DNA of 64,000 nt from a virus. Its lineage: Duplodnaviria > Caudoviricetes. Positions within the stretch are counted from its first letter, which is position 1, and every line of letters starts with the position of its first letter. Made by a program: the position numbers and the translations under genes. The stretch covers positions 1 through 64,000 of IMG/VR virus record IMGVR_UViG_3300020049_012431, one strand, 5' to 3'. The notes below the pieces were generated by a model. That model made no database searches and was not told where the DNA came from. It was given only the letters and a program-made list of their open reading frames with translations. Of the stretch, positions 1 through 64,000 are shown piece after piece.

Positions 1-365
1 ATTCATTGTATTTAATTTGGACGCAGCTTTATCTAAGTCTTCTCAGACCTTGAGACATTCGTGATGCCCGAACCTTATTTTTTATTTCAGCTCGGCGTAT
101 GTATTTGAGACAGTTGGCTTTTCGCTAGGTCCATATTCCCACGGTTCCTAGTCAAGATTGTTTCAGGGGCCTTGAGTCTTCGCAGCTAGCCAGTGTTATC
201 CGGTTGTACGCATTTTTCACGGTCCAAGTGTCTCATATATATATGTTTGGATTGCTGCTGTGTTCTTTTTAAATATTTTTTTATTTGTATCCTGTTGATT
301 TTACTCGAGGTATGGCCCGGCCTGTAAAAACCCCTATAGTTTTTTCTGATAATATCCGACATAAT

Positions 366-851
366 ATGCATATGAAAAAGATTATCTTGGTTACAACACT
401 ATTATTTTGTTGCACATTGAAACATTCTCCAGTCAAGCCAGAGGTGAAACGTAGCTCAGCGCATAACTCCATTGTCGCTTTGGTACGAGCCAATGGCTTC
501 GTGGCTCATAGCAAGACAGTGCTGGCAATCATTGCGGCGTCAAAGGCATATAACGTCAAGCCAACACATCTTGCGGCCATTGCCGTGGTTGAGTCAGGCT
601 TTGGTCGATATGCGCGTACTCGATTGAATCGAAATGGAACGGTTGACCGTGGAGTGTTTCAAATCAATTCAGTGAACAACAAAAAATGCGCTGCATTCAA
701 CTTGGACACAGTGGAGGGAAATGCGTTTTGCGCGGCTCTCATCTTGAGCCACATGCCTGACGTGGCTTCATATCATTCGCGTACCCCGAGTAAAAAAATG
801 ATCTATTCCAAAAAAATCACTCAAGTTTTAAAATGCCCGACCGATAAGTAA
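366..851 (+). CDS. Lytic transglycosylase (SLT-domain) protein with N-terminal signal/anchor
   Basis: AIAVVESGF (catalytic Glu) and DRGVFQIN motifs of SLT/lysozyme-like enzymes; hydrophobic MKKIILVTTLLFCC start. The ORF track starts at 285, but ATG 366/372 is more plausible. Confidence 0.8.
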   Translation: MHMKKIILVTTLLFCCTLKHSPVKPEVKRSSAHNSIVALVRANGFVAHSKTVLAIIAASKAYNVKPTHLAAIAVVESGFGRYARTRLNRNGTVDRGVFQINSVNNKKCAAFNLDTVEGNAFCAALILSHMPDVASYHSRTPSKKMIYSKKITQVLKCPTDK

Positions 852-868
852 TACATACAGAGGAGAAA
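810..868 (+). repeat. ~58-bp direct repeat, copy 1 (putative early promoter/RBS cassette)
   Basis: AAAAAATCACTCAAGTTTTAAAA-N-CCGATAAGTAATACATACAGAGGAGAA, ending in an SD just before ATG 872; near-identical to 1104-1160. Confidence 0.9.
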
Positions 869-871
869 AAC

Positions 872-1105
872 ATGATTTTAAAAAACGACGTTATCGAATT
901 TGAAGTGTCGTATCGAATCAATGGCGACATTGAAAACAAGAAGTTTGTATCATATCAAGACGCTGAAAACTTTGCAAAAACTTTGGTTTTTGCCTACATC
1001 AACATTAAGGCGATTAGTCCGGACCGGTCTAGTTCATTCAGTGCTGCAGTCTCGAAAGTTCGGTCTGGTATCGTTGAAATGATTCATTCGCGATATGTGA
1101 TATAA
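872..1105 (+). CDS. Hypothetical early protein
   Basis: 77-aa ORF with GAGGAG SD. Confidence 0.7.
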   Translation: MILKNDVIEFEVSYRINGDIENKKFVSYQDAENFAKTLVFAYINIKAISPDRSSSFSAAVSKVRSGIVEMIHSRYVI

Positions 1106-1160
1106 AAAATCACTCAAGTTTTAAAAACCGGTTCCGATAAGTAATACATACAGAGGAGAA
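1104..1160 (+). repeat. ~58-bp direct repeat, copy 2
   Basis: Same sequence as 810-868 apart from a central ~7 nt; ends in an SD before ATG 1165. Confidence 0.9.
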
Positions 1161-1164
1161 TCAA

Positions 1165-1344
1165 ATGAGCAAAGAAAAGCTTCCTAAACTAATCCCCGGC
1201 AAAATGAATGTGCCTTATATTAAGTGCAAGGCAGGCAAGGCAATTGGCGCAAAGCTTGCGAAAGGATTCAAGGGACTTAAGGACAGACAAGCGGCAGTTG
1301 TGCCATTCAACACCCCAACACTTATTTTAAGAAAGGCGGCATAA
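1165..1344 (+). CDS. 59-aa basic early protein ending TLILRKAA (absent from ORF track)
   Basis: Read by hand: MSKEKLPKLIPGK...FNTPTLILRKAA*, with GAGGAG SD upstream. Confidence 0.75.
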   Translation: MSKEKLPKLIPGKMNVPYIKCKAGKAIGAKLAKGFKGLKDRQAAVVPFNTPTLILRKAA

Positions 1345-1345
1345 C

Positions 1346-1552
1346 ATGAAAATCACCTCAAAAACTTTCGAACTGCAAAAAAAGGACCTAAGAGAGCGGA
1401 TCAAATTTCATTCCGAACGTGTTGATAAGATCAAATCAGACTGGCCAGACTACTTCAATACGCCAAGGGACGTTTATTCTGATTACTGTTATTCAATGGA
1501 TGAGATCGAATATTTAAAGGCTCAACTGAGACAGTTGGGTGTCAAAGTATAA
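1346..1552 (+). CDS. Hypothetical early protein
   Basis: 68-aa ORF, AGAAAGG SD. Confidence 0.7.
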   Translation: MKITSKTFELQKKDLRERIKFHSERVDKIKSDWPDYFNTPRDVYSDYCYSMDEIEYLKAQLRQLGVKV

Positions 1553-1581
1553 AACACTTATTTTACGAAAGGCGGCTTAGT

Positions 1582-1794
1582 ATGAGTCAAAATAAAACAC
1601 AACAATATGACCTATTTTCTCAAATGACACTTGAGACGTTGATTCAAAATGAGAAAGCCGCCTTGTCTTTTTTGTCGAGTTCAAGTGACTTTTTGGCAAA
1701 ACAGGCAAAAAAAGACCTTAGTTTGATTCGTCAAGTCATGCATGATGTGCATTCCTATAACTGGTTAACTAAACAAGTGAGGGTATCAAAATGA
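1582..1794 (+). CDS. Hypothetical early protein
   Basis: 70-aa ORF, GAAAGG SD. Confidence 0.65.
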   Translation: MSQNKTQQYDLFSQMTLETLIQNEKAALSFLSSSSDFLAKQAKKDLSLIRQVMHDVHSYNWLTKQVRVSK

Positions 1795-1895
1795 AACATC
1801 GAGACGTTGAAAGACTTAGACGCTTAAGTTTGTATTTTTGGAATAAGTTGCGCGAAATGAGCCAATTAACACTCATCCTAAGAAAGGCAGCATAA
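1791..1895 (+). CDS. 34-aa peptide ending TLILRKAA (absent from ORF track)
   Basis: Read by hand: MKHRDVERLRRLSLYFWNKLREMSQLTLILRKAA*; start overlaps the previous stop (ATGA-type coupling region). Confidence 0.65.
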   Translation: MKHRDVERLRRLSLYFWNKLREMSQLTLILRKAA

Positions 1896-1896
1896 T

Positions 1897-2151
1897 ATGA
1901 ATTTACAGTATGGCGACACAGTACAAGGAACGATCCGCTGGTATGACTCACTTAGTGGCGAGGGCATGATAAGAGTCGGTGACGTGAGTTTTAGTTTTTT
2001 TGCGTGTAACGTGGTCGGCGCAAATAGTCCCTATCCATTCAAGGTGACCAATGTGGCCTTTAAAGCTGGGGACAAGGTGAGCGGCTTGATTAGCTCTGAT
2101 ACTGACATTGTGAGAGCCTTAGGTTTAGTAAATATAAGAAAGGCAGCATAA
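1897..2151 (+). CDS. Cold-shock-domain (OB-fold) protein, ends IRKAA
   Basis: GTIRWYDSLSGEGMI and FSFF resemble the CSD RNP1/RNP2 region. Confidence 0.6.
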   Translation: MNLQYGDTVQGTIRWYDSLSGEGMIRVGDVSFSFFACNVVGANSPYPFKVTNVAFKAGDKVSGLISSDTDIVRALGLVNIRKAA

Positions 2152-2152
2152 C

Positions 2153-2341
2153 ATGAAAAGAACATACGAAACAACGGTAGGGATAATTATAATAGACGGC
2201 AAAAAGTTGTCTTTAGATGGTAAATTCTTTTATTTGCCTTTAATTTATTTAGATTGTCCCGATAGTGTTATTGTCAACAAGGTGATTGACTTACAACGAC
2301 GCGGATTAAAACAATTAACAAAAGGCACAATTTATGCATAA
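2153..2341 (+). CDS. Hypothetical protein
   Basis: 62-aa ORF with SD. Confidence 0.55.
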   Translation: MKRTYETTVGIIIIDGKKLSLDGKFFYLPLIYLDCPDSVIVNKVIDLQRRGLKQLTKGTIYA

Positions 2342-2563
2342 GCTTGCATGGATAACAATGGTGATTTTTATAATGTTGGCAATAAATGACACAATGAATG
2401 CGGGATGGTAACTATGGACTTATATAACATGGACAGCAATGAATTGGTAAATATACTCATAGACGCCGAACGTGAGGGTGATAACAAGCTCTATGACGCC
2501 GTATTTTTAATTTTGCTTAATCGTGGTTATTTTTTAAGTTGTTAACATTACAAAAGGAATTAA

Positions 2564-2809
2564 ATGAAAAAAATTAGTGAATTGCAAATAAATGTGTTGC
2601 ATGTTTTTTTAAATAAAATGTCAAGACAACATGACACAATCAGTGCTGTTATCAGCTATGAGTCGGGCTTGTTAGGTGTAAAAGTGAGCAAGGTCGGTCC
2701 ATTGGGTGACAAAGAGGATCTTTTTTACAGTCTTAAGTCCATCATGGATCCAATTAACAGACTTGTGACAACGCAAGAGAGAAGCCGAGTGAATGCGTTT
2801 AGACAGTAA
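2564..2809 (+). CDS. Hypothetical protein
   Basis: 81-aa ORF, AAAGGA SD. Confidence 0.6.
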   Translation: MKKISELQINVLHVFLNKMSRQHDTISAVISYESGLLGVKVSKVGPLGDKEDLFYSLKSIMDPINRLVTTQERSRVNAFRQ

Positions 2810-2983
2810 ACACCGACTAAATGTTTGACAAAAGCGTTTTGCATAGTAAAAACAAGGTTTTACGCGAATATTGTCCGCGACCGTTAAAAAGTTCGACAGG
2901 CAACAAGGCACTAAAACAATTTAAACGCATGCGCGGCTTGGCACACCGAATGCAATACATATAAGTAACAGGGAGACAACAAG

Positions 2984-3172
2984 ATGGATAAAATGGACAT
3001 AACGCAACATAGTGAAACGGAATTAAGTTTGTTAGTGTATAATGACGAATATTTATACAGAGCAAGATTTAGACGTGACTTTCTTTCTATGATAGGCGAA
3101 TTATTTATTTTTACACAAGAACAAATGAATGACTTAATGTCAGTCCTTGACGAGGAGAGAGAATCATGTTAG
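2984..3172 (+). CDS. Hypothetical protein
   Basis: 62-aa ORF, GGGAG SD. Confidence 0.6.
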   Translation: MDKMDITQHSETELSLLVYNDEYLYRARFRRDFLSMIGELFIFTQEQMNDLMSVLDEERESC

Positions 3173-3268
3173 TCGCAACAATTAAAATAAAACACGGAGC
3201 TATTCAGCGCGTTTTTGAAAATAAAACAGCATTGCTTGAATACATTGCAGAGCTAACAATGTCCGGAA

Positions 3269-3718
3269 TTGAAGACATTACATACACTTATACTTTTAGG
3301 AGATAATATGAAATACAGCAAAAAGCGTACCAGATATGAGGGAAGCAATGTTTGGTTTGACAAGGAAACAATGACAGCCAAGTCATACGATCATTGGGTA
3401 TTTGTTACAAAAATATCCGGTCTAGTTGTGTTCAATGAACATCGTTACAGCGTGAGCACAAGCCGTCATCAACGCAAAGTGAAAGAATTACTTCAAGCAC
3501 TGGGCATCGTGATTGACTTACACGTTGACAGTCCTAAAAGTCTTACAGATATTGACGCTGCTATTGCTCACCAGACGACGCTGATTGAACGCATTGAAGC
3601 TGCTCTGGTCAAGGGCAGGGCGAGCAAACGATCTGAGCGCCTTGAGGCTATAAATGAATATAAACGACGCGCCGATGTGTTGCGTATGCTAACAGAGGGG
3701 GACGAGTCATGGTTTTAA
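3269..3718 (+). CDS. Hypothetical protein (likely start ATG 3308)
   Basis: AGGAG SD before 3308; helical C-terminus. Confidence 0.65.
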   Translation: MKTLHTLILLGDNMKYSKKRTRYEGSNVWFDKETMTAKSYDHWVFVTKISGLVVFNEHRYSVSTSRHQRKVKELLQALGIVIDLHVDSPKSLTDIDAAIAHQTTLIERIEAALVKGRASKRSERLEAINEYKRRADVLRMLTEGDESWF

Positions 3719-3891
3719 AACTTATTACTCTTCAAGCTGAGATAGTTAACGAAATAGGTTATTGTGATGGGTTTTGTATTGGTGATGTTGTGGACGTTCT
3801 CATGGTCGAGGGTCCAATTGTATGGGTTAAGGGAAATGTGCCGCTTAAGATGTCCGATGTTCTTTTAATTGACAGTCTTGGATGGAATTGA
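3709..3891 (+). CDS. Hypothetical protein
   Basis: 60-aa ORF overlapping neighbours in tandem. Confidence 0.5.
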   Translation: MVLKLITLQAEIVNEIGYCDGFCIGDVVDVLMVEGPIVWVKGNVPLKMSDVLLIDSLGWN

Positions 3892-4088
3892 TGGTGACAT
3901 TATTTAAAATATTGAATAAATTATTTAAAACGTGGATTGCTCTGCTTTGTTTATTTACTATGGTTGGATTATTTTTTGTTGGTTATTACAAAAGCAGTAC
4001 AGATTTATTGGCATGGTCAATTACTTGTATTGTATTAATATTTTTATCTTTTATTTTGCGCAAATGGTTGATTTGGTTGCTTAAATAA
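3882..4088 (+). CDS. Small membrane protein (2 TM)
   Basis: Two hydrophobic stretches. Confidence 0.55.
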   Translation: MELMVTLFKILNKLFKTWIALLCLFTMVGLFFVGYYKSSTDLLAWSITCIVLIFLSFILRKWLIWLLK

Positions 4089-4110
4089 TACTTAATGGGG
4101 GCGCTAGTTT

Positions 4111-4302
4111 ATGCGAAAAAAACTACCAGCGAAAAAGGTTGTCTGGGTCGTACGTGGTGAAAATGCTGAGCCTGTATTAGGATATGATCTACCCATGACC
4201 ATGGTCGATTTTAAGAATGTATTTTGGATGCATAGCTTCACTAAACTTCTCGCATCAAAACGAATTGCGCTGATTACACTTGACAAGGGAGTAATGCCAT
4301 GA
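4111..4302 (+). CDS. Hypothetical protein
   Basis: 63-aa ORF, GGGGG SD-like. Confidence 0.5.
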   Translation: MRKKLPAKKVVWVVRGENAEPVLGYDLPMTMVDFKNVFWMHSFTKLLASKRIALITLDKGVMP

Positions 4303-4874
4303 TAGTCTGGACAAAACAATTTGGTCGAGGTGTTTTTGCTTCACAAACATATCTACCCGGCGACACTATAGAGGTCGCTGAGATAATTCCTTTCACGCCA
4401 CATGACACCGAGACAATACTAAATACAAAGCTTCGACTGTATACCTACAAGTACAACAATATAATGGACTGTATTGTCCTTGGTAATGGTTGTTTATACA
4501 ATCATAATGAAAAACCTAACGTATCCTATGTCATCGAACAAAATAGCACTGGCAGACCTGTTATGGTGTTTAAAGCGTTGAATCATATTAGAACATATGA
4601 CCAGCTTTTTGTCTCATACACGCAGGATAGCCCCGGCCTTGATGTAACAGCCTATGTTGGGACCTATGCGAAAGAAACTGAATCCTTAGATAGAGAATTA
4701 GACATTGGTCCGGAGTGTTTTTTGAAATCGAGGGCGTTCTATGTTAGCCTTTTAGATTCTAACAAAAAAATCACTTTACGTATTTTACAAAATTATTTTC
4801 CTAATGCTGATTGGTGTCAAGCCCATATAGACGAAAGAATTAATAGGGGCGAATTGATTTATAAAGATAGGTGA
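4299..4874 (+). CDS. SET-domain protein (putative lysine methyltransferase) with C-terminal extra domain
   Basis: GRGVFA, LYNHNEKPNV (NHS motif) and LFVSY SET signatures. Confidence 0.85.
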   Translation: MIVWTKQFGRGVFASQTYLPGDTIEVAEIIPFTPHDTETILNTKLRLYTYKYNNIMDCIVLGNGCLYNHNEKPNVSYVIEQNSTGRPVMVFKALNHIRTYDQLFVSYTQDSPGLDVTAYVGTYAKETESLDRELDIGPECFLKSRAFYVSLLDSNKKITLRILQNYFPNADWCQAHIDERINRGELIYKDR

Positions 4875-4877
4875 GAC

Positions 4878-5102
4878 ATGCGAAAAAGACCAATAAAGAC
4901 ATCAAACGCATTCTTAGATAGAAGACTAGACCTTGGACCAAATGCAGAAAGTAACGTTATACAGTTTTATATGAATATTTTATATAGAAACAAAAAAATC
5001 ACTTTACGTGTTTTGCAAAAAGATTGTCCGAATTCTGATTGGTGTCAAGCCGATATAGACGAAAGAATTAATTTAGGTATTTTAAAATATGAGGGTACGT
5101 GA
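4878..5102 (+). CDS. Stand-alone paralog of the SET protein C-terminal domain
   Basis: NKKITLRxLQxxxPNxDWCQAxIDERIN shared with the end of 4299-4874. Confidence 0.75.
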   Translation: MRKRPIKTSNAFLDRRLDLGPNAESNVIQFYMNILYRNKKITLRVLQKDCPNSDWCQADIDERINLGILKYEGT

Positions 5103-5440
5103 TGTCATATATTATGATTTTTCTCATAGCAATTGTCACGCTAATTATCGTTCTTTCTATTATTTTAGATACGGTTTTGTTTTTTTGGCGAGCAATGCCT
5201 AAAAAGTTACCGAGAAAATACGATCATATCTTTAACAGTAAGGAATATGTATTTAATTACAAAGACGATAGAATAGAATTTATTGATAGGAATCAAGCGA
5301 TGTTTATGAAACGACCTGACTACATTAGGATTAATGACTCTCTGTATGTAGACGAACGTGTAACATTAGCTTTTATAGAATTTGATTTATATAGAAAATA
5401 TTTTAGACAAAACAATGTACTAACAAGGGAGAAAACATGA
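5099..5440 (+). CDS. Membrane-anchored hypothetical protein
   Basis: N-terminal TM helix. Confidence 0.6.
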   Translation: MMSYIMIFLIAIVTLIIVLSIILDTVLFFWRAMPKKLPRKYDHIFNSKEYVFNYKDDRIEFIDRNQAMFMKRPDYIRINDSLYVDERVTLAFIEFDLYRKYFRQNNVLTREKT

Positions 5441-5718
5441 CTTTAAATGAAGCAATCAACAGCGGTAAGGCATTTACTAGACCAGCACTAAAAGACCTAT
5501 TTGGGTTTTTTGGATCAGATGACATCGGTGTTGATGTTGTTTTATCAGCATCGGATATTGTTGCCACTGACTATGCCCTAGAGCCTAGCGAGGTGTTGGT
5601 GACACGAACTAGCCTAGCTGAAGCTTGGGACGATGTATCTAGACAGTTTTCAAACGTTAAGGGTAGCAATGAAAGTAAATTGTTTTCAGCACTACAATCT
5701 AGACTATTAGGAGAATAA
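5437..5718 (+). CDS. Hypothetical protein
   Basis: 93-aa ORF, GGGAG SD. Confidence 0.65.
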   Translation: MTLNEAINSGKAFTRPALKDLFGFFGSDDIGVDVVLSASDIVATDYALEPSEVLVTRTSLAEAWDDVSRQFSNVKGSNESKLFSALQSRLLGE

Positions 5719-5719
5719 A

Positions 5720-6064
5720 ATGTACATAGTAGCATATTTTGAACGTGTCTTTGTCGATGAGGCAGCTAATGGTGATGATATATTAGAGACTGGTTTGTGT
5801 CAGTATGACATTAATGATGATTTAATCGACAATGAAGTGAGTTTAGATCGTCACCAGTTAACTGATAACAGTAGTGTAAATGTTGTTGACGGCATTAAAC
5901 CGATTGAAACTAGTGGTAGTGATTGGGAAACTGACGAGGGCGATCAGGAAACAGTTTACAAACTATATCCTATTTCATTAAATACAATAAAATACCAACC
6001 ATTGAATGCGACATTTTTAGTTGATACAGTTGAAAGGTGGGTTCGTGACACACTTAATAGTTGA
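5720..6064 (+). CDS. Acidic hypothetical protein
   Basis: 114-aa ORF, AGGAG SD. Confidence 0.65.
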   Translation: MYIVAYFERVFVDEAANGDDILETGLCQYDINDDLIDNEVSLDRHQLTDNSSVNVVDGIKPIETSGSDWETDEGDQETVYKLYPISLNTIKYQPLNATFLVDTVERWVRDTLNS

Positions 6065-6305
6065 AAACTCGGTAACAAGCGCCAAAGAATTAAAATCAGT
6101 ATCCTATGAGCTACCTAGCTACGATGTAGGGTACGAAGTTACATATCAGTCTAAAGGATTAGACATAGAAGCTGTAATTATTGGTTTTAGATTAGATGTG
6201 CACATAGGTGTCGATGATGAGCTATGTACACAGGTTACATATTATTTGGATAATGGTGATGCTGTCCTTGAAGACGAGATAACATTTTACGCCGAACCGA
6301 TGTAA
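6021..6305 (+). CDS. Hypothetical protein (start uncertain, probably GTG ~6045)
   Basis: 94-aa ORF in tandem. Confidence 0.5.
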   Translation: MIQLKGGFVTHLIVENSVTSAKELKSVSYELPSYDVGYEVTYQSKGLDIEAVIIGFRLDVHIGVDDELCTQVTYYLDNGDAVLEDEITFYAEPM

Positions 6306-6635
6306 CGTGTTGTTCTCGCTTGTTGCTTCACAACACACATCCTAAAGAGACTTGCAACATGAGCATAGCCTATTAGTAAAGCGCCGCCTTACTATCAGTT
6401 ACGCTCAGCACACTATGTTTAAATTCATGTGTGAGTATGTTATGCTCCGTAGATACAATACCTATAACGTATCTATGTCAGTCTGTTTGGGCTTTCCGCT
6501 AGGTCCTAGATCTTCGTTCGGTTCCTAGTACGTGAGCTGCTAGCTTGGGAAACAAGGTTGTTTCCTGTAGGCACGCTTAGTCGTTTCTCTCAAAAGGTTC
6601 TTAAACAGTTTTTAACGGTCCCAAAACAGTTCGCA
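6306..6635 (-). ncRNA. Candidate structured non-coding RNA, homologous to ~100-230
   Basis: ORF-free, several hairpins, directly downstream of a minus-strand TTGACT-17-TACACT promoter; shares motifs with 100-230. Confidence 0.5.
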
Positions 6636-6640
6636 AATGC

Positions 6641-6669
6641 AGTGTATAATATTTAGACACAAAAGTCAA
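6641..6669 (-). promoter_or_regulatory. Sigma70-type promoter, leftward
   Basis: TTGACT (6669-6664), 17 nt, TACACT (6646-6641) on the minus strand. Confidence 0.65.
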
Positions 6670-6679
6670 GAGGAATAGT

Positions 6680-7060
6680 ATGAAGCACTTCAAACTAAGG
6701 AAAGATTTAAAAATAGATTTTTTTGGTATAAGGTTATACCGTATTGAAGCCATCAAATCTGGACCTTGGGGACCAGTAGGTACTTTAGGTGGATATATTG
6801 AAAGAAAAAGTAATTTATCAGATAACGCATGGGTATTCCGTGATGCTAAGGTATATGGTAATGCTCGAGTATATGGTAATGCTAGAATATTTGGTAATGC
6901 TTTGATGTTCGATAATGCTCACGCGTTTGATAACGCTTTTATATCAGGAAATGCTCGAGTATGTGGTGCCGCTCGGATATGTAATAACGCTTTAGTATCT
7001 GGTAGTGCCTATATATCTGGTAATATACAGGTATCTGGTAATACTATAATAGATGAATGA
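6680..7060 (+). CDS. Hexapeptide-repeat (left-handed beta-helix) protein, paralog 1
   Basis: Repeated xGNARV/xDNAxV hexapeptides. Confidence 0.85.
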   Translation: MKHFKLRKDLKIDFFGIRLYRIEAIKSGPWGPVGTLGGYIERKSNLSDNAWVFRDAKVYGNARVYGNARIFGNALMFDNAHAFDNAFISGNARVCGAARICNNALVSGSAYISGNIQVSGNTIIDE

Positions 7061-7259
7061 AAAAAAATTAGGAGAGAATATGGATAGAAAATTTGAATAT
7101 AGTCGCGGTACCGAGTATACTTGTATTGTTATTGTTAGTGAAGAGTTTATGCGAGTCACGTTCAGTAACATAACTTGTCCGCAAGGTACAACAAATGAAA
7201 TAAAAGAAGCCTTTTTAGATGAGGCAGAATTAGCTGTATTTAAAGCTTTAGAGGAGTAA
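7053..7259 (+). CDS. Hypothetical protein (likely start 7080)
   Basis: AGGAG SD before 7080. Confidence 0.55.
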   Translation: MNEKKLGENMDRKFEYSRGTEYTCIVIVSEEFMRVTFSNITCPQGTTNEIKEAFLDEAELAVFKALEE

Positions 7260-7261
7260 AT

Positions 7262-7687
7262 ATGTATATAACTAATATGAATTACTTAGGAATGAAGCTA
7301 AGCTCACAGAAGCTAGCTGAATATATTACTTCAAAACTACTAGAATTAAACATCGAAGTAACAAATGAAGGTGTTTACTCTGAAACAATCAAGCTTATAC
7401 ACAACGCGGATAATAGAATTTTTAAATCAACTGTAGTTAATAAAATTGTAATGAACCCTGCTGACCCTAGAATTATTAAACTTGGCAGGAACTATCTTGA
7501 AAGCACTAGATTAACAAAAAAACAAAGCGATGCGCTAATTAATTTCTTCTTTGTTGAGTTACCTAATAATGGTATATTGTTTGATCTTAGTAACGGCGAA
7601 AACGCTAAGTATATCGAAAACGGAACAAAGATTGCTATCTGGCCAGAACCAACAAACTTTCCTATAGAGATGACGGAGACAGTATGA
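7262..7687 (+). CDS. Hypothetical protein
   Basis: 141-aa ORF, GAGGAG SD. Confidence 0.65.
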   Translation: MYITNMNYLGMKLSSQKLAEYITSKLLELNIEVTNEGVYSETIKLIHNADNRIFKSTVVNKIVMNPADPRIIKLGRNYLESTRLTKKQSDALINFFFVELPNNGILFDLSNGENAKYIENGTKIAIWPEPTNFPIEMTETV

Positions 7688-8892
7688 AGTTATATATTAA
7701 CCATATAAAAACATTGAATAAAAAAAAATCAGTTCAGTTATTTTCTATGTTGAAAAAACATAAGGACAATAATTTGAGCCGCTCAGGGCATACAATGGTC
7801 AAGAAAAGTGTTCGCAATGCTCGCCTTTTATTAAAATTAATGAATTCTAGTGTTTATATATATTCAAACAAACGCAATTCTATTGAAGGAATTGAGGCTA
7901 GCAGCTTTTGCGGCGGACCGATCAGTCTTAGACTAGAAGAATATAAACAAGTAAAATTAGAACTGCGCGAAAAAATCAAACAAGCAAGACAAAAAAACCG
8001 AGAACTAAAAAGCGTCGAGCGTGAGTTTGGCGGAATTGAATATGAGACCGTCGGTGGTGTATTTTTAAAGACACAGACAATCATGGCGCTTGCTGGATCG
8101 GCACAAATTGAAAGAATGAATAAACCAAAAAAACCCACACAAGATGACAAGAGAACATTTGTTGGTGTTGAATTAGAATTAATCAGTAAATTATCTAGAG
8201 AAGATATGAAAAAAGCTTTAGCTAAACAATTACTTGGTGGTTATGTATACTTGAAAGATGACTCTAGTATTGCAAAGGAAAACGAGGGAGATAGGACACA
8301 TGAAATAACTGTGTTAGCGCCTCAAGACACAATCAAGGATGTAATTCGTCGATTGTGTTCTGTGTTAAATGATGATGCTGTAGGAAGCTATGTAAACAAT
8401 AGTTGCGGGCTACACGTTCATTTAGACGCTAGACACAGAGATAAAGCTGTTATGTTTAATAATTTGGTAAAAGCATTACCTATGCTTAAAAATCTAGTGC
8501 CACGTACTCGCACCATGAGCGAACAAGGTAATAGATATTGCCGAATGAATGAAACATCAACATTTGAGGACAGTAGCACTGATAGATATTTAGCTATTAA
8601 TGGTAGAAATGCTTTTGATAAATACCGTACTATTGAGGTTCGTATGCATAGCGGTAGCACTAATGCAGCAAAAATCAATAATTGGATAGACATCCTATGT
8701 TCATTAGTTGATGCACCATTGATTGCAACACCAATTCATAATGTGTATGAATATCAAAGTGTTATTGAATGCAGCAGCAAGTTATCAGAGTTTATTAGAG
8801 CACGTACAGAATTGTTTTGCGGAAAGATGGCCGCCGCTGTAGATACTAGAGCCGATCATTATTTTTATTCACAAGGGGATCTTTATGTGTAA
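7684..8892 (+). CDS. Putative amidoligase (COOH-NH2 ligase type 2) with N-terminal extension
   Basis: VGVELEL, KDDSSI, HEIT, SCGLHVHLD, RYLAIN, TIEVRMHSGS motifs. Confidence 0.85.
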   Translation: MKLYINHIKTLNKKKSVQLFSMLKKHKDNNLSRSGHTMVKKSVRNARLLLKLMNSSVYIYSNKRNSIEGIEASSFCGGPISLRLEEYKQVKLELREKIKQARQKNRELKSVEREFGGIEYETVGGVFLKTQTIMALAGSAQIERMNKPKKPTQDDKRTFVGVELELISKLSREDMKKALAKQLLGGYVYLKDDSSIAKENEGDRTHEITVLAPQDTIKDVIRRLCSVLNDDAVGSYVNNSCGLHVHLDARHRDKAVMFNNLVKALPMLKNLVPRTRTMSEQGNRYCRMNETSTFEDSSTDRYLAINGRNAFDKYRTIEVRMHSGSTNAAKINNWIDILCSLVDAPLIATPIHNVYEYQSVIECSSKLSEFIRARTELFCGKMAAAVDTRADHYFYSQGDLYV

Positions 8893-9826
8893 AGTATTAA
8901 TCATTCCATCCATTAAACATCAACAAGCTACAGCAGAATTTGTTGCTTTAATGGGACAAAAGATGACACATGGCAACAATGACGGTCTTGGTTATGCGGC
9001 AATCAATGCTTCTGGTGATTTATTCGGTGAGCGATGGTTCAAAAATGAAGATGCGTTTATATCTCAAAAAAATGATTCGCCGGGAATGAACTCGGTCAAA
9101 GCATGGGGACCAGCATTAAAGACTTTGCCAAGCTTGAACTTAAGCAATCGGTTTGGTGTGGGTTCTATTATAGATGCTGCTGCTATTACAGTACATACGC
9201 GCATGGCAACATGTGAAAAAAGTTTACGTAATGTACATCCTTTTGTTGACAATGAGTTTGACACAAGCGTCATCCACAACGGAGTAATTCGCAACGTAGA
9301 TGAATTTGATTTAAAACTTAGTACATGCGATAGCGAGAGTATCCTAATAAGTTATTTAGAGAATGGTGTAAATAAAGATATTAAAGCAGTACAGGATATG
9401 GTCGATGCCCTACAAGGATATTATGCTTGTGGTGTGTTTAGTAGGGATGCATCTGGTCAACGTATTTTAGATGTATTTAAGTATAACAACAATAACCTAG
9501 TGATTAGTTATGTTGATCAACTTGAAACATATGTCCTTGCTACCAGCATGGCCGATGTTGAGAGTGTATGTAAATACTTAGGATATACATTCAGTCCGGG
9601 GATTGATGTTTGTGATAACTTTCTAACAAGACTAAATCCATTTACTGGTGAGATAATTGAACAAATTCGATTTAATAGTCCAGCCTTTGTACCAAAAGCA
9701 CAAACCTATCCTACAGCTAAATACCAAGGATACACACAATATAAACCAAGTAAATACCAAGTTGATGAGGACTTATTACATCTCTGGACACTACCTAGTA
9801 CCATTAGAGAGATAACAGAACCATAG
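8885..9826 (+). CDS. Class II (Ntn) glutamine amidotransferase
   Basis: N-terminal MC, NNDGLG, HTRMAT, NVHPF, HNGVI, DSE motifs. Confidence 0.9.
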   Translation: MCKVLIIPSIKHQQATAEFVALMGQKMTHGNNDGLGYAAINASGDLFGERWFKNEDAFISQKNDSPGMNSVKAWGPALKTLPSLNLSNRFGVGSIIDAAAITVHTRMATCEKSLRNVHPFVDNEFDTSVIHNGVIRNVDEFDLKLSTCDSESILISYLENGVNKDIKAVQDMVDALQGYYACGVFSRDASGQRILDVFKYNNNNLVISYVDQLETYVLATSMADVESVCKYLGYTFSPGIDVCDNFLTRLNPFTGEIIEQIRFNSPAFVPKAQTYPTAKYQGYTQYKPSKYQVDEDLLHLWTLPSTIREITEP

Positions 9827-9836
9827 GAGACCGATT

Positions 9837-10163
9837 ATGTTTAAATTATTATTAATTATTTGGGTTCATTGGTTTTCTGATTTTGTTTTACAAACAGATA
9901 AAATGGCGACTAATAAAAGTACATCGCTTAAATGGTTAACAAGTCATGTTACAGTTTATACAATACCACTATTTTTATTTGGGTGGGAATTCGCCGTAAT
10001 TAATGGTATTTCTCATTTCATCATTGATTTTTGTACTTCAAGATGGACAAGCTATTTATATAAAAAAGGCGATAGGCATAATTTTTTTGTTGTAATTGGT
10101 ATTGATCAAGCGTTACATACCAGCATTCTAATATATACGGCTTTCCGTTTTTTAAAATTATAG
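9837..10163 (+). CDS. DUF3307-like membrane protein
   Basis: HWFSDFVLQT, HFIIDF and GIDQALH motifs with TM segments. Confidence 0.75.
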   Translation: MFKLLLIIWVHWFSDFVLQTDKMATNKSTSLKWLTSHVTVYTIPLFLFGWEFAVINGISHFIIDFCTSRWTSYLYKKGDRHNFFVVIGIDQALHTSILIYTAFRFLKL

Positions 10164-10173
10164 GAGACTAGTC

Positions 10174-10908
10174 ATGCTTTACATTGCGCCATATAAATTA
10201 GGAAGCGAAAGCGCTAAGGCTTTAGCTTTAGCTCTGAATGTCAAACGTATCACTGGCGAAAAACTTGTCACTCCGGGATCTATAGTGGTTAATTGGGGTA
10301 AGAGTGACTTGAGACAATTTGGTAGCAGCATTACTGTATACAATAAACCAGATGCGGTTAGTAGATCTTTAAATAAATTAGAAACATTCAAGACATTGAG
10401 CGTTGCTGATGTGCCTACGCTAGATTGGACAGAGGATAGGTTTGTTGTTATGGACTGGTTGAATGAAGGCCATCATGTCTATGCTAGAACTAATGTTATG
10501 TCAAGCCAAGGACGAGGTATCATTGTTGCAGGATTAGAGGACGCATTACCATATGCGCCTCTTTATACAAAAGGATTTAATAAAACACATGAATATCGAG
10601 TACACGTTGCGTTTGGTCAAGTCATAGATTTTTCAAAAAAGAAGAAAAGAATCGGTGTTGATGTTAGTGGTTTTATAAAAAATTCCAACAATGGATGGGT
10701 GTATTGTCGTCAAGATCTAGTGTTGCCCGATGCAGTAAAGACCGCTTGCATAAATGCTATAAAAGCTTTGGGTTTAGACTTTGGTGCCTTAGACGTTTTA
10801 TATAAAGAGCGAGATAATGAAGCTCGTATCGTCGAAGTAAACAGCGCACCGGGAATTGAAGGCACAACACTAAATGCCTATGTAAATATTTTTAGGGAGA
10901 ATATGTGA
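10174..10908 (+). CDS. ATP-grasp ligase (RimK/phiEco32-like)
   Basis: VVNWG, NKLETF, EYRVHV, GLDFGALDV, IVEVNSAPG motifs. Confidence 0.9.
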   Translation: MLYIAPYKLGSESAKALALALNVKRITGEKLVTPGSIVVNWGKSDLRQFGSSITVYNKPDAVSRSLNKLETFKTLSVADVPTLDWTEDRFVVMDWLNEGHHVYARTNVMSSQGRGIIVAGLEDALPYAPLYTKGFNKTHEYRVHVAFGQVIDFSKKKKRIGVDVSGFIKNSNNGWVYCRQDLVLPDAVKTACINAIKALGLDFGALDVLYKERDNEARIVEVNSAPGIEGTTLNAYVNIFRENM

Positions 10909-10928
10909 GAAAAAAATTAATCTGTAAA

Positions 10929-11447
10929 ATGAAACACTTCAAACTAAGAAAAGATTTAAAACTAGATGGTTTTGATATAACCTTATACCGTATTGAAGCC
11001 ATCAAAGCTGGACCTTGGGGACCAGCAGGCACCTTAGGCGGATGTGTAGAAAAAGAAAGCAATTTATCAGATAACGCATGGGTATATGATAATGCTAATG
11101 TATATGGTAATGCCCGAGTGTCTGGTAATGCGCAGGTATCTGGCAATGCATGGGTATCTGGCAATGCGAGAGTATATGACAATGCGGTGGTATCTGGTAA
11201 TGCGAGGGTATCTGATAATGTGCTGGTATATGGTAATGCGAGAGTATATGTTGATGCGGTGGTATCTGGTAATGCGAGGGTATCTGATAATGCACGGGTA
11301 TGTGGTAATGCGCAAGTATATGACAACGCACAGGTATTTGGTTATGCATCGGTATATGGTAATGCGCAGGTATCTGTCGATGCAATAGTATCTGGTGATG
11401 CGTGGGTATCTGGCTATGCGGTGGTATCTGGTAATGAACCGATATAA
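10929..11447 (+). CDS. Hexapeptide-repeat protein, paralog 2
   Basis: Same N-terminus as 6680 (MKHFKLRKDLK...GPWGP) followed by more xGNARV repeats. Confidence 0.85.
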   Translation: MKHFKLRKDLKLDGFDITLYRIEAIKAGPWGPAGTLGGCVEKESNLSDNAWVYDNANVYGNARVSGNAQVSGNAWVSGNARVYDNAVVSGNARVSDNVLVYGNARVYVDAVVSGNARVSDNARVCGNAQVYDNAQVFGYASVYGNAQVSVDAIVSGDAWVSGYAVVSGNEPI

Positions 11448-11464
11448 ATTAATAGGAGATAGTC

Positions 11465-12205
11465 ATGAGCAAAATATCAATTTTAAACGCAAAAAAAATA
11501 CCTACCAGCCGCCAAAATTATGTTGGCGTTGAGATAGAATTTTTAAGTCCATGGACTAGAGTGAATATTAAGAAGGCATTAATTAGTGCTAACCTACATC
11601 ACTTTGTTACAATAAAAAATGACGGCAGCGTTAGTAGGCACATGGATGACTGTCTTGGTTTTAATTGTGTATGCCCAAGTGGTGATGCTCACGAAATAAC
11701 ACTCCTGTCATCACAAAACGAATTAGAATATAATTTAATACTATTAAAATCGGTTTTAAACAAAATTAGAGCATGGACAAATGAATCATGCGGGCTACAT
11801 GTACACATTGACATGAGACAACGTGATATGAAAAAATCAGTAGATAGACTGCTAAAACAGCAAAATAGAATGAGAAAAATGGTTCATCCAGAAAGATTGG
11901 TTAATGAGTATTGTCGCCCATTATTAAAGTATGAGACAAACATGGATGAGTTTGATGATAGGTATAAAGATATTAATATAGTTGCATATAAAAAATTTGG
12001 TACAGTGGAAATTAGACTTCATGAAGGAACGATAGATACGAGCGATATTTATAATTGGTGTCGTTATTTAATAAACATAGTTGATGGTAAAAATTGGAGT
12101 AAGGCTTATGTTAAAAGAAAAACAAAAAGAAATAAGAGCATTCTTAAAAAACTCAGGAGCAGTGACAGAGAGCCATCTGTGGAGTTACTTTACTTCGACC
12201 GATGA
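11465..12205 (+). CDS. Second putative amidoligase (COOH-NH2 ligase type 2)
   Basis: VGVEIEF, DGSV, HEIT, SCGLHVHID, RYKDIN, TVEIRLHEGT motifs. Confidence 0.85.
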   Translation: MSKISILNAKKIPTSRQNYVGVEIEFLSPWTRVNIKKALISANLHHFVTIKNDGSVSRHMDDCLGFNCVCPSGDAHEITLLSSQNELEYNLILLKSVLNKIRAWTNESCGLHVHIDMRQRDMKKSVDRLLKQQNRMRKMVHPERLVNEYCRPLLKYETNMDEFDDRYKDINIVAYKKFGTVEIRLHEGTIDTSDIYNWCRYLINIVDGKNWSKAYVKRKTKRNKSILKKLRSSDREPSVELLYFDR

Positions 12206-12326
12206 CATCCTACAAAGACACGAAATAAGTAGTTTTCTTTATAAACTAGAAGCAAAAGGTATTATTGACATGCGCCGAATTGATGAGACTAATGTTGCAA
12301 TTTGGAAAAACAAGGTGGTAATGTAA
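12108..12326 (+). CDS. Small winged-helix-like protein overlapping the amidoligase 3' end
   Basis: GGAG SD before ATG 12108; LKEKQKEIRAFLK...ISSFLYKLEAKGII resembles a wHTH. Confidence 0.5.
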   Translation: MLKEKQKEIRAFLKNSGAVTESHLWSYFTSTDDILQRHEISSFLYKLEAKGIIDMRRIDETNVAIWKNKVVM

Positions 12327-12862
12327 TGTTCTTAGCTAAAACAATCATTTTAGGGTCATTGATGTGCAATGGATTCATAACAAATATTTTTGGCGATCCT
12401 AGGATGCCGATGAAACTTCCTGTACAAATGATTCTACATGAGTCATTTCCGAAAGAGCATATTCAGACCTTAAAAAACGCTATGGATGTTTGGAATAAGT
12501 CTAGTGGGAAAAAACTTTTAGTATTAAAAGAAGGTGTGACAAAAAACAAACAAGACCGTGATGGGTTTAATGTTATCTATTGGGAAACTAATTGGGATAA
12601 AGAAGAGAATTATGAAGGTCTCACTATGAATTATTTCTTAATGACACCAATAACAGAATCCGATGTAATTATCAATTCTCGTTATGTAACAAAAGAACAC
12701 ATTGACTTTGAAACGCTACTTATACATGAATTTGGTCATGTACTGGGCCTAGATCACAGCGAAGACAATGATAGCGTTATGTTGCCCACACTACCAGCAT
12801 ATACACAAAGACACGTATTAGGATGGCAAGATAAAAGTAATCTGAAATGTTTAGGGAGATAG
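12326..12862 (+). CDS. Matrixin-like (metzincin M10) zinc metalloprotease, probably exported
   Basis: HEFGHVLGLDH zinc motif plus SVM Met-turn; hydrophobic N-terminus. Confidence 0.85.
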   Translation: MFLAKTIILGSLMCNGFITNIFGDPRMPMKLPVQMILHESFPKEHIQTLKNAMDVWNKSSGKKLLVLKEGVTKNKQDRDGFNVIYWETNWDKEENYEGLTMNYFLMTPITESDVIINSRYVTKEHIDFETLLIHEFGHVLGLDHSEDNDSVMLPTLPAYTQRHVLGWQDKSNLKCLGR

Positions 12863-12863
12863 T

Positions 12864-13451
12864 ATGAACATACAACATTACTCAACAGCACTAGAATGTT
12901 ATAAATTAGATGATTTTATAAAAACACACCACTACTTAAAAAGCTTAAGTCGAGGAAATAAGCACTGCTTTGTTCTCTATGAAAACAATATTATAACTGG
13001 TGCGGCATTGTTTGGTAGCCCGGTCGGACCAAAAGTTAATGATAAGTATGGCGGAAACATCTTGGAATTAAAACGCTTTGTTATGATAGACGGTAAAAAC
13101 AATAGATGTAGTCAATTTCTGGGAGCGTGTATTCGATGGTTGAAAAAACATACAGATTATGATAAAATTATTTCATACGCTGATCCAGAACAGGGACATG
13201 AAGGGACAATCTACAAAGCAACAAACTTTTCATTTTTCGGGTTTCAAAAATACACAACACCTTATATAATGTATAAAGGAAAAAAGGTATATGCTAGAAA
13301 TATATATGGAAAACATAAAACAAACATTAAAATCCTTAAATGGAAAAAAGAAAACAATAAAAAAATTAAGTATGCCGAGCCTAAAAGTATTTTTCTTTTC
13401 AATTTGCGTAACACTTCCAGCAATAGCACAAAAGCGAGTACTTATAATTGA
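12864..13451 (+). CDS. Mom-like (GNAT-fold) DNA-modification protein
   Basis: LELKRF, SQFLGACIRWLK, ISYADPEQGHEGTIYKATNF. Confidence 0.8.
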   Translation: MNIQHYSTALECYKLDDFIKTHHYLKSLSRGNKHCFVLYENNIITGAALFGSPVGPKVNDKYGGNILELKRFVMIDGKNNRCSQFLGACIRWLKKHTDYDKIISYADPEQGHEGTIYKATNFSFFGFQKYTTPYIMYKGKKVYARNIYGKHKTNIKILKWKKENNKKIKYAEPKSIFLFNLRNTSSNSTKASTYN

Positions 13452-13992
13452 GGCTTATGGAAAGCCCGCAGCGTTTAGTGGTGTAGACGTGTCACTAAAT
13501 CAATCCCTGCGTGTTAGTGAACATGCAACAGCTATGTTTAAATTTGTAACAAAAGGTTCGTGTATCAAAGAGCCATGCAAACAGATTAATGCTGATGTTG
13601 TATTTTGTGGCTACTATACAGTAAAAGACTATGTTCATTGTTTAAATGTAATTCCTATTATAAAACCAAACATAGTAAATATGAGTTTATCTGGTTTGGA
13701 ACCGGTTGAGAATGAGAAAAAAATGATATTAGAGGCAGCAAAATACAGCACTATCCTTATTGCCGCAGGAAACAACGGATCAAATTACTTGGGTTACCCG
13801 GCGATTTATTCGATATATACAGATAAGATACTAGCTATTAGCGCTTTGAATGAATTCGGTGAAAGGTTAAAAACAAGTAATAAAACAAAGAATAGTATTG
13901 ACTTTTTAGGTATTGGGTATTATAATAACAAGAGAATGACGGGCACAAGTGTAGCAACAGCACTCTATACACATAAATTGGTAACACAATGA
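13372..13992 (+). CDS. Subtilase (S8)-like serine protease, probably exported
   Basis: IVNMSLSG, IAAGNNG, GYPA, GTSVAT motifs; signal-like N-terminus from ATG 13372. Confidence 0.75.
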   Translation: MPSLKVFFFSICVTLPAIAQKRVLIIEAYGKPAAFSGVDVSLNQSLRVSEHATAMFKFVTKGSCIKEPCKQINADVVFCGYYTVKDYVHCLNVIPIIKPNIVNMSLSGLEPVENEKKMILEAAKYSTILIAAGNNGSNYLGYPAIYSIYTDKILAISALNEFGERLKTSNKTKNSIDFLGIGYYNNKRMTGTSVATALYTHKLVTQ

Positions 13993-14097
13993 ACCCTTTA
14001 ATTTTACTTTTAATATATGTAGGTAACGCTTATTGGGTCTGTTGTTTTATTTATTATTTCTGGCAGCGGTGCAAAGGATTACCACACAAGGAAGCGT

Positions 14098-14589
14098 ATG
14101 AAAAAACTAACAGTAAATTTATTAACTAAAAACGATTACAATATCTTGCGACAGATTGTAAAACGCTTTACAAAAGACGATATGCGTACTGATGAACTGT
14201 TACACGTTGTATTGCTTCGATTACTTGAAAAAAATACTGAATTTAATCCCGGTATGTTTTATGTAGTTACTAGGAACGAATTAAGTAGACTAAAGCGTCA
14301 TAGAGACATACCAAGTGATGATGATTCTTTATTTGAACAAATAATAGAGACCAATTATATTTTAGATGGTTTTAAAAAATTAAGCACACATTGTATTTTT
14401 AATAAAACAGAAACAAAAGCGATCAATTGTATTGTTGATAAAAAACAGGATTTGCGTGATATAGATATTAAAAGGTCAACACTAAACTCTGCTGTTCGGT
14501 CTGTTATAAAAAAAATAAGAGAACAAAACAACATAGATGTATCATTACCTATATATATTGGAGGGAAAAACGGTGAGCACAAGAATTAG
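14098..14589 (+). CDS. Possible ECF-like sigma factor / transcription regulator
   Basis: DELLHVVLLRLLE...RNELSRLKR (region 2-like) and a C-terminal HTH-like segment (RSTLNSAVRSVIKKIR). Confidence 0.45.
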   Translation: MKKLTVNLLTKNDYNILRQIVKRFTKDDMRTDELLHVVLLRLLEKNTEFNPGMFYVVTRNELSRLKRHRDIPSDDDSLFEQIIETNYILDGFKKLSTHCIFNKTETKAINCIVDKKQDLRDIDIKRSTLNSAVRSVIKKIREQNNIDVSLPIYIGGKNGEHKN

Positions 14590-14845
14590 ATATATAAAAA
14601 ACCCAGACGGTAGTTTAGAATCTATGCAAGTGTTAAAACAAAATCTTAGCACAAATGAATATAAAGCCCTCATTAGTTCTGATGGATTACGAGGCAGAGT
14701 GATTGATGCCAAAACAAAAGAATTAATAAAAACAGTAAAAGGTACATCAGCACATAAGACAAAAATAGCACTTAAAGCAGCACTAAAGGCTTTAGATGTA
14801 CCTTTCTTGAATGAGCGAAGGGAGAAGCCCGATGGACAGGAGTGA
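14570..14845 (+). CDS. Hypothetical protein (probable GTG start near 14573)
   Basis: In-frame with track ORF 14537-14845; GGAGGG SD. Confidence 0.5.
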   Translation, partial: TVSTRIRYIKNPDGSLESMQVLKQNLSTNEYKALISSDGLRGRVIDAKTKELIKTVKGTSAHKTKIALKAALKALDVPFLNERREKPDGQE

Positions 14846-15122
14846 GCTGAGAGAAGCATATGATGTTGCTCTGAGTAAAATAAAAACATCGGTTCCCGGT
14901 TTCTATGAAACAAGCCAGGAACATGTTGCTCGATGTTGGTATGAAGCTATTATGGAAGTGATAGGGAGACGAAAATGAACAAAATATTAGGATTTGTGTG
15001 TCTGGTGCTATAGACTTTTTTATAAAAAATCAATGGATTCGACTCTCAGGGATCATAAAAACAAACGCGGTCAACCGTGCTACGGCAGATATGGAAGTTA
15101 CGTAAGAACGAAGTGGAGATAA

Positions 15123-15704
15123 ATGATGAATAAAAAAAAGATCACTGAGTTTATAAAATATATTTTCTTTTTTCAGCCTTACAGCGAGAGGGCGAATATG
15201 TTCTCTAATTTTTTTAGATGGCTAATCTTCACAACATCAACCGCAATTGTCGGACTGGTGGTTGTCGCAGTCTTTTTCAATTTTATTTCTGGATGCTTTC
15301 CAAAAATATACCGACCCCTTACTAAATGGGCGAACCGGCCACCAATACCTCTGACAAAATCATGTAGGTTTGTACCCCTTAGTGATGTCGACAACTCTCA
15401 ATCAAGTGCTTCAAAATTCTTGAAGTGGTACGATGTTCACTTCACATTGGATACGTCTACAGGAAGCACTTCACTAGCAGTGGCGTATGTGGAAGATATG
15501 CATTTTGTGCCTTATTTTCATGGACATCGAGCGAAGCCAAAGGCATCTGACCCGTCGCAGTTGCTCATCCCAAAAACGAATTTCAAAAACTCCGAGTTCA
15601 AGTTGACGGTTGTCCATGACTCTGAAGATGGAGAGTTAAGTCAGCTCGATTTTAGTTATAATGAGTGCCCGATCAAATTGGAATTTTTTGGAGGTGATAG
15701 ATGA
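15123..15704 (+). CDS. Membrane-anchored hypothetical protein
   Basis: 193-aa ORF, GGAG SD, one TM segment. Confidence 0.6.
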   Translation: MMNKKKITEFIKYIFFFQPYSERANMFSNFFRWLIFTTSTAIVGLVVVAVFFNFISGCFPKIYRPLTKWANRPPIPLTKSCRFVPLSDVDNSQSSASKFLKWYDVHFTLDTSTGSTSLAVAYVEDMHFVPYFHGHRAKPKASDPSQLLIPKTNFKNSEFKLTVVHDSEDGELSQLDFSYNECPIKLEFFGGDR

Positions 15705-16036
15705 AACTCTTAATACTTATAGTTCTTCCATTTGTGGGTTCTATCGCTACGGCACAGACGGCCGCAACGAAGACTTCAATTGAAAATAAAATGCAAAACC
15801 AAAAAACAAGCACGGTTTTCATATACGCTAGGTTTGGGGAGAAATTGTTTTGTGTCCCAAGAGAAAGTTTGAAACTGGACAACTTGGTCGGCATGAGAGA
15901 AGTGGCGATTTCAAACGTCAATGCCTTATTGTTAGCAAAATTTCCTGACATGTCTGGGTTAATTTATCTTTGGTGCTTTATTAGTGGGGGGATCTATGGT
16001 TTCGTCTCGGCAAGCGGCAAATCAAGAGTTAGTTGA
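15701..16036 (+). CDS. Putative secreted hypothetical protein
   Basis: Signal-peptide-like MKLLILIVLPFVGSIATAQ; GGAGG SD. Confidence 0.55.
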   Translation: MKLLILIVLPFVGSIATAQTAATKTSIENKMQNQKTSTVFIYARFGEKLFCVPRESLKLDNLVGMREVAISNVNALLLAKFPDMSGLIYLWCFISGGIYGFVSASGKSRVS

Positions 16037-16223
16037 TGTATTACAATATTTAGTGAGTACATATCCTGATTTAAGATTTAGTCAGATAATGAATGTCTGG
16101 GGATTTGTCAAAGAAGAGCGTCCAGCAAAATCGGAACTTAGTATTAGCTGGCAGAATGAATTTTATACTGAACCTAATGTTATATTAAAACGTGTTAAAC
16201 AAAGATTGGAGAATGACGTATGA
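15996..16223 (+). CDS. Hypothetical phage protein
   Basis: YPDLRFSQ...FYTEP pattern common in small phage proteins. Confidence 0.6.
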   Translation: MVSSRQAANQELVDVLQYLVSTYPDLRFSQIMNVWGFVKEERPAKSELSISWQNEFYTEPNVILKRVKQRLENDV

Positions 16224-16885
16224 AAAAAATTATATTATCATCACTATTGGTTTTAGGGGCTTGCGCTCCAGTCGCTGGACCAAGAGGCGAAATGGGACCT
16301 GCTGCCCCTGCCGTGGTGGTTGCACCAGTGTCTTCTGTTGATGCGGACATTAAAGCACTCATTTCAGATGAAAACGCATATAGGGTTAGTCTTGGTCAGC
16401 CAGTTCTTTCAGCGGGACTTTCTTGTACTTTGTCAACCATTACTGGTGGGGATAGAATTCAAGCTAGTATTGCTGGACACAACACATTAACTGGTATTTC
16501 CCAAGTATATGCGTTTACATTTATGGGAGAATTTAATCAAGCTAATAGTAATGTTAATGATGGACTAAATGTCTTACCTCAATCATTAAGACCGTTATAT
16601 ACAAATATGTATCTTCTTCGATGTCAAGGTCAGATTGTTATTAGAGAAACCGATTATGTTCCATTTGAGTTAACTAGTGATGATGGATCTGTATTGTATA
16701 TAGACGGCGTTAAAGTTATTGATAATGACAATGCCCATGGTGCGGTAAAGGTAACTGGTGTAAAACAACTTCGACGCGGAGTACATTCATTCAGACTTGA
16801 TTTTGCTCAGTCTGGTGGTGGAAACCAAGCACTCATCCTAACATCAGGTAATGAACCAATTGCTAATAAATTTTTCGCACACTAG
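16220..16885 (+). CDS. PA14-domain lipoprotein
   Basis: Lipobox VLGAC; FELTSDDGSVLYIDGVKVIDND..HG...GVHSFRLDF PA14 signature. Confidence 0.85.
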   Translation: MKKIILSSLLVLGACAPVAGPRGEMGPAAPAVVVAPVSSVDADIKALISDENAYRVSLGQPVLSAGLSCTLSTITGGDRIQASIAGHNTLTGISQVYAFTFMGEFNQANSNVNDGLNVLPQSLRPLYTNMYLLRCQGQIVIRETDYVPFELTSDDGSVLYIDGVKVIDNDNAHGAVKVTGVKQLRRGVHSFRLDFAQSGGGNQALILTSGNEPIANKFFAH

Positions 16886-16894
16886 GAAGTTAAT

Positions 16895-17083
16895 ATGACA
16901 CGATACCTATATGCATTAAGTGCCGCTCATACTAATGTCGATGATCCGGTTATCATATCATTATGGGAAGACAGAAACGACGCTATAGATGCCGAAAAAC
17001 GAGCAAGAGCTAATGGTTACCAATATACTAACATTGAAGAAGTTGCGGTTAATAAGGATGAACTATGGGACTTGGAGGAATAG
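16895..17083 (+). CDS. Hypothetical protein
   Basis: 62-aa ORF. Confidence 0.55.
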   Translation: MTRYLYALSAAHTNVDDPVIISLWEDRNDAIDAEKRARANGYQYTNIEEVAVNKDELWDLEE

Positions 17084-17084
17084 T

Positions 17085-17381
17085 ATGGATAATAAAATCT
17101 ACATCTACATTCACGGATACGCAGAAGATAAACTTAAAGAAGTAATACTAAATGCTATTGCCGAATACCAGAAAAATGCTTTTATACTTCCTGTTAAACA
17201 CAATAGCTACCCATCCATAAGTGTAGAGCAAGTACCGTTAAATCTATCCGAAACAAATTTAATACCTACTCTTGTATTTGATTATAACGTTGCAGCAGCT
17301 CAAAAAGAAGACATAGTGAAATTAAAAAAGGTCGCAGATTCTTTAGAAACACTTAAGAATTTTTTAAAAAAGCAGGAGTAA
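17085..17381 (+). CDS. Hypothetical protein
   Basis: GGAGG SD before ATG 17085. Confidence 0.6.
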   Translation: MDNKIYIYIHGYAEDKLKEVILNAIAEYQKNAFILPVKHNSYPSISVEQVPLNLSETNLIPTLVFDYNVAAAQKEDIVKLKKVADSLETLKNFLKKQE

Positions 17382-17385
17382 TAGT

Positions 17386-17718
17386 ATGGAATATATTTTA
17401 AATTCAGTTGGTCCCGCAGAAAGTAAAAGAGTAACAATACAAATACCTTTGAATAGTGAGGCATTTGATTTTGTTTGTGGGTATTATAATACTCCATTAT
17501 TATTGACATTAAGTGCATCTGGATTAGCGAAGTTTATTATTATTAAAAATGGTCAAACTGTGGCAACATTATTTAATAACAATAATAATTTGAATATATT
17601 ATTTTATAATACAGTAAACTATACCGGGTATGATTTAATAGAAGTTATTGGTATAAATAGAGAATATAATGTCTATCAAGATTTGTATATAGGGTGGGAC
17701 TTGGGTGATGTGTTATGA
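17386..17718 (+). CDS. Hypothetical protein
   Basis: 110-aa ORF, AGGAG SD. Confidence 0.55.
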   Translation: MEYILNSVGPAESKRVTIQIPLNSEAFDFVCGYYNTPLLLTLSASGLAKFIIIKNGQTVATLFNNNNNLNILFYNTVNYTGYDLIEVIGINREYNVYQDLYIGWDLGDVL

Positions 17719-17972
17719 AACGAAGTGAAGCTTTAGCGCTGATAGCAAATCAGTTAGATTTTTTAAATAACAAATTTGAAGGGGTGCGTTTTGATTTTAC
17801 AAAAGAAGAACTGGCTCATGCCGATGTTATTTTGACGACACTAGAGGCTGCCGGTATGCAGCCACCAAACATCACATTGAGAGAATTAATTCCAAGAAGT
17901 TTGTGTCAAGTAATTCTTGACGTAGACAAACATCGGTACGCATGTTGGGAGCCAGAAAATGGGAACAAATAA
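17715..17972 (+). CDS. Hypothetical protein
   Basis: 85-aa ORF coupled to neighbours. Confidence 0.6.
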   Translation: MKRSEALALIANQLDFLNNKFEGVRFDFTKEELAHADVILTTLEAAGMQPPNITLRELIPRSLCQVILDVDKHRYACWEPENGNK

Positions 17973-18225
17973 AAATGACTGCTGTTATCCTGTTATTATA
18001 GATGATGTCTCGCAGAAACAATTTTGTGAACCAGGTTTAACTAAACGTGAATATTTTTCAGCATTGGCAATGCAACAACTTATTGGTAAAATTTTTGGCC
18101 ATGTATATGGTCATGATGTAAAAGGTAATTGTGCCGATGCGATTCAATGTGCTGAGTTGGCTGTAAAATATGCCGATGCATTAATTAATGAATTAAATAA
18201 GACAGAGGAGACAAATAATGTCTGA
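17959..18225 (+). CDS. Conserved small phage protein
   Basis: GLTKREYFSALAMQ...AVKYADALI pattern. Confidence 0.7.
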   Translation: MGTNKNDCCYPVIIDDVSQKQFCEPGLTKREYFSALAMQQLIGKIFGHVYGHDVKGNCADAIQCAELAVKYADALINELNKTEETNNV

Positions 18226-18418
18226 TAGTACAGATGATGTTGATTGGTACGATGAGGATTATGATGATGATAGGATTGATTTAACTAAATTAATACGTAA
18301 ATTAGAAAAAATTGCATATGCGGATTTGGATAATTTTAAAAACGAACAACACATGATTAATTATATGAAAAAAATGACAAAAATAATTATGTCAGATTTA
18401 ACAGGATGGGATTATTAA
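18218..18418 (+). CDS. Acidic hypothetical protein
   Basis: GAGGAG SD. Confidence 0.55.
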   Translation: MSDSTDDVDWYDEDYDDDRIDLTKLIRKLEKIAYADLDNFKNEQHMINYMKKMTKIIMSDLTGWDY

Positions 18419-18557
18419 ATGAAAATATTTTTTACGATTTTAGCAATTGGTTTAGTCAGTAGTTTATTACCGTTAGGATATTATAGTGTGGTGTTTGGTG
18501 CCCCTGCTGTTATTTTAAATACTATCATACTAAGTTTGGTATTTAAGAAAGAATTGT

Positions 18558-18791
18558 ATGGAATTTAAAGTCGGGGATATAGTCGAGTGGTGTGGGGCAA
18601 TTGGCAAAGTAATGATTGATGATAACACTCAATCCTTAAGTAGACCAATTTGCTGTCAATTTGGAGAGCCCTCTCGGTGTTTTTATTTTACAGCTGATGG
18701 TAAAGCGTTTCCTTGGCATAAAGAACCAAGCTTGAAGTTAATACATGGAGGTGCGATTGAGCAACTTAGCAGAGAACCTATTGGTTCATGA
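18558..18791 (+). CDS. Hypothetical phage protein
   Basis: FKVGDIVEW...FTADGK...EPSLKL pattern. Confidence 0.6.
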   Translation: MEFKVGDIVEWCGAIGKVMIDDNTQSLSRPICCQFGEPSRCFYFTADGKAFPWHKEPSLKLIHGGAIEQLSREPIGS

Positions 18792-19815
18792 AGAACCATT
18801 ATTGAATTTTCCTGATACCCGATACATGGGAAGCAAAAGAAAACTGCTGCCATCACTACAAGGAATTTTTAAGCAATTAGATTTCCGCACAAGTCTTGAT
18901 GCTTTTTCTGGAACTTCATCAGTAGCATATCTATTGAAATCGCTCGGTAAATCCGTAGATACAAATGATTATTTGATGTTCAACTATTTCATCGCCAAAG
19001 CACTCATTGAAAACAATGGAACGATTTTGACTGATGAGGAAGTAGAAGAAATTTGCACATTCAATGATGACAAAAATAACTTCATTGAAAAGAATTTTTC
19101 AAATATTTATTATTCAAAAAAAGACTGCAAATGGCTTGATTCTGCATGGGCAAACATTGAGTTCATAACCGACCCATACAAGAAAGCTATTGCGCTAACT
19201 GCATTGTGCAGAGCTTGTATTAAGAAAAGACCCAGAGGGATTTTTACTTATACTGGCATGAGATACGATGATGGCAGAAAAGATTTAAAAACGGAACTTG
19301 CCGACCATTTTGCAGAAGCCGTAAAAATGGTGAATCGCTCTGTCATCACCAGTAAAAAGAAATGCATTGCCTACAACCAAGATATAATGAAGTTTAAGAA
19401 ATCAAACTATGACTTGGTATATCTTGATCCACCTTACTTTTCGCTAAAATCTGATAATGAGTACTCTCGTAGGTATCACTTTCTTGAAGGCCTTGTTTCT
19501 TATTGGTCTCATGTGGAAATCAATCAAGAGACGAAGACAAAGAAATTTGACCGAATTGAATCTGATTTCACTCATCGGAGCAAAATTGTTCCTGCGTTTG
19601 AATCGCTGTTTGATAAATTTTCTGACAGCCAAATTGTGATGTCTTACTCTTCAAACTGTTTTCCAGATGCAACTATTTTGAAAAGTCTTTTAAAGAATGC
19701 TGGCAAGGCTGTTGAGCTTATTGAGATTGATTATGTTTATTCAGTAGGAACGCACTCACACAAGAAAGATAATGAATCTAATCGTGTTAAGGAATACGTC
19801 TTTTTAGGACTGTAG
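18745..19815 (+). CDS. N6-adenine DNA methyltransferase (Dam/D12 class)
   Basis: RYMGSK, DAFSGTSSV (motif I) and YLDPPY (motif IV). Confidence 0.9.
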   Translation: MEVRLSNLAENLLVHEEPLLNFPDTRYMGSKRKLLPSLQGIFKQLDFRTSLDAFSGTSSVAYLLKSLGKSVDTNDYLMFNYFIAKALIENNGTILTDEEVEEICTFNDDKNNFIEKNFSNIYYSKKDCKWLDSAWANIEFITDPYKKAIALTALCRACIKKRPRGIFTYTGMRYDDGRKDLKTELADHFAEAVKMVNRSVITSKKKCIAYNQDIMKFKKSNYDLVYLDPPYFSLKSDNEYSRRYHFLEGLVSYWSHVEINQETKTKKFDRIESDFTHRSKIVPAFESLFDKFSDSQIVMSYSSNCFPDATILKSLLKNAGKAVELIEIDYVYSVGTHSHKKDNESNRVKEYVFLGL

Positions 19816-19913
19816 CCTTTCCTTGCCACGATTCCAAATTGTGAATTTCAAATTTACTTAGGCGAGCTATTTCAAATAGCCGTCTTTTGCGAAAGTAAGA
19901 ATGAGGTCGAAGA

Positions 19914-20258
19914 GTGAAAAGCGAGCAATTTGCAGAAGAAATGCTAGAAGAGATTGAAAACTTTAAAGATTTAACCAAAGAAGAACTTCCAGTAATCGCA
20001 AAAGAATATTTACAGTATAAAATAGTGAATTCTATTCTTGGTATTATATCAGGAAGCGTCTTGTTAATCCTATCAGCTATTGCGATTATAATTTGTGTAA
20101 ATAATGGTAGGCCCGTGGGTATAACAATAGGATTGGGGGTTGGGTTTACGGGATTTTCTATAACAGTTTTAAGTATAGACACACTTCTCCGCGTTATTTT
20201 ACAACCTCACCGCATGGCTATTGACTCAATAATATCATTAATAGGTAAAACAAAATGA
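19914..20258 (+). CDS. Membrane protein (2 TM)
   Basis: KEELPVIAKEYLQY followed by two hydrophobic helices. Confidence 0.6.
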   Translation: MKSEQFAEEMLEEIENFKDLTKEELPVIAKEYLQYKIVNSILGIISGSVLLILSAIAIIICVNNGRPVGITIGLGVGFTGFSITVLSIDTLLRVILQPHRMAIDSIISLIGKTK

Positions 20259-20262
20259 AATA

Positions 20263-20291
20263 TTGACAAAGACTAAAAATTATATTATTCT
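20263..20291 (+). promoter_or_regulatory. Sigma70-type promoter
   Basis: TTGACA-17-TATTCT. Confidence 0.7.
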
Positions 20292-20297
20292 GTATTT

Positions 20298-20496
20298 GTA
20301 AAAGCGATGTGGAAGCTGAACTTTCTACAGCGGGATGTAGACGAAAGACAAATCCAGTTAGTTCTGGAGACACATTGACGGGAGGCCAAAACCCCACCTC
20401 ATCGGTCAGCGCCTTAAATGTGCGCAGGAGCAATCCAAGACAACGAAAAGGGTCGGTCGGCAACGGGGTACGCCAGAGTCGCGTCTGGCCTTTTAC
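20298..20496 (+). ncRNA. Candidate ~200-nt structured non-coding RNA
   Basis: GC-rich island starting 7 nt after the -10 box; 5' GTAAAAG pairs with 3' CTTTTAC; internal hairpins. Confidence 0.6.
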
Positions 20497-20543
20497 ACAA
20501 CCTGAGTATGTTGTAAAACTACTCACCTTATAATTGGAGCAAT

Positions 20544-20753
20544 GTGAAAACATCATTCTATATAAATACCGACATTGAGCAAGCTCTAGACTTAACTGGC
20601 CTAGCTTTAGACGAATTAGAATCTGTTGTTGGTAGATTTGCCGCTCACTCAAGACGGTCCGGGCTTTTGCGCGGTAAAATAGTGGAATATTCTTGCGGTA
20701 AAATTGAAATTAGAACTTGTTTTGGTAATAAATTATTGTGGAGTAATAAATAA
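20544..20753 (+). CDS. Hypothetical protein
   Basis: GGAG SD, GTG start. Confidence 0.5.
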   Translation: MKTSFYINTDIEQALDLTGLALDELESVVGRFAAHSRRSGLLRGKIVEYSCGKIEIRTCFGNKLLWSNK

Positions 20754-20805
20754 ACTGTATTGTTTGAAAGAAATTTTGAACATTAAAAATTAATAGGAGA
20801 AGAAA

Positions 20806-21108
20806 ATGAGACAACAAAAATTTAAAATTGGCGATAAGGTAGAAGTAAAACAAGCTGCACTCACTTGGTGCCTAAATAACCCAGACGCATATGAGGTGAG
20901 CACAACAGGACAACTAAGTGATGAACTCGCCTATGACATACAATGTAACATTGGTCTTGCGTCTTTATTGGGAGAAAAATTTGTTGGCACCATCACTCGA
21001 ATTGGAGCAGAAGATGATAAGAATGATTATTTCTATAGAGTTAAACTTGATACGGTTTTTGGAATAGAAGAGTCATATCATGATATTAAAGATCTTTTAC
21101 GGAGATAA
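20806..21108 (+). CDS. Hypothetical protein (KOW/SH3-like FKIGDKV start)
   Basis: AGGAG SD. Confidence 0.65.
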   Translation: MRQQKFKIGDKVEVKQAALTWCLNNPDAYEVSTTGQLSDELAYDIQCNIGLASLLGEKFVGTITRIGAEDDKNDYFYRVKLDTVFGIEESYHDIKDLLRR

Positions 21109-21110
21109 CT

Positions 21111-21386
21111 ATGTTGCACGAATTATTACTAATGCACGCTTGTATTACTGGGATTGGTTGCAATCAAACATTTGAAGCATATAAATTCTATAATAAAGAT
21201 CTGGCTGCTAGCATAAATCGTGTTGAATTTCTTGCGGACCATTATACACCAGGATTTGCTAAAACATTCATTATGCCAGGAGTGGCTCTTGCTATGGGCG
21301 GAAGTGCTATTGTTAATGTAATCGGTCCTGTTAGTTACCGTTATAGTAAAGACACACAAGAAATTCTCTTGACAAAAAGCTTTTAA
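21111..21386 (+). CDS. Hypothetical protein
   Basis: GGAG SD. Confidence 0.6.
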   Translation: MLHELLLMHACITGIGCNQTFEAYKFYNKDLAASINRVEFLADHYTPGFAKTFIMPGVALAMGGSAIVNVIGPVSYRYSKDTQEILLTKSF

Positions 21387-21397
21387 TCTGATAGGAT
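21369..21397 (+). promoter_or_regulatory. Sigma70-type promoter, leaderless geometry
   Basis: TTGACA-17-TAGGAT, then 6 nt to ATG 21404. Confidence 0.65.
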
Positions 21398-21403
21398 AGG
21401 CAC

Positions 21404-22516
21404 ATGAATACAAAATTAAGTCATAGCCAGGTTAATAGATTTAGTATGTGCCCTAAATCTTATTATTTTCATTATATTGAAAAGCTACGACCTATAACAA
21501 CAACAGGAGCATTATTATTTGGAAGCGCACTAGATGCAGCTTTAAATAGTGTTTTACTCGGTAAAACCGATGCGGAGGCAGTGTTTGAACAATCCTTCAC
21601 CCACCAAAAAATTAACGATGTGGAAACGTATTTGCCAACAAGTGAATTTATTATATACGCGAACAATGATATGGATATTGATTTACTCACTGAAGAAGAT
21701 TTTATCTCTATTGAGAAAAAAGTTGAAGAAAATGCGATACAAAGATGTGACAATTACATATCAACTTATCAAACATTAAAAAAGAAAAAATCAGAAAAAG
21801 GATTTGACTGTCTTTCTTTAAATGAAAAACGAACGATGAATTTATTAAACTGGCTTAGCATGAGACGTAAAGGTTTTCTAATGTTAAAGGCTTATGCAAA
21901 AAAAGTAATGCCTAGATTTAACACGGTCCATGAAGTACAACTTTCGATTAATTTAGAAAATGGATCTGGTGACAGCGTAATTGGTTTTGTGGATCTTGTT
22001 GCTGATGTTAAAGGTCATGGTACTGTTATTCTTGATAATAAAACTGCCAGCAGAGCATATGAGTCTGATAGCGTTCGCACCAGCGCTCAGCTTAGTTTAT
22101 ATCTTCATGCGCTTCAAGATAAATACCCAACAAGAAAAGCGGGCTATATTGTTTTAAATAAACAACTAATAAAAAATCGAGTAAAGATTTGCAGTAAATG
22201 CGGAAATGATGGAAGTGGGGCTAGACACAAGACATGCGATGCCATGGTAGGCGGAGAACGATGTCATGGGTCATGGAAAGAAACTATTGCGCCAGAAGTT
22301 GACGTTCAGTTCATTATCGACACAATTCCAGAAAGAGTTGAGAATTTGGTCATTGAGAATATTGACGCAACAAACCAAGCTATAAAGAGCGGAATATTTG
22401 TTAGAAATCTAAATAATTGTCAAAACTGGTTTGGTGGGAAATGCCCCCATTTTGATGTTTGTTATAAAGGTAAAGAAACAAATTTATGTAGAGTGAAGGG
22501 TTCTGGGAAAACATGA
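21404..22516 (+). CDS. PD-(D/E)XK (RecB/Cas4-like) exonuclease
   Basis: LSHSQ..CP..Y, GFVDLV, ILDNKT, QLSLY, C-terminal CxxxxxxxxCPHFDVC; inserted Cys cluster. Confidence 0.85.
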   Translation: MNTKLSHSQVNRFSMCPKSYYFHYIEKLRPITTTGALLFGSALDAALNSVLLGKTDAEAVFEQSFTHQKINDVETYLPTSEFIIYANNDMDIDLLTEEDFISIEKKVEENAIQRCDNYISTYQTLKKKKSEKGFDCLSLNEKRTMNLLNWLSMRRKGFLMLKAYAKKVMPRFNTVHEVQLSINLENGSGDSVIGFVDLVADVKGHGTVILDNKTASRAYESDSVRTSAQLSLYLHALQDKYPTRKAGYIVLNKQLIKNRVKICSKCGNDGSGARHKTCDAMVGGERCHGSWKETIAPEVDVQFIIDTIPERVENLVIENIDATNQAIKSGIFVRNLNNCQNWFGGKCPHFDVCYKGKETNLCRVKGSGKT

Positions 22517-22707
22517 AAAAAGAATTACGTGTAAGCTTTTATTGGGACTTTGTTGATGTAGACGAATCTGCTGAATTTATCGAAGTGCAGTTTCCAAATT
22601 GGTTCTATGATATGAGAAACAGACGCATAGATCCTGATGTAAAAGAAAAATTGAAAACAGGAAAATATAAAGTACTATTGGTATCGGAGGATGAAAGTGG
22701 GAAGTAA
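22513..22707 (+). CDS. Hypothetical protein
   Basis: 64-aa ORF coupled to neighbours. Confidence 0.55.
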   Translation: MKKELRVSFYWDFVDVDESAEFIEVQFPNWFYDMRNRRIDPDVKEKLKTGKYKVLLVSEDESGK

Positions 22708-23104
22708 GTTTTTTGGATTGAAGAATAAGGGTAAAAAACGCAGCGCAACAATAGAAGCACCAAATACTGATGCGTTCTCTGAGCAAGAGCTGACATCTAT
22801 GTTAGATGAGTTGAATGCTCCATTAGTGGAAGAAACAGTCGTAGATAAACCGGCACCTCCAGTATTAGAGAAGCAAGAAGTAGTCCATGTCACTAAGCAC
22901 AATGAAGAAAACTTTATAGCTTATGGTATTTGTTACAACGAAGAAAAAAAGAAATACATGCTTTTTTCTATTGACTATAATCCAAAAACGGGATATAGTG
23001 AAGTTATTGGTACAGAGGAATACGCTGATAGCGCACCAACTGCACTAAATAAATTAAATCGTATTATGAGTTTAAAACTACTTAAAAAAGAGGAGAGATA
23101 TTAA
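22691..23104 (+). CDS. Hypothetical protein
   Basis: 137-aa ORF. Confidence 0.6.
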   Translation: MKVGSKFFGLKNKGKKRSATIEAPNTDAFSEQELTSMLDELNAPLVEETVVDKPAPPVLEKQEVVHVTKHNEENFIAYGICYNEEKKKYMLFSIDYNPKTGYSEVIGTEEYADSAPTALNKLNRIMSLKLLKKEERY

Positions 23105-23105
23105 A

Positions 23106-23636
23106 ATGATTAAATCAGAGAGTATTGCTAAAATCGCTTTAGCACTTTTAGAAGCACAAAAGAATATGGGTAATGCAACTAAAGAATCTAAGAACCCATT
23201 CTTTAAATCAACTTACGCAGATTTAAACTCAGTTCGTGAAGCGGTAACTCCGGCACTAAATGCAGCTGGTATTACTGTAATGCAACCAACAATGCTTGCT
23301 GCTGATGGTACTGCTGTTGTTGAAACTACTTTGTTACATTCTTCGGGTGAATTTCTTGTATCACAATTCCCTATTGTATCATCAAAACAGAATGATCCTC
23401 AAGCATTTGGTAGTGCTGTGAGCTATGCTCGTCGTTATGGATTACAGAGCTTTCTTTCGGTTGGTGCCGTCGATGACGATGGCGAAGCTGATATGGGCAG
23501 AAAAACATTTACCACTAAGCCGGTAGCATTAGCTGAGTCTTTGTCTCAACCATTAACAGTAGGACCGGCATTAACTGCGGCAAAAAAGATTAGTTTTTCT
23601 AAAAACGCATTAAAACAAACAGAGGATGATATTTAA
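23106..23636 (+). CDS. ERF-family single-strand annealing protein
   Basis: KNPFFKSTYADL, LHSSGEF, PQAFGSAVSYARRY, DDDG. Confidence 0.9.
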   Translation: MIKSESIAKIALALLEAQKNMGNATKESKNPFFKSTYADLNSVREAVTPALNAAGITVMQPTMLAADGTAVVETTLLHSSGEFLVSQFPIVSSKQNDPQAFGSAVSYARRYGLQSFLSVGAVDDDGEADMGRKTFTTKPVALAESLSQPLTVGPALTAAKKISFSKNALKQTEDDI

Positions 23637-24025
23637 TGAGCACAGAAGATACAACAACACTTGGTCAAGGACTTGAAGAAGCGGTACAAGCATCAGAAGA
23701 ACCGGTTGCTGATGAGGTGGCTATTGCCGCAGGATATTATGCTCAATTAGCTAAGACAATTCGTGCCTATAGTCGAAATATGGGGGGCAAAGGTCTTGCT
23801 CGTGTTATTAGTGCTTATGCTGAATTTCCTTTTGCTGAAAAGTATCCAACATTCCGAAGTCAAACAGAACAACAATTATTTACTTTTTTGTTGACAATTC
23901 AAAGCACAAAGGCTACTATAAGTAACGCTATTCAATCGGAACACGCAAATATTGAAGAAGCCGCAGTAAATAATATGGTTAGTGAAATTCAAGAAAAACA
24001 AAAAGGAGAAACACATGGCAGCTAA
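23636..24025 (+). CDS. Hypothetical protein
   Basis: 129-aa ORF, GAGG SD. Confidence 0.65.
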   Translation: MSTEDTTTLGQGLEEAVQASEEPVADEVAIAAGYYAQLAKTIRAYSRNMGGKGLARVISAYAEFPFAEKYPTFRSQTEQQLFTFLLTIQSTKATISNAIQSEHANIEEAAVNNMVSEIQEKQKGETHGS

Positions 24026-24251
24026 ATGGACAAAAGTAGGAAGCTTACGTAAAAGTAAAACAGGTAACCTTTACATCAAGGTTGATACTGATTTTTCTTT
24101 AAAAAAAGATGACGCATTAAATCTACAAGATCCCCGCAAAAAGATTGCTTCAGCGGTTGAAGCCGGAAGAATGGAAGAATCGAAAGCAGAAGATTTGCTT
24201 TCAAAAATTCCTGACTATATCAAGTATGATATTTATTCTGTAGAAGAGTAG
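24015..24251 (+). CDS. Small protein, possible ssDNA-binding
   Basis: KWTKVGSLRKSKTGNLYIKV; located between recombinase and primase; acidic end. Confidence 0.55.
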   Translation: MAAKWTKVGSLRKSKTGNLYIKVDTDFSLKKDDALNLQDPRKKIASAVEAGRMEESKAEDLLSKIPDYIKYDIYSVEE

Positions 24252-24362
24252 ATCAGGTCTGGGAAATTATATTCGCGAATGAGCGCCCTTCGCCAATGGA
24301 CTGGCACGAATTTCCCCCTTTCTTTCGTTATACATGCACCGACATGAAAAACAGGTAATGTG

Positions 24363-24393
24363 ACCCCTCCATTTAAGCAGGGGTATTTTTTTT
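24363..24393 (+). terminator. Rho-independent terminator
   Basis: ACCCCT-N10-AGGGGT followed by ATTTTTTTT. Confidence 0.6.
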
Positions 24394-24408
24394 GTCATAG
24401 GAGCGCAA

Positions 24409-26355
24409 ATGATGGAATACATTCGTTTAAATCGTGGTCTTACTAACTATAATCTAGTTCCAGCTAATGCTGATGTTTGGGATTATATTCAAGATAATCA
24501 AAGCGACTATTACACAAGCATCTTTCAATATAACCAAGAACAATACGATCAATGGAAACGAACAGGAAGTGTTGCTGGCATTAAGCATGTTACAACAAAT
24601 AAACTTGTGTTTGATTTTGATGATAAAAACAATTTAGAGGCGGCTAAGTCTGATGCCTTAACTCTTATTAGTCGTTTATTGTTAAATGGTATAAAAGAAG
24701 ATAATATTCAAGTTAGTTTTTCTGGAAGCAAGGGATTTTGTGTTGAACTACACACTAAAGAAAGCTTTAGCCAGGAAGAATTTAAAAATACAACATTTGC
24801 TCTAGCTTCCGATCTTTCTAGCTTTGACCGCGTAGTCAATGATGCTCAGCGCATTATTCGTGTTGTAGGAACAAAACACCCCGTTAGTGGTTTGTATAAA
24901 ATCCCGCTATCTGTTAAACAGTTATCAGATCAATCTGTTACACAAATTAAAATGATTGCAGCTAATCTAGAAAGTGTTGATCAAAGTGTTATGCTCGGAT
25001 GGTTGCCTGTAGATCTACCAGAATCACTTAAAAAAATTAAAGTCACTAAAAAAGAAGAGAAATTGGTTGTTGAAAAAATGGAACATACATTAGATACAAC
25101 GCTTAAACCTAAATGGTTGAGCGAAGCAAAATTCGCTTTACAACAAGGATTCTTTGAAGATGGGGAACGTAATCTAGCATGTATGATATTAGCTAGTACA
25201 TATAAAAATCAAGGCTTCCCTAAGGAAATTACGTACAGAATCCTAAAAGGCACATTAGAGCTAAGAGCCGAACGCTTAGGTAATGATGGTTACGATAAAA
25301 AAGAATTATGGAAAACAATTATTGAACCTGTATATAGTCCACATTGGCAGGGAGGGACATACTCCTATGAAAACACCCCATTGTTACAAATTGTAACAAA
25401 GAGACTAAGCCTCAGTGTTCCTAATGTTGAAACTAAGAAAACAGTAATTATTTCTGATGTTGGTATTAAATTTTCATCATTTGCTAAGAATTTTGAAAAG
25501 AATAGAATTCTTACTGGAATAAAAGAATTAGATGAGGATGTTATTCTTACAACAGGTATGGCAGTAGGATTACTTGGCGCACCTAGTAGCGGTAAAACGG
25601 CTCATGCACTAAATATATTAGAATACGCATCTAAGAATGGTATTGCTTGCGGTATGGGTTCTCATGATATGTATGACGCGTTATTATTTTGTAGATTAAT
25701 ACAAAAATATTGTCCTTATGATTTTAAACGTATAACAACTATGGTAAAAGATGGTAATTTTGATAGTAAATTACAATCAGCTTGGGATAAAGTAATGGAG
25801 ACTTTTAACAATGTAGGTTTTAATTTTCAATCAAGTCCTTCAATTGAAGATCTTTACATGTTTGTTGATGAATATGAACAAAATTATGGTAATAAAATGA
25901 AACTTCTCATTGTTGATTATCTTGAGAAACTTTCTGGACCATACTCAGACCCAACAGCAAATAGTGGATATTTAGCCGCAAAGCTTGCCGATTTAGCAAA
26001 AGAACGGGATCTTTGTGTTGTTGTCTTATTGCAACCACAAAAACAAGCGGGCGATCCAAGCGAACCACTTCTAAGTATGCGTAATGTCAAGGGTGCATCA
26101 AGAATCGAGCAAGACTTACGAGTAATTATGACAACATGGAGACCGGGCTTCAATCCAGAAAACAATAATGCTGATGATAAATATTCATCAATAGCTGTTG
26201 TTAAGAATAATATGGGACCAGTCGGGAAGTTTGATTTTAAATGGGATGGCGTGTCTGGTAGAATAAGATCTTTGATGGATGAAGAGAGAGATGACTTGAA
26301 AAATGTTATTGATGCGAACCAAAGAAGGAAAGCAGCAAAGGCAAATGACATATGA
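24409..26355 (+). CDS. Primase-helicase (AEP prim-pol + DnaB-like SF4 helicase)
   Basis: VFDFD and SGSKGF in the N-terminal part; GAPSSGKT (Walker A), IVDYLE, LLQPQ, VVKNNMG in the C-terminal part. Confidence 0.85.
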   Translation: MMEYIRLNRGLTNYNLVPANADVWDYIQDNQSDYYTSIFQYNQEQYDQWKRTGSVAGIKHVTTNKLVFDFDDKNNLEAAKSDALTLISRLLLNGIKEDNIQVSFSGSKGFCVELHTKESFSQEEFKNTTFALASDLSSFDRVVNDAQRIIRVVGTKHPVSGLYKIPLSVKQLSDQSVTQIKMIAANLESVDQSVMLGWLPVDLPESLKKIKVTKKEEKLVVEKMEHTLDTTLKPKWLSEAKFALQQGFFEDGERNLACMILASTYKNQGFPKEITYRILKGTLELRAERLGNDGYDKKELWKTIIEPVYSPHWQGGTYSYENTPLLQIVTKRLSLSVPNVETKKTVIISDVGIKFSSFAKNFEKNRILTGIKELDEDVILTTGMAVGLLGAPSSGKTAHALNILEYASKNGIACGMGSHDMYDALLFCRLIQKYCPYDFKRITTMVKDGNFDSKLQSAWDKVMETFNNVGFNFQSSPSIEDLYMFVDEYEQNYGNKMKLLIVDYLEKLSGPYSDPTANSGYLAAKLADLAKERDLCVVVLLQPQKQAGDPSEPLLSMRNVKGASRIEQDLRVIMTTWRPGFNPENNNADDKYSSIAVVKNNMGPVGKFDFKWDGVSGRIRSLMDEERDDLKNVIDANQRRKAAKANDI

Positions 26356-26609
26356 AAAAATTATTAAAGATATTTAAAAATAGATTTGTTACTATAACAA
26401 TTAAAAGTGTCCGTACTAGAAACGCAAATATGCAATTTGTTGGTTTTTTCCTTGACGAAGATAAGGATTTCATATATCTTGGAGAGACACCGGATGGAGA
26501 AATTCATGCGGCAATACCAAAAAGTGAAAATGCCGGTATTGTACTTACTGACGAATTAAATTTTTTAATGGATCAGATTGATATACCTGGAGACCAAGGG
26601 GTTCAATAA
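26352..26609 (+). CDS. Hypothetical protein (Sm-like beta pattern)
   Basis: 85-aa ORF coupled to neighbours. Confidence 0.55.
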   Translation: MKKLLKIFKNRFVTITIKSVRTRNANMQFVGFFLDEDKDFIYLGETPDGEIHAAIPKSENAGIVLTDELNFLMDQIDIPGDQGVQ

Positions 26610-29077
26610 TGGAACAGTTTGTTGTAGACACAAAAGAAGCGTTTCAGGATGTACTGTCTTGCCTACAAGACGGTACAGAACTAAAACATGTATCAGAAAA
26701 TGTATACAAAATGAGTGGCGCAACATTAGAATTTAATAAGGAATACGAAGACCAGCTTCAGCTTCATGATATCATTTATGGTATAAATAAAGAATCTAAT
26801 ATTGTTAATATCTCAATTAAAAATGATCTTGTTTATATTTTTAAAGAAACCGTCGCTGGTGTCCACTATAAGGTGTTACCATACAAACACTGGGTATTAG
26901 CTAAATCAAAATTAAATGAATCGTTTAAACCTCTATTCGGCAAACAATCGTATTCCTGGTATAAAGAATATAGCTATGAGCAATTTGAAATAAATATACA
27001 ACCTAAAATGTATAAGATGGGATTGTATACAATACACAATCCTGCTGAAAATTTTATGACACGTCAGGGATTTACATACTTCAAAGATACAAAAAGTATC
27101 GATGTGTCGGTTGTTTCTTTTGATATAGAGACAACAGGGTTAGATCCTAAAGCCAAGGATGCTCAGGTATTATTAATAACGAATACATATAGAAAAGGCA
27201 CAACGCAATTAAGCAAGACCTTTTCTGTTGCTGATTATAAAAATGATGGCGATATGATACTAGACTGGTGCTCTTGGGTTGTTGAGATGGACCCGAGTGT
27301 CATGCTTGGTCATAATATTGTTATGTTTGATATTCCTTATATCAAAGGACGAATTAATTCTTATAAAAAAGAACTACCAATTGGTCGTATGCAGGAAGAA
27401 TTAGTCATTGAAGATAAACCAAGAGAATTACGAAAAGATGGTAGCCAGTCGTATACATACCATAGAGTAAACTGTTTCGGCAGAGAAGTAGTTGATACTT
27501 TCTTTTTGGCAATTAAAGCCGATACAGCACGCAAATATGAATCATATGGTTTGAAAAGTATCATTAAACAAGAAGGTTTAGAGGAAGCAGATAGACAACA
27601 ATACGATGCTGCGTCTATTGGTAAAAACTGGCATATTCCAGAAGAGCGAGCAAAAATTATTGCCTATGCGGAGGCAGACAGCCGCGACCCAATTAAATTG
27701 TATGATCTAATGATAGCACCATTCTTCTACCTAACACCATATATACCAAAACCATTTCAGATAATGATGGAAAGCGCAACAGGAAGTCAGATTAATTCCC
27801 TCATGGTGAGAAGCTACTTACAAAAGAATATGTCTGTAGCTGAGGGCAGCCCTTCGGTAGAATTCGAGGGTGCGATTAGCTTCGGCAATACTGGTATTTA
27901 TAAAAATGTGTATAAAGTTGACGTGGCATCACTGTATCCAAGTATTATGCGTCATTACAAAATATATCCAGAAAAAAAGGATTTTAATTTAAATTTCGCG
28001 AAAATGTTAGAATATTTTACAGTAGAGAGATTAAAGAATAAAGTATTAGCTAAAGACACCGGTGATAGGTATTATGATGATTTACAAAACTCACAAAAAA
28101 ATCTGGTGAATTCCTGCTACGGTTTTTTAGGGGCCAAGGGTCTCAATTATAATTTTCCTAGTGGTGCTGCCGCTGTTACTAAGTACGGTAGAGAAGTAGT
28201 CACAAAAGCTGTTGAATGGGCAACTGGTCACACATTAGAGCACAAGGTAAAACATATTCGAAATGAAGGCAAAGAAAATGAAGAGATAGAAAGAGAATGG
28301 GTTATGGGTAAAAAAATTGGAGAAGGAAAAGGATACACTATATCAAATTGTGATACAGATAGTATTTCTTTTACTTGCGGTAAAGACCTAACCCTAGAAG
28401 ATAGAAAAAATATTATAGTGGATATAAACTCGCACTTTCCGGAAATGATTAGATTCGAGGATGACGGGTACTATTCTGTTGTTTGTATTTTAAAAGCTAA
28501 GAATTATATTTTATTTGATGGAAAGAAAATTAAACTTAAAGGCAGTTCAATTAGAGACCAGAAAAAAGAGCCGGGATTGAAAGAGATGATGGACAAAATG
28601 ATCAATTGTATCATATTTGATAATCCTCAAAACCTGATTAATATATACCACGATTATATTAGAGAGACAATGAATGTTCAAGATATTAGACGCTGGTGCG
28701 CAAAAAAGACAATTACCAAAGCGATTCTTAATTGTGCACATGACCCTGAAGCGCGAATGAATGAAGTAAAGGTATATGATGCTGTAAAGGATATTCCTGG
28801 GCTGCAAGAGGGCGATAAGGTATACCTGTACCCAACAATACTTGGTACTGAGATAATTCCTGGTGGTGTATCGTTAAAAACCGGAAAACCATTAAAAGAT
28901 AAGAGTAAACTAGTCACAGGACTTAAATTAGTTGAAAAATGGGTTGGTGATGAGGATAAAGATAAGTTAATTCAACGAGTTGTAGATACTGTAGATATTT
29001 TTGCTAATGTTATTGACATAAATCAATTTGTAGACTACACTCTAAATAAGAATAAAAATCTCTTGACTTCTTTATAA
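26609..29077 (+). CDS. Family B DNA polymerase with 3'-5' exonuclease
   Basis: FDIETTG, GHNIVMFDIPY, DVASLYPSIM, KNLVNSCYGFLG, DTDS. Confidence 0.95.
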   Translation: MEQFVVDTKEAFQDVLSCLQDGTELKHVSENVYKMSGATLEFNKEYEDQLQLHDIIYGINKESNIVNISIKNDLVYIFKETVAGVHYKVLPYKHWVLAKSKLNESFKPLFGKQSYSWYKEYSYEQFEINIQPKMYKMGLYTIHNPAENFMTRQGFTYFKDTKSIDVSVVSFDIETTGLDPKAKDAQVLLITNTYRKGTTQLSKTFSVADYKNDGDMILDWCSWVVEMDPSVMLGHNIVMFDIPYIKGRINSYKKELPIGRMQEELVIEDKPRELRKDGSQSYTYHRVNCFGREVVDTFFLAIKADTARKYESYGLKSIIKQEGLEEADRQQYDAASIGKNWHIPEERAKIIAYAEADSRDPIKLYDLMIAPFFYLTPYIPKPFQIMMESATGSQINSLMVRSYLQKNMSVAEGSPSVEFEGAISFGNTGIYKNVYKVDVASLYPSIMRHYKIYPEKKDFNLNFAKMLEYFTVERLKNKVLAKDTGDRYYDDLQNSQKNLVNSCYGFLGAKGLNYNFPSGAAAVTKYGREVVTKAVEWATGHTLEHKVKHIRNEGKENEEIEREWVMGKKIGEGKGYTISNCDTDSISFTCGKDLTLEDRKNIIVDINSHFPEMIRFEDDGYYSVVCILKAKNYILFDGKKIKLKGSSIRDQKKEPGLKEMMDKMINCIIFDNPQNLINIYHDYIRETMNVQDIRRWCAKKTITKAILNCAHDPEARMNEVKVYDAVKDIPGLQEGDKVYLYPTILGTEIIPGGVSLKTGKPLKDKSKLVTGLKLVEKWVGDEDKDKLIQRVVDTVDIFANVIDINQFVDYTLNKNKNLLTSL

Positions 29078-29091
29078 GATTGGGGTATCAT

Positions 29092-29256
29092 ATGACTTAC
29101 TATGACGTTGTGAAGCTTTTAAAAGCGAATGGTTGGGAAAGCATTAAACTATATCAAGATAGAGAAACTTGGTCAAAAGGTAATAAGACTGTTGTATTGA
29201 TGGTGCACGATAGATTACCTAAGAAGTTAGTTAATAGCATTATTTCAATGGGGTAA
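29092..29256 (+). CDS. 54-aa HicA-like protein (absent from ORF track)
   Basis: Read by hand: MTYYDVVKLLKANGWESIKLYQDRETWSKGNKTVVLMVHDRLPKKLVNSIISMG. Confidence 0.5.
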   Translation: MTYYDVVKLLKANGWESIKLYQDRETWSKGNKTVVLMVHDRLPKKLVNSIISMG

Positions 29257-29259
29257 TAT

Positions 29260-30792
29260 ATGCGAGATATTTTAAGCGTATCAAAAGCTTTTGTTAAAAA
29301 ACATAAGACATACCCATCGATGCCTGATATGGCTAAGCTTGGTTTCAGTAGAGACCAGGTTCGTAGTGTGTATGGTAATCTTGAGGGACTTCATGATGAA
29401 TTATTCATTCATTGCCAAGATGAATTTATTGATCTTTCTCGAGAATCGGTAAACAATCTTAATACAAAAAAGTATAAAACATTTATTATTACTACGGCAC
29501 TCACTGGGTCTACTGTACAAAAAAATGTTGTGTCAAGTATACATACCTTCTGTAAAAAAAATAAAGCGGCACCAATTGTTTTGGTCGCTAAGGGTTCAAG
29601 TAAATTAGCACAAACACTGGATGCGTCTCTTCGTGGAATGCACATTCTTACACAAGACACAGAACTTAATAGTAATTTAAAAATCGTCGGGGTTTTCCAA
29701 TCAGGATCAAAGACTGACCCTACTAGTGGCGGAATTAGTCGTACAGGAAATAGGGATAGCAGCATAATACTTGCTTCACCTAAACAGCGTTTATTCTATA
29801 CAGCAACAGGTATTGATAAATTACCCCATGCAACGATGGGTACTGGAGCTATCACTGAGCCGCAATATGATAAACGTAATATGTCTGGTTATGTTGCAAA
29901 CCATGACCATGTGATGGGTGCTATTGTTGTTGAAATCGTTGATGAAAATCTATTTCATTTTAGACAAGTACAGTTTGATAGACATGGCGGGTTTGTAGAT
30001 CTTGGTGTATACTACTGTGGATCTAAATCTAAATCTATGGCACCAATTGCTATGGTGTTGGGTGATTGGCATGCTGGCGAGAGTGACCCTGTTGTTGTAC
30101 AGAGCACTATAGCATTAACCAAAGCATTAAAGATACCTACGTGGGTATTACACGATACATTTGATGGAACAAGCATATCACATCACGACATGGGAAAACA
30201 AATCTCATTAACAAAAAAAGCAGAAGAAAATCAATTAAATTTAGAAAAAGAATTACGCACTTATTCTGCTGACATTGAAATGATAAGTAAATTAGTTAAG
30301 AATGTTGTTGTAGTTAAAAGTAATCACGACGAACACTTGGAGCGATATTTAGATGAGGGCAGATTCATAAAAGATCCGCAGAATATGAAGCTCGCAATTG
30401 AACTTGCCGGTCAGATGATAAATAGCACGAACATCCTAAAATATGCTGTGGGTAAGTTCGCTAAAGCTAAAAACAACATAGTATGGTTATCTAGAGGGCA
30501 ATCATTACGAATTGCTGGTATTGAATGTGGTTTACATGGTGATGTTGGACCGAACGGAAGCAGAGGAAGTCTTGCCGCTTTTGAAAAATCGTATGGAAAC
30601 AGTATTGTCGGTCACAGTCATACACCAGGCATTCTACGTGGGGCATGGTGTGTTGGGACAACAACAGCAACAAGTCCTGACTATGGTCGTGGTGGTGCGA
30701 GTAGCTGGTTAAATACGCATTGCTTGGTGTATTCAAATGGACATCGCCAATTAGTTAATTGCATTAATGGGAAGTTCTCTAAATTAATATGA
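29260..30792 (+). CDS. Large calcineurin-like metallophosphoesterase-domain protein
   Basis: GDWHAG, HDTFDG, SNHDEH, LHGD, GHSHTPG. Confidence 0.8.
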   Translation: MRDILSVSKAFVKKHKTYPSMPDMAKLGFSRDQVRSVYGNLEGLHDELFIHCQDEFIDLSRESVNNLNTKKYKTFIITTALTGSTVQKNVVSSIHTFCKKNKAAPIVLVAKGSSKLAQTLDASLRGMHILTQDTELNSNLKIVGVFQSGSKTDPTSGGISRTGNRDSSIILASPKQRLFYTATGIDKLPHATMGTGAITEPQYDKRNMSGYVANHDHVMGAIVVEIVDENLFHFRQVQFDRHGGFVDLGVYYCGSKSKSMAPIAMVLGDWHAGESDPVVVQSTIALTKALKIPTWVLHDTFDGTSISHHDMGKQISLTKKAEENQLNLEKELRTYSADIEMISKLVKNVVVVKSNHDEHLERYLDEGRFIKDPQNMKLAIELAGQMINSTNILKYAVGKFAKAKNNIVWLSRGQSLRIAGIECGLHGDVGPNGSRGSLAAFEKSYGNSIVGHSHTPGILRGAWCVGTTTATSPDYGRGGASSWLNTHCLVYSNGHRQLVNCINGKFSKLI

Positions 30793-31313
30793 ATTATATA
30801 AAACAGGATCTTAATAGACTAATTAAATACGGACAGGGGCTTGGTCTTAAGATAAGCATCAAACCCTATGTTCGCGGTAGCGGCGATGCTGGCTATTGGT
30901 ATACTGATGGTAGTGAAGTGACACTATTTCAGTGGCCAAGACAAAGTACAACAAGTCTCGTTCTTATATGTCTACATGAACTAGCTCATCACTTATCATA
31001 TAGATATGCTGGTGATCAGCTCAATAAAAAATATCTAGAGGCACTTGATGCTGACTACAAAAGAAAATCTGATGATAAACCAATTAAAAAATCTTTACCT
31101 AAAGCTATATATTTAAAAGAACTCAATGACACAAAATTCCAGGACGCTATAGCATTTGAAACAGGACTGCGCATTCCTAAATGGAAAATCGATGCAGAAA
31201 AAGAGTTAGATATTTGGATATATCATGTGTATTACATAACAGGCCAGTATCCTAATAAAACCGAAAAAATGTTAAAAAGAAAAGAGTTAATAAAAAAATA
31301 TGAAAAATCTTAA
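30789..31313 (+). CDS. Putative HExxH zinc metallopeptidase
   Basis: CLHELAHHL. Confidence 0.55.
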   Translation: MNYIKQDLNRLIKYGQGLGLKISIKPYVRGSGDAGYWYTDGSEVTLFQWPRQSTTSLVLICLHELAHHLSYRYAGDQLNKKYLEALDADYKRKSDDKPIKKSLPKAIYLKELNDTKFQDAIAFETGLRIPKWKIDAEKELDIWIYHVYYITGQYPNKTEKMLKRKELIKKYEKS

Positions 31314-31481
31314 GTTTGTTATTACATTTATGGATGGCAGTGAGGCGGAATTGTCGAGCCCATTAAGCGATAGAAAAAGTGCTATTAGCTGGTTTAGATC
31401 ACAACCTGACATAGAGATTGAAGGGACTTATTATACAAGACACAGTATATTTAGCTGGTTTATTACAGAGGTAGTGTAGTC

Positions 31482-31766
31482 GTGCCTAAAAAAAAGGAAC
31501 GTAGTGAGGGTGAATACTACCGAGGCAAAATCAGAGAACTCGAAAAAGAAAATAGACACCTACATAGACAATTGAAATATATGGAAAAAAATCAACACAT
31601 ATATGAGGATATTATTCTCGGGGATAAAGAAGCAGCATTTGAGGAGAAAACAGAAAAGCAACAATGTTGTACTGAGTGTGGAAAAGGTAAAATTAAAACG
31701 ATAAATATTATTGGTAGGATTTTCATAGAATGTGATACCTGCCACTATAGGAAGAAAATATCATGA
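31482..31766 (+). CDS. Coiled-coil plus C-terminal zinc-ribbon protein
   Basis: CTECG...CDTC. Confidence 0.65.
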   Translation: MPKKKERSEGEYYRGKIRELEKENRHLHRQLKYMEKNQHIYEDIILGDKEAAFEEKTEKQQCCTECGKGKIKTINIIGRIFIECDTCHYRKKIS

Positions 31767-32125
31767 AAAAAGAAGTGAAGGATCACGCAATAAGTACCTT
31801 ACGCAGAGGCAGTTACCGTTGGAAAGGTCGATGGGAAGCAGAACGTAGAAGCCGTGTTGGCAGAGGAGAATACTACTGCGAAGAATGCGGTACAATTGGT
31901 AAAAAAAACCATTCACAGATGGATCACACCATACCAGTGGTGGACCCTATTGAGGGATGGAAAGACTTCGATACATTCATCGAGCGACTATACATACCGG
32001 CTGATGGTTGGAAGCGATTATGTAAACCGTGCCACCTAGATAAAACTCGTATCGAAAACTCTATTCGTAAAGAACAAAAAGCACGCACTTTTAGTAAAAA
32101 GAAAAAATCTAAAAAGAAAGCTTGA
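31763..32125 (+). CDS. HNH endonuclease
   Basis: CEECG, MDHTIPV, LCKPCHLDKT. Confidence 0.85.
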   Translation: MKKEVKDHAISTLRRGSYRWKGRWEAERRSRVGRGEYYCEECGTIGKKNHSQMDHTIPVVDPIEGWKDFDTFIERLYIPADGWKRLCKPCHLDKTRIENSIRKEQKARTFSKKKKSKKKA

Positions 32126-32150
32126 CTTTTGGTACATTCTTTGCTACACT
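32122..32150 (+). promoter_or_regulatory. Sigma70-type promoter, leaderless geometry
   Basis: TTGACT-17-TACACT, then 6 nt to ATG 32157. Confidence 0.65.
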
Positions 32151-32156
32151 AAGCAA

Positions 32157-32417
32157 ATGAAAACACTTAAACTACCACTTATGTTTGATCCGGTAAGCAA
32201 TAAACCATCGGTAACACTTATGTTTCCGTATTTGTCATTTATTGTTTTATTGACAGGAACTTGTTTGCTCTTGAAGCAGAATGTAATGCAGGGAACAATT
32301 GCTGCAGGGATTATATGGTTCTTATCAACATGTTTTTACTTATTAAGAAAACTCAATAAAATCAATATTGATGTTGATGACAAAAAACTAGAATTAGATG
32401 GTGGAGACGAAAAATGA
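32157..32417 (+). CDS. Two-TM membrane protein (holin-like)
   Basis: Two TM helices, charged C-terminus. Confidence 0.55.
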   Translation: MKTLKLPLMFDPVSNKPSVTLMFPYLSFIVLLTGTCLLLKQNVMQGTIAAGIIWFLSTCFYLLRKLNKINIDVDDKKLELDGGDEK

Positions 32418-32854
32418 ATAAAGGTATTATAGTTATTGTTGCAATTATTTTAGTATCTATGGGTTATGGTGCTGGTAAGTACGCAAATCCAGCTAAAGTT
32501 GAAACTAAGATTGTTGAAGTAGAAAAAGAAAAGATTGTTGTTAAAACTAATGTTGTTGTTAAGACTAAAGAAATCAAACGACCAGATGGTACTGTTATCA
32601 CAGAAACGGATACCACCGATAAAAGCACTACATCGACCGATATAGATAAAGAAATGTCGAATACTAATTTAGTAATTAACGCTAAACCCAATTATATGGT
32701 TAGTGGCGTTATGGGTTCTAATACTAGTAATGTCGATTTTTCTTACGGTGTAAAACTTGATAAACGTGCTGTGGGCAATTTATTTGCTGGTGGCATGGTT
32801 ATGAAAAATAGTAAAGATACCTTTGTTGGTATTAGTGTAGGATATGAGTTCTAA
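32414..32854 (+). CDS. N-anchored membrane protein with beta-rich C-terminus (possible spanin-like)
   Basis: N-terminal TM; ends FVGISVGYEF. Confidence 0.5.
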   Translation: MNKGIIVIVAIILVSMGYGAGKYANPAKVETKIVEVEKEKIVVKTNVVVKTKEIKRPDGTVITETDTTDKSTTSTDIDKEMSNTNLVINAKPNYMVSGVMGSNTSNVDFSYGVKLDKRAVGNLFAGGMVMKNSKDTFVGISVGYEF

Positions 32855-33239
32855 GAGTCTTTCTGAACTATTACAAATACTATCTACATCGGAAGATAAT
32901 GTAGAAAGGTTACCAGAGGATATAACACAGTTTATATCCGATATGGAAATAGAATCTAGTGATACAGAAAAGATACCGGCATTTGTGTTATATTGGGAAT
33001 ATGCTTGTTGGAAGAAATCTGGGTACGGAAGAGAACCCCTACTAACTAAAATTACGTTTTTTAAACAATTAAGTAAGAAATTTAAAAGTGGTCGCCATGA
33101 CTACAGATATTATAGAGTTCGAGCTAATGGTTTCTATTATGATGTTAATAAAAGATGGAAACTAAAGAAAACGCTTAAGGAAGAGCATGACAAAAAAAAG
33201 AAAAAAAAGAGACGTAGTAAAATATCCCGGACTAAATAA
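32844..33239 (+). CDS. Hypothetical protein
   Basis: 131-aa ORF. Confidence 0.55.
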   Translation: MSSKSLSELLQILSTSEDNVERLPEDITQFISDMEIESSDTEKIPAFVLYWEYACWKKSGYGREPLLTKITFFKQLSKKFKSGRHDYRYYRVRANGFYYDVNKRWKLKKTLKEEHDKKKKKKRRSKISRTK

Positions 33240-33603
33240 GACATTATTCTCTAAGGTCAAACAAGAATACCACGATATTGATTATATTGATCAACTGTCA
33301 GACAAAGAGAAGTCATATCTTAGTCAATTTATGGAAGAATATCTTGGTGCGCAACTGAATGAGGATACTTTAAAAAATAAGTATAACCGTAAAGCTAAGC
33401 ATAAATCAAAAAAACATAGAAAAGATTGTTTTGACAGAAATAACGCTAGACAGCGAGATATTTATGGTTTGGGTAGGGCGATGGGTTGCCTAGATGACTA
33501 CGACTCAAGCCACGTGGCGGATTATCTGGAGTATTTGTCAGAGGAAGAGACCTCTGGGTATGAAGATGAGATGATAAAAAAAATTGACGAGGACTTAGAA
33601 TAA
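33187..33603 (+). CDS. Hypothetical protein
   Basis: 138-aa ORF, last gene of the plus-strand block. Confidence 0.65.
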   Translation: MTKKRKKRDVVKYPGLNKTLFSKVKQEYHDIDYIDQLSDKEKSYLSQFMEEYLGAQLNEDTLKNKYNRKAKHKSKKHRKDCFDRNNARQRDIYGLGRAMGCLDDYDSSHVADYLEYLSEEETSGYEDEMIKKIDEDLE

Positions 33604-33924
33604 TTTAGTGAGTATACCCATTTGATATAATCCTAATATCAATCCACAAACAGCAGTTAGTGTATACACAACCACTTTCGTAACGATAACAACCATTTTA
33701 ATATGCGATTGAACCTTAGCTTCAGATATAGCCACTTCTTTTCTAACTAAGCCCATCATATCTTCAAGTCTATTGGATCTAGCTACGTGCTCAACAACAC
33801 TGTCCTTAAGTTCGCCTAATATCTCTGTGTTGTATTTAAGAGTCATTTCTGTTTCTTTTGAAGAAATCTTCAATTCAACAACATCTTCTGCTAATTTTTC
33901 TAAATGTCCCCTAAATTCATTCAT
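33595..33924 (-). CDS. Coiled-coil protein with C-terminal TM
   Basis: Heptad pattern followed by a hydrophobic tail. Confidence 0.65.
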   Translation of the reverse strand: MNEFRGHLEKLAEDVVELKISSKETEMTLKYNTEILGELKDSVVEHVARSNRLEDMMGLVRKEVAISEAKVQSHIKMVVIVTKVVVYTLTAVCGLILGLYQMGILTKLF

Positions 33925-33925
33925 A

Positions 33926-36010
33926 TTACTCTTCCGTATCTGGCTTGTATTTAAATAATTCTCTAAATCCTGGTTGTTGCATCAATGAGAACATCAGAGC
34001 TTTTCTTTTTGGTTCAGTTTGATTTGAAATATTTCTCAATAAGGGAGCAAATCTTTTCTCACCAGTTGATTCTAGGTGTGTTGCCAATTTATTAATAGCA
34101 TCTGGCGCAAAATCGATTGTTTTTGATAACATTTTTCCCGGAACACTATTTTTTACAGCACCAACACCTAAACCGATAGCATTAGATGCTTGACCGGATA
34201 CACGTCGGGCCATTTCACCTAAGTTACGATTTAAAGATATTGGGACATTGTTTGCACCAACTAAGTCGCTTCTTTCTGCAAGATCCATTCCTAGTTTTTC
34301 TATTTCATCGGCCATACCTGGGTGTACTTCTTTGAGTGCATCTAGTCCTTTTCGCAATGTGTATCTAGCATTATTTCCAGAACTAGAATTTTTTTCCCAT
34401 GCTTCAAAAAGTGGAGCCAATTTCATGACGTTACCATACTCATCAAGACCATCGCCAGCATTGAATACTCTCTGTGCTTCTATTAGGTTTTGTAAATTTT
34501 TATTAGTTTTCTCAACCCCCGGAATAGATTTATTTGCGAATGTAGCAATTTCACCGCCACCCTTTAATAATTGGTTTTTTAGTGCGGCTTCACCAATATT
34601 CTGATCATTCGCTAACTGATTTATTGTTTTATTTAAATGGTCTAAATCGGAAGCATTCGACTGATACGGTCCTGATGTTGTTTTAGTAATTTCAGGTGGT
34701 TGTATTTTAATCTTAGAATAACCGGGAGAGCCTGGGATATTTTCGACTGTATGTGTTTTAGTATTAATAATAGGACCAGAGTCGCCAGATTCTAACTTGT
34801 AATCAACAATTTTTCCATTTTCTTTTATCGGCATTAATTGTTCTACTTTAGTCGGTGCTGTTTCTGATTTTGTTAATTTTGTTATATATTTTCCGTCTTT
34901 GCTTGGAATAAATTCGTGTGAAATATTTTCGCCCATAGCATTAGCGCTAGCTACTTCTTTTTCTGCTTCAAGTTGTAGTTTTTGTAATGCGCTGAGTTCT
35001 TCATCAACAGAACCAAGTCTTTCTACAGGTTTAAATGTTTTAGTTTCTTTAACAACACCTTGATTCGCTTTAAAATTCTCTAAAGACTCAAGCGCTCTCG
35101 CTCTATCTGCGGTTTGGTATTTATTGATAGATTTAGGCATTTCATTTATGCTTTTTATAATTTCATCAACTACATTTGTCGAATTATACTTTTCACCACT
35201 TGCATCAGCCGCTTTAATCACTTCTTGTTTTAGTTTTGATTCATCAATAATTGCCTGTTTAACTTTTTCACCAACTTGACCAGAAAAATCCCTAACTTCA
35301 TCACCAACTTTACGAAAGGCCTCTTTACCAAACGTAATTGTGCCATCAACTCCTCTAGCGAATTGTTTGCCTGTGTCAGTTTTCGCTAATGCGCCAAGAC
35401 CTTTTCCTGTACCATGAAATGCTGCACCAACACTTGAACCAATAAGGCCACCTAAAGCCGTATCTTTAGCCATACCATAAGCACTATCTGCCTCACTGGC
35501 ACCAAGTCCACCAACCGCACCAAGCCCACCAGCATTTAGCATCGCTTTAGCTAAAGTGGTTTTGGCTAAAGCTTCCCCACCTGCTGTTGCTGCGGCTTTA
35601 GCTAAATTAGCTGAACCGCCTATTGGTATAGCTAAACCGGACACAAGTCCTCCAGCTAAATTTCCAGCAAAATAAGTCTTAGGATTAGCTTCTTCTGCTG
35701 CATCATATGCTCTGCGCGACTCATCCCTATGTTGTTGATACGCATCAGCAAACGAAGAATCCGACCCTAAGATCTGATCTATTAACCCCTGACCAACACC
35801 TGTCGCTTCATCAGCAAAACCCATTAAACCACCTTGTACGGCACCGCGTAAAGCGCTTTCCGTTTTAGATACTGGTTCTTCTATTTTTGGTGTAGATTTT
35901 GTTATTTTACCCAATTCAGATAGTTCATCATCTGATAGTTTAGTGTAATCAAGTTTTTGTCCTGATGACAACGCTTCCAGTGTTGCGGTGGATAATTTAC
36001 TATAATCCAT
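33926..36010 (-). CDS. Putative internal virion/ejection protein
   Basis: 694 aa; SALRGAVQG..GFADE and GNLAGG Gly/Ala-rich segments; position after tail genes. Confidence 0.7.
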   Translation of the reverse strand: MDYSKLSTATLEALSSGQKLDYTKLSDDELSELGKITKSTPKIEEPVSKTESALRGAVQGGLMGFADEATGVGQGLIDQILGSDSSFADAYQQHRDESRRAYDAAEEANPKTYFAGNLAGGLVSGLAIPIGGSANLAKAAATAGGEALAKTTLAKAMLNAGGLGAVGGLGASEADSAYGMAKDTALGGLIGSSVGAAFHGTGKGLGALAKTDTGKQFARGVDGTITFGKEAFRKVGDEVRDFSGQVGEKVKQAIIDESKLKQEVIKAADASGEKYNSTNVVDEIIKSINEMPKSINKYQTADRARALESLENFKANQGVVKETKTFKPVERLGSVDEELSALQKLQLEAEKEVASANAMGENISHEFIPSKDGKYITKLTKSETAPTKVEQLMPIKENGKIVDYKLESGDSGPIINTKTHTVENIPGSPGYSKIKIQPPEITKTTSGPYQSNASDLDHLNKTINQLANDQNIGEAALKNQLLKGGGEIATFANKSIPGVEKTNKNLQNLIEAQRVFNAGDGLDEYGNVMKLAPLFEAWEKNSSSGNNARYTLRKGLDALKEVHPGMADEIEKLGMDLAERSDLVGANNVPISLNRNLGEMARRVSGQASNAIGLGVGAVKNSVPGKMLSKTIDFAPDAINKLATHLESTGEKRFAPLLRNISNQTEPKRKALMFSLMQQPGFRELFKYKPDTEE

Positions 36011-37491
36011 TACGTACCTTTCTTTCGGCGCTTTAACTCAGCAGCAATTCCATTCCTTAGATCATCATTGATATTAAATTGTGGATGATCGTTTTGATCC
36101 TCGGCATCCGTTTTTTTAAAACTATTATAAAGCGGGTCTATTAGTGAGTAGTCCTGTTCTTCAATTCCTCGTTTTTTTGCCTGATCTAAAACCGGTTGAG
36201 AGAACATTTTATATTGCTGTTGTGATTGCTTAAATATATTGTTAGTAACATCTTGTAATTGTTTTAATGTTTCTTTATCCAGTACTCTAGGCTTAGATCC
36301 CAATTTACTAAAAGTTGAATTTAGTTTACCCCATGTACTACGAGCTTCACCCATTAGTTTTATTTCCCCCTCTTTCACGGCAGAATCAGGATCGAACGCT
36401 TTAATTGCAGCATATAAAGCACTAATGTCCTTCACTCCACTTGGGTCGCGAATCGCATCATCTATTAAATTCTTAGCTTGAGACATTTTTGACATAAATT
36501 GGTATGGTTTACTTTTAGTTAAATTATCATATCTTTGTGAAATAAAGTCTTGCTTTTTTGAATCTAATTTTTCTAGTCTGGATGCCGTTTTATTAGATTG
36601 ATCTAACGCTTGCATCGCCAAACGATTTTGTTGCGTATCATAATTAGTTATCATATTAGATAGATTAACTTTACCTAAACTGTCCTCAATTAAAGTTGAT
36701 GACATATTCGGACTAATTTTAGAAGCTAGATCGAAACGTTTTATTCTATTTAAACCGTCTATAGCACTGTATCTAGCCAGTTTGCTTATTTCACTATTAG
36801 GGTCATCTCTCATTTTTTGATTCGCGGCCTGAGCTTTCGCTTTTTCTAAATCTAATTTTCCTAACTCAGCTTTCTGTTTCTGCATATAATCTTCAACAGG
36901 AGCATTATATTGTGAAAGAATATGACTTACATCAAGTTTCTTTTCAGGTAAATAACCTTGGCCAGCAATAGCTCTGCCTATTTGATCCGCAGCACTTAAC
37001 AAACCAACATTAGCGAGCCCTTGTCTTCTTTGGTCTTGCAGTTGTCCCAATATATCTTGTTCCGGAACATTTTGTTCAGCAGGAACGGGTGATGAAGGGA
37101 TAACCGTGGCACTTTGTTGTGGTGCTTGCTGTGCGACAACAGGTTTAACCGTATTTTGTGTCGGTTTTGGTAATGCGTTTGGTATTTCTGGTTGCAATTC
37201 TTCTGGTTTCATATTATTTTGTAAGATCTGTGGGCCAAGCAAAGGAGAAGAACCCATCATATCAGAAAGATTAAACGGTTTAGGTGTAGGATCCATCGGG
37301 CTATTTGGGTATTGTTCCGGTGCTGCATGCGATGTAAAAAGATCAGACATACCTTGCGATACATTATTGGGTTTATCGGCGTTTAACGGACTAGCAAACT
37401 GTTCTGGCGAATTAGATATGTCACCAAGAAAAGATTTATTCGACTCTTCGCTATCCGGTTGCCCTAATAATTTTTGAAGAAAATCTAACAT
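36010..37491 (-). CDS. Putative internal virion/ejection protein
   Basis: Pro/Gln-rich N-terminus; DISALYAAIKAFDPDSAVKEGE motif. Confidence 0.7.
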   Translation of the reverse strand: MLDFLQKLLGQPDSEESNKSFLGDISNSPEQFASPLNADKPNNVSQGMSDLFTSHAAPEQYPNSPMDPTPKPFNLSDMMGSSPLLGPQILQNNMKPEELQPEIPNALPKPTQNTVKPVVAQQAPQQSATVIPSSPVPAEQNVPEQDILGQLQDQRRQGLANVGLLSAADQIGRAIAGQGYLPEKKLDVSHILSQYNAPVEDYMQKQKAELGKLDLEKAKAQAANQKMRDDPNSEISKLARYSAIDGLNRIKRFDLASKISPNMSSTLIEDSLGKVNLSNMITNYDTQQNRLAMQALDQSNKTASRLEKLDSKKQDFISQRYDNLTKSKPYQFMSKMSQAKNLIDDAIRDPSGVKDISALYAAIKAFDPDSAVKEGEIKLMGEARSTWGKLNSTFSKLGSKPRVLDKETLKQLQDVTNNIFKQSQQQYKMFSQPVLDQAKKRGIEEQDYSLIDPLYNSFKKTDAEDQNDHPQFNINDDLRNGIAAELKRRKKGT

Positions 37492-37500
37492 CTTGTATCC

Positions 37501-38535
37501 TTATTTTGCAGTAAAACCATTTTTATTAAGAGTATCAGGATAAGATGGTGTTCCCTGAGGTTGCTCACCTTGAGCAGCTTTTGCGTTTGCTGCAACAATA
37601 GATGCCGCACCAGTACCAATTCCACTACCAATACCACTCCACATACCAGCTTGTGCATTTGCTGCGCCTTGGTTCAATTGTGCCATGTTGTTAAAACCTT
37701 GGGATACGTTGCCAGCTTTAGCCATTTGGTTATTGAAATCTTGTTGGTACAGATTTCTATTATATTGTTGTTGTTGATTATGTGTTCCAACATTTGCATT
37801 TGAAATTGCTTGGGCGTTAGCTAAATTAGATTGCTGCGCTGCATTCTGTGCTGAAACGTTTCTTTGACCAACATTCTGCGCATTAGATGTATTAAATTGA
37901 CTGATAACATCCTGAGCATTAGCTGCGTTTAATTGTCTACCGTATTCTGTATTGCCTGCTGTGTTAGCTAAATTAGCCAATCCACTAGTAGCATCCAATT
38001 TTCTTTGTGCAGCGAGTGCAGCTAATTGCATCGCTTGTTGGCTAGCTTGATTAGAACCGCCTTGACTTGCGGCAAGTTGGGCGGCAAGTTCATCACCACT
38101 TCCACCCATACCACGAGCGGCTCTATTCTCAAGTATGCCTTTTTGTTGTGAAGCGTTTTGTTGAGATGCTTGTCCCAATAATGCTTGAAGTTGCGCTCTG
38201 TCTGCTTCAGGTAAACCGTTTTGTTGAACATCGGCCATTTTTTGAAGTGCCGACATAGTATATTCATTGTACTTAGGGTTTACGGCAATATTTTGTTGTG
38301 CACTAGGTCCCAAAAGTTGTTGTTGCTCAAGAGTTGGAGCTAAGTTACCGACAACCTGCTGATCCTCGAGAGCTAAACGCATTTTTTCAATGTCAGGAAG
38401 ACTCACGCCTTGCAATGCCGCAAGCGCTGCCTTAGCGTCATTCTCAGCATTTGCTCTGGCACCAGCGCTAGCTTGTTGACCAATTGCGCCGCCAATTAAA
38501 GGTGCTGCTATTGAAGCTATTGTAAATGGATCCAT
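37501..38535 (-). CDS. Putative pilot/ejection protein
   Basis: Gln/Ala/Asn-rich, Gly-rich hydrophobic ends (IGGAIG; WSGIGSGIGTGA). Confidence 0.7.
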   Translation of the reverse strand: MDPFTIASIAAPLIGGAIGQQASAGARANAENDAKAALAALQGVSLPDIEKMRLALEDQQVVGNLAPTLEQQQLLGPSAQQNIAVNPKYNEYTMSALQKMADVQQNGLPEADRAQLQALLGQASQQNASQQKGILENRAARGMGGSGDELAAQLAASQGGSNQASQQAMQLAALAAQRKLDATSGLANLANTAGNTEYGRQLNAANAQDVISQFNTSNAQNVGQRNVSAQNAAQQSNLANAQAISNANVGTHNQQQQYNRNLYQQDFNNQMAKAGNVSQGFNNMAQLNQGAANAQAGMWSGIGSGIGTGAASIVAANAKAAQGEQPQGTPSYPDTLNKNGFTAK

Positions 38536-38536
38536 A

Positions 38537-40795
38537 TTATTTATTCCCCACAAGTCGTAAAATTTGGTTTATAGCATCAGAAGATACACCACTACCAAGT
38601 CTATTTTGAATTTGATTTGCCATGTCGCTTCTTACCTTAGAATAACCAGCATTACCAGAATCTCTTCTTTGTAACATTCCAGCAACAGCATCATTAGCGC
38701 CTTTTTGTGCTAGTTTATTTTCTTCAGATAATAAATAATCATATCCACCTTTATCCAAAACTGAATTAGCATAACCACTAATACCTATATTTTTATCTAG
38801 TGCATAGCGTCCCGTGTTTGGATCATAATGTACCATATCTTTATTTTTAATTAATCTATTGTATTGATCGACGTTACCATATTGCTCTTTTATTTGAGCA
38901 TCAGACATTCCATATACCGGATTGCCCCATTGGTCATTTAATTGTTCTTGACTTAAATCGGCTCCGTGTTGTATTATATCACCCAATTGTTTATTGCCTG
39001 TTTGTGTAATAAAATTACCCGCACCTTTACTATTAAGCTGAGATGCGATTTGGTCAAGTAGGGTATTTTGTGCGCGAAATTGTGCGGCACTGCCACTACC
39101 AGCACTGCCACCAAAACCATTAGTTAATGCTGCATTAAGCCCAGCAATAGGGCCACTACTTAATCCCTGACCTAATAAACTAGCAAATCCACCAAGAGGA
39201 CCGGCATTATTTAAAGGATTTTTTGCAACAGCATTTGCTAAACTACCGGAAATTCCGGCACTTGCTCCAGAATTTCGTGAATTAATATTAGATTGTCCGC
39301 CGTTAAGAAAATCAGCGAGTTTAACTTGCGCCGTAGCGGTTGCATTTCCGCCACTACCATATATACTAGATGATCCTGTATCTGATCCTTGTGCGCTAAT
39401 TGTTGTATTGTTCAAATAATCTTGAAATGCTTGATCTGCAGAATTTAATTTATTACGTAAGCTATTTTCGCCAGTGAGTGCACTTGCTGCTGTTCCCATT
39501 TGACTTGCGCCTTGCAATTGTAATTGGCTAGCGTCAGGACCAGTAAATGCGCCAGAAGTATCAAGTCCGCCTTTAGATAGTTTAGCTAAAGCATTATAAT
39601 AGTCAACATCTTTTTGGCTAGCAACATCCTGCGCTGTAGCCGCATTGTAATCGCTTATGTTAGCTATTTGTCTAAGATTTAAATTTGGATCAGTGAGAAC
39701 ATTGTATGTGCGTTCACCAGATTTAAGACCCAATTGATCAAAAATATCCTGATCGATTGTTCCTTGTTTAGCACCAGTAAGTACATCATAATTTTGTTGC
39801 CAGCGAGCTTTTTCAGCATCACGTTGTTTATTTACTTCAGGAATAAGATTTTGTAAATTCTGCATATACCCGGACTCAAGAGCATTTGCACTGTCTTGTA
39901 AACTCTTTTGAATATTTTGTTCTTGTGTTGCAACATCACCAGCTTGCTTTGTACCAGCTTGTGCTTGAGAATATATATTACCTGCTTGAGATACATTTTG
40001 TTTAGCCGCATTACGAATAGCATTAACGCCTTGCTGACCAGCACCAGATAAAAATAGATTATCCATTCGTTGTTGACCTTGCGTATATCCGGGTCTACTA
40101 AATGCTTGATTAACTAAACCACTTCGTCCTTGTGCTGTAGCTGTTTGTTGCGCAAGATCGCCTGCCTTTTGTTGTAAACCAGCAGCTGTGTCTTGTGCTT
40201 GTTGTGCTTGTGATTTAAGTGTATTTTCATCAACACCTTGACCAAGACGAATTTTTGTAAAATCGGTTAATTTATTTTGATCATTAACAATAGAATTTGG
40301 GTCAAAAGTATTTACTGGTTGAATCGGTTGTTGTCCAGTGGCCTGAGCTTTTGTCATTGCTGCGCTAGCGGTTTCACTACCTAAACCGTGGTTCATTGTA
40401 CTCTGCATTCCTGGAGCAACAGACATAATTCCGGTAGTAGATGCTACTGGAGCTTGAAGTTGTTGATTATACTGTTGCCCTCTACCTAACACATCATTAG
40501 CGTTTTGTACGCTTTGTTTAAATTGATTAGCCTGAGATTCTTGTTGTGTTTTTAGTGGTTGAATACCTTTATTTAATTGTTGCTGTACACCACCAGAAAT
40601 CTGTTGGCCAGCACCTTTATTAGCATTAAGGTATTTTTGTATATTAGTAAATTGACCACTAGAAGCAGGGCCTTGCTGTGGAGCACTTTGTTGCCCACTA
40701 ACCGGCGCTATGTTTGCTGGCTGTGCGGACGCAGGTTGACCAGCATTATTTTGCTTATTTTTGTCATCTTCATTGAAGTTAATAATGTTAGCCAT
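38537..40795 (-). CDS. Putative internal virion/ejection protein
   Basis: 752 aa, Gln/Asn/Gly-rich. Confidence 0.7.
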   Translation of the reverse strand: MANIINFNEDDKNKQNNAGQPASAQPANIAPVSGQQSAPQQGPASSGQFTNIQKYLNANKGAGQQISGGVQQQLNKGIQPLKTQQESQANQFKQSVQNANDVLGRGQQYNQQLQAPVASTTGIMSVAPGMQSTMNHGLGSETASAAMTKAQATGQQPIQPVNTFDPNSIVNDQNKLTDFTKIRLGQGVDENTLKSQAQQAQDTAAGLQQKAGDLAQQTATAQGRSGLVNQAFSRPGYTQGQQRMDNLFLSGAGQQGVNAIRNAAKQNVSQAGNIYSQAQAGTKQAGDVATQEQNIQKSLQDSANALESGYMQNLQNLIPEVNKQRDAEKARWQQNYDVLTGAKQGTIDQDIFDQLGLKSGERTYNVLTDPNLNLRQIANISDYNAATAQDVASQKDVDYYNALAKLSKGGLDTSGAFTGPDASQLQLQGASQMGTAASALTGENSLRNKLNSADQAFQDYLNNTTISAQGSDTGSSSIYGSGGNATATAQVKLADFLNGGQSNINSRNSGASAGISGSLANAVAKNPLNNAGPLGGFASLLGQGLSSGPIAGLNAALTNGFGGSAGSGSAAQFRAQNTLLDQIASQLNSKGAGNFITQTGNKQLGDIIQHGADLSQEQLNDQWGNPVYGMSDAQIKEQYGNVDQYNRLIKNKDMVHYDPNTGRYALDKNIGISGYANSVLDKGGYDYLLSEENKLAQKGANDAVAGMLQRRDSGNAGYSKVRSDMANQIQNRLGSGVSSDAINQILRLVGNK

Positions 40796-40808
40796 ACAGT
40801 AATATATG

Positions 40809-41216
40809 TTATCCTATTAGTATTACAGACAATTCGTATTTCTTGTCGGCTGGGAGTCCAGCCACATGATTTATACGCAATAAATTGCCTGTTGGTGTAA
40901 AGCTAATAAACGGGTTCCCAGAGGGAAAAGTCCCATCATTAGTCAAATTCCTAGAATTAATACAGTGACAACCCTTTATACGAGTTTTGAGCGTTGTTTT
41001 TATATCAATCTGTGTTTTGGGTATACCTGCAGCATTAAGCTCTACAGTGACGGTGATGAATTCTTGGTTTAAGTTATCGAAATCTATGTTCTTATTGAAA
41101 AGAGTGCTTATTTGTTCTAAAAACGGGTTTAAAGAAAAACTAAGCTTTCGGATAAGTAAACGATCATCCTGAGGAAAATCTTCTTCTATAATACGTTTAA
41201 TATTGTTTAATTTCAT
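40809..41216 (-). CDS. Virion-module hypothetical protein
   Basis: 135-aa ORF directly downstream of the tail gene. Confidence 0.65.
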   Translation of the reverse strand: MKLNNIKRIIEEDFPQDDRLLIRKLSFSLNPFLEQISTLFNKNIDFDNLNQEFITVTVELNAAGIPKTQIDIKTTLKTRIKGCHCINSRNLTNDGTFPSGNPFISFTPTGNLLRINHVAGLPADKKYELSVILIG

Positions 41217-44200
41217 TATCTATATGCCCTTTCGCTATTACCCTCAAATGAATAGGAAATGCCCAAAATACGAAATTCATCAAATGCCGCCTTATGTAAA
41301 AATCTAGTTCTTATATAAGTACATCGTTGTTTGTTTTTAGGTATAAGAGTTCGGAATGGTCTGCCTGTACCTTCACCACCCCAAGCAATACTATCAAAAA
41401 CCCAAGTACCCCAATTACCAGTACCTTCCATAGTGAACTCAATATCATCAAAGTTGGCACTAAGGTCAGTATTATAACCGACGGTTCCTCTAGTGAGACT
41501 TGCTGTAGCAAATCTAACTGTAGCATCTCTAACGTGTTTTAATATAGCAGGATCACCGAAGAAATACGGAGCAAGTGTTGCATTACAAGAGATGGACTTA
41601 TAGTGAGTTAAACTACCGACAACAAGAGGCATCATCAAATCAACCGTCACCGATATATTTTTCTTATCAATAGATGTTATAAACACTTCATATATAACGG
41701 GATTGACCGATAATGAATAATTTGTGTGTAACAATGTTGTATCCGCATTCAATAAATTAATTAGATTATTATACTCAGTTTGAAATGTAATTGCGTCTAA
41801 AGAATACAACGTTTGGTACGCAGTGCCTATATCAGAATTCAACTGTGTGATAACAGACCCCAGCACATCCTGTAAATTATCGCCGGGGTTGATTGTTAAA
41901 TTTCTATAATAATTTTTATTATCATTACCAACAGTGTTAGGAACACCGGCATCAAGAACGAATTTATTCGCTAATCTATCAACCAGCGACGCGGTTACGT
42001 ATTGTGTTTGAGAAAGAACGTCACCAGGTTCAACGTTTAGTAAGGACGGTACAGAAATCGTCGTTCCTGAAATGGAGTTAGAAAGTAAATCTAAAGAATA
42101 TTCTCTATCCGCAAAGTCGGTTCTCTTTAAATCTTTTCTCTCTATTTCAACAATATTTATATCATCGGGTCCGACGAATAACTTATTCGTTGACGTATTC
42201 ACTATAGCACATTTGGCATTTCCTACTTTTTTCCAAGTAGTCCATGTTTCGGTTTTTGTGCTAAATCTATAAGCAATAGTTCCTGTTGTATCTGTTGCGT
42301 TTTTTGGTAACCAACAAATATAAGCATAATCTTCAACATAAGCAGCACCAAATGATGCGGTCTTATAATAAGTATATCTAGGTGAAGTGTATAGATTAAA
42401 TGCGTCTTGTACTGGTTGAGAAATAATGTCAATACCGGTTTCGCTTATGCGAACAACACCTTGACTTGACAAACCGAATATATTATTATCAATAACAACG
42501 CAGGTGTCTGGCGCTGAAACGTTACAAGAGCCATCAAATAAGGTAACAAAAAAGTTAGTAGGATTCTCACCAGTAAGGCGGTAAATACCGTCCTCTTTGA
42601 TGATAAACAAACTATCTCGTAATCCAAGGATACGCAATATAGCGCTATCTTGAGGACCAACGTCAAAATAGTTCACTATCGGAACAGCTTCCGGTTGGCT
42701 TGTTTTAGAAAAATATACACGATTAGCTTTTTCTTCGTTTGTTGCAGTAAGCGGTGAAGTAATGCTTGGACTAAAATCTTGGCCTACGTTACTTTGTAGC
42801 GTAAATGGTGTAGTGTCTAGTATTCTAGATTCAAAATTCATCTTACCTGGAGCATCTTGTGGTCCAGATAAATAATAAGCGTTCACTTCACCAGACGTAT
42901 CAGCAGAAACTATCTTACAAAGACTTCGCGCGGTATCGTCAATTCGTTGTGAAGGAGAAGCCAGAGAAGAAAGGCGAACATAATTAGTTGCGCCGTTCTC
43001 ACCGTCACCATCCTGAATTGCTGTAGTGGTTAAACCGGTTACCGGAGATAATGTGGTAATAACTGGATTTGTTGCTGACCCACTATTTGCTGTTGATATT
43101 GTTCTAGTTGCGGTTGTTCCATCAATAACAAAATCATAACTGGCATCATTTATTGCAACCATAACTTTGTCGGCAATAAGCGTTCCTGTTGTATCGGCGC
43201 TACTAACATCAACTTTAATTAGAAGTGTTCCGGCTGTTTCTACTGTGTTTGGTTCTACAATAGGTCCCGCTGTGTCATGAAAATAAATAGTATATTTAAC
43301 CGCATCACTAGCAGCATTTATTAAAAAATAAGTTTGATCTATCCCAGCATAGTATGCAGGAAAAGTAAATGAATGTATTTCTGGTCTACCAACAAAATAA
43401 TATTGTCTTGTTGTGTTCTTTGTAATAATTAAACTAGATGGATACACAGAAGCATTTGTTGCGCTAGCACCAGTGCCATCAGCGGTTATTGTGATTGTGT
43501 TACCAACAGATGTAGCTACAGTGCGTATTCCATCAAGAGTAGCTGAACCACTATTTGTTATTACTATCTTTTGTCCAGCAACAATAGTCGTTGCCGCAGA
43601 AAATACAATCGTTGTTGTTGGTGCTAAGTAGGTTATACTTGTTATATCGATCGTGTCACCAGATGCGCCATAACGTTCGAAATCACCCAAACCAACCATA
43701 TCAATTAATTGTCTATAGGTTGTTCGTGTATTAGCAAAAAACGCACTGTTTTTATATGCTGCAATATCTTTAGCGAAAGGCGGTGCTTCATTAGACTGAA
43801 GTATTCCTTCGCCACTAGATTCGTTTGTATAGAGCGGTGCTCCGCCCTGTCTAAAATCTTCTGGAACTATGTCATTAATTGTTATCTCAGTACCAGAAAT
43901 ATACCCGTCTTCATATACTAATCTATACTCATCATCAACGGTTAAATACTGAACATCAGCAAATGTTGTTGCTGTGAATAATCCTGTTCTATATATACGA
44001 TAAAAATAATCTGTTGTTATATTTTGTGGTACAGCGAATGTAACTGTTGCTGTTCCGCTAACTGAGTTTTGATTTACGACCTCTATCGGTGTACTAGGAC
44101 TACCAAGAATCAAATTATTATTGATGTCTTTTGTTCCCCAAACAATACGATAAGCAATTTTACTATAGCCTTCAAAAAAACCTTCATTGACGTAATCAAC

Positions 44201-44653
44201 CACGGCTGTTCCACCAAGGGCCTTAATCCCACCCGCAGTACTTATTTTTGCTGAAGATAAAAGACTCGCACTTTTTGCGGCAATTTTACGTATCCCGGTG
44301 CTTGTAGTTAAGAACAGATTTCCGTTTTGTTCGATACTCTTCAATCGAAGCCCAGACTCAGTTTCGATAAAAGAACCGGTGAATGCTGTATATGTTCCAC
44401 TACCATTGTCATATGCCAACGCATTTGAATAATGTGCTATTGTTCTATTTTTATATAAAAGAAGTTGTTTTGCTACATCTGATGTAGTAGAACCGATTGT
44501 TCCATACTGTTTAAGTCCACGACGAGACTCTAATGTACTTAATCTATCTATGTTTACATTTTCGGCGATAGATAAGGCACCTTCAGGAATTTCACTTAGA
44601 AACGAATTATAAGTGTGTAGTCCTTTGAATCGTAACATGCTTGTAGTAGCCAT
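41216..44653 (-). CDS. Tail tubular/nozzle (stabilisation) protein
   Basis: 1145 aa, beta-rich; ANRVYFSK..QPEAVP and ILGLRDSLFIIKEDGIY patterns of podovirus nozzle proteins. Confidence 0.75.
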   Translation of the reverse strand: MATTSMLRFKGLHTYNSFLSEIPEGALSIAENVNIDRLSTLESRRGLKQYGTIGSTTSDVAKQLLLYKNRTIAHYSNALAYDNGSGTYTAFTGSFIETESGLRLKSIEQNGNLFLTTSTGIRKIAAKSASLLSSAKISTAGGIKALGGTAVVDYVNEGFFEGYSKIAYRIVWGTKDINNNLILGSPSTPIEVVNQNSVSGTATVTFAVPQNITTDYFYRIYRTGLFTATTFADVQYLTVDDEYRLVYEDGYISGTEITINDIVPEDFRQGGAPLYTNESSGEGILQSNEAPPFAKDIAAYKNSAFFANTRTTYRQLIDMVGLGDFERYGASGDTIDITSITYLAPTTTIVFSAATTIVAGQKIVITNSGSATLDGIRTVATSVGNTITITADGTGASATNASVYPSSLIITKNTTRQYYFVGRPEIHSFTFPAYYAGIDQTYFLINAASDAVKYTIYFHDTAGPIVEPNTVETAGTLLIKVDVSSADTTGTLIADKVMVAINDASYDFVIDGTTATRTISTANSGSATNPVITTLSPVTGLTTTAIQDGDGENGATNYVRLSSLASPSQRIDDTARSLCKIVSADTSGEVNAYYLSGPQDAPGKMNFESRILDTTPFTLQSNVGQDFSPSITSPLTATNEEKANRVYFSKTSQPEAVPIVNYFDVGPQDSAILRILGLRDSLFIIKEDGIYRLTGENPTNFFVTLFDGSCNVSAPDTCVVIDNNIFGLSSQGVVRISETGIDIISQPVQDAFNLYTSPRYTYYKTASFGAAYVEDYAYICWLPKNATDTTGTIAYRFSTKTETWTTWKKVGNAKCAIVNTSTNKLFVGPDDINIVEIERKDLKRTDFADREYSLDLLSNSISGTTISVPSLLNVEPGDVLSQTQYVTASLVDRLANKFVLDAGVPNTVGNDNKNYYRNLTINPGDNLQDVLGSVITQLNSDIGTAYQTLYSLDAITFQTEYNNLINLLNADTTLLHTNYSLSVNPVIYEVFITSIDKKNISVTVDLMMPLVVGSLTHYKSISCNATLAPYFFGDPAILKHVRDATVRFATASLTRGTVGYNTDLSANFDDIEFTMEGTGNWGTWVFDSIAWGGEGTGRPFRTLIPKNKQRCTYIRTRFLHKAAFDEFRILGISYSFEGNSERAYR

Positions 44654-45258
44654 TATATACCGACCTTAGTTAAAATATAACCTTTACATGGTCTATTTTT
44701 TTTTATTGCAATACTTATTGTCGAAATATTACATTTAATTTGCTTTGCCGCATCCGTCATTGATTCATATACATTACCATGTTGATCGATTAATTTAATT
44801 TTTTCTTTTCCATGGCCAGTTAAATTATTTTCTTTTATTCTATTCTTGATATTTATATCTAGAGTATCCCACCATTTTTTTGTACCAATAGATATTTTTT
44901 TTCTAAAATTATCATCAATAATTCGGTTTTTAACGCCATCACCGCCATTAGTACAATTTAATAATGGCGAATTGATGCTTTTAAAATAAGAAATCCAATA
45001 AATCTCGGCATCCTGTAAAAATTTTTTATCTTCAAATTCTTGTAAAACAATAATTTTTGGTACTTGATTCTTGCGGGCTAATTTTTTTATCCATCTATAA
45101 ATAGGGTAGTGGGCTATTTTTTTTGTAGTATACCGTTTGAAATGCTCTAATGGTCTAAGTAATCCCTTGCTAGATAGTCCTATATATCTAATTTCATAAG
45201 TATTAGGATCTTGGAGTGCATAAATAATATTAAATTTTAACATTGAGGTTGTTGCCAC
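44653..45258 (-). CDS. Free-standing GIY-YIG homing endonuclease with NUMOD1-type C-terminus
   Basis: IIYAL...IRYIG, conserved E and N (EIYWI, LLNCT), C-terminal YESMTDAAKQI HTH. Confidence 0.85.
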   Translation of the reverse strand: MATTSMLKFNIIYALQDPNTYEIRYIGLSSKGLLRPLEHFKRYTTKKIAHYPIYRWIKKLARKNQVPKIIVLQEFEDKKFLQDAEIYWISYFKSINSPLLNCTNGGDGVKNRIIDDNFRKKISIGTKKWWDTLDINIKNRIKENNLTGHGKEKIKLIDQHGNVYESMTDAAKQIKCNISTISIAIKKNRPCKGYILTKVGI

Positions 45259-45261
45259 ACA

Positions 45262-46212
45262 CTACCTCCTATAGTAATTACGTGCGTTTCTCAGAGCCGT
45301 GTGTCTATTAACAACTTTAATCGCACTACCTTCGACGCGATCATCAACAACAGTACCTAGCTTAAGTTCCATTTCGGTAAGCTTAGCATTTGCCGCAGCC
45401 AATCCTTGTTGATCACCAAGAGCTTCAAGACATCGACAAGCCATGCGCTGAGATAGGAGAGAATGAAGATCTGTTGGTATTTGAGGAATAATACATTCTT
45501 CTGCTATACAAATATGATCACCGACAACTAATTTTGAAGGAAGATCTGTTGTCGAGAAGCTTATGATATTATTTACTGTATCAACATTTGTGATAGCTTT
45601 ATCAATAGACATACATTTGTGTGGGCTTTTCACTTTAATGAAATCCACCAATGTATTTATACCAAAAATTGTTGGTATTTTATCTACTGTAACTTGTCCG
45701 GTAACTGTATCAATCGCTTGTACTATCATCGCTCTATCTTCCGAAACGAGCGCGCTTGGGCGAATGTAATAGTACATACGTATGTGACCTTGAATATCAA
45801 GGCCAATCTCAGGCATTAAACACACATCATTATTTTTAATGTAGAATGCTCTGAGTGGAGAATTAGATCCGGTATTTCCATTGTGTTGATAAAAAGATAT
45901 ATCTTCTACTAAAATACGAGTCATTTCAAAAATATTGTTACCAGTATCTTGAAATGCGACATCTCTTAGTTTATTTCCTGCGGCTCTATATGGAATGGCA
46001 TATTGACTCACACCTTTTTGCAAAGGTACATTCTCATCAAATAAAAAATAGTCTTCATGAAACGACATCACATACGGAATAACCGCAGTGTCCATTTCCT
46101 CATTGGCAAACGCAAGAAAATCTTCTTCGGTAAATGTTACCTGTGATTTAGGTATCATTGCCCTACGCGTCGCGCTATCTATTAAAGTTTTTGACGTAAG
46201 GTATCTAGCCAT
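45262..46212 (-). CDS. Putative head-tail adaptor protein
   Basis: Position upstream of the nozzle; helical N-terminus, YAIPYRA. Confidence 0.6.
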   Translation of the reverse strand: MARYLTSKTLIDSATRRAMIPKSQVTFTEEDFLAFANEEMDTAVIPYVMSFHEDYFLFDENVPLQKGVSQYAIPYRAAGNKLRDVAFQDTGNNIFEMTRILVEDISFYQHNGNTGSNSPLRAFYIKNNDVCLMPEIGLDIQGHIRMYYYIRPSALVSEDRAMIVQAIDTVTGQVTVDKIPTIFGINTLVDFIKVKSPHKCMSIDKAITNVDTVNNIISFSTTDLPSKLVVGDHICIAEECIIPQIPTDLHSLLSQRMACRCLEALGDQQGLAAANAKLTEMELKLGTVVDDRVEGSAIKVVNRHTALRNARNYYRR

Positions 46213-46574
46213 TATTTTTTCATCGCATCAAGTTTTGCTTGCATTTCTTTAATTTTCATCTGAAGTTCTTCTGGTGAGCATTCTTCTTCGCCCATCTCTT
46301 CATCTTCATTTCCTAAATGATCGGTTTCCATATCTTCAGAACCAGCATCAGATGCTTCTTCATGGGCCATTTTATCCATTTCTGGCATCCCATGCATCAT
46401 TTCTTTTGCTTTATCAAGACCTTTTTCAAGACCGTCTTTATCGTTAGCCATAACACTAACTTTTTTCATTCCGTCCATTTTACCTTTAAGGTCTTCGCCC
46501 ATCATGCCTGTTGCCATTTTTTTCAAATCTTGCAACATTTTCATTTTGGCTTGTTGTTTCATATCTGGTTTCAT
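46212..46574 (-). CDS. Met/Glu/Lys-rich hypothetical protein
   Basis: AGGAG SD before ATG 46574. Confidence 0.65.
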   Translation of the reverse strand: MKPDMKQQAKMKMLQDLKKMATGMMGEDLKGKMDGMKKVSVMANDKDGLEKGLDKAKEMMHGMPEMDKMAHEEASDAGSEDMETDHLGNEDEEMGEEECSPEELQMKIKEMQAKLDAMKK

Positions 46575-46584
46575 GTTTTCTCCT

Positions 46585-46911
46585 TTAGAATCCACGTAAT
46601 TTTTTTAAAGCTTCAATTTTTGGATCAACCGGTGCTGGTTGAAATTCGTTATATAGACTGTCAAGTTCTTTATCTGTAAACTTCGGTTTTTGTTCTACAT
46701 GTTGAGGTTGTTCACGCATTTTTTGCATTGCCCTGTTGTAATTATCAACATCGCCTTGAACATCTGGTATATCGTTATTCATTTTTTCGGCAGGTTGCAT
46801 TCCCATAAGTTGTTTTATATTACTAAAACTGTCTTTTGGGTTATTGAACGCAGCGCTGAACTCAGCGCCACGTTTTAATCTAGCCGGTAATTTTTTATCA
46901 CCTTGACCCAT
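46585..46911 (-). CDS. Hypothetical protein
   Basis: 108-aa ORF, AAGG SD. Confidence 0.6.
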   Translation of the reverse strand: MGQGDKKLPARLKRGAEFSAAFNNPKDSFSNIKQLMGMQPAEKMNNDIPDVQGDVDNYNRAMQKMREQPQHVEQKPKFTDKELDSLYNEFQPAPVDPKIEALKKLRGF

Positions 46912-46921
46912 TAATTATTCC

Positions 46922-48334
46922 TTAGATAGAGGTAGTGTTAGCTCTAAACTTAATTGCACCAGAAACAAATCCAGCAAGATTCGCACTAGTGTATTGGATT
47001 TGGCCAGCGGAAGTAATAGAGAATACAATCTGACTGTCATCACCAGTAGCAGATTGTGTCATATCCCAACTAGCACCTTTTTGTACACCAAGTAATTCAT
47101 ACACTTCAAACAAATCAGCTGTTGCATCAATAGCAATAGAAACAAGCGCTTTGAAGCTTCTTACTGAAGCATTAGCAAAAGCCAATCCAGTAACGTCAGC
47201 GGCAGCCGCTTGATTGTTTGCCATAGAGAAGGTAGACTCATTAATATCACCAGCACTATTTAAAGCAATACCTGACAAGAAGTTAGCGCGAGTAATTTTT
47301 CTGTTTGCACTAGCAACAGAACCGAATACAACTAATTCATCAGCGTTGTTTGGTGTAGTGATAGCTGTAAGACCGGCAATATCCAAAGCGATCGATGGAT
47401 TGCCAGAAACACCATCACCATTAGAAACAGCAATAGCACTACCAGCAGAAATACTACGTCCAGTAAAAGTATCAGCTGCAGTTTGTACCAAAATTCCATT
47501 AGTGTTATGCGCAGCTAATGCTGTAAGTGTAGCATCAAGTGGTTGTTTATTACCTAATTGAGACTGGATACCAGAAGTAACACCATCCAAATATTGGAAT
47601 TCAGCGTTGCTTACAGAACCATCAGCGATTTTGCTTGCATCAATAGCAGCAGAAGCGTTAATGTCGGCGTCTACTAAGCTACCAGCAACGATTGTTGCGG
47701 TGATAGTGTTCGCACCATCATTGTAAGTAAAATCGATTTTTGAGCTATCAGTAAGAATGCTACCAACAGCATCTTGTGCTCGTTCGTCAGTGAAATAAAG
47801 GTTTGAACCTTCAGAAATATCACTAGAAGAAAGAACAACAACACCAGAAGCGCCGTTTACGCTTACAACATTGTCTGCACCACTATGTGCTTTTTCCCAA
47901 ATGCTACCGTTATAAATAGCATAGTCACCAACGATGAAATTTAAGCTATTAACACCAGCACCAGCTGTAGTAACACGGTAAACATCACCAGTATTACCAG
48001 TTCCATCAACAAGGGTTGGTGAATTGGTTGATGCATTATATGTACCTTGGTATTCCATGATACTATTAGGTAACTGAGCAACAGGAACCTTACCGCCAGA
48101 GTCTAGGGACGCGTAACCATTTGCTGCGCCTTTTTCTGAGGTATCTTGTTTATTACCTAATTGGGTTTGAACAGAAGACGTAGCTCCTGACAAATAACCC
48201 AATTCAGTGTTAGTAACCGATGAGCTACTTACATTTCCTGACCCGTCTAATTGCAATACTCTACTTGCCGTTTCTGCGGTAAGTTGTATGCCACCCTGGG
48301 CTTTTATTCTATTTTTCTGTTTAATATCTGACAT
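46922..48334 (-). CDS. Tail fibre-like structural protein
   Basis: GANGYASLDSGGKVP, SVNGASG, TDERAQDAVG and EFQYLDGVTS fibre motifs. Confidence 0.75.
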   Translation of the reverse strand: MSDIKQKNRIKAQGGIQLTAETASRVLQLDGSGNVSSSSVTNTELGYLSGATSSVQTQLGNKQDTSEKGAANGYASLDSGGKVPVAQLPNSIMEYQGTYNASTNSPTLVDGTGNTGDVYRVTTAGAGVNSLNFIVGDYAIYNGSIWEKAHSGADNVVSVNGASGVVVLSSSDISEGSNLYFTDERAQDAVGSILTDSSKIDFTYNDGANTITATIVAGSLVDADINASAAIDASKIADGSVSNAEFQYLDGVTSGIQSQLGNKQPLDATLTALAAHNTNGILVQTAADTFTGRSISAGSAIAVSNGDGVSGNPSIALDIAGLTAITTPNNADELVVFGSVASANRKITRANFLSGIALNSAGDINESTFSMANNQAAAADVTGLAFANASVRSFKALVSIAIDATADLFEVYELLGVQKGASWDMTQSATGDDSQIVFSITSAGQIQYTSANLAGFVSGAIKFRANTTSI

Positions 48335-48345
48335 TTTCTCTCCTG

Positions 48346-48663
48346 TTATTCTATTATTATTAAGCCCGTAAATCTATTATCGGGTACATCACTCACTTTT
48401 AAAGTTACGTCACCACTAGCATTAACTTCAACAGCAGTAACTACTTGTTCAAATGTTGTCACACCTTCATATACAACAACCATTGGGGTGGCACCCATTC
48501 CGTGTGTTGCTGCGGTCACTGTGAACGTATAATCTGGAGAAGCAAGAACCCAGCTAGCATTATTAAATGTTGTGCTGTATTTCGTTGCTGGAGCAGGACC
48601 TCCGCCGCTACCACCACCAGTTATATCAAGCTGCCCGGTAAACGGGTTCAGTTTAATCCCCAC
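48346..48663 (-). CDS. Small structural/fibre-associated protein
   Basis: KLNPFTGQLD; VTAATHGMG. Confidence 0.6.
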   Translation of the reverse strand: MGIKLNPFTGQLDITGGGSGGGPAPATKYSTTFNNASWVLASPDYTFTVTAATHGMGATPMVVVYEGVTTFEQVVTAVEVNASGDVTLKVSDVPDNRFTGLIIIE

Positions 48664-48665
48664 AA

Positions 48666-48926
48666 TTACACCGTTCTTTCAACCAAGTCAATCTCATCAT
48701 GTGAGCTATTATTATATGTTATCTGGAGCGTGTAAAGTAGCGTAGATCCATCGTAAAATGAATATGTGTCAACCGTTGGCGATACCGCTGAACGAACGAT
48801 TTTATGTCCCTGTTTTGCGCTAATAAACCCACTAACAGCTAAAGTGCTATCTTGGTCATTATATGCTCCCCTAAGAGCATTATTACCCGATTGATCGGAC
48901 ATTTTTTTTGTTGTACTATTTGACAT
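48666..48926 (-). CDS. Small structural protein
   Basis: 86-aa ORF in the structural block. Confidence 0.6.
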   Translation of the reverse strand: MSNSTTKKMSDQSGNNALRGAYNDQDSTLAVSGFISAKQGHKIVRSAVSPTVDTYSFYDGSTLLYTLQITYNNSSHDEIDLVERTV

Positions 48927-49360
48927 TATTTCCCCGCCAGTATTATAGCTATTAGTAACAAATTCATAGCTACTGATAGTATTAATAATTTTTTATTTCG
49001 ACTACCATGTCTAAGTTGTTTTTTAACTTCTAGATTCTCACTTATGTCAATAACCTTTGAAGGGACTTCCTGAATCTTAATCACTTCAATGGGGATTTCT
49101 ACGATTTTTTCATACATAACAGGCACTTCTACCGTTTTGTACTCAACCATAACCCGATCAATGGGTTTTTCTACAATACGCTCTTGTATTTGTATAACAG
49201 GCTTTTCTATCTCTTTTATCACTTCTACAATACGTTCTTGTATTACTGGTCTATCAACATAAACTATCTTCTCTTCAATTACCGGTCTGTCCACATAAAC
49301 GATCGTAGGTTCTGAAGATACCGAAGATTTATTATTGCTACCAAAAGTGACGCTACCCAT
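48926..49360 (-). CDS. Val/Glu/Lys/Pro repeat protein with C-terminal TM
   Basis: VDRPVIEEKIV / EKIVEIP repeats. Confidence 0.65.
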   Translation of the reverse strand: MGSVTFGSNNKSSVSSEPTIVYVDRPVIEEKIVYVDRPVIQERIVEVIKEIEKPVIQIQERIVEKPIDRVMVEYKTVEVPVMYEKIVEIPIEVIKIQEVPSKVIDISENLEVKKQLRHGSRNKKLLILSVAMNLLLIAIILAGK

Positions 49361-49361
49361 T

Positions 49362-49727
49362 TTATGCCTTTAATAAAAGAACGCTGTTAGGATCATTTTT
49401 GATCATTTTAATGCGCACCGCTAATAATGGTCTTGGTCGTAAAGCGTGTATTGGAAGTTCAAACCACACATCAGCATCCATTACTGGGCTAACCATAACC
49501 TTAGCGTCACCAAAAAGACAAACTTGTGACATATCCGAACATTCAAGAATAGCTTCGTTTTTTAAACTAATCATAGATCTAAAAACGCTTATGCTGTCTT
49601 CTTTATGGTTTAATGAAAAATTCATTTCACCAGCAGAAAGAACAACATCAAGAGCCTCAGCTTCAGGATTAAAAGATGCCTTAATTACTTGATCACTAGA
49701 AAGGTAGTGTTTTATTGTATTATCCAT
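49362..49727 (-). CDS. Hypothetical protein
   Basis: In-frame ATG 49727 follows the previous stop. Confidence 0.6.
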   Translation of the reverse strand: MDNTIKHYLSSDQVIKASFNPEAEALDVVLSAGEMNFSLNHKEDSISVFRSMISLKNEAILECSDMSQVCLFGDAKVMVSPVMDADVWFELPIHALRPRPLLAVRIKMIKNDPNSVLLLKA

Positions 49728-49728
49728 A

Positions 49729-50205
49729 TTATTGACCACCCATAAGTTTTTTAAGATTAGCAAACTTAGCACCAATGTCTGGACCTGCGTCGCTAGCTAA
49801 ACTGGCAGCTTTTTTAGCAGCTTCTTCTACCACTTCTTGTGCTGTTTTTACAACAGGCACAGACCCGGTTGCTTTACCGAGAAGATATTCCATACTTGCC
49901 GGAAGTTTTTGTCCAGCACTTTTAGCAGCTTGTAATTTAGCCATTGCTTGAGCCGCTGCACCAGTGAATGCCTTACCGACAGTACCCATTGTTCCCATAC
50001 CCATGGCTATAGGCATATCCGCATAGGCACGTTTTTCATCAGCAGCACTTTGCATCATTGAATCGGGTAAACCCATTTTCTGTACAAGCATATTACGTAC
50101 ACTGTTGTCTGCCGGTTTGTCTTCATCGCCAGGTTCAATCGGTCGATCTATCTTTAGGCCGTTTTGAATACTTTGTAGCAAGCGAGCTTTTAATTCTGGA
50201 TCCAT
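49729..50205 (-). CDS. Hypothetical protein
   Basis: 158-aa ORF. Confidence 0.65.
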   Translation of the reverse strand: MDPELKARLLQSIQNGLKIDRPIEPGDEDKPADNSVRNMLVQKMGLPDSMMQSAADEKRAYADMPIAMGMGTMGTVGKAFTGAAAQAMAKLQAAKSAGQKLPASMEYLLGKATGSVPVVKTAQEVVEEAAKKAASLASDAGPDIGAKFANLKKLMGGQ

Positions 50206-50615
50206 TATTTACACCTATTCTTAAGTTTATATTGTCTTTGTTCAGACTTATCGGCTATGTCACCAAGAAGTTGTTTTGTTCCTTCTGTTCGGCCTTGTGT
50301 TGGTTGTTGTATCATTGAACACAAAGTCTTCTCCATATCAAGAAGAACAAGTAAATATCCTTTGTTTTCTTTCTGACTCATCGCAATACTTTTCAATCGC
50401 ATAACAGCAGATTCTTGGATCATTATAATTTCTTCCATTGACAAAGATGAAAGACCTATGATGCGTTCCACAACACCATCATACTCAGATTCGTATGCTG
50501 GATACAGATCACCAAGCATGTTGTGATCTTGCATAAATACAGCACCAGAAACAACATTATGCGCTGCGTGCGCAAAAAGATGCATTGATCTAAGAAGTGC
50601 GGCTATATCTTTCAT
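50205..50615 (-). CDS. Ferritin/Dps-like four-helix protein
   Basis: HAAHNVVSG..FMQDH..LGDLY..YESEYDGVVERIIG; ADKSEQRQY. Confidence 0.7.
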   Translation of the reverse strand: MKDIAALLRSMHLFAHAAHNVVSGAVFMQDHNMLGDLYPAYESEYDGVVERIIGLSSLSMEEIIMIQESAVMRLKSIAMSQKENKGYLLVLLDMEKTLCSMIQQPTQGRTEGTKQLLGDIADKSEQRQYKLKNRCK

Positions 50616-53600
50616 TTATATTCCCTGTCTAAATAAGTTAAAATATGTTCGTGTCAATGTTGTATCACCAGTTAAAGAACCGCCACTATTTTGGTAAGTA
50701 AATACTTCATAATAATCACCAGCAATAGCTCTATCAAAATAGCTAATATCAATAGTTTGATTATTTACTTGAGCCGGAACATATTTAGCCGCAACCTCAG
50801 AACCATTTTTGTAAATATAAATAATTCTAGTGCCAGTAGTGTTACTGTTACTCCATGTTAACTGTGCTTGCATAAAATAGTCACCAGTGGCAGGAATTAC
50901 TGCACGATAATTTGTTGTATTATCAAAAATACTATGACTATCAAATGATTTAGATGGAAATTGCACTTTGACTGTACTATTATTTGCAAATGATTGTCCG
51001 TTAATAGAATAGGCTTTCATTTTAATAGTTTCTGTTGCTGAAATTTGACTTGGGCCACTTACTCTGACGATAGATAGTGTAGGAATAAAATTTCCGGCAC
51101 TGTACACAAGATTTCTGTTTACATCAGGGACAAGTTTTATCGTATCACCAGCTTTTAAATTAGGTATTAACATACTACCAGATTTAGCTCGTGTTGTGTC
51201 TGTTGTAGTTAAATTATTATTGAAACTTCCATTTACTTGAATATTACAAGCTATATCACCTACGGTACTATATAATCCGGTACCATGAATTTGGTAGTCA
51301 CCAGCAACCGGCACAGTATAAATGCCAGTAGAACTATTATAAGCACCGTGACTATCTTTTGTTACAACCGGGAAAACAAACGCACTTCCCGCTGTTCCGG
51401 TTATATTTGCTGTGGTTGTTACAACGCAATCAACGACTCTTGTATCAGCACTATCGCTCATCTGAACGCTTGAAGACCAACCAGTAATTGGAACCATAGC
51501 TTCAACAGTCACCCAGTCATTATTAACAAACAAACCATTCCAGGCATTTTGTCCTAAATTTTGCGACACGCTTGTACTTGCTAAAAATAGTTGATTTGTA
51601 AAAGATGTGTTGTATGCAACAACATGTTTTACTAATGTGGTCTCAGTGCCTGTTTGTACAATTCGAGAAGCCTCACCAAATACAAATTTTCGCGTTGACC
51701 CTACTTTTGCGGTATCAATTGTTAATCCGCTAGGCATAGTTAGTGCCGTTGTGGATGCATTAGTTGCTGTTAACTGAAATGAACCATTAATCTGTACGCT
51801 ATCACCTATGCGTCTATACCAAAATGTAACACTGGCTACCGTTGGGCTTCCGTTAAATGTTGGTGTATAAGATTGCCAATCAGTAATTGGTGAGCCGTAA
51901 ACATAAGAAGTTGGTGCAACAGAAACATTATCAACTTTTACAGTATAAGCTGATGCGCTTGTTGTTCCACAATGTAAAATCAATCTATAACTTGTGCTAT
52001 TACTTGATGTTTGAAAATTTGCCATAAATCTATCAGCAATAGTAGTGTTATTGCTATACAATCGATATGTGCTCGGTTGAATAAGTACACCATTTGTAAC
52101 ATCATAAACCCAAACAGTAATGTCACTATCACCGGCAGTTGTTCTGTCAGAAGGATTACCCGCAACAAAAGTTCCACTAGCTACGATATAATCAAAACCA
52201 ATCTGCATTACTTTAGCTTTACTAGATGTATCAATGGTAAAATCAAAGCTAACACCATTACCTTGGCGATTTGCTGCATCTTTAGTAATAAGGAAAGAAG
52301 CAGAACCAGAAAGTGGGCTACTTGTTGTTCTTGTGAAAGTTAATGTTGGTGAACCAGAAGTACCATCAACAGGACTTGTTCCCCCAGCATCCGCATACGT
52401 TGCCCAACCGGTAGTGTCAGCTTCAGCGTCAGGATTTGAACCAATAGCATTGTTATCTATTTTACCCCAAGCAGGAATTCCACCAAGAGATTTCAACACT
52501 TGATTTGTTGAACCTAGAGCTAAACGAGTTCCAGCACCAGCTATTGCTCCATAAATAATGTCACCAGCTGTAGTCATTGGTGATAAATTATTAAACGCAG
52601 TAGATGCGCTTGTTGCGTTTGTTCCACCATTAGCGATAGGTAGAGTTCCAGTTACGCCAGTAGTGAGAGATACATTTGTTATTGTATTATTTGATCCATT
52701 AATTGTTTTATTTGTTAATGTATCAGTTGTTGCTTTACCAACAAGAGTGTCAGTAGCATCAGGAAGAGTTAATGAACGATTTGCTGTTTGTGAACCAACA
52801 AGAGTTGTTGCTGTACTAGTAGTACCTGCTGCATCAAATTTAATTTGTTTTGTAGCATCGATTGCATCATTAATAGCAAAAGATGTATCTGTAAAAGTAG
52901 AACCACTTCCACCACCAGCACCACCAGTAAGCTGCCAACGAGAAGATGTTGCATCATATGTAAATGCCATTGTTGCATTATTGGCCATAGGAGCATTTGC
53001 TGCTGTTCCAGTTTGGATTCTGTCTGCTGCTGTTGCGCCAGCATCCTCATTATTAATATTAATGCTTGCACCAGTTTTATTTTCAACAATTAAAAACTGA
53101 CCAGCACTACCCGCAGGAATACCAGCAAGAGATGTAAGTGATGCGTTTGTAAGACGAATAACACCAGAAGTAAAAGCACTAGCTGTAGCTGACGCCCCAG
53201 TAACCGTCGCATCTGTTGATACAGAAAATTGTACTTGTTTATTAGAAAGGGTTGCTGTAGCTGAGTTCTTAGTCGCATCTGAAGTGTTATCAACGTTACC
53301 CAGACCTACGTCACCCTTAACGATACCTGTTGGTGTATTAATTACTGGACTAGTGAGTGTCTTGTTTGCTAATGTTTGCGAATCTGTTGTCCCAACAACA
53401 TCTCCAACAACACCATGAACACCACTAGATGCTCCAGTGTGTGATGTGAAAGAAGAATCACTAGCTTTATCATTAAGTTGTGTTTGAATTGCGCTAGTAA
53501 CACCATCAAGGTAAGAAAATTCAGTATTACTAACTAATCCTCCACCAATTTTAGTAGCATCAATAGCCGCCGCTACAGCAATGTTAGTATCAGCTAAATT

Positions 53601-53963
53601 TGATATTGTGTTTGAAGCTGCGTCAATTGTTTTATTAGTAAGAGTAACTGATGCTGAGTTTTTTGTTGCATCTGAAGTATTGTCTACATTACCTAATCCG
53701 ACATCGGATTTAGTAATACCAGTTGGTGTATTAATGACCGGGCTAGTAAGAGTCTTATTTGTAAGAGTATCGGTTGTTGCTTTACCGACTAAAGTATCAG
53801 TAGCATCTGGTAGTGTGATAGTGCGAGAAGCAGTTTGTGATGTTGTTACTGTTGTCTTAGTGCCTACACTTCCGCCCGGAACGATATCAATCTCTTTTGG
53901 AGAATTGGTATTTTCCTGACGAATGTTTAAGCCTTTAATAAATTTTGTGAATGAAAAAGCCAT
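50616..53963 (-). CDS. Long tail fibre / receptor-binding protein
   Basis: 1115 aa; repeated TLTNKT and DVGLGNVDNTSD motifs, GTLPIANGGT, C-terminal C1q-like beta domains. Confidence 0.85.
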   Translation of the reverse strand: MAFSFTKFIKGLNIRQENTNSPKEIDIVPGGSVGTKTTVTTSQTASRTITLPDATDTLVGKATTDTLTNKTLTSPVINTPTGITKSDVGLGNVDNTSDATKNSASVTLTNKTIDAASNTISNLADTNIAVAAAIDATKIGGGLVSNTEFSYLDGVTSAIQTQLNDKASDSSFTSHTGASSGVHGVVGDVVGTTDSQTLANKTLTSPVINTPTGIVKGDVGLGNVDNTSDATKNSATATLSNKQVQFSVSTDATVTGASATASAFTSGVIRLTNASLTSLAGIPAGSAGQFLIVENKTGASININNEDAGATAADRIQTGTAANAPMANNATMAFTYDATSSRWQLTGGAGGGSGSTFTDTSFAINDAIDATKQIKFDAAGTTSTATTLVGSQTANRSLTLPDATDTLVGKATTDTLTNKTINGSNNTITNVSLTTGVTGTLPIANGGTNATSASTAFNNLSPMTTAGDIIYGAIAGAGTRLALGSTNQVLKSLGGIPAWGKIDNNAIGSNPDAEADTTGWATYADAGGTSPVDGTSGSPTLTFTRTTSSPLSGSASFLITKDAANRQGNGVSFDFTIDTSSKAKVMQIGFDYIVASGTFVAGNPSDRTTAGDSDITVWVYDVTNGVLIQPSTYRLYSNNTTIADRFMANFQTSSNSTSYRLILHCGTTSASAYTVKVDNVSVAPTSYVYGSPITDWQSYTPTFNGSPTVASVTFWYRRIGDSVQINGSFQLTATNASTTALTMPSGLTIDTAKVGSTRKFVFGEASRIVQTGTETTLVKHVVAYNTSFTNQLFLASTSVSQNLGQNAWNGLFVNNDWVTVEAMVPITGWSSSVQMSDSADTRVVDCVVTTTANITGTAGSAFVFPVVTKDSHGAYNSSTGIYTVPVAGDYQIHGTGLYSTVGDIACNIQVNGSFNNNLTTTDTTRAKSGSMLIPNLKAGDTIKLVPDVNRNLVYSAGNFIPTLSIVRVSGPSQISATETIKMKAYSINGQSFANNSTVKVQFPSKSFDSHSIFDNTTNYRAVIPATGDYFMQAQLTWSNSNTTGTRIIYIYKNGSEVAAKYVPAQVNNQTIDISYFDRAIAGDYYEVFTYQNSGGSLTGDTTLTRTYFNLFRQGI

Positions 53964-53975
53964 GTCTGCTTATCC

Positions 53976-54458
53976 TTATATCGGTAAAGTTTTAGCTGTA
54001 AATTTAATAACACCACTGTAACCTGTGCTATCAATATCGGTGCTTATATATTGAATTTGTCCTGCGTCAGTGATGGAAAACACCACACCGCTATCTCCGT
54101 TTTTTTGTTGAGTAAAACTCCATTTGCTACCTAAAGATGCAGCATTATCATAATTTAGATATATAATACCACTTTCAACATGTCCTGATGGATTTGCTGT
54201 AGATATACGATATACGCTATATTGAATATTAGCCGCTCTCACCGTGCTAGGATTAAAAAATAATCTGTTAACATCAGTAGGTGTAGATACGTTGTTATTA
54301 ATACTATAACTAGTTTGAAGAATATCATCAGAAGACACTAAGGAAGCAAGTACTGCGGTCACTTCTGAAGCCCAGTCACTAGCGTCTTGACCCCAACCCG
54401 GCTCAGAGCCCGGATCAGGATATTGAAACGTGGTATTATTTACTGTTAATAAGGGCAT
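53976..54458 (-). CDS. Structural protein homologous to the C-terminus of 46922-48334
   Basis: VFSITxAGQIQYxS...SGxIKFxA shared. Confidence 0.7.
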   Translation of the reverse strand: MPLLTVNNTTFQYPDPGSEPGWGQDASDWASEVTAVLASLVSSDDILQTSYSINNNVSTPTDVNRLFFNPSTVRAANIQYSVYRISTANPSGHVESGIIYLNYDNAASLGSKWSFTQQKNGDSGVVFSITDAGQIQYISTDIDSTGYSGVIKFTAKTLPI

Positions 54459-54490
54459 ACTTCTCCTAATTTATCATAGATATATGTTAA

Positions 54491-54901
54491 TTAGGGAATG
54501 AATACGTTCTTCCGTCTGGCACCACGATTTTTCATGTCTAAATGGCACCAAGAAGATGTATGTGCTGGACTTTCTTGCCACAGACCATACTTTTTTAATA
54601 ATGCATCAGATTCATCAACTAACTCATCTATTTCCCCATGAACGTCAGCTAAATCTATAGCCTGACAGCTCATATGAAGGCTCGCCTTTGCGCTACCAGC
54701 GGTAGCAGCATTAACCTCTGGTGGCCTAAATCCGCTACTCACAGTGACACTTTTTATACCCAAATCAGTTAAGAATGCGTTAACTTTAACTAATAAGGCG
54801 TTGGCATTAGCTACGCATTCTGGTGTGAGGGCTTTATTCTTTAGTCTTTCCGGATACTTACCACTAGCTGTTATGTATTGTTCAAATGAAATAAGTGACA
54901 T
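54491..54901 (-). CDS. Peptidase M15 (endolysin-type Zn peptidase)
   Basis: VSSGFRP, SLHMSCQAIDLAD, WCHLD; AGGAG SD before 54901. Confidence 0.85.
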   Translation of the reverse strand: MSLISFEQYITASGKYPERLKNKALTPECVANANALLVKVNAFLTDLGIKSVTVSSGFRPPEVNAATAGSAKASLHMSCQAIDLADVHGEIDELVDESDALLKKYGLWQESPAHTSSWCHLDMKNRGARRKNVFIP

Positions 54902-54911
54902 GTTTTTCTCC

Positions 54912-54940
54912 TTGACAGGCATATAGTAATATGTTATGTT
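54912..54940 (+). promoter_or_regulatory. Sigma70-type promoter, leaderless geometry
   Basis: TTGACA-17-TATGTT, then 6 nt to ATG 54947 (23-aa ORF 54947-55018). Confidence 0.55.
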
Positions 54941-55010
54941 AGTTATATGAAATACACACCAGGACAGATTGATATGCTATATAGTAGAGCTAATCAAATA
55001 CGAGAGTTTA

Positions 55011-55208
55011 ATGAATAAATTTTTATTAATAACAAATCTATTGTTTTTTCTTCTTGTTTGTTTCTCAGTAAAAGAGGCTATTACACATAGTGAAGAAATG
55101 TATCGAATAAATATTCAGACAATGAAACACGCATATAACCTTGGGTGCACTGAATCCGGTGGAGACATGTGTGATGAATTAGCTAACGATCTTATCGAAG
55201 GGTTATGA
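55011..55208 (+). CDS. Small membrane-anchored protein
   Basis: N-terminal hydrophobic helix. Confidence 0.55.
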   Translation: MNKFLLITNLLFFLLVCFSVKEAITHSEEMYRINIQTMKHAYNLGCTESGGDMCDELANDLIEGL

Positions 55209-55209
55209 A

Positions 55210-55482
55210 ATGATAGAAATGAAATTTAAAAAAGACGCAGAATATGTGTTAGAAAAAGTGGCAGCACACAGATCTAGTCCGTATGGTTACGCCGATAAAG
55301 CCATCATAGGCAGAGGAACACCATTATATATGCCTGATATTGGGTGTTTATATATAGCATTACATGGTAACCCACGTATGCCTTGGTTTCGCACTAGTCA
55401 AGTTCAGCGTGTGCTAAAATTAAAAAACGGATATAAATTATTTACATTAAATAGTGTATATACAATTAAAGAGAAAAAATAA
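55210..55482 (+). CDS. Hypothetical protein
   Basis: 90-aa ORF. Confidence 0.6.
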   Translation: MIEMKFKKDAEYVLEKVAAHRSSPYGYADKAIIGRGTPLYMPDIGCLYIALHGNPRMPWFRTSQVQRVLKLKNGYKLFTLNSVYTIKEKK

Positions 55483-56066
55483 TGCGTTGGTTTATTTCAG
55501 ATTTACATTTTGGGCATAAGAATATTTTGCGTTATCAAGCTGATACAAGAACATTCTCTTCCGTTGAAGCGATGGATGAGCATATGATAAATATGTGGAA
55601 TAAACATATTAAACCTAAAGACATGGTGTATGTTGTTGGTGATTTTTCATTCTATCGAGACATGAATAAGAACGCTGAATTACTATCCCTGTTAAATGGC
55701 AACAAGATACTCATTCGCGGAAATCACGACATTGGTGGCACTAAAGAATATATGGATGCGGGATTTTCTGATGTGAGAGATGAATTAATTATTAAGCTTA
55801 GTAATGCTGAGAGCATTTTTCTTAAGCACTACCCATATGATAGTCCTTGGTGGGTAAGGCTTTGGTATCGGCTCACGGGAAAACTTGGTGTGTGGAAAAA
55901 GTATTATGCTTTGTATCCAATAGATAAAGGCCTGTGGCATGTGCATGGACATCATCATGGTGCATCTAGGGTGAGTGGTAGACAGATAAACGTTAATGTT
56001 GACAGCTGGGATTTTAAACCGGTAAGCGAAACAACAATCTGTCAAATAATGAGAGGAAAAAAATAA
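55482..56066 (+). CDS. Calcineurin-like phosphoesterase
   Basis: FISDLHFGH, VVGDFS, IRGNHD, LKHYP, HGHHH. Confidence 0.9.
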   Translation: MRWFISDLHFGHKNILRYQADTRTFSSVEAMDEHMINMWNKHIKPKDMVYVVGDFSFYRDMNKNAELLSLLNGNKILIRGNHDIGGTKEYMDAGFSDVRDELIIKLSNAESIFLKHYPYDSPWWVRLWYRLTGKLGVWKKYYALYPIDKGLWHVHGHHHGASRVSGRQINVNVDSWDFKPVSETTICQIMRGKK

Positions 56067-56067
56067 T

Positions 56068-56370
56068 ATGCTACGTGTAACAGTTGAACTTGTTCCCTTT
56101 GGTGATGAAAGTAAAAAACGAAAAATTGGTGAAATGGTCATTGCTAATGATGGGTCTGGAGATATCTCTACCGCATCATATCAGGCATGGATTGGTGCTG
56201 ATGATCATTCTGGGGACCCAGCTATGTTCAGTAGATTAGAGCGTCATGACCGCAGTAAGAGTGTTTGGGAACTAATTAAATTATTAATAGACGCAGCTAG
56301 ATCTGGACGGCATTCTCCTGATGAAGAAACAGATAGTGTTAGTCAAAGATTAAAGAATCGATTATCATAG
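56068..56370 (+). CDS. Hypothetical protein
   Basis: MLRVTVELVP...IGEMVIANDGSG pattern. Confidence 0.65.
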   Translation: MLRVTVELVPFGDESKKRKIGEMVIANDGSGDISTASYQAWIGADDHSGDPAMFSRLERHDRSKSVWELIKLLIDAARSGRHSPDEETDSVSQRLKNRLS

Positions 56371-56379
56371 GGTGAAAAA

Positions 56380-56649
56380 ATGAACGACATCGAAATAGAA
56401 GCTAAAGTTGTTGCAGAACTGGAAATAGCATTTCAATATCTTGGTGCACACATCGAGGCATTTAAACTCGATGATGAATGTATCACCGTCACTGTAGTAT
56501 CTGATGTGTTTTCTATGATAAGACAACCAATTCGGCGCGGAATGCTCCGAGACATATTATATCACCATCATTTGCCAACAGTGATACAATATAGGATTTA
56601 TTATAATCCGATAACAACAAGCGAGTGGGATAATCTACATGGCCAGTAA
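56380..56649 (+). CDS. BolA-like protein
   Basis: VTVVSDVF..IRQPIRRGMLRDIL...TTSEW resembles BolA. Confidence 0.45.
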   Translation: MNDIEIEAKVVAELEIAFQYLGAHIEAFKLDDECITVTVVSDVFSMIRQPIRRGMLRDILYHHHLPTVIQYRIYYNPITTSEWDNLHGQ

Positions 56650-56653
56650 TATT

Positions 56654-57889
56654 TTAATCCTTAGGAAACGATAATACGTCATATTTTAAACATTCTTTAT
56701 AATGTTTATTCTGTCTTTTATCACCATTAAAATATATATATCTATGTTTTTGTTTTCTATCAATGTATTTAAAATTTTCCGAGGATTTGTCTATATCGCT
56801 AGAAGCCAATGTCATAGCATGTCTACTATCACCAAGACTCATATCTTTTCGTTTTTCCGTAATACCTAAGTATTTAAAGTTACATGCCTGATAAATTATA
56901 CCAGAATGCCCTGCTTCTATCTCGGCAAATGTCACTATAATATTTTTTTCTATTAATTTTGAATTTAAACATCTAGCAATAAACCAACTTTCAGTGTTAG
57001 TCGGCAAAAAATCAAGAACCGCCAAACGATTTAATTCAATTACTTGATTAGAAAACTCATTACCACAAATACTCCGCAATCCGGGACTAAATGGTGTGTG
57101 AAAAGTACAGACACCACACAAAACACCATTAGGTAAAAATAATCCAAAAGTATATTCACTAGGTGCTTTTCTTCTTAGATAGTGGTTTTCTAGTAGAAAG
57201 TCTTGTCCTAAATTATAATCTATAAGCTTTACAGTTAATTCGGAATTAAAATTAAATCGATCTCTTTTTAAATTCCTATTCTCAATTTTCTCTCTAGGAA
57301 ATAGATTTCTATAATTTTGTAGTTTATACAAAGCATCCTGTGTTTTTGCTAAAGAAAGGGGTACTATATGGTCAATATCCCAATAATCACCATAGTTATC
57401 CCAGGACATTTCTGGTGTAAAGTTTTTTTCTAAAAATACCTTAAGTTGGTCATAATCATCTAAACCAATATAATCATGGAATTTTGAACTTTTTTTCCAA
57501 CTTTTATTGTCTAAAGCATACCACAATCTATTTCTAATATTTCTCGTTATTTTAAATACAGGGTCAGACTCTAATCGTCTCTTTTGATAGGATCTTCTTG
57601 CTGTATTTACTTTTTCTTTATTTTTATAATAATAATCTAAGCTTTTTTGTTTAATTTCTGTAGCTTTTTTCTCATATCGAGTTTTTTCTTTATTTAAAAT
57701 AACATCTCTGTTGTTACTATAATACTCTTTACGCCTAGCGCTTATCTGGTCTTTTTTTTGTATCCTATGTTCCTGTCCTTGTTTTTTACGACAAGGCTTA
57801 CACTCACTTCTATAACCAGTGGGTGACTCTTTTCTAGGGTGGAATTCGGCTTCTGATTTTTCTTCTAAACATTTTTTACATTTAATCAT
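56654..57889 (-). CDS. Zn-finger/HNH endonuclease fused to a Mom-like GNAT domain
   Basis: CKKC...CKPC; WDIDHIVPL..NYRNLFP; then IELNRLAV, ESWFIARCL, GHSGIIYQACNF. Confidence 0.8.
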   Translation of the reverse strand: MIKCKKCLEEKSEAEFHPRKESPTGYRSECKPCRKKQGQEHRIQKKDQISARRKEYYSNNRDVILNKEKTRYEKKATEIKQKSLDYYYKNKEKVNTARRSYQKRRLESDPVFKITRNIRNRLWYALDNKSWKKSSKFHDYIGLDDYDQLKVFLEKNFTPEMSWDNYGDYWDIDHIVPLSLAKTQDALYKLQNYRNLFPREKIENRNLKRDRFNFNSELTVKLIDYNLGQDFLLENHYLRRKAPSEYTFGLFLPNGVLCGVCTFHTPFSPGLRSICGNEFSNQVIELNRLAVLDFLPTNTESWFIARCLNSKLIEKNIIVTFAEIEAGHSGIIYQACNFKYLGITEKRKDMSLGDSRHAMTLASSDIDKSSENFKYIDRKQKHRYIYFNGDKRQNKHYKECLKYDVLSFPKD

Positions 57890-57895
57890 GCTTAT

Positions 57896-57924
57896 ATCAT
57901 GACATAGATGTTTGGTCTTGTCAA
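57896..57924 (-). promoter_or_regulatory. Sigma70-type promoter, leaderless geometry
   Basis: TTGACA-17-CATGAT, then 6 nt to ATG 57889. Confidence 0.55.
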
Positions 57925-57942
57925 GAAAAATACACAATAAAT

Positions 57943-57977
57943 AAAAAAAGGCAGGGGACTATTCATCCTCTGCCTTT
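57943..57977 (-). terminator. Rho-independent terminator after the capsid gene
   Basis: GGCAGAGGA-N7-TCCCCTGCC followed by T7. Confidence 0.8.
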
Positions 57978-58002
57978 AGTAAGTTTCCTAATTAACTAGT
58001 AA

Positions 58003-59070
58003 TTACGAAGCTTTAAGATTACTGATAAGCACTGAGCGACCTGGACGTGCGCAAAAAATTGCCTGGTCTGTGTAACATCTCAACTCATATCCAGCGTGAT
58101 CTTCTAGTTCACGGAAGAAGTTACCTTCTTGACCTGGACGTTTGAAAGTAACGTCAGTAGAACCAACGCGTACCCAGTCTTCCAAGCAAAGAACATAAGC
58201 AAAACCTTCTTTTACATAGATAGAAGGAACGATTTCAACCATACCATTTTGTGAATGGAATTTGATTGATTTAGATCCGTTCTCAGCTTGTGCAGAAGAG
58301 AATGAGCTGTCATACATACGTAAAGCAGCTTGCTCAGTTAACAAATCATCCCAGTGTGAAGGATTGACAAGAACCATTACGTCAGTGTCAAGACCTTTTT
58401 CAACACCTTTGCTGATTGCTTGTTGCAAGATTGCAAAAGACAATACAGAAGTGGATGCTGGAGCAAAAGAGCTTCCTTTCCACAAATCATAGCTAGATGC
58501 ACTGATACCGAAAAGAGTACCTGTGTTAGACAAGATTTTATGGATACCAGCAAATTCTTTACCAGCAGCACCTTTGTGCAAGATACGGTCATTAGCAACA
58601 ACTGCTGCTGCTACGGCTGCATCTGCTGCAGAAAGAGTGATAGTTTTGCTGTTCAAATCTACAGAAGCAACAGTAGCAGAAGCGCCACCACGTAATGTAG
58701 TAAGAGTTGGATCATAGATCTCAATTGGCATACCAACTGCACCTGACCAGATACCTGGAGCAAATTCAGAAGATTTGATTGTGATTACAAGACCAACCGC
58801 AATAGCATTAGCCAATCCATACTCAAGTTGTCCATAGATAGCTTCGATTTCAAGCTTCTTTTGGATACTGTCAAGCATAGAACCAACCAAGTACTTAGTA
58901 GCTTCTTCAAACGCGCGCTCTCCTGGACCCATAGATCTAGAAGCTTGAGCGTAAGGCATAGCCGAACGTAATACTAGCTGGTAGCCTTTAACTACAGCAT
59001 CTTTAATTTGTCCCGCAACTGGCGGATTCAATGCAAATGCACCTTCAGTGTCATCTGCGAACGTAACACC
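58003..59070 (-). CDS. Major capsid protein, exon 2 (355 codons)
   Basis: GVTFADD...GQIKDA...RCYTDQAIFCARPG; large ORF between scaffold gene and terminator. Confidence 0.85.
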   Translation of the reverse strand, partial: GVTFADDTEGAFALNPPVAGQIKDAVVKGYQLVLRSAMPYAQASRSMGPGERAFEEATKYLVGSMLDSIQKKLEIEAIYGQLEYGLANAIAVGLVITIKSSEFAPGIWSGAVGMPIEIYDPTLTTLRGGASATVASVDLNSKTITLSAADAAVAAAVVANDRILHKGAAGKEFAGIHKILSNTGTLFGISASSYDLWKGSSFAPASTSVLSFAILQQAISKGVEKGLDTDVMVLVNPSHWDDLLTEQAALRMYDSSFSSAQAENGSKSIKFHSQNGMVEIVPSIYVKEGFAYVLCLEDWVRVGSTDVTFKRPGQEGNFFRELEDHAGYELRCYTDQAIFCARPGRSVLISNLKAS

Positions 59071-59272
59071 CATTTTGTTACTCACTTTTCAGTGGGAGAA
59101 ACCTCTTCGGATTTCTCTCAACCCCTTCTTTTGTTATAGGGTTGTTCAGACTATCGCATCCCTTTCGGGTCCTCTCACTTAGTCGTTCACGCTGCTTTCG
59201 CTTGCGCCCTGTTGTCCGCTTCCGGAGTTCCAAGTCAATCAGAGAAGATTTATACAGCCCCTAGTTAAATTG
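59071..59272 (-). mobile_element. ORF-less group I intron (202 nt) in the major capsid gene
   Basis: P1: exon CAGCCU pairs with GGGCUG with a U-G pair at the splice site; P3 UCUC/GAGA; P7 GACUA/UAGUC; P8 CCC-GAAA-GGG; P9 hairpins; terminal G; removal restores the frame. Confidence 0.9.
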
Positions 59273-59437
59273 AGGCTGGTGGTACGCGTTGCCCGGTTGT
59301 TTGTCTTTGCTAACGAATTTAATACGTTGCAAAACTTTTTTTCCGTCTGGGATCAATCTCTTAAGATTGTCCTCATAAGTTTCTTTGAAAAGTCCATTCA
59401 GCGACGCTGCTGAATTACTTCCTGAAAAATCTGCCAT
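59273..59437 (-). CDS. Major capsid protein, exon 1 (55 codons, absent from ORF track)
   Basis: AAGGAG SD; MADFSGSNSAASLNGLFKETY...KQPGNAYHQP. Confidence 0.85.
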
Positions 59438-59652
59438 TTTAATTCTCCTTTATTTTTTGAATTTTGGCGGTTGTTAAAATGACGCGACATCCGATCTTTC
59501 TTACGTGTTGGTTGTCTTCGGGCAGAAGCTTGCGAAGAGCCGCGCGGCAATACTCCAATAGATTTCGTGTCAATAATATATGTTATTTTAGCTACTTAAA
59601 CACACCCCAGGCCCCCTTACCGAAGTAAGAGAGGCACCAGGGATAAAATACA

Positions 59653-60591
59653 TTAAAATGTTTTAAACAGATCTTTGAACCTTTTTACTGGCTCGTCCGA
59701 TGTCTTTTCTTTAGGTTTAACGCTAGCACCGGTGTCTTTTACTTGTGCTGCAGTGACCGTATTTGCTGGTTTTTTGCTTTTAGACACTTTAGATTTTCTA
59801 TACTTATCTAGGTGTTTTTTACCAACAACGTTTTCCATCACCTTGTCAAACATATCATCCGGAGAAGATTCAAATAATCGGTTTATTTCACCAAGAATCT
59901 GTTCTTCAACAAACGGTAATACTTGTTCAGGGGTAACATCAGCATAACCCATTTCCATAGCAGCAATCATGCTATCTGCCATACGACGGATAACATAAGG
60001 GCTCTTAGGTAGATTACTTTTTCCTAAAGCTTCGGTAATACTATTATCAAGCGTTTCCATTGCTTCTTGTTCAAACTTAGCGCGTTGAGCTGCTTCTTTT
60101 TCAGTTTCAAGAGCTTTTTCTTTCTCTTCTTTTTCTTTAAGTTTAGACTCAAGTTCTTTAATCTGTTTTTGCTCTGGGCTAAGCTGCATTTCTTCAAGTT
60201 CTTCATTAAGTACTTGTTGAGCAAGAGCTTTAATGTCAATACCCAATTGTGGGTGCTTTAAAATAGCGAGAGGATTACTTTTTAATTCATTAACAAGCTG
60301 TTCTACTTGTTTGCGTAAACTTGCTGCTTCTTGAAATTTTTCATCTGCACCAACAGCTTTAGCTAGATATTGTTCGATTTGTTTATCATCTGACCAATCA
60401 ATCTCAATATCTCTTGTTTTATTATTCGCCTTAATTTGATATTTTTTTATCTTACTTTTGGCTTCAAGCTTTGCTGACTCTTCCGCTTCTGCGGCTGCTT
60501 CTTCTGGGCTCAGATCCGCATCAGTTTGTGCTCCCTCATTTGGTGCTGCCTCTACTGGTGCTGCTGATGATTCTATATTTGCTTCTGACAT
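59653..60591 (-). CDS. Capsid scaffolding protein
   Basis: Acidic N-terminus, long coiled coil, directly upstream of the capsid gene. Confidence 0.75.
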   Translation of the reverse strand: MSEANIESSAAPVEAAPNEGAQTDADLSPEEAAAEAEESAKLEAKSKIKKYQIKANNKTRDIEIDWSDDKQIEQYLAKAVGADEKFQEAASLRKQVEQLVNELKSNPLAILKHPQLGIDIKALAQQVLNEELEEMQLSPEQKQIKELESKLKEKEEKEKALETEKEAAQRAKFEQEAMETLDNSITEALGKSNLPKSPYVIRRMADSMIAAMEMGYADVTPEQVLPFVEEQILGEINRLFESSPDDMFDKVMENVVGKKHLDKYRKSKVSKSKKPANTVTAAQVKDTGASVKPKEKTSDEPVKRFKDLFKTF

Positions 60592-60656
60592 ATTGTCTCC
60601 TTTTTGACAGGTCCGATTGGATTACTGTCGGATTATCCATCCATTATTGGGTAGGA

Positions 60657-60779
60657 TTATTTTTGTAAAAGCGATAGTATTTTTTTAAACGATTTCTTTT
60701 TAGGCTTGTCCTTTGGATACACTTCTTTGGTGTTTCCTTGCATTGTATTTGAATTATTTGAACCCGGATATTCAGCCAT
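60657..60779 (-). CDS. 40-aa basic protein (absent from ORF track)
   Basis: Read by hand: MAEYPGSNNSNTMQGNTKEVYPRTSLKRNRLKKILSLLQK. Confidence 0.45.
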   Translation of the reverse strand: MAEYPGSNNSNTMQGNTKEVYPKDKPKKKSFKKILSLLQK

Positions 60780-60911
60780 ACTTATATATGTTTACCTATG
60801 TATATTAGCGTTAAAATAGTTTGTATTACCCACAAACCAAGGAGAATCTTGTTCTTATACCACTGAATTCTATGGCTTTTTTTGTGCGGAAGGTCAAATG
60901 GGTCATGAAAA

Positions 60912-61394
60912 TTAATTCTGGCCATCATGCATCTCCAGATAATGATGTATGTCTATTGGTCTAACTTCATCAGGGTCAATGCCTGTTGGTAGATCAATCA
61001 TACATTGAATGAGTTCACTGCATACATAACTTTGACTACCATCTTTAAATGGGTTTTTACCAAAAATAAGACCCAAGGCAATGCCGACAACCTGTTTTAC
61101 ACCATAAGGTGCGCCAACATGTTGTATTGCGAATTTAAGGGCATTATGCCAATCGGTTTCTTCTAATTTAAAAGGAAATTCATCAATAACATCGTTTGAT
61201 TCAACAAAATATTTTTCATTAAAAAAATTAACGCTTGTGTGACTTGCTTGATATATAATCCACTCGTCAGCAGTTGATGAATAAAATTTAATATATACGT
61301 GTGAATATGGTGTTTTGTCTACCCACTTGATGAGCCAACTATAAGGAACAAACCATTTCTTCGGCTTTGAAAAGCCTATGTATATTTGTACCAT
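60912..61394 (-). CDS. Permuted papain-like (YaeF/YiiX, NlpC/P60-type) amidase
   Basis: YSHVYI (His) precedes YVCSELI (Cys); GAPYG. Confidence 0.75.
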   Translation of the reverse strand: MVQIYIGFSKPKKWFVPYSWLIKWVDKTPYSHVYIKFYSSTADEWIIYQASHTSVNFFNEKYFVESNDVIDEFPFKLEETDWHNALKFAIQHVGAPYGVKQVVGIALGLIFGKNPFKDGSQSYVCSELIQCMIDLPTGIDPDEVRPIDIHHYLEMHDGQN

Positions 61395-61395
61395 G

Positions 61396-62001
61396 TTAAG
61401 ATTTAACCTCGTTTAAATTAAAATTAATTCCCACGGTTTTATTGCTTACAGAATTATATACTATTTTAACTTGCATACCATAATACAAATCAGCATCATA
61501 GTTGCAAACATTCACGTATTCATCAGGAGCAACGTTTACGTTAAATCCGAATTGATTTAATGTGTAATTAGGTACGCCGCTATAAGTTCCAGATGTAGAA
61601 TCTAGCACAAAAAAATCAACAGTATCTAGTAATTCTCCGCCCACAAGTTCTAATCCAATAATTTTAACCCACGCATATGGTATTGTGTATAATATAGTAT
61701 TAGCTCCGGATGTGAGATTTGATTGTATACCATGTTCTCTTTTATACAATTTTTTACCATTAGGTAGTGTTTTTGAAGAAAACGCTTGTATTTGTTGTGG
61801 TTGTGTTTTATTTCCGTTTGTTTTAAAATTTGTTTCAAAATCTGTCGTATCAGAATCGCCGGTACCGACAGATAAAATACATTCTAAGTTAAAAAAACCA
61901 TCGAATGCTTTCATAAAATAATTTCCGCGCATCTCAACAAACTGTATAGATAGGTTTCTCTGTGTTACAAAATTTTTAAATTCAGCCCAAGTTACTTCCA
62001 C
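61396..62001 (-). CDS. Structural-module hypothetical protein
   Basis: 201-aa beta-rich ORF. Confidence 0.65.
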   Translation of the reverse strand: MEVTWAEFKNFVTQRNLSIQFVEMRGNYFMKAFDGFFNLECILSVGTGDSDTTDFETNFKTNGNKTQPQQIQAFSSKTLPNGKKLYKREHGIQSNLTSGANTILYTIPYAWVKIIGLELVGGELLDTVDFFVLDSTSGTYSGVPNYTLNQFGFNVNVAPDEYVNVCNYDADLYYGMQVKIVYNSVSNKTVGINFNLNEVKS

Positions 62002-62009
62002 TTCAACTC

Positions 62010-63410
62010 CTATGGTTCAAAAAAATCAAAAGCCGCGCGGTATATAGTGTTGGATGCGGTTTCTGGTGTTACGTATGTTTGTATTCTTGCTGGCCCAGTT
62101 ATTTTAATTGGTGATGTGTATGTTCTTGCGAATGTTGATGTTTGTCCATACAAACGAACAAAGTCACTAACTTGAGTTTCAACTGAATTTGATACATTTA
62201 ATTGTTTTGAGTTTAATGTGAATAAAGCCCCGGAACCAACTGTTGTACCATTATGACCACAAGAAATACCTGTTATATTACATATTTTTCCTGTTGGTAT
62301 ATAATGATGTGCCCAAAATGTTTGGTTGTTACCAACAGCAATACTACCAAATGTAACGCTAGCTAATGTTTGTAAAGAGATAATACCGGCATTCGTGCCT
62401 CCGCTACCAGCGGTGATTACTTCCAGTTGTTCTATAAAGCAAATATTTGTAGCAACAGTATTTACTGCGGTGGTGCCATTTAATGTTAATGTTTCTGTGA
62501 AAGGTCCTGCTCCAGTTTGATCCAAATATGTAATCTTAACAGAACGAGCCCCGGTTCCTGCCGATGTGTCATTCGCTGAGGATGAAACTATTTTTCTTTG
62601 AGCATTAGTTGTTTGTTCTGTATATGTTGTTCTTCTTACTAAAACGCGAGTTAGTGCTGATGTTGTTATATCACCAAAAGCAAAATCGGCGCCAAATCCG
62701 GTTAAAGATGATGTAACCAATCTTCCTGAAGAATCTACCGCTAATGGTATCATATTTATACCATCTGACCCTGAAACCAGTTGTGATTGTGCTGCTAGTG
62801 CTTGATTATTATTACCATAAGTGGGATCTTCATTATTTATTTGTGTTGATGCATCATATGAAACTGTGATGGTCCCTGATGTAAACGCGGTGGCTATTAG
62901 TCTGACGAATTGAAATCCAGCACATTCGACTAAAAATGTATTATTTACTGTTGTGGTTTGGATTCTTGAGTTTGTTGGTCTACCCACACCGTCAAGTGTG
63001 ACCCAATTAGTATTATCCGATGTTCCTTGTATCGTTAATGTAGCAACCCAAGTGCCAGTAACGGTAAAAGTTATAACACCTCGACCTTGTGTATTAACCG
63101 ATACGACACCATTTAATGCCGTAATATTTCCTGTACCAATTAAATCTGTTGTCGCAGAAGGGGATACAACCCACGGCGATGTACTCTGTGTAACAGCAAC
63201 GGTACCGGAAACCGGTTGTGTTGTTGTTCCTGTTGGATTAATTCTTAAGGGATTTGCGGCGGTACCTGTTTCAGTACCAACCGCATCTCTTAAATTTGTA
63301 TGTAAAGATCCAGCAGATGTTGACTGTATTGGTGTTTGTTCTGTGCCAGACGAATCTGACCCAACTATTAAAACCGCTTCAGCTGATTGTATCTGCGTAA
63401 GATCTGCCAT
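62010..63410 (-). CDS. Thr/Gly-rich virion appendage protein
   Basis: 466 aa; SSSANDTSAGTGARSV and TLNGTTAV motifs. Confidence 0.7.
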   Translation of the reverse strand: MADLTQIQSAEAVLIVGSDSSGTEQTPIQSTSAGSLHTNLRDAVGTETGTAANPLRINPTGTTTQPVSGTVAVTQSTSPWVVSPSATTDLIGTGNITALNGVVSVNTQGRGVITFTVTGTWVATLTIQGTSDNTNWVTLDGVGRPTNSRIQTTTVNNTFLVECAGFQFVRLIATAFTSGTITVSYDASTQINNEDPTYGNNNQALAAQSQLVSGSDGINMIPLAVDSSGRLVTSSLTGFGADFAFGDITTSALTRVLVRRTTYTEQTTNAQRKIVSSSANDTSAGTGARSVKITYLDQTGAGPFTETLTLNGTTAVNTVATNICFIEQLEVITAGSGGTNAGIISLQTLASVTFGSIAVGNNQTFWAHHYIPTGKICNITGISCGHNGTTVGSGALFTLNSKQLNVSNSVETQVSDFVRLYGQTSTFARTYTSPIKITGPARIQTYVTPETASNTIYRAAFDFFEP

Positions 63411-63413
63411 AAA

Positions 63414-64000
63414 TTATACTTCATATCCTTCTATTGTGCTATATAAATTCTGTGATTGATTGTCCAAATTAGTTAACACAACAGATACAACAACTGCCGC
63501 TGCTAAATTTTGTGGACTAACAAAGGAATACTCAATGTTTGGATTTGCCGTAGAATTGAATAATATAGCCTTTGTTACACCAGCAATTTTAATATCAACT
63601 TTCATTTTTCCACTAGCAGATGCTATTATTTTTTGTAAATGCAAAGTTTTTGCCGCAGTTACTGTATAGCTGTGTGTATCACTTGCCGCACCAGCAATTG
63701 CTGTCGCTTGTTTAAAATCCAACACCTCTGTTGCCCCAGATATTGTATCAACAATACTAACTGGAACAGGATTAGATGCCGAATAGTACGTACCAGATCC
63801 ATCAGCAATTTGCGATTTAACGCTGTCTTGTGCAGCAGAAAGATCACGAATATCTAAATCTGTAGCGTCAACTGTTAAACTTCCGCCATTGTCCGTAATA
63901 TTCAATGATCCATCAGCATTGATAGCGATAAAATCAGTTCCATCACCAATTTTAATGCTGTCTTGTGTATGCGATAAATTTCTGATGTCCAAATCTGTAG
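63414..64000 (-). CDS. Virion appendage protein, 5' end probably beyond the window
   Basis: Open frame to the window edge; repeated DIRxLSxxQDS motif. Confidence 0.65.
   Translation of the reverse strand, partial: TDLDIRNLSHTQDSIKIGDGTDFIAINADGSLNITDNGGSLTVDATDLDIRDLSAAQDSVKSQIADGSGTYYSASNPVPVSIVDTISGATEVLDFKQATAIAGAASDTHSYTVTAAKTLHLQKIIASASGKMKVDIKIAGVTKAILFNSTANPNIEYSFVSPQNLAAAVVVSVVLTNLDNQSQNLYSTIEGYEV

Follow-up and report, generated by a model that had tools for sequence, protein, structure and literature searches.

An intergenic stretch of ~290 nt in the early region of a phage genome, positions 6352-6640 of the sequence analyzed here, is very probably a real, functional folded non-coding element. 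The window, i.e. the whole stretch of DNA that was analyzed, comprises bases 1-64000 of a 78,734-bp IMG/VR virus contig (class linear, completeness 94%). We put the chances about even that the element works as a cis-acting RNA in the rightward early transcript, heading two gene blocks; both this strand and the cis-acting role are what we infer. It would then be transcribed as part of a rightward (+) polycistronic early mRNA and serve as a leader or intercistronic cis element at the head of two successive gene blocks, and read-through, processing or stability of the transcript could be controlled by the element together with the promoter/RBS cassette attached at its 3' side. The structured-element family is new relative to Rfam 15; the kind of object is already known.

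Judged by gene content, the phage architecture is that of a phiEco32/SU10-like podophage. The predicted genes include those for a family-B DNA polymerase, a DnaB-like helicase, ERF, a PD-(D/E)XK nuclease, a Dam-type methylase, a P22/SU10-type portal, TerL, Lon and ClpP proteases and an amidoligase/ATP-grasp cluster. The plus-strand gene block runs from ~69.5 kb through the contig ends to ~33.6 kb, with the late genes on the minus strand. Within this block lies a gap of 374 nt (6306-6679), bounded by an 86-aa gene (6045-6305), whose start agrees with gene calls in other assemblies, and by a 126-aa beta-solenoid gene starting at 6680. The GC content of the gap, 41-44%, is higher than the genome background. 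The 126-aa protein (PF18836-type; 6680-7259 region) corresponds to the N-terminal 60% of homologs of ~210 aa, and downstream of its gene there is an A8 run and a 68-aa ORF, where relatives call a 59-aa gene.

The initial annotation, made from the sequence alone, had described the stretch as ORF-free and flanked by genes that are all on the plus strand, and both statements hold. No plausible gene was found in 6306-6679: the two internal ORFs, 6352-6528 (+) and 6601-6756 (-), have the negative codon log-odds of spurious ORFs, while the neighbouring genes score positive. The only open frame is in addition disrupted by 6-nt and 4-nt indels in hairpin P4 (see below), so that a coding explanation can be set aside. 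A 5-codon mini-ORF (ATG..TAG; 6359-6376) in the 5' domain is kept in all three sequence types described below; it lacks a clear RBS and is probably just a by-product of the stem sequence. Searches for known RNAs were equally negative. No match at the Rfam 15 gathering threshold was obtained with the window or its relatives, and relaxing the cut-off to E<=10 for the same sequences gave only noise (sR1, mir-280, rli51). ARAGORN found no tRNA, tmRNA or tRNA-like gene in the 64 kb. In a blastn search of public phage records, the match was limited to the hexapeptide-repeat gene.

Relatives were traced through protein-cluster look-ups of the neighbouring small genes, which led to contigs from many assemblies. 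The phage occurs in the JGI samples 3300020037, 3300005664, 3300076239 and 3300055046 and in the runs SRR9852189, SRR11088372, ERR4408289/90 and SRR32119641. The gap is present in 10/10 related phage contigs, which fall into three types: seven window-like contigs (L130, L132-L136 and L141), the pair L138/L140, and L144. In the window-like contigs it is exactly 374 nt long and 96-99.7% identical to the window, with the flanking ORFs at 90-97%; the ORF for the 126-aa protein drops to 71% identity in L136. The core, 6352-6640, is 97.5-99.7% identical in the close relatives and 85% identical in L138 and L144, where the flanking ORFs align at 67-84%. The structured element is thus better conserved than the flanking ORFs in every relative compared. 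L144 has different neighbours, namely a longer upstream ORF and no 126-aa gene, yet the core is still kept. Two segments are invariant across all three sequence types, a 43-nt tract (6577-6619) and a 12-nt loop (6457-6468).

Beyond these contigs the element disappears. Exact-motif scans of viral, metagenome and genome collections gave no true relative, and the 116 metagenome motif matches are due to chance, with no similarity in their flanks. IMG/VR holds a single distant relative, G001 (82 kb, PolB 67% aa identity), which is syntenic; neither DNA comparison nor the covariance model detected the element in it. The syntenic site in G001 is occupied by an antisense DUF559 endonuclease gene (L005:5360-5875) and a spacer of ~170 nt. 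This DUF559 (Vsr-like) gene is free-standing and antisense, and probably represents a mobile homing endonuclease; the spacer contains an 11-nt reverse-complement match to the invariant 12-nt loop, outside any hairpin there. The gap has no similarity to the DUF559 gene and is not a decayed copy of it, and its constant length of 374 nt in close relatives argues against decay of a gene or transposon end in general. The possibility of a degenerate transposon end had been raised in the initial annotation; neither residual protein similarity nor terminal inverted repeats were found. The structured element is, so far, seen solely in one narrow phage lineage.

Described without assigning a strand, the conserved core has two parts: domain B1 at the 5' side (6352-6482), which is unique, and module B2 at the 3' side (6483-6629). 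Outside the core, the segment 6306-6351 adjoins the stop codon of the 86-aa gene and carries a hairpin (6307-6313/6330-6336) that is invariant in the window-like sequences and loses its outer pair in L138. This is the GTGTTG/CAACAC stem, one of five stems that had been proposed from the sequence. All five exist at the positions given for them, and three of them are now backed by compensatory changes in relatives: TAGATAC/GTATCTA, GGAAAC/GTTTCC (6548-6565) and the CTAGG/CCTAG hairpin. The GTGTTG/CAACAC stem is present as well, but it stands apart from the conserved core, and L144 lacks the segment 6306-6351, its place being covered by the coding sequence of the longer upstream ORF. The remaining one, GAGCATA/TATGCTC, can be drawn but never covaries, has two of its pairs broken in one relative and faces competition from local alternatives, for which covariation was not seen either.

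Within B1, hairpin S4 (6448-6477) has a 9-bp stem (6448-6456/6469-6477), of which the TAGATAC/GTATCTA pairing is a part, and a 12-nt loop, AATACCTATAAC (6457-6468), that is 100% conserved. Across the three sequence types (alignment A10), four of its pairs show double compensatory changes and a fifth alternates between G.U and A-U. Hairpin S2 (CACAC..GTGTG, 6409-6433), likewise supported by covariation, has double changes in two pairs, and in L144 its stem is rebuilt with a shifted register. The candidate hairpin S1b (6374-6394; 6+2 bp, 3-nt loop) has an invariant stem without covariation, apart from one A.C in L141, and a loop that reads GCC, ACT or ACC. No paralog of the B1 domain was found.

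The B2 module is closed by P1 (6483-6491/6620-6629, with one bulged nucleotide), in which a G-C pair becomes A-U in L138 and a U-A pair becomes G.U in L144; A, T and G all occur as the bulged base. P1 encloses the CTAGG..CCTAG hairpin P2 (6499-6528; 6499-6506/6520-6528), which has an inner CC/GG pair and an A-U to G-C change in L138, and then P3 (6530-6534/6572-6576), which spans 6530-6576 and encloses P4 (6548-6554/6559-6565). The outer pair of P3 occurs as A-U, G-C or A.C, and the adjacent pair as C-G or U-A. In P4, an A-U pair is replaced by G-C in L144, and a shorter hairpin remains after the 6-nt and 4-nt deletions. The S4 loop (CCUAUA) is predicted to contact UGUAGG at 6566-6571. The 43-nt invariant tract (6577-6619) follows, its 3' end formed by the block TTTTTAACGGTCC. 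Between P1 and the downstream TATAAT, 3-4 nt (6636-6639) are hypervariable, with four versions among the relatives. In alignment A9, the four-helix model (P1-P4) comprises 28 pairs that are 99.4% paired. Double-sided changes are found in six of these pairs, a value reached by none of 500 shuffles, and controls in which the partner was slid gave 0-1. Covariance analysis with homologs therefore shows helices kept by compensatory substitutions (six pairs in B2, four in S4), and such substitutions back five helices: S4, P1, P2, P3 and P4. Covariation, conservation above that of the flanking genes and the lack of an Rfam match together bear out the original proposal of a multi-stem structured non-coding element outside the known families.

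The B2 module has a paralog in the same genome, element A (97-243), in which a stem (97-117/224-243) encloses a P2 hairpin (125-151) and internal hairpins of its own. The initial annotation had noted that the CTAGG hairpin recurs within 100-230, and indeed the genome has exactly two copies of the motif CTAGGTCC-N-GGTTCCTAG, one at 125-151 and the other at 6499-6528, each on the plus strand; shuffled sequences have none. By blastn, 98-152 aligns with 6468-6529 (E ~8e-4), and element A carries the block TTTTTCACGGTCC, the counterpart of the block at the 3' end of the invariant tract, which is common to both copies. A covariance model of B2, R1, matches element A at 24-26 bits, in the window (106-235; 24.2 bits) and in L141, L142, L143 and L144; it gave no match in G001. 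A joint alignment of A and B2 contains seven pairs and 17 cells with double changes, including one P1 pair that occurs as G-C, U-A and A-U. The interiors of the two copies differ.

Element A lies in the leader of the first early gene and is oriented as B2. In L143 it lies within an 861-nt non-coding stretch ahead of an SLT-type transglycosylase gene. A plus-strand promoter-like site, TTTACA-17-TATTAT, is located ~100 nt upstream of A and is conserved in L143 and L144; no clear promoter-like site was seen upstream of B2. The first early gene (366-851) encodes a secreted SLT-type lytic transglycosylase with a lipoprotein-like signal, MKKIILVTTLLFCC, an unusual place for a cell-wall enzyme. In L143 (1648-3612), moreover, position 78734 at the right of the contig is connected with position 1 at its left, and the connecting sequence, which includes the 861-nt stretch, contains ~1.6 kb that is absent from the record. 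G000, L141 and L142, which are independent assemblies, each start within ~20 nt of window position 1, and this shared start may reflect a physical end of the genome or else the border of a repeat.

Which strand carries the function cannot be read from folding, as the single-sequence folds are -88.4 and -89.1 kcal/mol on the two strands, with z ~-2.2 each. Some pairing changes are tolerated on the plus strand only: G.U to A-U at 6449.6476 (G.U in four sequences), G-C to G.U at 6447, the U.G at 6533.6573 in L130 and the G.U in P1 of L144. Others pair on the minus strand only, being A.C on the plus strand: 6365.6402, 6530.6576 in the window, 6454.6471 in L144 and 6379.6389 in L141. The well-supported compensations run from Watson-Crick to Watson-Crick and are therefore compatible with either strand, and since the cells with G.U on the plus strand and those with A.C on the plus strand are similar in number, covariation does not fix the strand. 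The antisense orientation put forward in the initial annotation thus gains no preference from the wobble asymmetry or from folding.

The context favours the plus strand, through read-through, the gene-like orientation of both copies and the promoter-like site upstream of A. No terminator-like site was found on either strand between 6250 and 6700. With no terminator between the upstream gene and the element on the plus strand, read-through transcripts must contain the element. Immediately 3' of the core, the plus strand carries TATAAT (6645-6650), a short 5'UTR and the RBS GAGGAA (6670-6675) ahead of the ATG at 6680. This 35-nt segment (6645-6679) is 97-100% conserved, even in L144 (97%), where it precedes another gene. 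The cis-acting RNA is supported by the core moving with its 3' TATAAT/RBS segment though the downstream gene differs in L144, and by both copies being oriented like all surrounding genes. Against it stand the absence of the element from the sole more distant relative, G001, the existence of a conserved 9/12 promoter match on the minus strand, and pairing changes of the minus-only kind that are about as many as those of the plus-only kind.

The TATAAT has a poor -35, and an extended -10 at 6643-6650 was rejected, as the bases preceding TATAAT are GTG and not TGn. The plus-strand sequence CAGTGTATAATA (6640-6651) shows a resemblance, and a resemblance only, to tAATGTATAtA, the middle/late (gp36 sigma) promoter motif of phiEco32/SU10 (PMC4281155). 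Recurrence of the phiEco32-like motif in the window was not above chance. A weak Sigma70_r2 match (15 bits, below the cut-off) was seen at 14140-14253, in a 163-aa ORF (14098-14589); from this match, the ORF may encode a diverged phage sigma factor like phiEco32 gp36.

Other than a cis-acting leader, the element could be a stand-alone antisense RNA of ~290-330 nt, transcribed leftward from the minus-strand site TTGACT-17-TACACT (6669-6641) with a start near 6634, and either targeting read-through plus-strand transcripts or acting in trans. This was the reading of the initial annotation, and we consider it unlikely. The site is there, with an optimal 17-bp spacer, it is conserved in all relatives that reach it, L144 included, and 5 nt separate the predicted start from P1 (3' arm); an A.C on the plus strand, which is a G.U on the minus strand, is tolerated in several helices, and the consensus fold of the minus strand is nearly as good (-81.5 kcal/mol, compared to -86.1 kcal/mol for the plus strand). 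However, the promoter had been called clean, and 9/12 matches such as this one are at the level of chance, with 42 in the first 9 kb versus 32 +/- 7 in shuffled sequences. Its conservation can be explained equally well by the overlap with the plus-strand TATAAT, 5'UTR and RBS, and a promoter of the element's own gains no support. In addition, a minus-strand terminator was not found, no homologous minus-strand promoter is present at the corresponding place in element A, and minus-strand pairing is broken by other polymorphisms, for example at 6449.6476 in four sequences.

An action at the level of DNA appears improbable. Here, single-stranded or extruded DNA would fold into the hairpins, which would serve as a replication origin or priming site, in cassette recombination, or in packaging. 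Such a role would fit the G.T and A.C mismatches, which occur at similar rates with no strand preference, and the presence of two copies per genome. It would also fit a conserved island amid variable gene cassettes (other neighbours in L144, a divergent 126-aa ORF in L136) and the fact that independently assembled contigs break at or beside both copies. The initial annotation had itself allowed for a replication origin, but neither iterons nor a clear AT-rich unwinding region were found in the gap; a repeat search detected no direct-repeat family there apart from the A/B homology, and CTAG and GGTCC counts are ordinary genome-wide. The helices are also short and interrupted, more like those of RNA domains. 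The invariant loop and the 43-nt tract suggest sequence-specific recognition of a single strand, which would apply to RNA and ssDNA alike.

There is a similarly small likelihood that the element represents a new class of large (~290 nt), modular phage ncRNA, its 130-150-nt module reused in the early leader, that acts on the transcription or replication machinery. It might in that case be a put-like element that modifies RNA polymerase, or a two-strand primer/antisense control unit, rather than a simple mRNA leader. More doubtful still is that both strands are functional, with a structured transcript of the sense strand interacting with an antisense RNA complementary to it, and the hairpins of both under selection. 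Plasmid RNAI/RNAII and CopA/CopT are sense/antisense RNA control pairs of this sort. The mixed wobble pattern, the equally good folding of both strands and the overlapping back-to-back promoter-like sites (plus-strand TATAAT at 6645-6650, minus-strand TACACT at 6646-6641) would agree with such a pair, but sense and antisense loops are complementary by construction and need no conservation, while the S4 loop is nonetheless invariant; strand-specific events are also few.

Several known phage systems resemble the arrangement proposed for the cis-acting RNA. Among antitermination sites, those of HK022 (put) are ~70 nt with two stem-loops, and lambda nut is a boxA plus a 15-nt boxB. Like putL/putR and nutL/nutR, the elements here are two paralogous, sense-oriented structured elements near the starts of early blocks, with stems kept by compensatory change. 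In contrast to these, the module has four helices in 130-150 nt and is accompanied by a separate domain of 130 nt, and no sequence similarity was seen. The RNase III sites in the T7 early region, which are single irregular hairpins of ~60 nt, are likewise paralogous structured intercistronic elements in one polycistronic early mRNA. By comparison, the closing duplex of element A is long, at ~20 bp, and P1 of copy B has 9 bp. The PeSL (promoter-early stem-loop) cassettes of T4-type phages are ~50 nt and present in many copies, and they share with our elements a repeated promoter-plus-hairpin unit beside variable small early genes; the difference is that here there are two large copies with a covarying multi-helix structure. 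The put/nut, T7 RNase III and PeSL analogies may thus serve as leads to function.

The early region of phiEco32/SU10 (PMC4281155) is alike in genome architecture and in having a non-coding spacer within the early gene array, whereas no DNA similarity to known phages was found here and the sigma-like match is weak. More generally, 10,006 candidate structured RNAs have been reported in phage intergenic regions (Fremin, Bhatt and Kyrpides 2023, PMC10690425). The element is like these candidates in being a conserved intergenic element of an uncultured phage, upstream of genes, with covariation and no Rfam family, and differs from them in being large (~290 nt), multi-domain and partly duplicated in the genome.

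The early regions of phages are usually seen as rows of small genes of unknown role. In this one, a non-coding element is conserved more tightly than any of the genes beside it, and this conservation, together with covariation and the partial duplication at the head of the early region, suggests a regulatory device, for host takeover or for early-to-middle switching. The lineage is phiEco32-like and has never been cultured. If the strand and the partner were identified, the element would provide a new RNA (or ssDNA) regulatory family and a handle on how early transcription is organized.

Two further features of the genome were recorded. The putative major capsid protein (58003-59085) shares 91% identity with its G001 counterpart, compared to 45-67% for most other proteins, and this difference in sequence identity suggests either a recent exchange or a much stronger constraint on the capsid gene. 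The early region also contains repeats (809-875, 1102-1168, 1317-2156 and 4736-5102), consisting of a 65-nt repeat that occurs twice, a 33-nt repeat that occurs four times and a duplication of 139 nt. These repeats sit in intergenic and gene-end segments, a distribution suggesting that cassettes of small early genes were duplicated.

Follow-up and report, generated by a model that had tools for sequence, protein, structure and literature searches.

The window analysed here comprises the first 64,000 nucleotides of an IMG/VR phage record that is 78.7 kb long and has a CheckV completeness of 94%; the genes in it lie on the + strand until about 33.6 kb. Within an early or accessory gene block, a D12 adenine methyltransferase gene (18745-19815) is followed by a small membrane-type ORF of 114 aa (ORF114; 19914-20258, + strand), which has GAGG 7 nt before its GTG start and a codon score of +0.12. 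Between this ORF and the next small gene, ORF69 (20544-20753, + strand; 69 aa), there is a gap of 285 nt (20259-20543), which contains the element studied. Two small ORFs come after ORF69, and beyond them are the genes for a PD-(D/E)XK exonuclease (21404-22516), a DnaB-type helicase and a family B DNA polymerase. The DNA polymerase of the closest cultured phages is only about 27% identical, and the stretch is present in sequencing runs from wastewater, activated sludge and freshwater. Elsewhere in the window, an Amidoligase_2 gene adjoins a glutamine amidotransferase (GATase_6) gene (7684-9826), the two being a phage-borne peptide- or metabolite-modifying pair.

Searches with the DNA polymerase and with the exonuclease alignment each found one relative, IMGVR_UViG_3300020050_006168 (polymerase 67%, exonuclease 49% identical), the sole related complete phage found. 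Synteny with it holds only from the exonuclease gene onward, extending beyond the polymerase gene at 45-76% amino-acid identity. The region from 16500 to 21400, comprising the methyltransferase gene, the small ORFs, the element and ORF69, has no counterpart there (comparison with L004:1-4997), such that both the element and ORF69 are absent from this genome. On this comparison, the block upstream of the exonuclease gene is a swap-prone accessory region.

ORF69 has 27 homologs of 61-72% identity, all of them stand-alone proteins of about 70 aa with the same start position, and the family shares the motif FYIN..LTGLALDELESVVGRF..HS.R.GLLRGK...IR.CFGNKLLW. Judged by these alignments, it is a real, conserved, stand-alone phage gene. 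The AlphaFold (AF2) model has a pLDDT of 95 and a beta-alpha-alpha-beta-beta-beta layout; Pfam, Foldseek, the protein atlas and a profile search of the PDB all gave no match. VIA-align produced no convincing fold match either, its highest Z being 4.1, and the weak likeness to lambda Cro (Z 3.6 over 56 aligned residues) is well within search noise.

Coding potential of the gap

An open reading frame of 74 codons (20309-20533) spans the GC-rich part of the gap, and its codon score in frame exceeds that in both shifted frames, the two observations that favour a small, basic, disordered protein being encoded here. Against this, the score itself is close to zero (-0.02, compared with +0.12 to +0.29 for the neighbouring small genes), and inspection of the sequence upstream of GTG 20309 found no Shine-Dalgarno (ribosome-binding) sequence. 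Among 1.84e9 (1.84 billion) protein representatives, no match at E <= 0.001 was found for the 74-aa ORF, its own call included; the same collection contained no homolog of a 144-aa antisense ORF, and neither ORF matched Pfam or PHROG. Furthermore, the frame shows zero synonymous variation between strains where the neighbouring genes carry plenty. The gap is non-coding, as the preliminary description of the locus had supposed.

Composition and predicted structure

The GC island that had been reported is real: values over 100-nt intervals are 0.48-0.57, against about 0.33 in the flanks and 0.367 in the window as a whole, and the core of the element (20298-20500) is 52% GC compared with 36.7% for the window. 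In AT-rich genomes, structured RNAs are known to be marked by a raised GC content. The window contains 30 islands of 80 nt with a GC content of at least 0.52, mostly within genes, and its most GC-rich non-coding stretches are this core and a putative intron in the capsid gene. The latter, a putative group I intron of 202 nt (59071-59272, minus strand), shows GACUA...UAGUC and a P1-like pairing on inspection by eye; it has no Rfam match even at E <= 10. Either introns this minimal escape the Rfam model or the intron call is questionable. Comparison of the element with the other GC islands and elements of the genome found only chance 10-mers.

The motifs named in the preliminary description are all present, bar a 2-nt shift of one hairpin. 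A sigma-70-like promoter match on the + strand (20263-20291; 10/12 score) consists of TTGACA (20263-20268), a 17-nt spacer and TATTCT (20286-20291), and G20298, the transcription start proposed from it, lies 7 nt past these hexamers. Sites of this type number 48, against 50 +/- 8 expected from the shuffled rate, and TTGACA-N15-19-TANNNT occurs 10 times against 7.3 expected; promoter-like matches here are at chance level. The sequence GUAAAAG (20298-20304, + strand), proposed as both the 5' end of a transcript and the 5' strand of a closing helix, exactly complements CTTTTAC at 20490-20496. For a fixed start, about 3% of the AT-rich 7-mers in the window have a perfect complement 100-300 nt downstream.

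On the + strand the predicted structure begins with a left domain (20305-20377), in which a stem CGAUGUG/CACAUUG encloses the hairpins CUACA/UGUAG (20324-20341) and UCCAG/CUGGA; the latter exists but belongs at 20353-20368 rather than at 20355-20370, where it had been placed. A GC-rich central domain (20378-20471), delimited by the minimum free energy (MFE) fold, separates this from the hairpin GCCAGA-GUCGCG-UCUGGC, whose arms are at 20472-20489 as originally described and which, with the CUUUUAC that follows it (to 20496), is a candidate weak terminator or attenuator. The terminator scan, for which at least 5 T in 8 were required, did not list this hairpin, as the tail has just four U. The remaining spacer (20497-20543) contains the GGAG ribosome-binding site of ORF69 (20536-20539), preceded by a small hairpin, either GAGUA/UACUC or UUUUACA/UGUAAAA. 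The complementary arms of the second are present in the sequence, at 20491-20497 and 20512-20518. Alternative pairings are available to the bases of the U-run. About 246 nt separate the promoter-like site from the ORF69 start codon, and the GC hairpin with its U-run is 47 nt before that codon. It was also observed that CACAUUG (20371-20377) can pair either with CGAUGUG (20305-20311) or with CAAUGUG (20540-20546), which spans the GUG start of ORF69; a start-codon sequestration switch is possible on this basis, matches this short being at chance level.

The branched fold that had been predicted is recovered as the MFE structure, with an end helix, a two-hairpin left domain, a branched centre and a 3' hairpin, but its stability is like that of shuffled sequence. 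The z scores of the MFE relative to shuffles are -1.0 for 20298-20520, -1.2 for 20298-20500, -1.4 for the left domain, for which the MFE and centroid structures concur, and +0.37 for the central domain; the minus strand folds worse (z = +0.14).

Variation between strains

All of the comparative evidence comes from one alignment of metagenome contigs that represents only three haplotypes. Near-identical copies of the element are present in contigs from four studies and several habitats, and nucleotide-level conservation between strains holds across the contigs designated X1, X2, X4 and X6. X1, a viral metagenome contig spanning 20193-20947, has 29 differences from the window. None of these falls within 20306-20531; two precede this stretch, at 20305 and at 20292 (G20292A, just after the -10 hexamer), and one is at 20532. 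ORF69 has 21, which are mostly synonymous and include six conservative amino-acid changes, and the gene after it has five, all synonymous. About 20 or more changes would be expected in the element at the synonymous rate of ~10% or higher, and about 4.5 at the background of ~2%. X2 (20180-20441) is identical to the window, and X6 (20284-20500) differs at 20305 alone. The wastewater library that gives X2, a 262-nt contig, is labelled RNA-Seq, a status that is a guess where RNA is concerned, and the contig is unreadable as a transcript.

The promoter hexamers are unchanged in X1, and X4 has one unlocated difference over 20254-20375. A 208-nt contig of X6 contains a look-alike of the promoter region (20248-20292), with deletions of 5 nt and 4 nt and unrelated sequence on either side, which could be either a further instance of this promoter type, in a relative, or an AT-rich match arising by chance.

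The X4 contigs match only 20254-20375 and 20475-20580, both nearly unchanged; between these segments their loose ends are unlike, being unrelated, AT-richer sequence. The replaced segment (20376-20474) corresponds to the predicted central domain (20378-20471) to within a few nucleotides, whereas the sequence of the left domain is retained in X1, X2, X4 and X6. This pattern of a constant scaffold and an exchangeable core is drawn from two short X4 contigs of one run. In X4 the 5' arm of the GC hairpin reads GCU AGA, the substitution C20474U converting a C-G pair to U.G with pairing kept; hence the preservation of the hairpin fits the + strand only. The one other change informative for the helices, C20305A in X1 and X6, abolishes the outermost pair predicted for the left domain. 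As GUAAAAG is invariant in all strains, it neither supports nor opposes the pairing of the ends.

The edges of the conserved block are the stop codon of the upstream gene (X4, at 20254, upstream of which X4 differs by indels) and the ribosome-binding site of ORF69 (X1, at 20531), and to judge from these two alignments what the strains share and conserve is the intergenic region as such. The block identical in X1 also takes in 66 nt of coding sequence (20193-20258) in which there is no synonymous change, and therefore the identity could in part be due to a block of recent recombination. Between X1 and the window, the first two thirds of ORF69 (20532-20715) are about 12% diverged and the flanks 0.6-2%, with a sharp mosaic boundary at 20531/20532, at the ORF69 ribosome-binding site.

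Search for homologs and known RNA classes

No diverged homolog of the element was found in any collection, and covariation of its helices is consequently missing. Comparison with GenBank phages by blastn, in distant mode with 401 nt and in near mode with 12 kb, found no homolog, as did comparison with plasmids by blastn. Words of 20-22 nt taken from the centre and both arms had no exact match in viral or genome contigs, and an exact-word scan of metagenome contigs returned two chance 20-mers with no extended similarity. As protein queries, ORF69, ORF114, the exonuclease and the methyltransferase found nothing in viral contigs, nor did the exonuclease alignment in genome contigs.

No known RNA family was matched, in agreement with the preliminary description. 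At gathering thresholds, the 4227 models of Rfam 15 gave no matches across the whole window; relaxing the limit to E <= 10 in 20100-20700 yielded noise only (MIR812 at 20 bits, STnc280 at 17 and SAM-SAH at 11, with thresholds of 40-80). ARAGORN found no genes in the window, and the hallmarks of tRNA and tmRNA are indeed absent.

Several specific classes were considered and rejected. In a retron ncRNA the inverted repeats a1/a2 pair the two ends; here a perfect 7-nt complement is present, but such complements have a chance rate of about 3% of positions; the 78.7-kb record has no RVT_1 match at E <= 1, in a search for which control genomes were positive, and it is likewise without an integrase or resolvase. 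Retron and attP readings are therefore removed. As ORF69 is a real, conserved, stand-alone gene with its own GGAG and GUG, and the upstream ORF has its own stop, an intron within a coding gene is ruled out. Intron_gpI had no match to the element at E <= 10, a search of low power in that the same model misses the putative capsid-gene intron. For a type III antitoxin RNA, only two-copy repeats of 8-9 nt at chance level could be found and no tandem array. Lastly, an insertion with target-site duplication (TTGTAAAA at 20296/20511; GGAGCAAT at 20427/20536) was rejected, 304 of 2000 shuffles reaching the alignment score.

Interpretation of the element

The element is non-coding, GC-enriched, conserved between strains and modular, and a conserved gene on its strand follows it immediately. 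It is very probably functional as nucleic acid, with the + strand as the active one. Given its non-coding status, its unusually high GC content and its near-identity across strains, the gap probably acts as an RNA leader or a small RNA. The preliminary description favoured a new non-coding RNA. The lack of coding potential, the lack of a known family and the conservation between strains are in line with this, while the discrete transcript bounded by promoter and hairpin, the pairing of its ends and the branched fold are predictions. A leader acting in cis is no less likely than a free RNA, since conservation extends to 20531 and the U-run is short.

The reading considered most likely, with a probability of roughly 0.4, is that the element is the structured 5' leader of the ORF69 transcription unit. 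Transcription would begin at the sigma-70-like promoter, at about 20298, or enter from the upstream gene. The transcript would then fold into the conserved left domain, the replaceable GC-rich central domain and the GC hairpin with its short U-run, and this hairpin, 47 nt before the GUG, may act as a leaky attenuator, perhaps under the control of a ligand or protein. Prematurely ended transcripts would be the ~200-nt RNA originally proposed. Consistent with a leader, conservation reaches 20531, beside the GGAG beginning at 20536; the U-run of four U fails the terminator scan; ORF69 is a real gene on the same strand; and the replacement of 20376-20474 in X4 fits the predicted domain borders. 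On the other side, the fold energy is no better than that of shuffles, and C20305A, a single substitution in a predicted stem, breaks a pair. The identical block includes the coding sequence at 20193-20258, and the background divergence outside ORF69 is only about 2%. That X4 dispenses with or exchanges the central domain would be odd for an aptamer, there is no match to a leader or riboswitch family in Rfam, and the related complete phage lacks the element along with ORF69.

The main rival is a free-standing ncRNA of about 200 nt, running from the promoter at 20263-20291 to the hairpin and U-run at 20472-20496, with paired ends and acting in trans, for instance as a decoy or regulator; we consider this possible but doubtful. 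The promoter-like hexamers lie within the gap, 7 nt before G20298, and are unchanged in X1, while the 7-nt complement of the proposed 5' end comes immediately after the hairpin. The GC island, the non-coding status and the conservation agree with such an RNA, and an exchangeable central domain could be a variable specificity module. However, the terminator is weak, with four U and a failed scan; a complement like that of the ends has a chance rate of ~3% when the start is fixed, a figure that takes no account of the start having been freely chosen; the promoter matches are at chance level; conservation continues 35 nt past the proposed 3' end; and the folding z score is about -1.

Alternatively, the element may be a non-functional passenger, either a GC-richer foreign remnant or an old insertion, that appears conserved only through lying in a block exchanged by recent recombination within a mosaic accessory region. 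The divergence is mosaic, at 12% in the first two thirds of ORF69 against about 2% elsewhere, the identical block takes in 66 nt of coding sequence, and the related phage differs completely in the region preceding its exonuclease gene. The replacement of the central part in X4, and the lack of a homolog in the viral, metagenome, genome, phage and plasmid collections, could also be understood in this way. Nevertheless, the element is near-identical across four studies and several habitats while its flanks vary by substitutions and indels, the edges of the block coincide with the intergenic region, and no protein remnant was detected with Pfam, PHROG or the protein representatives. This explanation is judged unlikely.

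Less probable again is a function exerted by the DNA itself, as a regulatory region or protein-binding platform containing, for instance, operators for the ORF69 protein. This would account for a fold energy like that of random sequence and for the conservation of the whole intergenic region, the promoter part included, and the ORF69 model weakly resembles lambda Cro (Z 3.6). That resemblance is nonetheless well within search noise, repeated palindromic operators are not observed, short repeats being at chance level, and 230 nt of GC-rich sequence far exceeds what operators need. The lack of a turn in the cumulative GC skew near 20.3 kb (over 18-23 kb) argues against a replication origin here.

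It is similarly improbable that the element represents a new class of discrete ~200-nt RNA reaching from the promoter to the hairpin, in which a conserved scaffold, made up of the end helix, the two-hairpin left domain and the 3' hairpin, carries an exchangeable central module that varies between co-circulating strains. Such an architecture, if true, would suit an RNA acting in trans, as a decoy or to confer specificity, for instance in phage-host or phage-phage conflict.

That a known mobile or catalytic RNA, namely a group I intron, a retron ncRNA or a type III antitoxin RNA, was missed by the models is largely refuted and very improbable. The putative 202-nt group I intron in the capsid gene of the same genome, and the likeness of paired ends and short hairpins to a retron msr-msd, speak for this; Rfam is blank even at E 10, which is weak evidence against an intron because the putative capsid-gene intron is missed too. 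All ORF69 homologs, however, are stand-alone proteins of ~70 aa with their own start, leaving no split host gene, the 78.7-kb record has no reverse transcriptase, and tandem repeats are absent. On the evidence given above, it is just as improbable that the 74-aa ORF encodes a protein.

Relationship to known systems

Structured RNA candidates have been described in the intergenic regions of phages, some of them as cis-regulatory leaders upstream of particular genes, and were called by covariation across many homologs (Fremin, Bhatt and Kyrpides 2023, PMC10690425). The present element resembles those candidates in being intergenic, conserved, from an IMG/VR phage, upstream of a conserved gene on the same strand and outside any Rfam family; it differs in having no diverged homologs, and hence no covariation. 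With attenuation leaders and riboswitches, which are structured 5' UTRs carrying a terminator hairpin ahead of the first gene, it shares a GC hairpin and U-run ahead of a start codon and alternative pairings of the U-run, but it has no match to an aptamer family, its U-run is short and its central domain is swappable.

The put RNAs of HK022 are cis-acting antitermination RNAs of about 70 nt, found in lambdoid phages just downstream of early promoters. In the element, two short stem-loops likewise follow an early-type promoter and precede a terminator-like hairpin and + strand genes; this is a likeness of layout only. The phi29 pRNA (Rfam Phage_pRNA) is a phage RNA, some 170-200 nt long, in which the paired 5' and 3' ends close a branched interior, as is predicted for the proposed RNA of ~200 nt. 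Unlike the pRNA, the element has no Rfam match at any threshold, and it comes from a 79-kb phage that has a DnaB-type helicase and is not phi29-like, at a locus away from the genome ends and the packaging genes.

The element is thus an orphan candidate of a well-populated kind, that of unclassified conserved intergenic elements in phages, and the combination of a scaffold with an exchangeable core, as read from the contig alignment, appears to be its only unusual feature. If a real leader or sRNA, it would give a poorly sampled, uncultured phage lineage an orphan regulatory RNA, and would link that RNA to a widespread, uncharacterised family of phage proteins of ~70 aa. The interesting part, if real, would be the scaffold with its swappable core.

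Follow-up and report, generated by a model that had tools for sequence, protein, structure and literature searches.

In bacteriophage T4, the td, nrdB and nrdD/sunY genes carry group I introns of subgroup IA2, whose self-splicing has been shown experimentally. The intron analysed here, which lies in the major capsid gene of a metagenome-assembled phage, shares with them its placement in a phage protein gene and the same order of helices, whereas the T4 introns reach ~1 kb and carry endonuclease ORFs in a loop, and this one has 202 nt, no ORF and no P2. With the T4-like nrdB intron it shares by eye the motifs AAUUG-CUGGAA in J3/4-P4 and CGACU...AUAGUCUGRAC in P7, and the covariance model that we built for the intron core (R1), run against the 18-kb T4-like td-nrdB region, gave a sole, non-significant hit of 13.4 bits (E 0.72), which coincides exactly with the 5' terminus of the nrdB intron. 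Given that this hit is non-significant and that the motifs are alike by eye, the intron resembles the T4 IA2 introns rather than being a shown member of their group.

A second related system is orf142 of the Staphylococcus phage Twort, where Landthaler and Shub reportedly described, in 1999 (PNAS 96:7005, cited in PMC6669764), three group I introns in one gene together with exon skipping. The relatives of our capsid gene are similar to orf142 in having several related introns close together in one phage gene, with short internal exons (skippable in Twort) between them, and, unlike Twort, they accommodate at least five intron sites within 33 nt and leave micro-exons of only 13-27 nt. A further difference is that in our case a micro-exon is gone from the DNA record, and not just from the RNA product.

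A third related system is found in the gut jumbo ("Jug") phages, where ORF-less group I introns of ~206 nt, detected with subtype covariance models, interrupt terL and other essential genes, leaving 2-3 pieces, their splicing being confirmed by metatranscriptome reads (PMC12880540). These introns and ours are alike in their size, in having no ORF, in being abundant in uncultured phages and in splitting essential genes, and differ in the phage lineage and in the host gene. The initial annotation of this DNA had considered an intron in the most abundant virion protein as notable in any case, a judgement that we do not share, since short group I introns without an ORF had already been described from essential genes of phages (PMC12880540), and the intron is in this respect another example of an already known kind. 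It also brings to mind collaborative homing, in which an ORF-less intron depends on a free-standing endonuclease encoded nearby (review PMC3984707): the capsid gene is followed downstream by a gene, at 56654-57937, that encodes an HNH/EndoVII-like N-terminal domain fused to a Mom-like domain, although nothing but adjacency ties this nuclease to the intron insertion site.

The window, that is, the whole 64,000-nt stretch that was analysed, constitutes the first 64 kb of the 78,734-nt IMG/VR virus record IMGVR_UViG_3300020049_012431, rated as 94% complete and derived from a short-read metagenome assembly, not from an isolate. Its major head gene is arranged as follows, in the direction of transcription.

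59437-59273, minus strand: exon 1 of the major head gene, with 55 codons (MADFSG...GNAYHQP); the homolog P0002, of 417 aa, is 91% identical to it over its residues 1-55
59278-59273, minus strand: last six bases of exon 1, CAGCCT, the 5' strand of P1
59272-59071, minus strand: group I intron, ORF-less, 202 nt, with the 5' splice site after U59273 and the terminal G at 59071
59266-59255, minus strand: predicted internal guide, with AACUA (59266-59262) as the P10 strand and GGGGCUG (59261-59255) as the P1 strand
59255-59145, minus strand: catalytic core, with P3, J3/4 (GAUUGA), P4, P5, P6/6a, P7 (GACUA with UAGUC), P3', P8 and P7'
59144-59071, minus strand: predicted 3' domain, with P9 (AACCC with GGGUU), P9.1 (GAGAAAUC with GGUUUCUC), P9.2 (CACU-GAAA-AGUG) and the tail GUAACAAAAUG with the terminal G
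59070-58003, minus strand: exon 2 of the major head gene, with 355 codons and a stop codon, which opens with GVTFADDTEG; the 21 nt coding for VVLAMEH are absent before it

The range 59040-59437 given in the initial annotation takes in, besides exon 1 and the intron, 31 nt of exon 2. The ORF of exon 1 has a good ribosome-binding site upstream and ends with ...KDKQPGNAYHQP, and reading through into the intron gives QFN-stop, the stop coming three codons on.

The identity of the split gene was established by homology and by predicted structure. Exon 2 matches the PHROG family phrog_14242, "major head protein", with an E value of 1.8e-14, and the full-length homolog P0002 does so with 4e-15, while the search of the capsid gene against Pfam gave no match. 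An AlphaFold (AF2) model of P0002 made from 47 homologs had a mean pLDDT of 75, and the best Foldseek matches of this model were the capsids of phages SU10, Pa223, A-1(L) and HK97, with E values down to 2e-11 and a probability of 1.0. Because of the PHROG match and of these HK97-fold matches, the label of major capsid gene is correct, and the gene is predicted to encode a major head protein of the HK97 fold.

The 202-nt gap between both exons had been read as a group I intron from its P1 with a U-G pair, its helices P3, P7, P8 and P9 and its terminal G, and the comparison with relatives upheld this reading, adding a covarying P3-P8 core. The exon sequence CAGCCU pairs with GGGCUG of the intron (59260-59255), placing the U-G at the splice-site pair; the minimum-energy fold of the 202 nt (MFE z = -2.4) contains P1, P3, P4, P5, P6/P6a and P8, besides the 3' hairpins P9, P9.1 and P9.2; and the 3' end of the intron reads ...AACAAAAUG, with its terminal G at 59071, the VVLAMEH codons beginning right after this G in the independent contig X1 described below. 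The helix assignment was then tested on 72 non-redundant aligned cores, with the pairing partners slid by 1-3 columns as control: 96.6% of the cells pair across the 72 cores vs. 40-48% in the slid controls, and both sides have changed in 17 of 30 pairs, including pairs of P3 and P7, with UA, CG or GC at three variable P3 positions and AU, GC or UA at one P7 pair. P3 and P7 cross each other, forming the group I pseudoknot, which is thus backed by compensatory changes. Judging from P1 with its U-G, the core, the P9 hairpins, the terminal G and the covariation, the gap is a genuine ORF-less group I intron, and its self-splicing is predicted from the group I structure.

This intron belongs to a very large family of phage introns, resembling those of T4 subgroup IA2 and escaping detection by Rfam, whose group I model (RF00028) gave no match on the intron either at the gathering score or at E <= 10. 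An 18-nt motif of the core occurs in at least 119 stretches of IMG/VR, a 29-mer spanning P7'-P9 matched only related introns, in other genes, and the tail motif is common to 77 members of the family. By blastn, relatives of the core were found in the DNA interrupting two genes, a P22-like coat gene (MW202674) and the RNR gene of Roseobacter phage CRP-118; in both cases the intron DNA carries no intron annotation. An 18-mer of the intron tail was also tried and set aside, its matches at 23 JGI loci and one IMG/VR locus all being chance matches in unrelated DNA. In the window, the R1 model detects a single copy, with 120.6 bits and an E value of 1.8e-27, and the whole 78.7-kb record likewise contains one copy of the family and no half-intron.

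Joining both exons keeps the reading frame and yields a protein of 410 aa, whereas the nearest homologs, which are 88-91% identical over exon 2, have 417 aa and read YHQP-VVL[AG]MEH-GVTFADD. That exactly these seven residues might be missing had been suggested in the initial annotation, and the homolog alignment bore it out. The N-terminus is complete in 86 of the best 120 homologs, and the segment is retained in all 86, down to ~60% identity, with 79 fitting the strict motif and 7 having conservative variants; the consensus at the junction is (Q/L)P-[VI][VT][LV]x[ML]E[HF]-G[VI]T, in which L58 and E61 never vary and V56 and H62 hardly do. More distant IMG/VR relatives also align across the segment unbroken, and in the predicted model the seven residues form the end of strand 51-57 and run into the following loop. 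The initial annotation had not found the 21 nt in the intron, and a degenerate coding pattern for VVL[AG]MEH, with 2 mismatches allowed, is absent from the window, and there are no VVLAMEH-like peptide motifs in the six frames of the whole 78,734-nt record. The seven residues are therefore really absent from the record.

The guide of the intron also bears on this junction. In group I introns, P10 is formed between the opening bases of the 3' exon and the intron stretch that immediately precedes the P1 guide. The guide of the window, AACUA, is complementary to UAGUU, that is, to bases 2-6 of GUAGUU, with which the exon begins in X1, and has no P10 match in the window's own 3' exon, GGUGUU, where only an offset GUUA/UAAC pairing is possible. 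In one IMG/VR relative with an intron at the same place (L016), the guide AAUUA faces the exon start GUAAUU, a compensatory change with respect to AACUA and GUAGUU which argues that the P10 pairing has probably been selected. Since GUAGUU is matched by the guide and GGUGUU is not, the proper place of the 5' part of this intron is next to the missing micro-exon.

Independent assemblies of related phages were then compared. Parts of the stretch are present in 20 public runs from 12 studies, and we compared over 58700-59800 the Logan contigs of four of these runs, each from a different study (X1 to X4), which are themselves short-read assemblies and could carry joins of their own. In X1, record 6 (2158 nt) matches 59800..59070 with 11 differences, none of them inside the intron, and past the intron it reads, on the minus strand, GTAGTTTTAGCAATGGAACACGGTGTGACT (G-TAGTTTTAGCAATGGAACACGGTGTGACTT), which encodes VVLAMEHGVT; an identical intron is thus inserted at HQP/VVLAMEHGVT (slashes mark splice junctions), with the segment intact. 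Compared with the window, this strain is ~99% alike in exon 1 and less than 88% in exon 2. In X3, record 11 (7197 nt) matches 59251..58700 with 3 differences and no gap, 180 of 181 nt of the core being identical, and it shares the 3' junction of the window, AAAATG/GGTGTT (AAAATG/GGTGTTACG), reading /GVTFADD; 835 nt upstream of this copy there is a first intron, and it is this first intron that is inserted after YH, with CAGCCT left out, and that has a changed guide region. The third run, X2, contains two forms, the first being ...AACAAATG / CAACCAGTAGTCCT / TAACTAAAGCAGGG, similar to that of the relative L007, and the second ...TAATAAACATG / TGCTATGGAACAT / GGTGTT. In X4 the contigs break inside the core, no contig covers 59255-59357, and the 30 nt that precede the core in record 15 match no assignable splice site. 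A 36-nt unitig of X4 has about twice the depth of its flanks (53 vs. 26), and because its words are shared with introns of other phages we did not count it as evidence.

Two results of this comparison are important for the origin of the junction. On the one hand, the same core is common to both flanking sites, between P and V in X1 and between H and G in X3, in independent metagenomes. On the other hand, the window's pair of junctions around one intron was reproduced in none of the four independent runs; the exact word of the 5' junction is absent from IMG/VR and from the JGI metagenome contigs, and that of the 3' junction is absent from IMG/VR. No single contig of the data sets compared carries the P/V and H/G variants in tandem.

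The IMG/VR relatives show how crowded this part of the gene can be, since it is interrupted at the same spot in 4 of 17 of them. L007 and L008 contain three tandem introns, in the arrangement ..AYH / intron / CAACCAGTAGTTCT / intron with an HNH ORF / TGGTGCAGAACACGGT / intron / GTTACTTTC, which leaves micro-exons of 14 and 16 nt. L018 reads ..LFH / intron / QPVILGHEH, encoded by a 27-nt exon / intron / GVTFAG, and contains, at a later position, a third intron, which has a GIY-YIG ORF. L016 has a 13-nt exon (..FHQP) and then an intron at exactly the 5' site of the window, with its P1 formed by CAGCCU and GGGCUG, the exon after the intron, GTAATTTTGGGTCACGAGCATGGAGTT, encoding VILGHEHGV with nothing missing. 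Every junction in L007, L018 and L016 has its own P1 with a U-G, plus a short P10, and in these three relatives, as in X1, removing the introns gives back the full conserved frame. In addition, N-terminally truncated ORF calls are found in 34 of the 120 homologs and cluster at residues 53, 59-60 and 62-63 (MQPVVL.., MEHGV.., MGVTFADD.., MVTFADD..), very likely as a signature of introns at those sites. Altogether, there are at least five intron sites within 33 nt (H/Q, P/V, inside L58, H/G and G/V), with more upstream and downstream, and a single core occupies at least three of them within 27 nt (H/Q, P/V and H/G), each time with a different guide.

Taking all this together, the explanation that we prefer, with a probability of about 0.65 for its two variants jointly, is that the junction was made in silico by an assembly join across the shared intron core, either as a tandem collapse or as a strain chimera. 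The intron lineage occupies several sites within codons 53-64 of the capsid gene: the P/V variant is located between P55 and V56, with its guide pairing with CAGCCU and with the exon start GUAGUU, and the H/G variant, sharing with it an almost identical ~180-nt core, is located between H62 and G63. The record joins the 5' end of the P/V variant to the 3' end of the H/G variant via the shared core, so that one copy of the intron is lost together with the 21-nt micro-exon (VVLAMEH). The assembler may either have skipped the loop separating tandem copies of a single genome, or have jumped from one co-occurring strain to another, each having one variant; the tandem form would read ...AACAAAATG-GTAGTTTTAGCAATGGAACAC, followed by a second P1 region of ~21 nt and then by TATAAATCTTCTCTGATTGAC.

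We favour an assembly join because the missing residues are invariant, because the junction pair is unseen elsewhere, because the guide does not match the exon that it now faces, and because the record is a short-read metagenome assembly. Given that the join was most probably made by the assembler, the living phage is expected to encode a normal protein of 417 aa and, most likely, does not itself lack the micro-exon. The initial annotation had already proposed two introns flanking a micro-exon and collapsed into one, either in assembly or by recombination. Of this, the layout itself does exist in relatives (L018 and L007), with the core present at both sites, whereas tandem introns around a micro-exon were not found in the window's own record, where there is only one copy of the family; and while a collapse by either route is in line with a core shared by both site variants, a chimera of two strains, which had not been considered, fits as well.

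Counting against an assembly join, none of the data sets has both variants in tandem in one contig, the Logan contigs used in its support are short-read assemblies as well, and phage genomes recombine naturally at introns, so that a join made in vivo is mechanistically equally possible. The junction would in that case be real DNA, in which homologous recombination between the P/V and H/G variants through the ~180-nt core deleted the micro-exon, within one genome carrying both variants or between two co-infecting phages, the product being a genome, defective or in the minority, for which intact genomes provided the capsid protein for packaging and which was assembled by chance. We regard this, the main rival, as rather unlikely and keep it under consideration because strain mosaics do change at the intron, as the X1 strain does by switching exactly there from a nearly identical exon 1 to a clearly divergent exon 2. 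The near-perfect identity of both site variants over the core also speaks for it, as do near-identical tandem members of the family within a single contig (L064, with an identical run of 49 nt and a similarity ratio of 0.92), and nuclease and intron sites are known boundaries of phage genetic exchange (PMC10448857). However, a genome without invariant capsid residues should not dominate the assembly of a 94%-complete contig of 78.7 kb, and none of the four other metagenomes contains the junction pair. If the 21-nt deletion were real, it would represent a natural "exon skipping at DNA level" between retargeted intron copies 21 nt apart, and dense intron clusters in phage capsid genes would be unstable, yielding defective hitch-hiking genomes or, less likely, a tolerated capsid protein lacking the seven residues.

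Much less probable is a single ordinary intron in a capsid protein that naturally works without the seven residues. The intact spliced frame of 410 aa would be compatible with it, and the moderate confidence of the model around residues 56-70 (pLDDT 56-74) makes a short loop deletion structurally conceivable; nevertheless, none of the 86 full-length homologs lacks the segment, the distant IMG/VR relatives align through it unbroken, L58 and E61 never vary, the P10 guide matches the start of the missing exon and not that of the present one, and the nearest strains, X1 and X3, retain the segment. Last, we give hardly any credence to the proposals that the micro-exon is supplied from elsewhere, by trans-splicing or from a separate locus, or that the terminal ATG yields a regulated N-truncated capsid protein from unspliced RNA, given that the record, with 94% of the genome, has no such coding stretch in any frame, a single family copy and no half-intron, and that the ATG, which does end the intron in frame with exon 2 as the initial annotation had claimed, is part of a 3' tail ending in (A/U)UG in 68 of 77 family members whatever the host gene, comes directly after the P9.2 hairpin and has at most GAG as a ribosome-binding site, even if a rough regex analysis showed the downstream frame and the terminal NUG to share the same phase in 24 of 37 family cases, where one third would be expected.

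Near-identical introns a few dozen bases apart are an assembly trap, through which phage genomes assembled from metagenomes can lose coding sequence unnoticed, and comparing conserved residues with homologs exposes such deletions. As for annotation, this capsid gene and many alike in public records are called as fragments, examples being MW202674, with two "P22 coat protein" CDS plus one spurious ORF, and phage CRP-118, with two RNR CDS, and an abundant intron family remains invisible to Rfam.

The point worth keeping is the density of the intron sites in this capsid gene, with one core and retargeted guides at three of them. This cluster provides a compact natural series for the retargeting of group I introns to neighbouring sites, and it can show the minimum exon length that serves both as the P1 of one intron and as the P10 of the previous one.

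The 202-nt intron of the capsid gene belongs to a highly abundant family: at least 119 IMG/VR stretches (L045-L163) match a single 18-nt core motif. Among the matches listed, several contigs carry two to three copies (L057, L058, L064, L076, L098, L105, L131 and L141) and many copies bear ORFs in their P5 or P6 loops. Rfam, in a scan that covered the window's member alone of the family, did not detect this intron. We also found members lacking annotation in two GenBank phage records, in both of which the interrupted gene has been entered as two CDS, and in the first of which a spurious 39-aa "hypothetical protein" is annotated within the intron itself:

MW202674.1, 16569-18084 (L001): P22-like coat gene, entered as two CDS
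OR420741.1, 34084-36157 (L002): ribonucleotide reductase gene, entered as two CDS

Family members end in a GUAAYA(N1-6) 3' tail, whose final triplet, by a rough regex count, is AUG in 39 of 77 distinct introns, UUG in 25 of 77 and GUG in 4 of 77, and gene callers do place starts of exon-2 ORFs at this terminal NUG. Taking the members whose downstream frame stays open for at least 60 codons, the same rough count found this frame in phase with the terminal NUG in 24 of 37 cases, vs. approximately 12 expected. This excess reflects either a bias towards phase-0 insertion or translation that starts at the tail's terminal codon.

In IMG/VR relatives of the capsid gene, two or three group I introns were observed in tandem within the same 30-40 nt of the gene, separated by micro-exons:

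L007, 1698-3000 (and L008): tandem introns, micro-exons of 14 and 16 nt
L018, 1656-2115: tandem introns, micro-exon of 27 nt
L016, 1168-1713: tandem introns, micro-exon of 13 nt

In L007, L018 and L016, the first bases of each micro-exon form the P10 of the upstream intron, and its last bases form the P1 of the downstream one. The first intron of L016 (approximately 1168-1421) looks like a member of a different family.

Comparison with contigs from independent public metagenome runs pointed to further insertion sites in both exons of the capsid gene. In exon 1, at window 59386-59394 (approximately codons 15-18), the gene carries an extra insertion in runs X2, X3 and X4. The added DNA is 271 nt long in X2 and 904 nt long in both X3 and X4, and it replaces 7 nt; this position is probably another intron site, occupied with and without an endonuclease ORF. 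In exon 2, at window 59010 (between G81 and Q82), the contigs of run X1 depart from the window sequence into ...TTTGGGATAACAAATG, which resembles the 3' end of one more intron, and a homolog ORF of the capsid protein with 97% identity (P0041) begins with MQIKDAVV at this same position.

Two genes flank the capsid gene:

56654-57937, minus strand: 427-aa fusion gene, directly downstream
59653-60591, minus strand: 312-aa E/K/A-rich ORF, just upstream

In the fusion protein, an N-terminal zinc-finger/HNH (EndoVII-like) region is followed by a full-length Mom-like domain (Pfam PF25680, E 9e-30; PHROG 1384). The 312-aa ORF had no match in Pfam/PHROG-type family searches, and its position and composition give it the appearance of a scaffolding protein.
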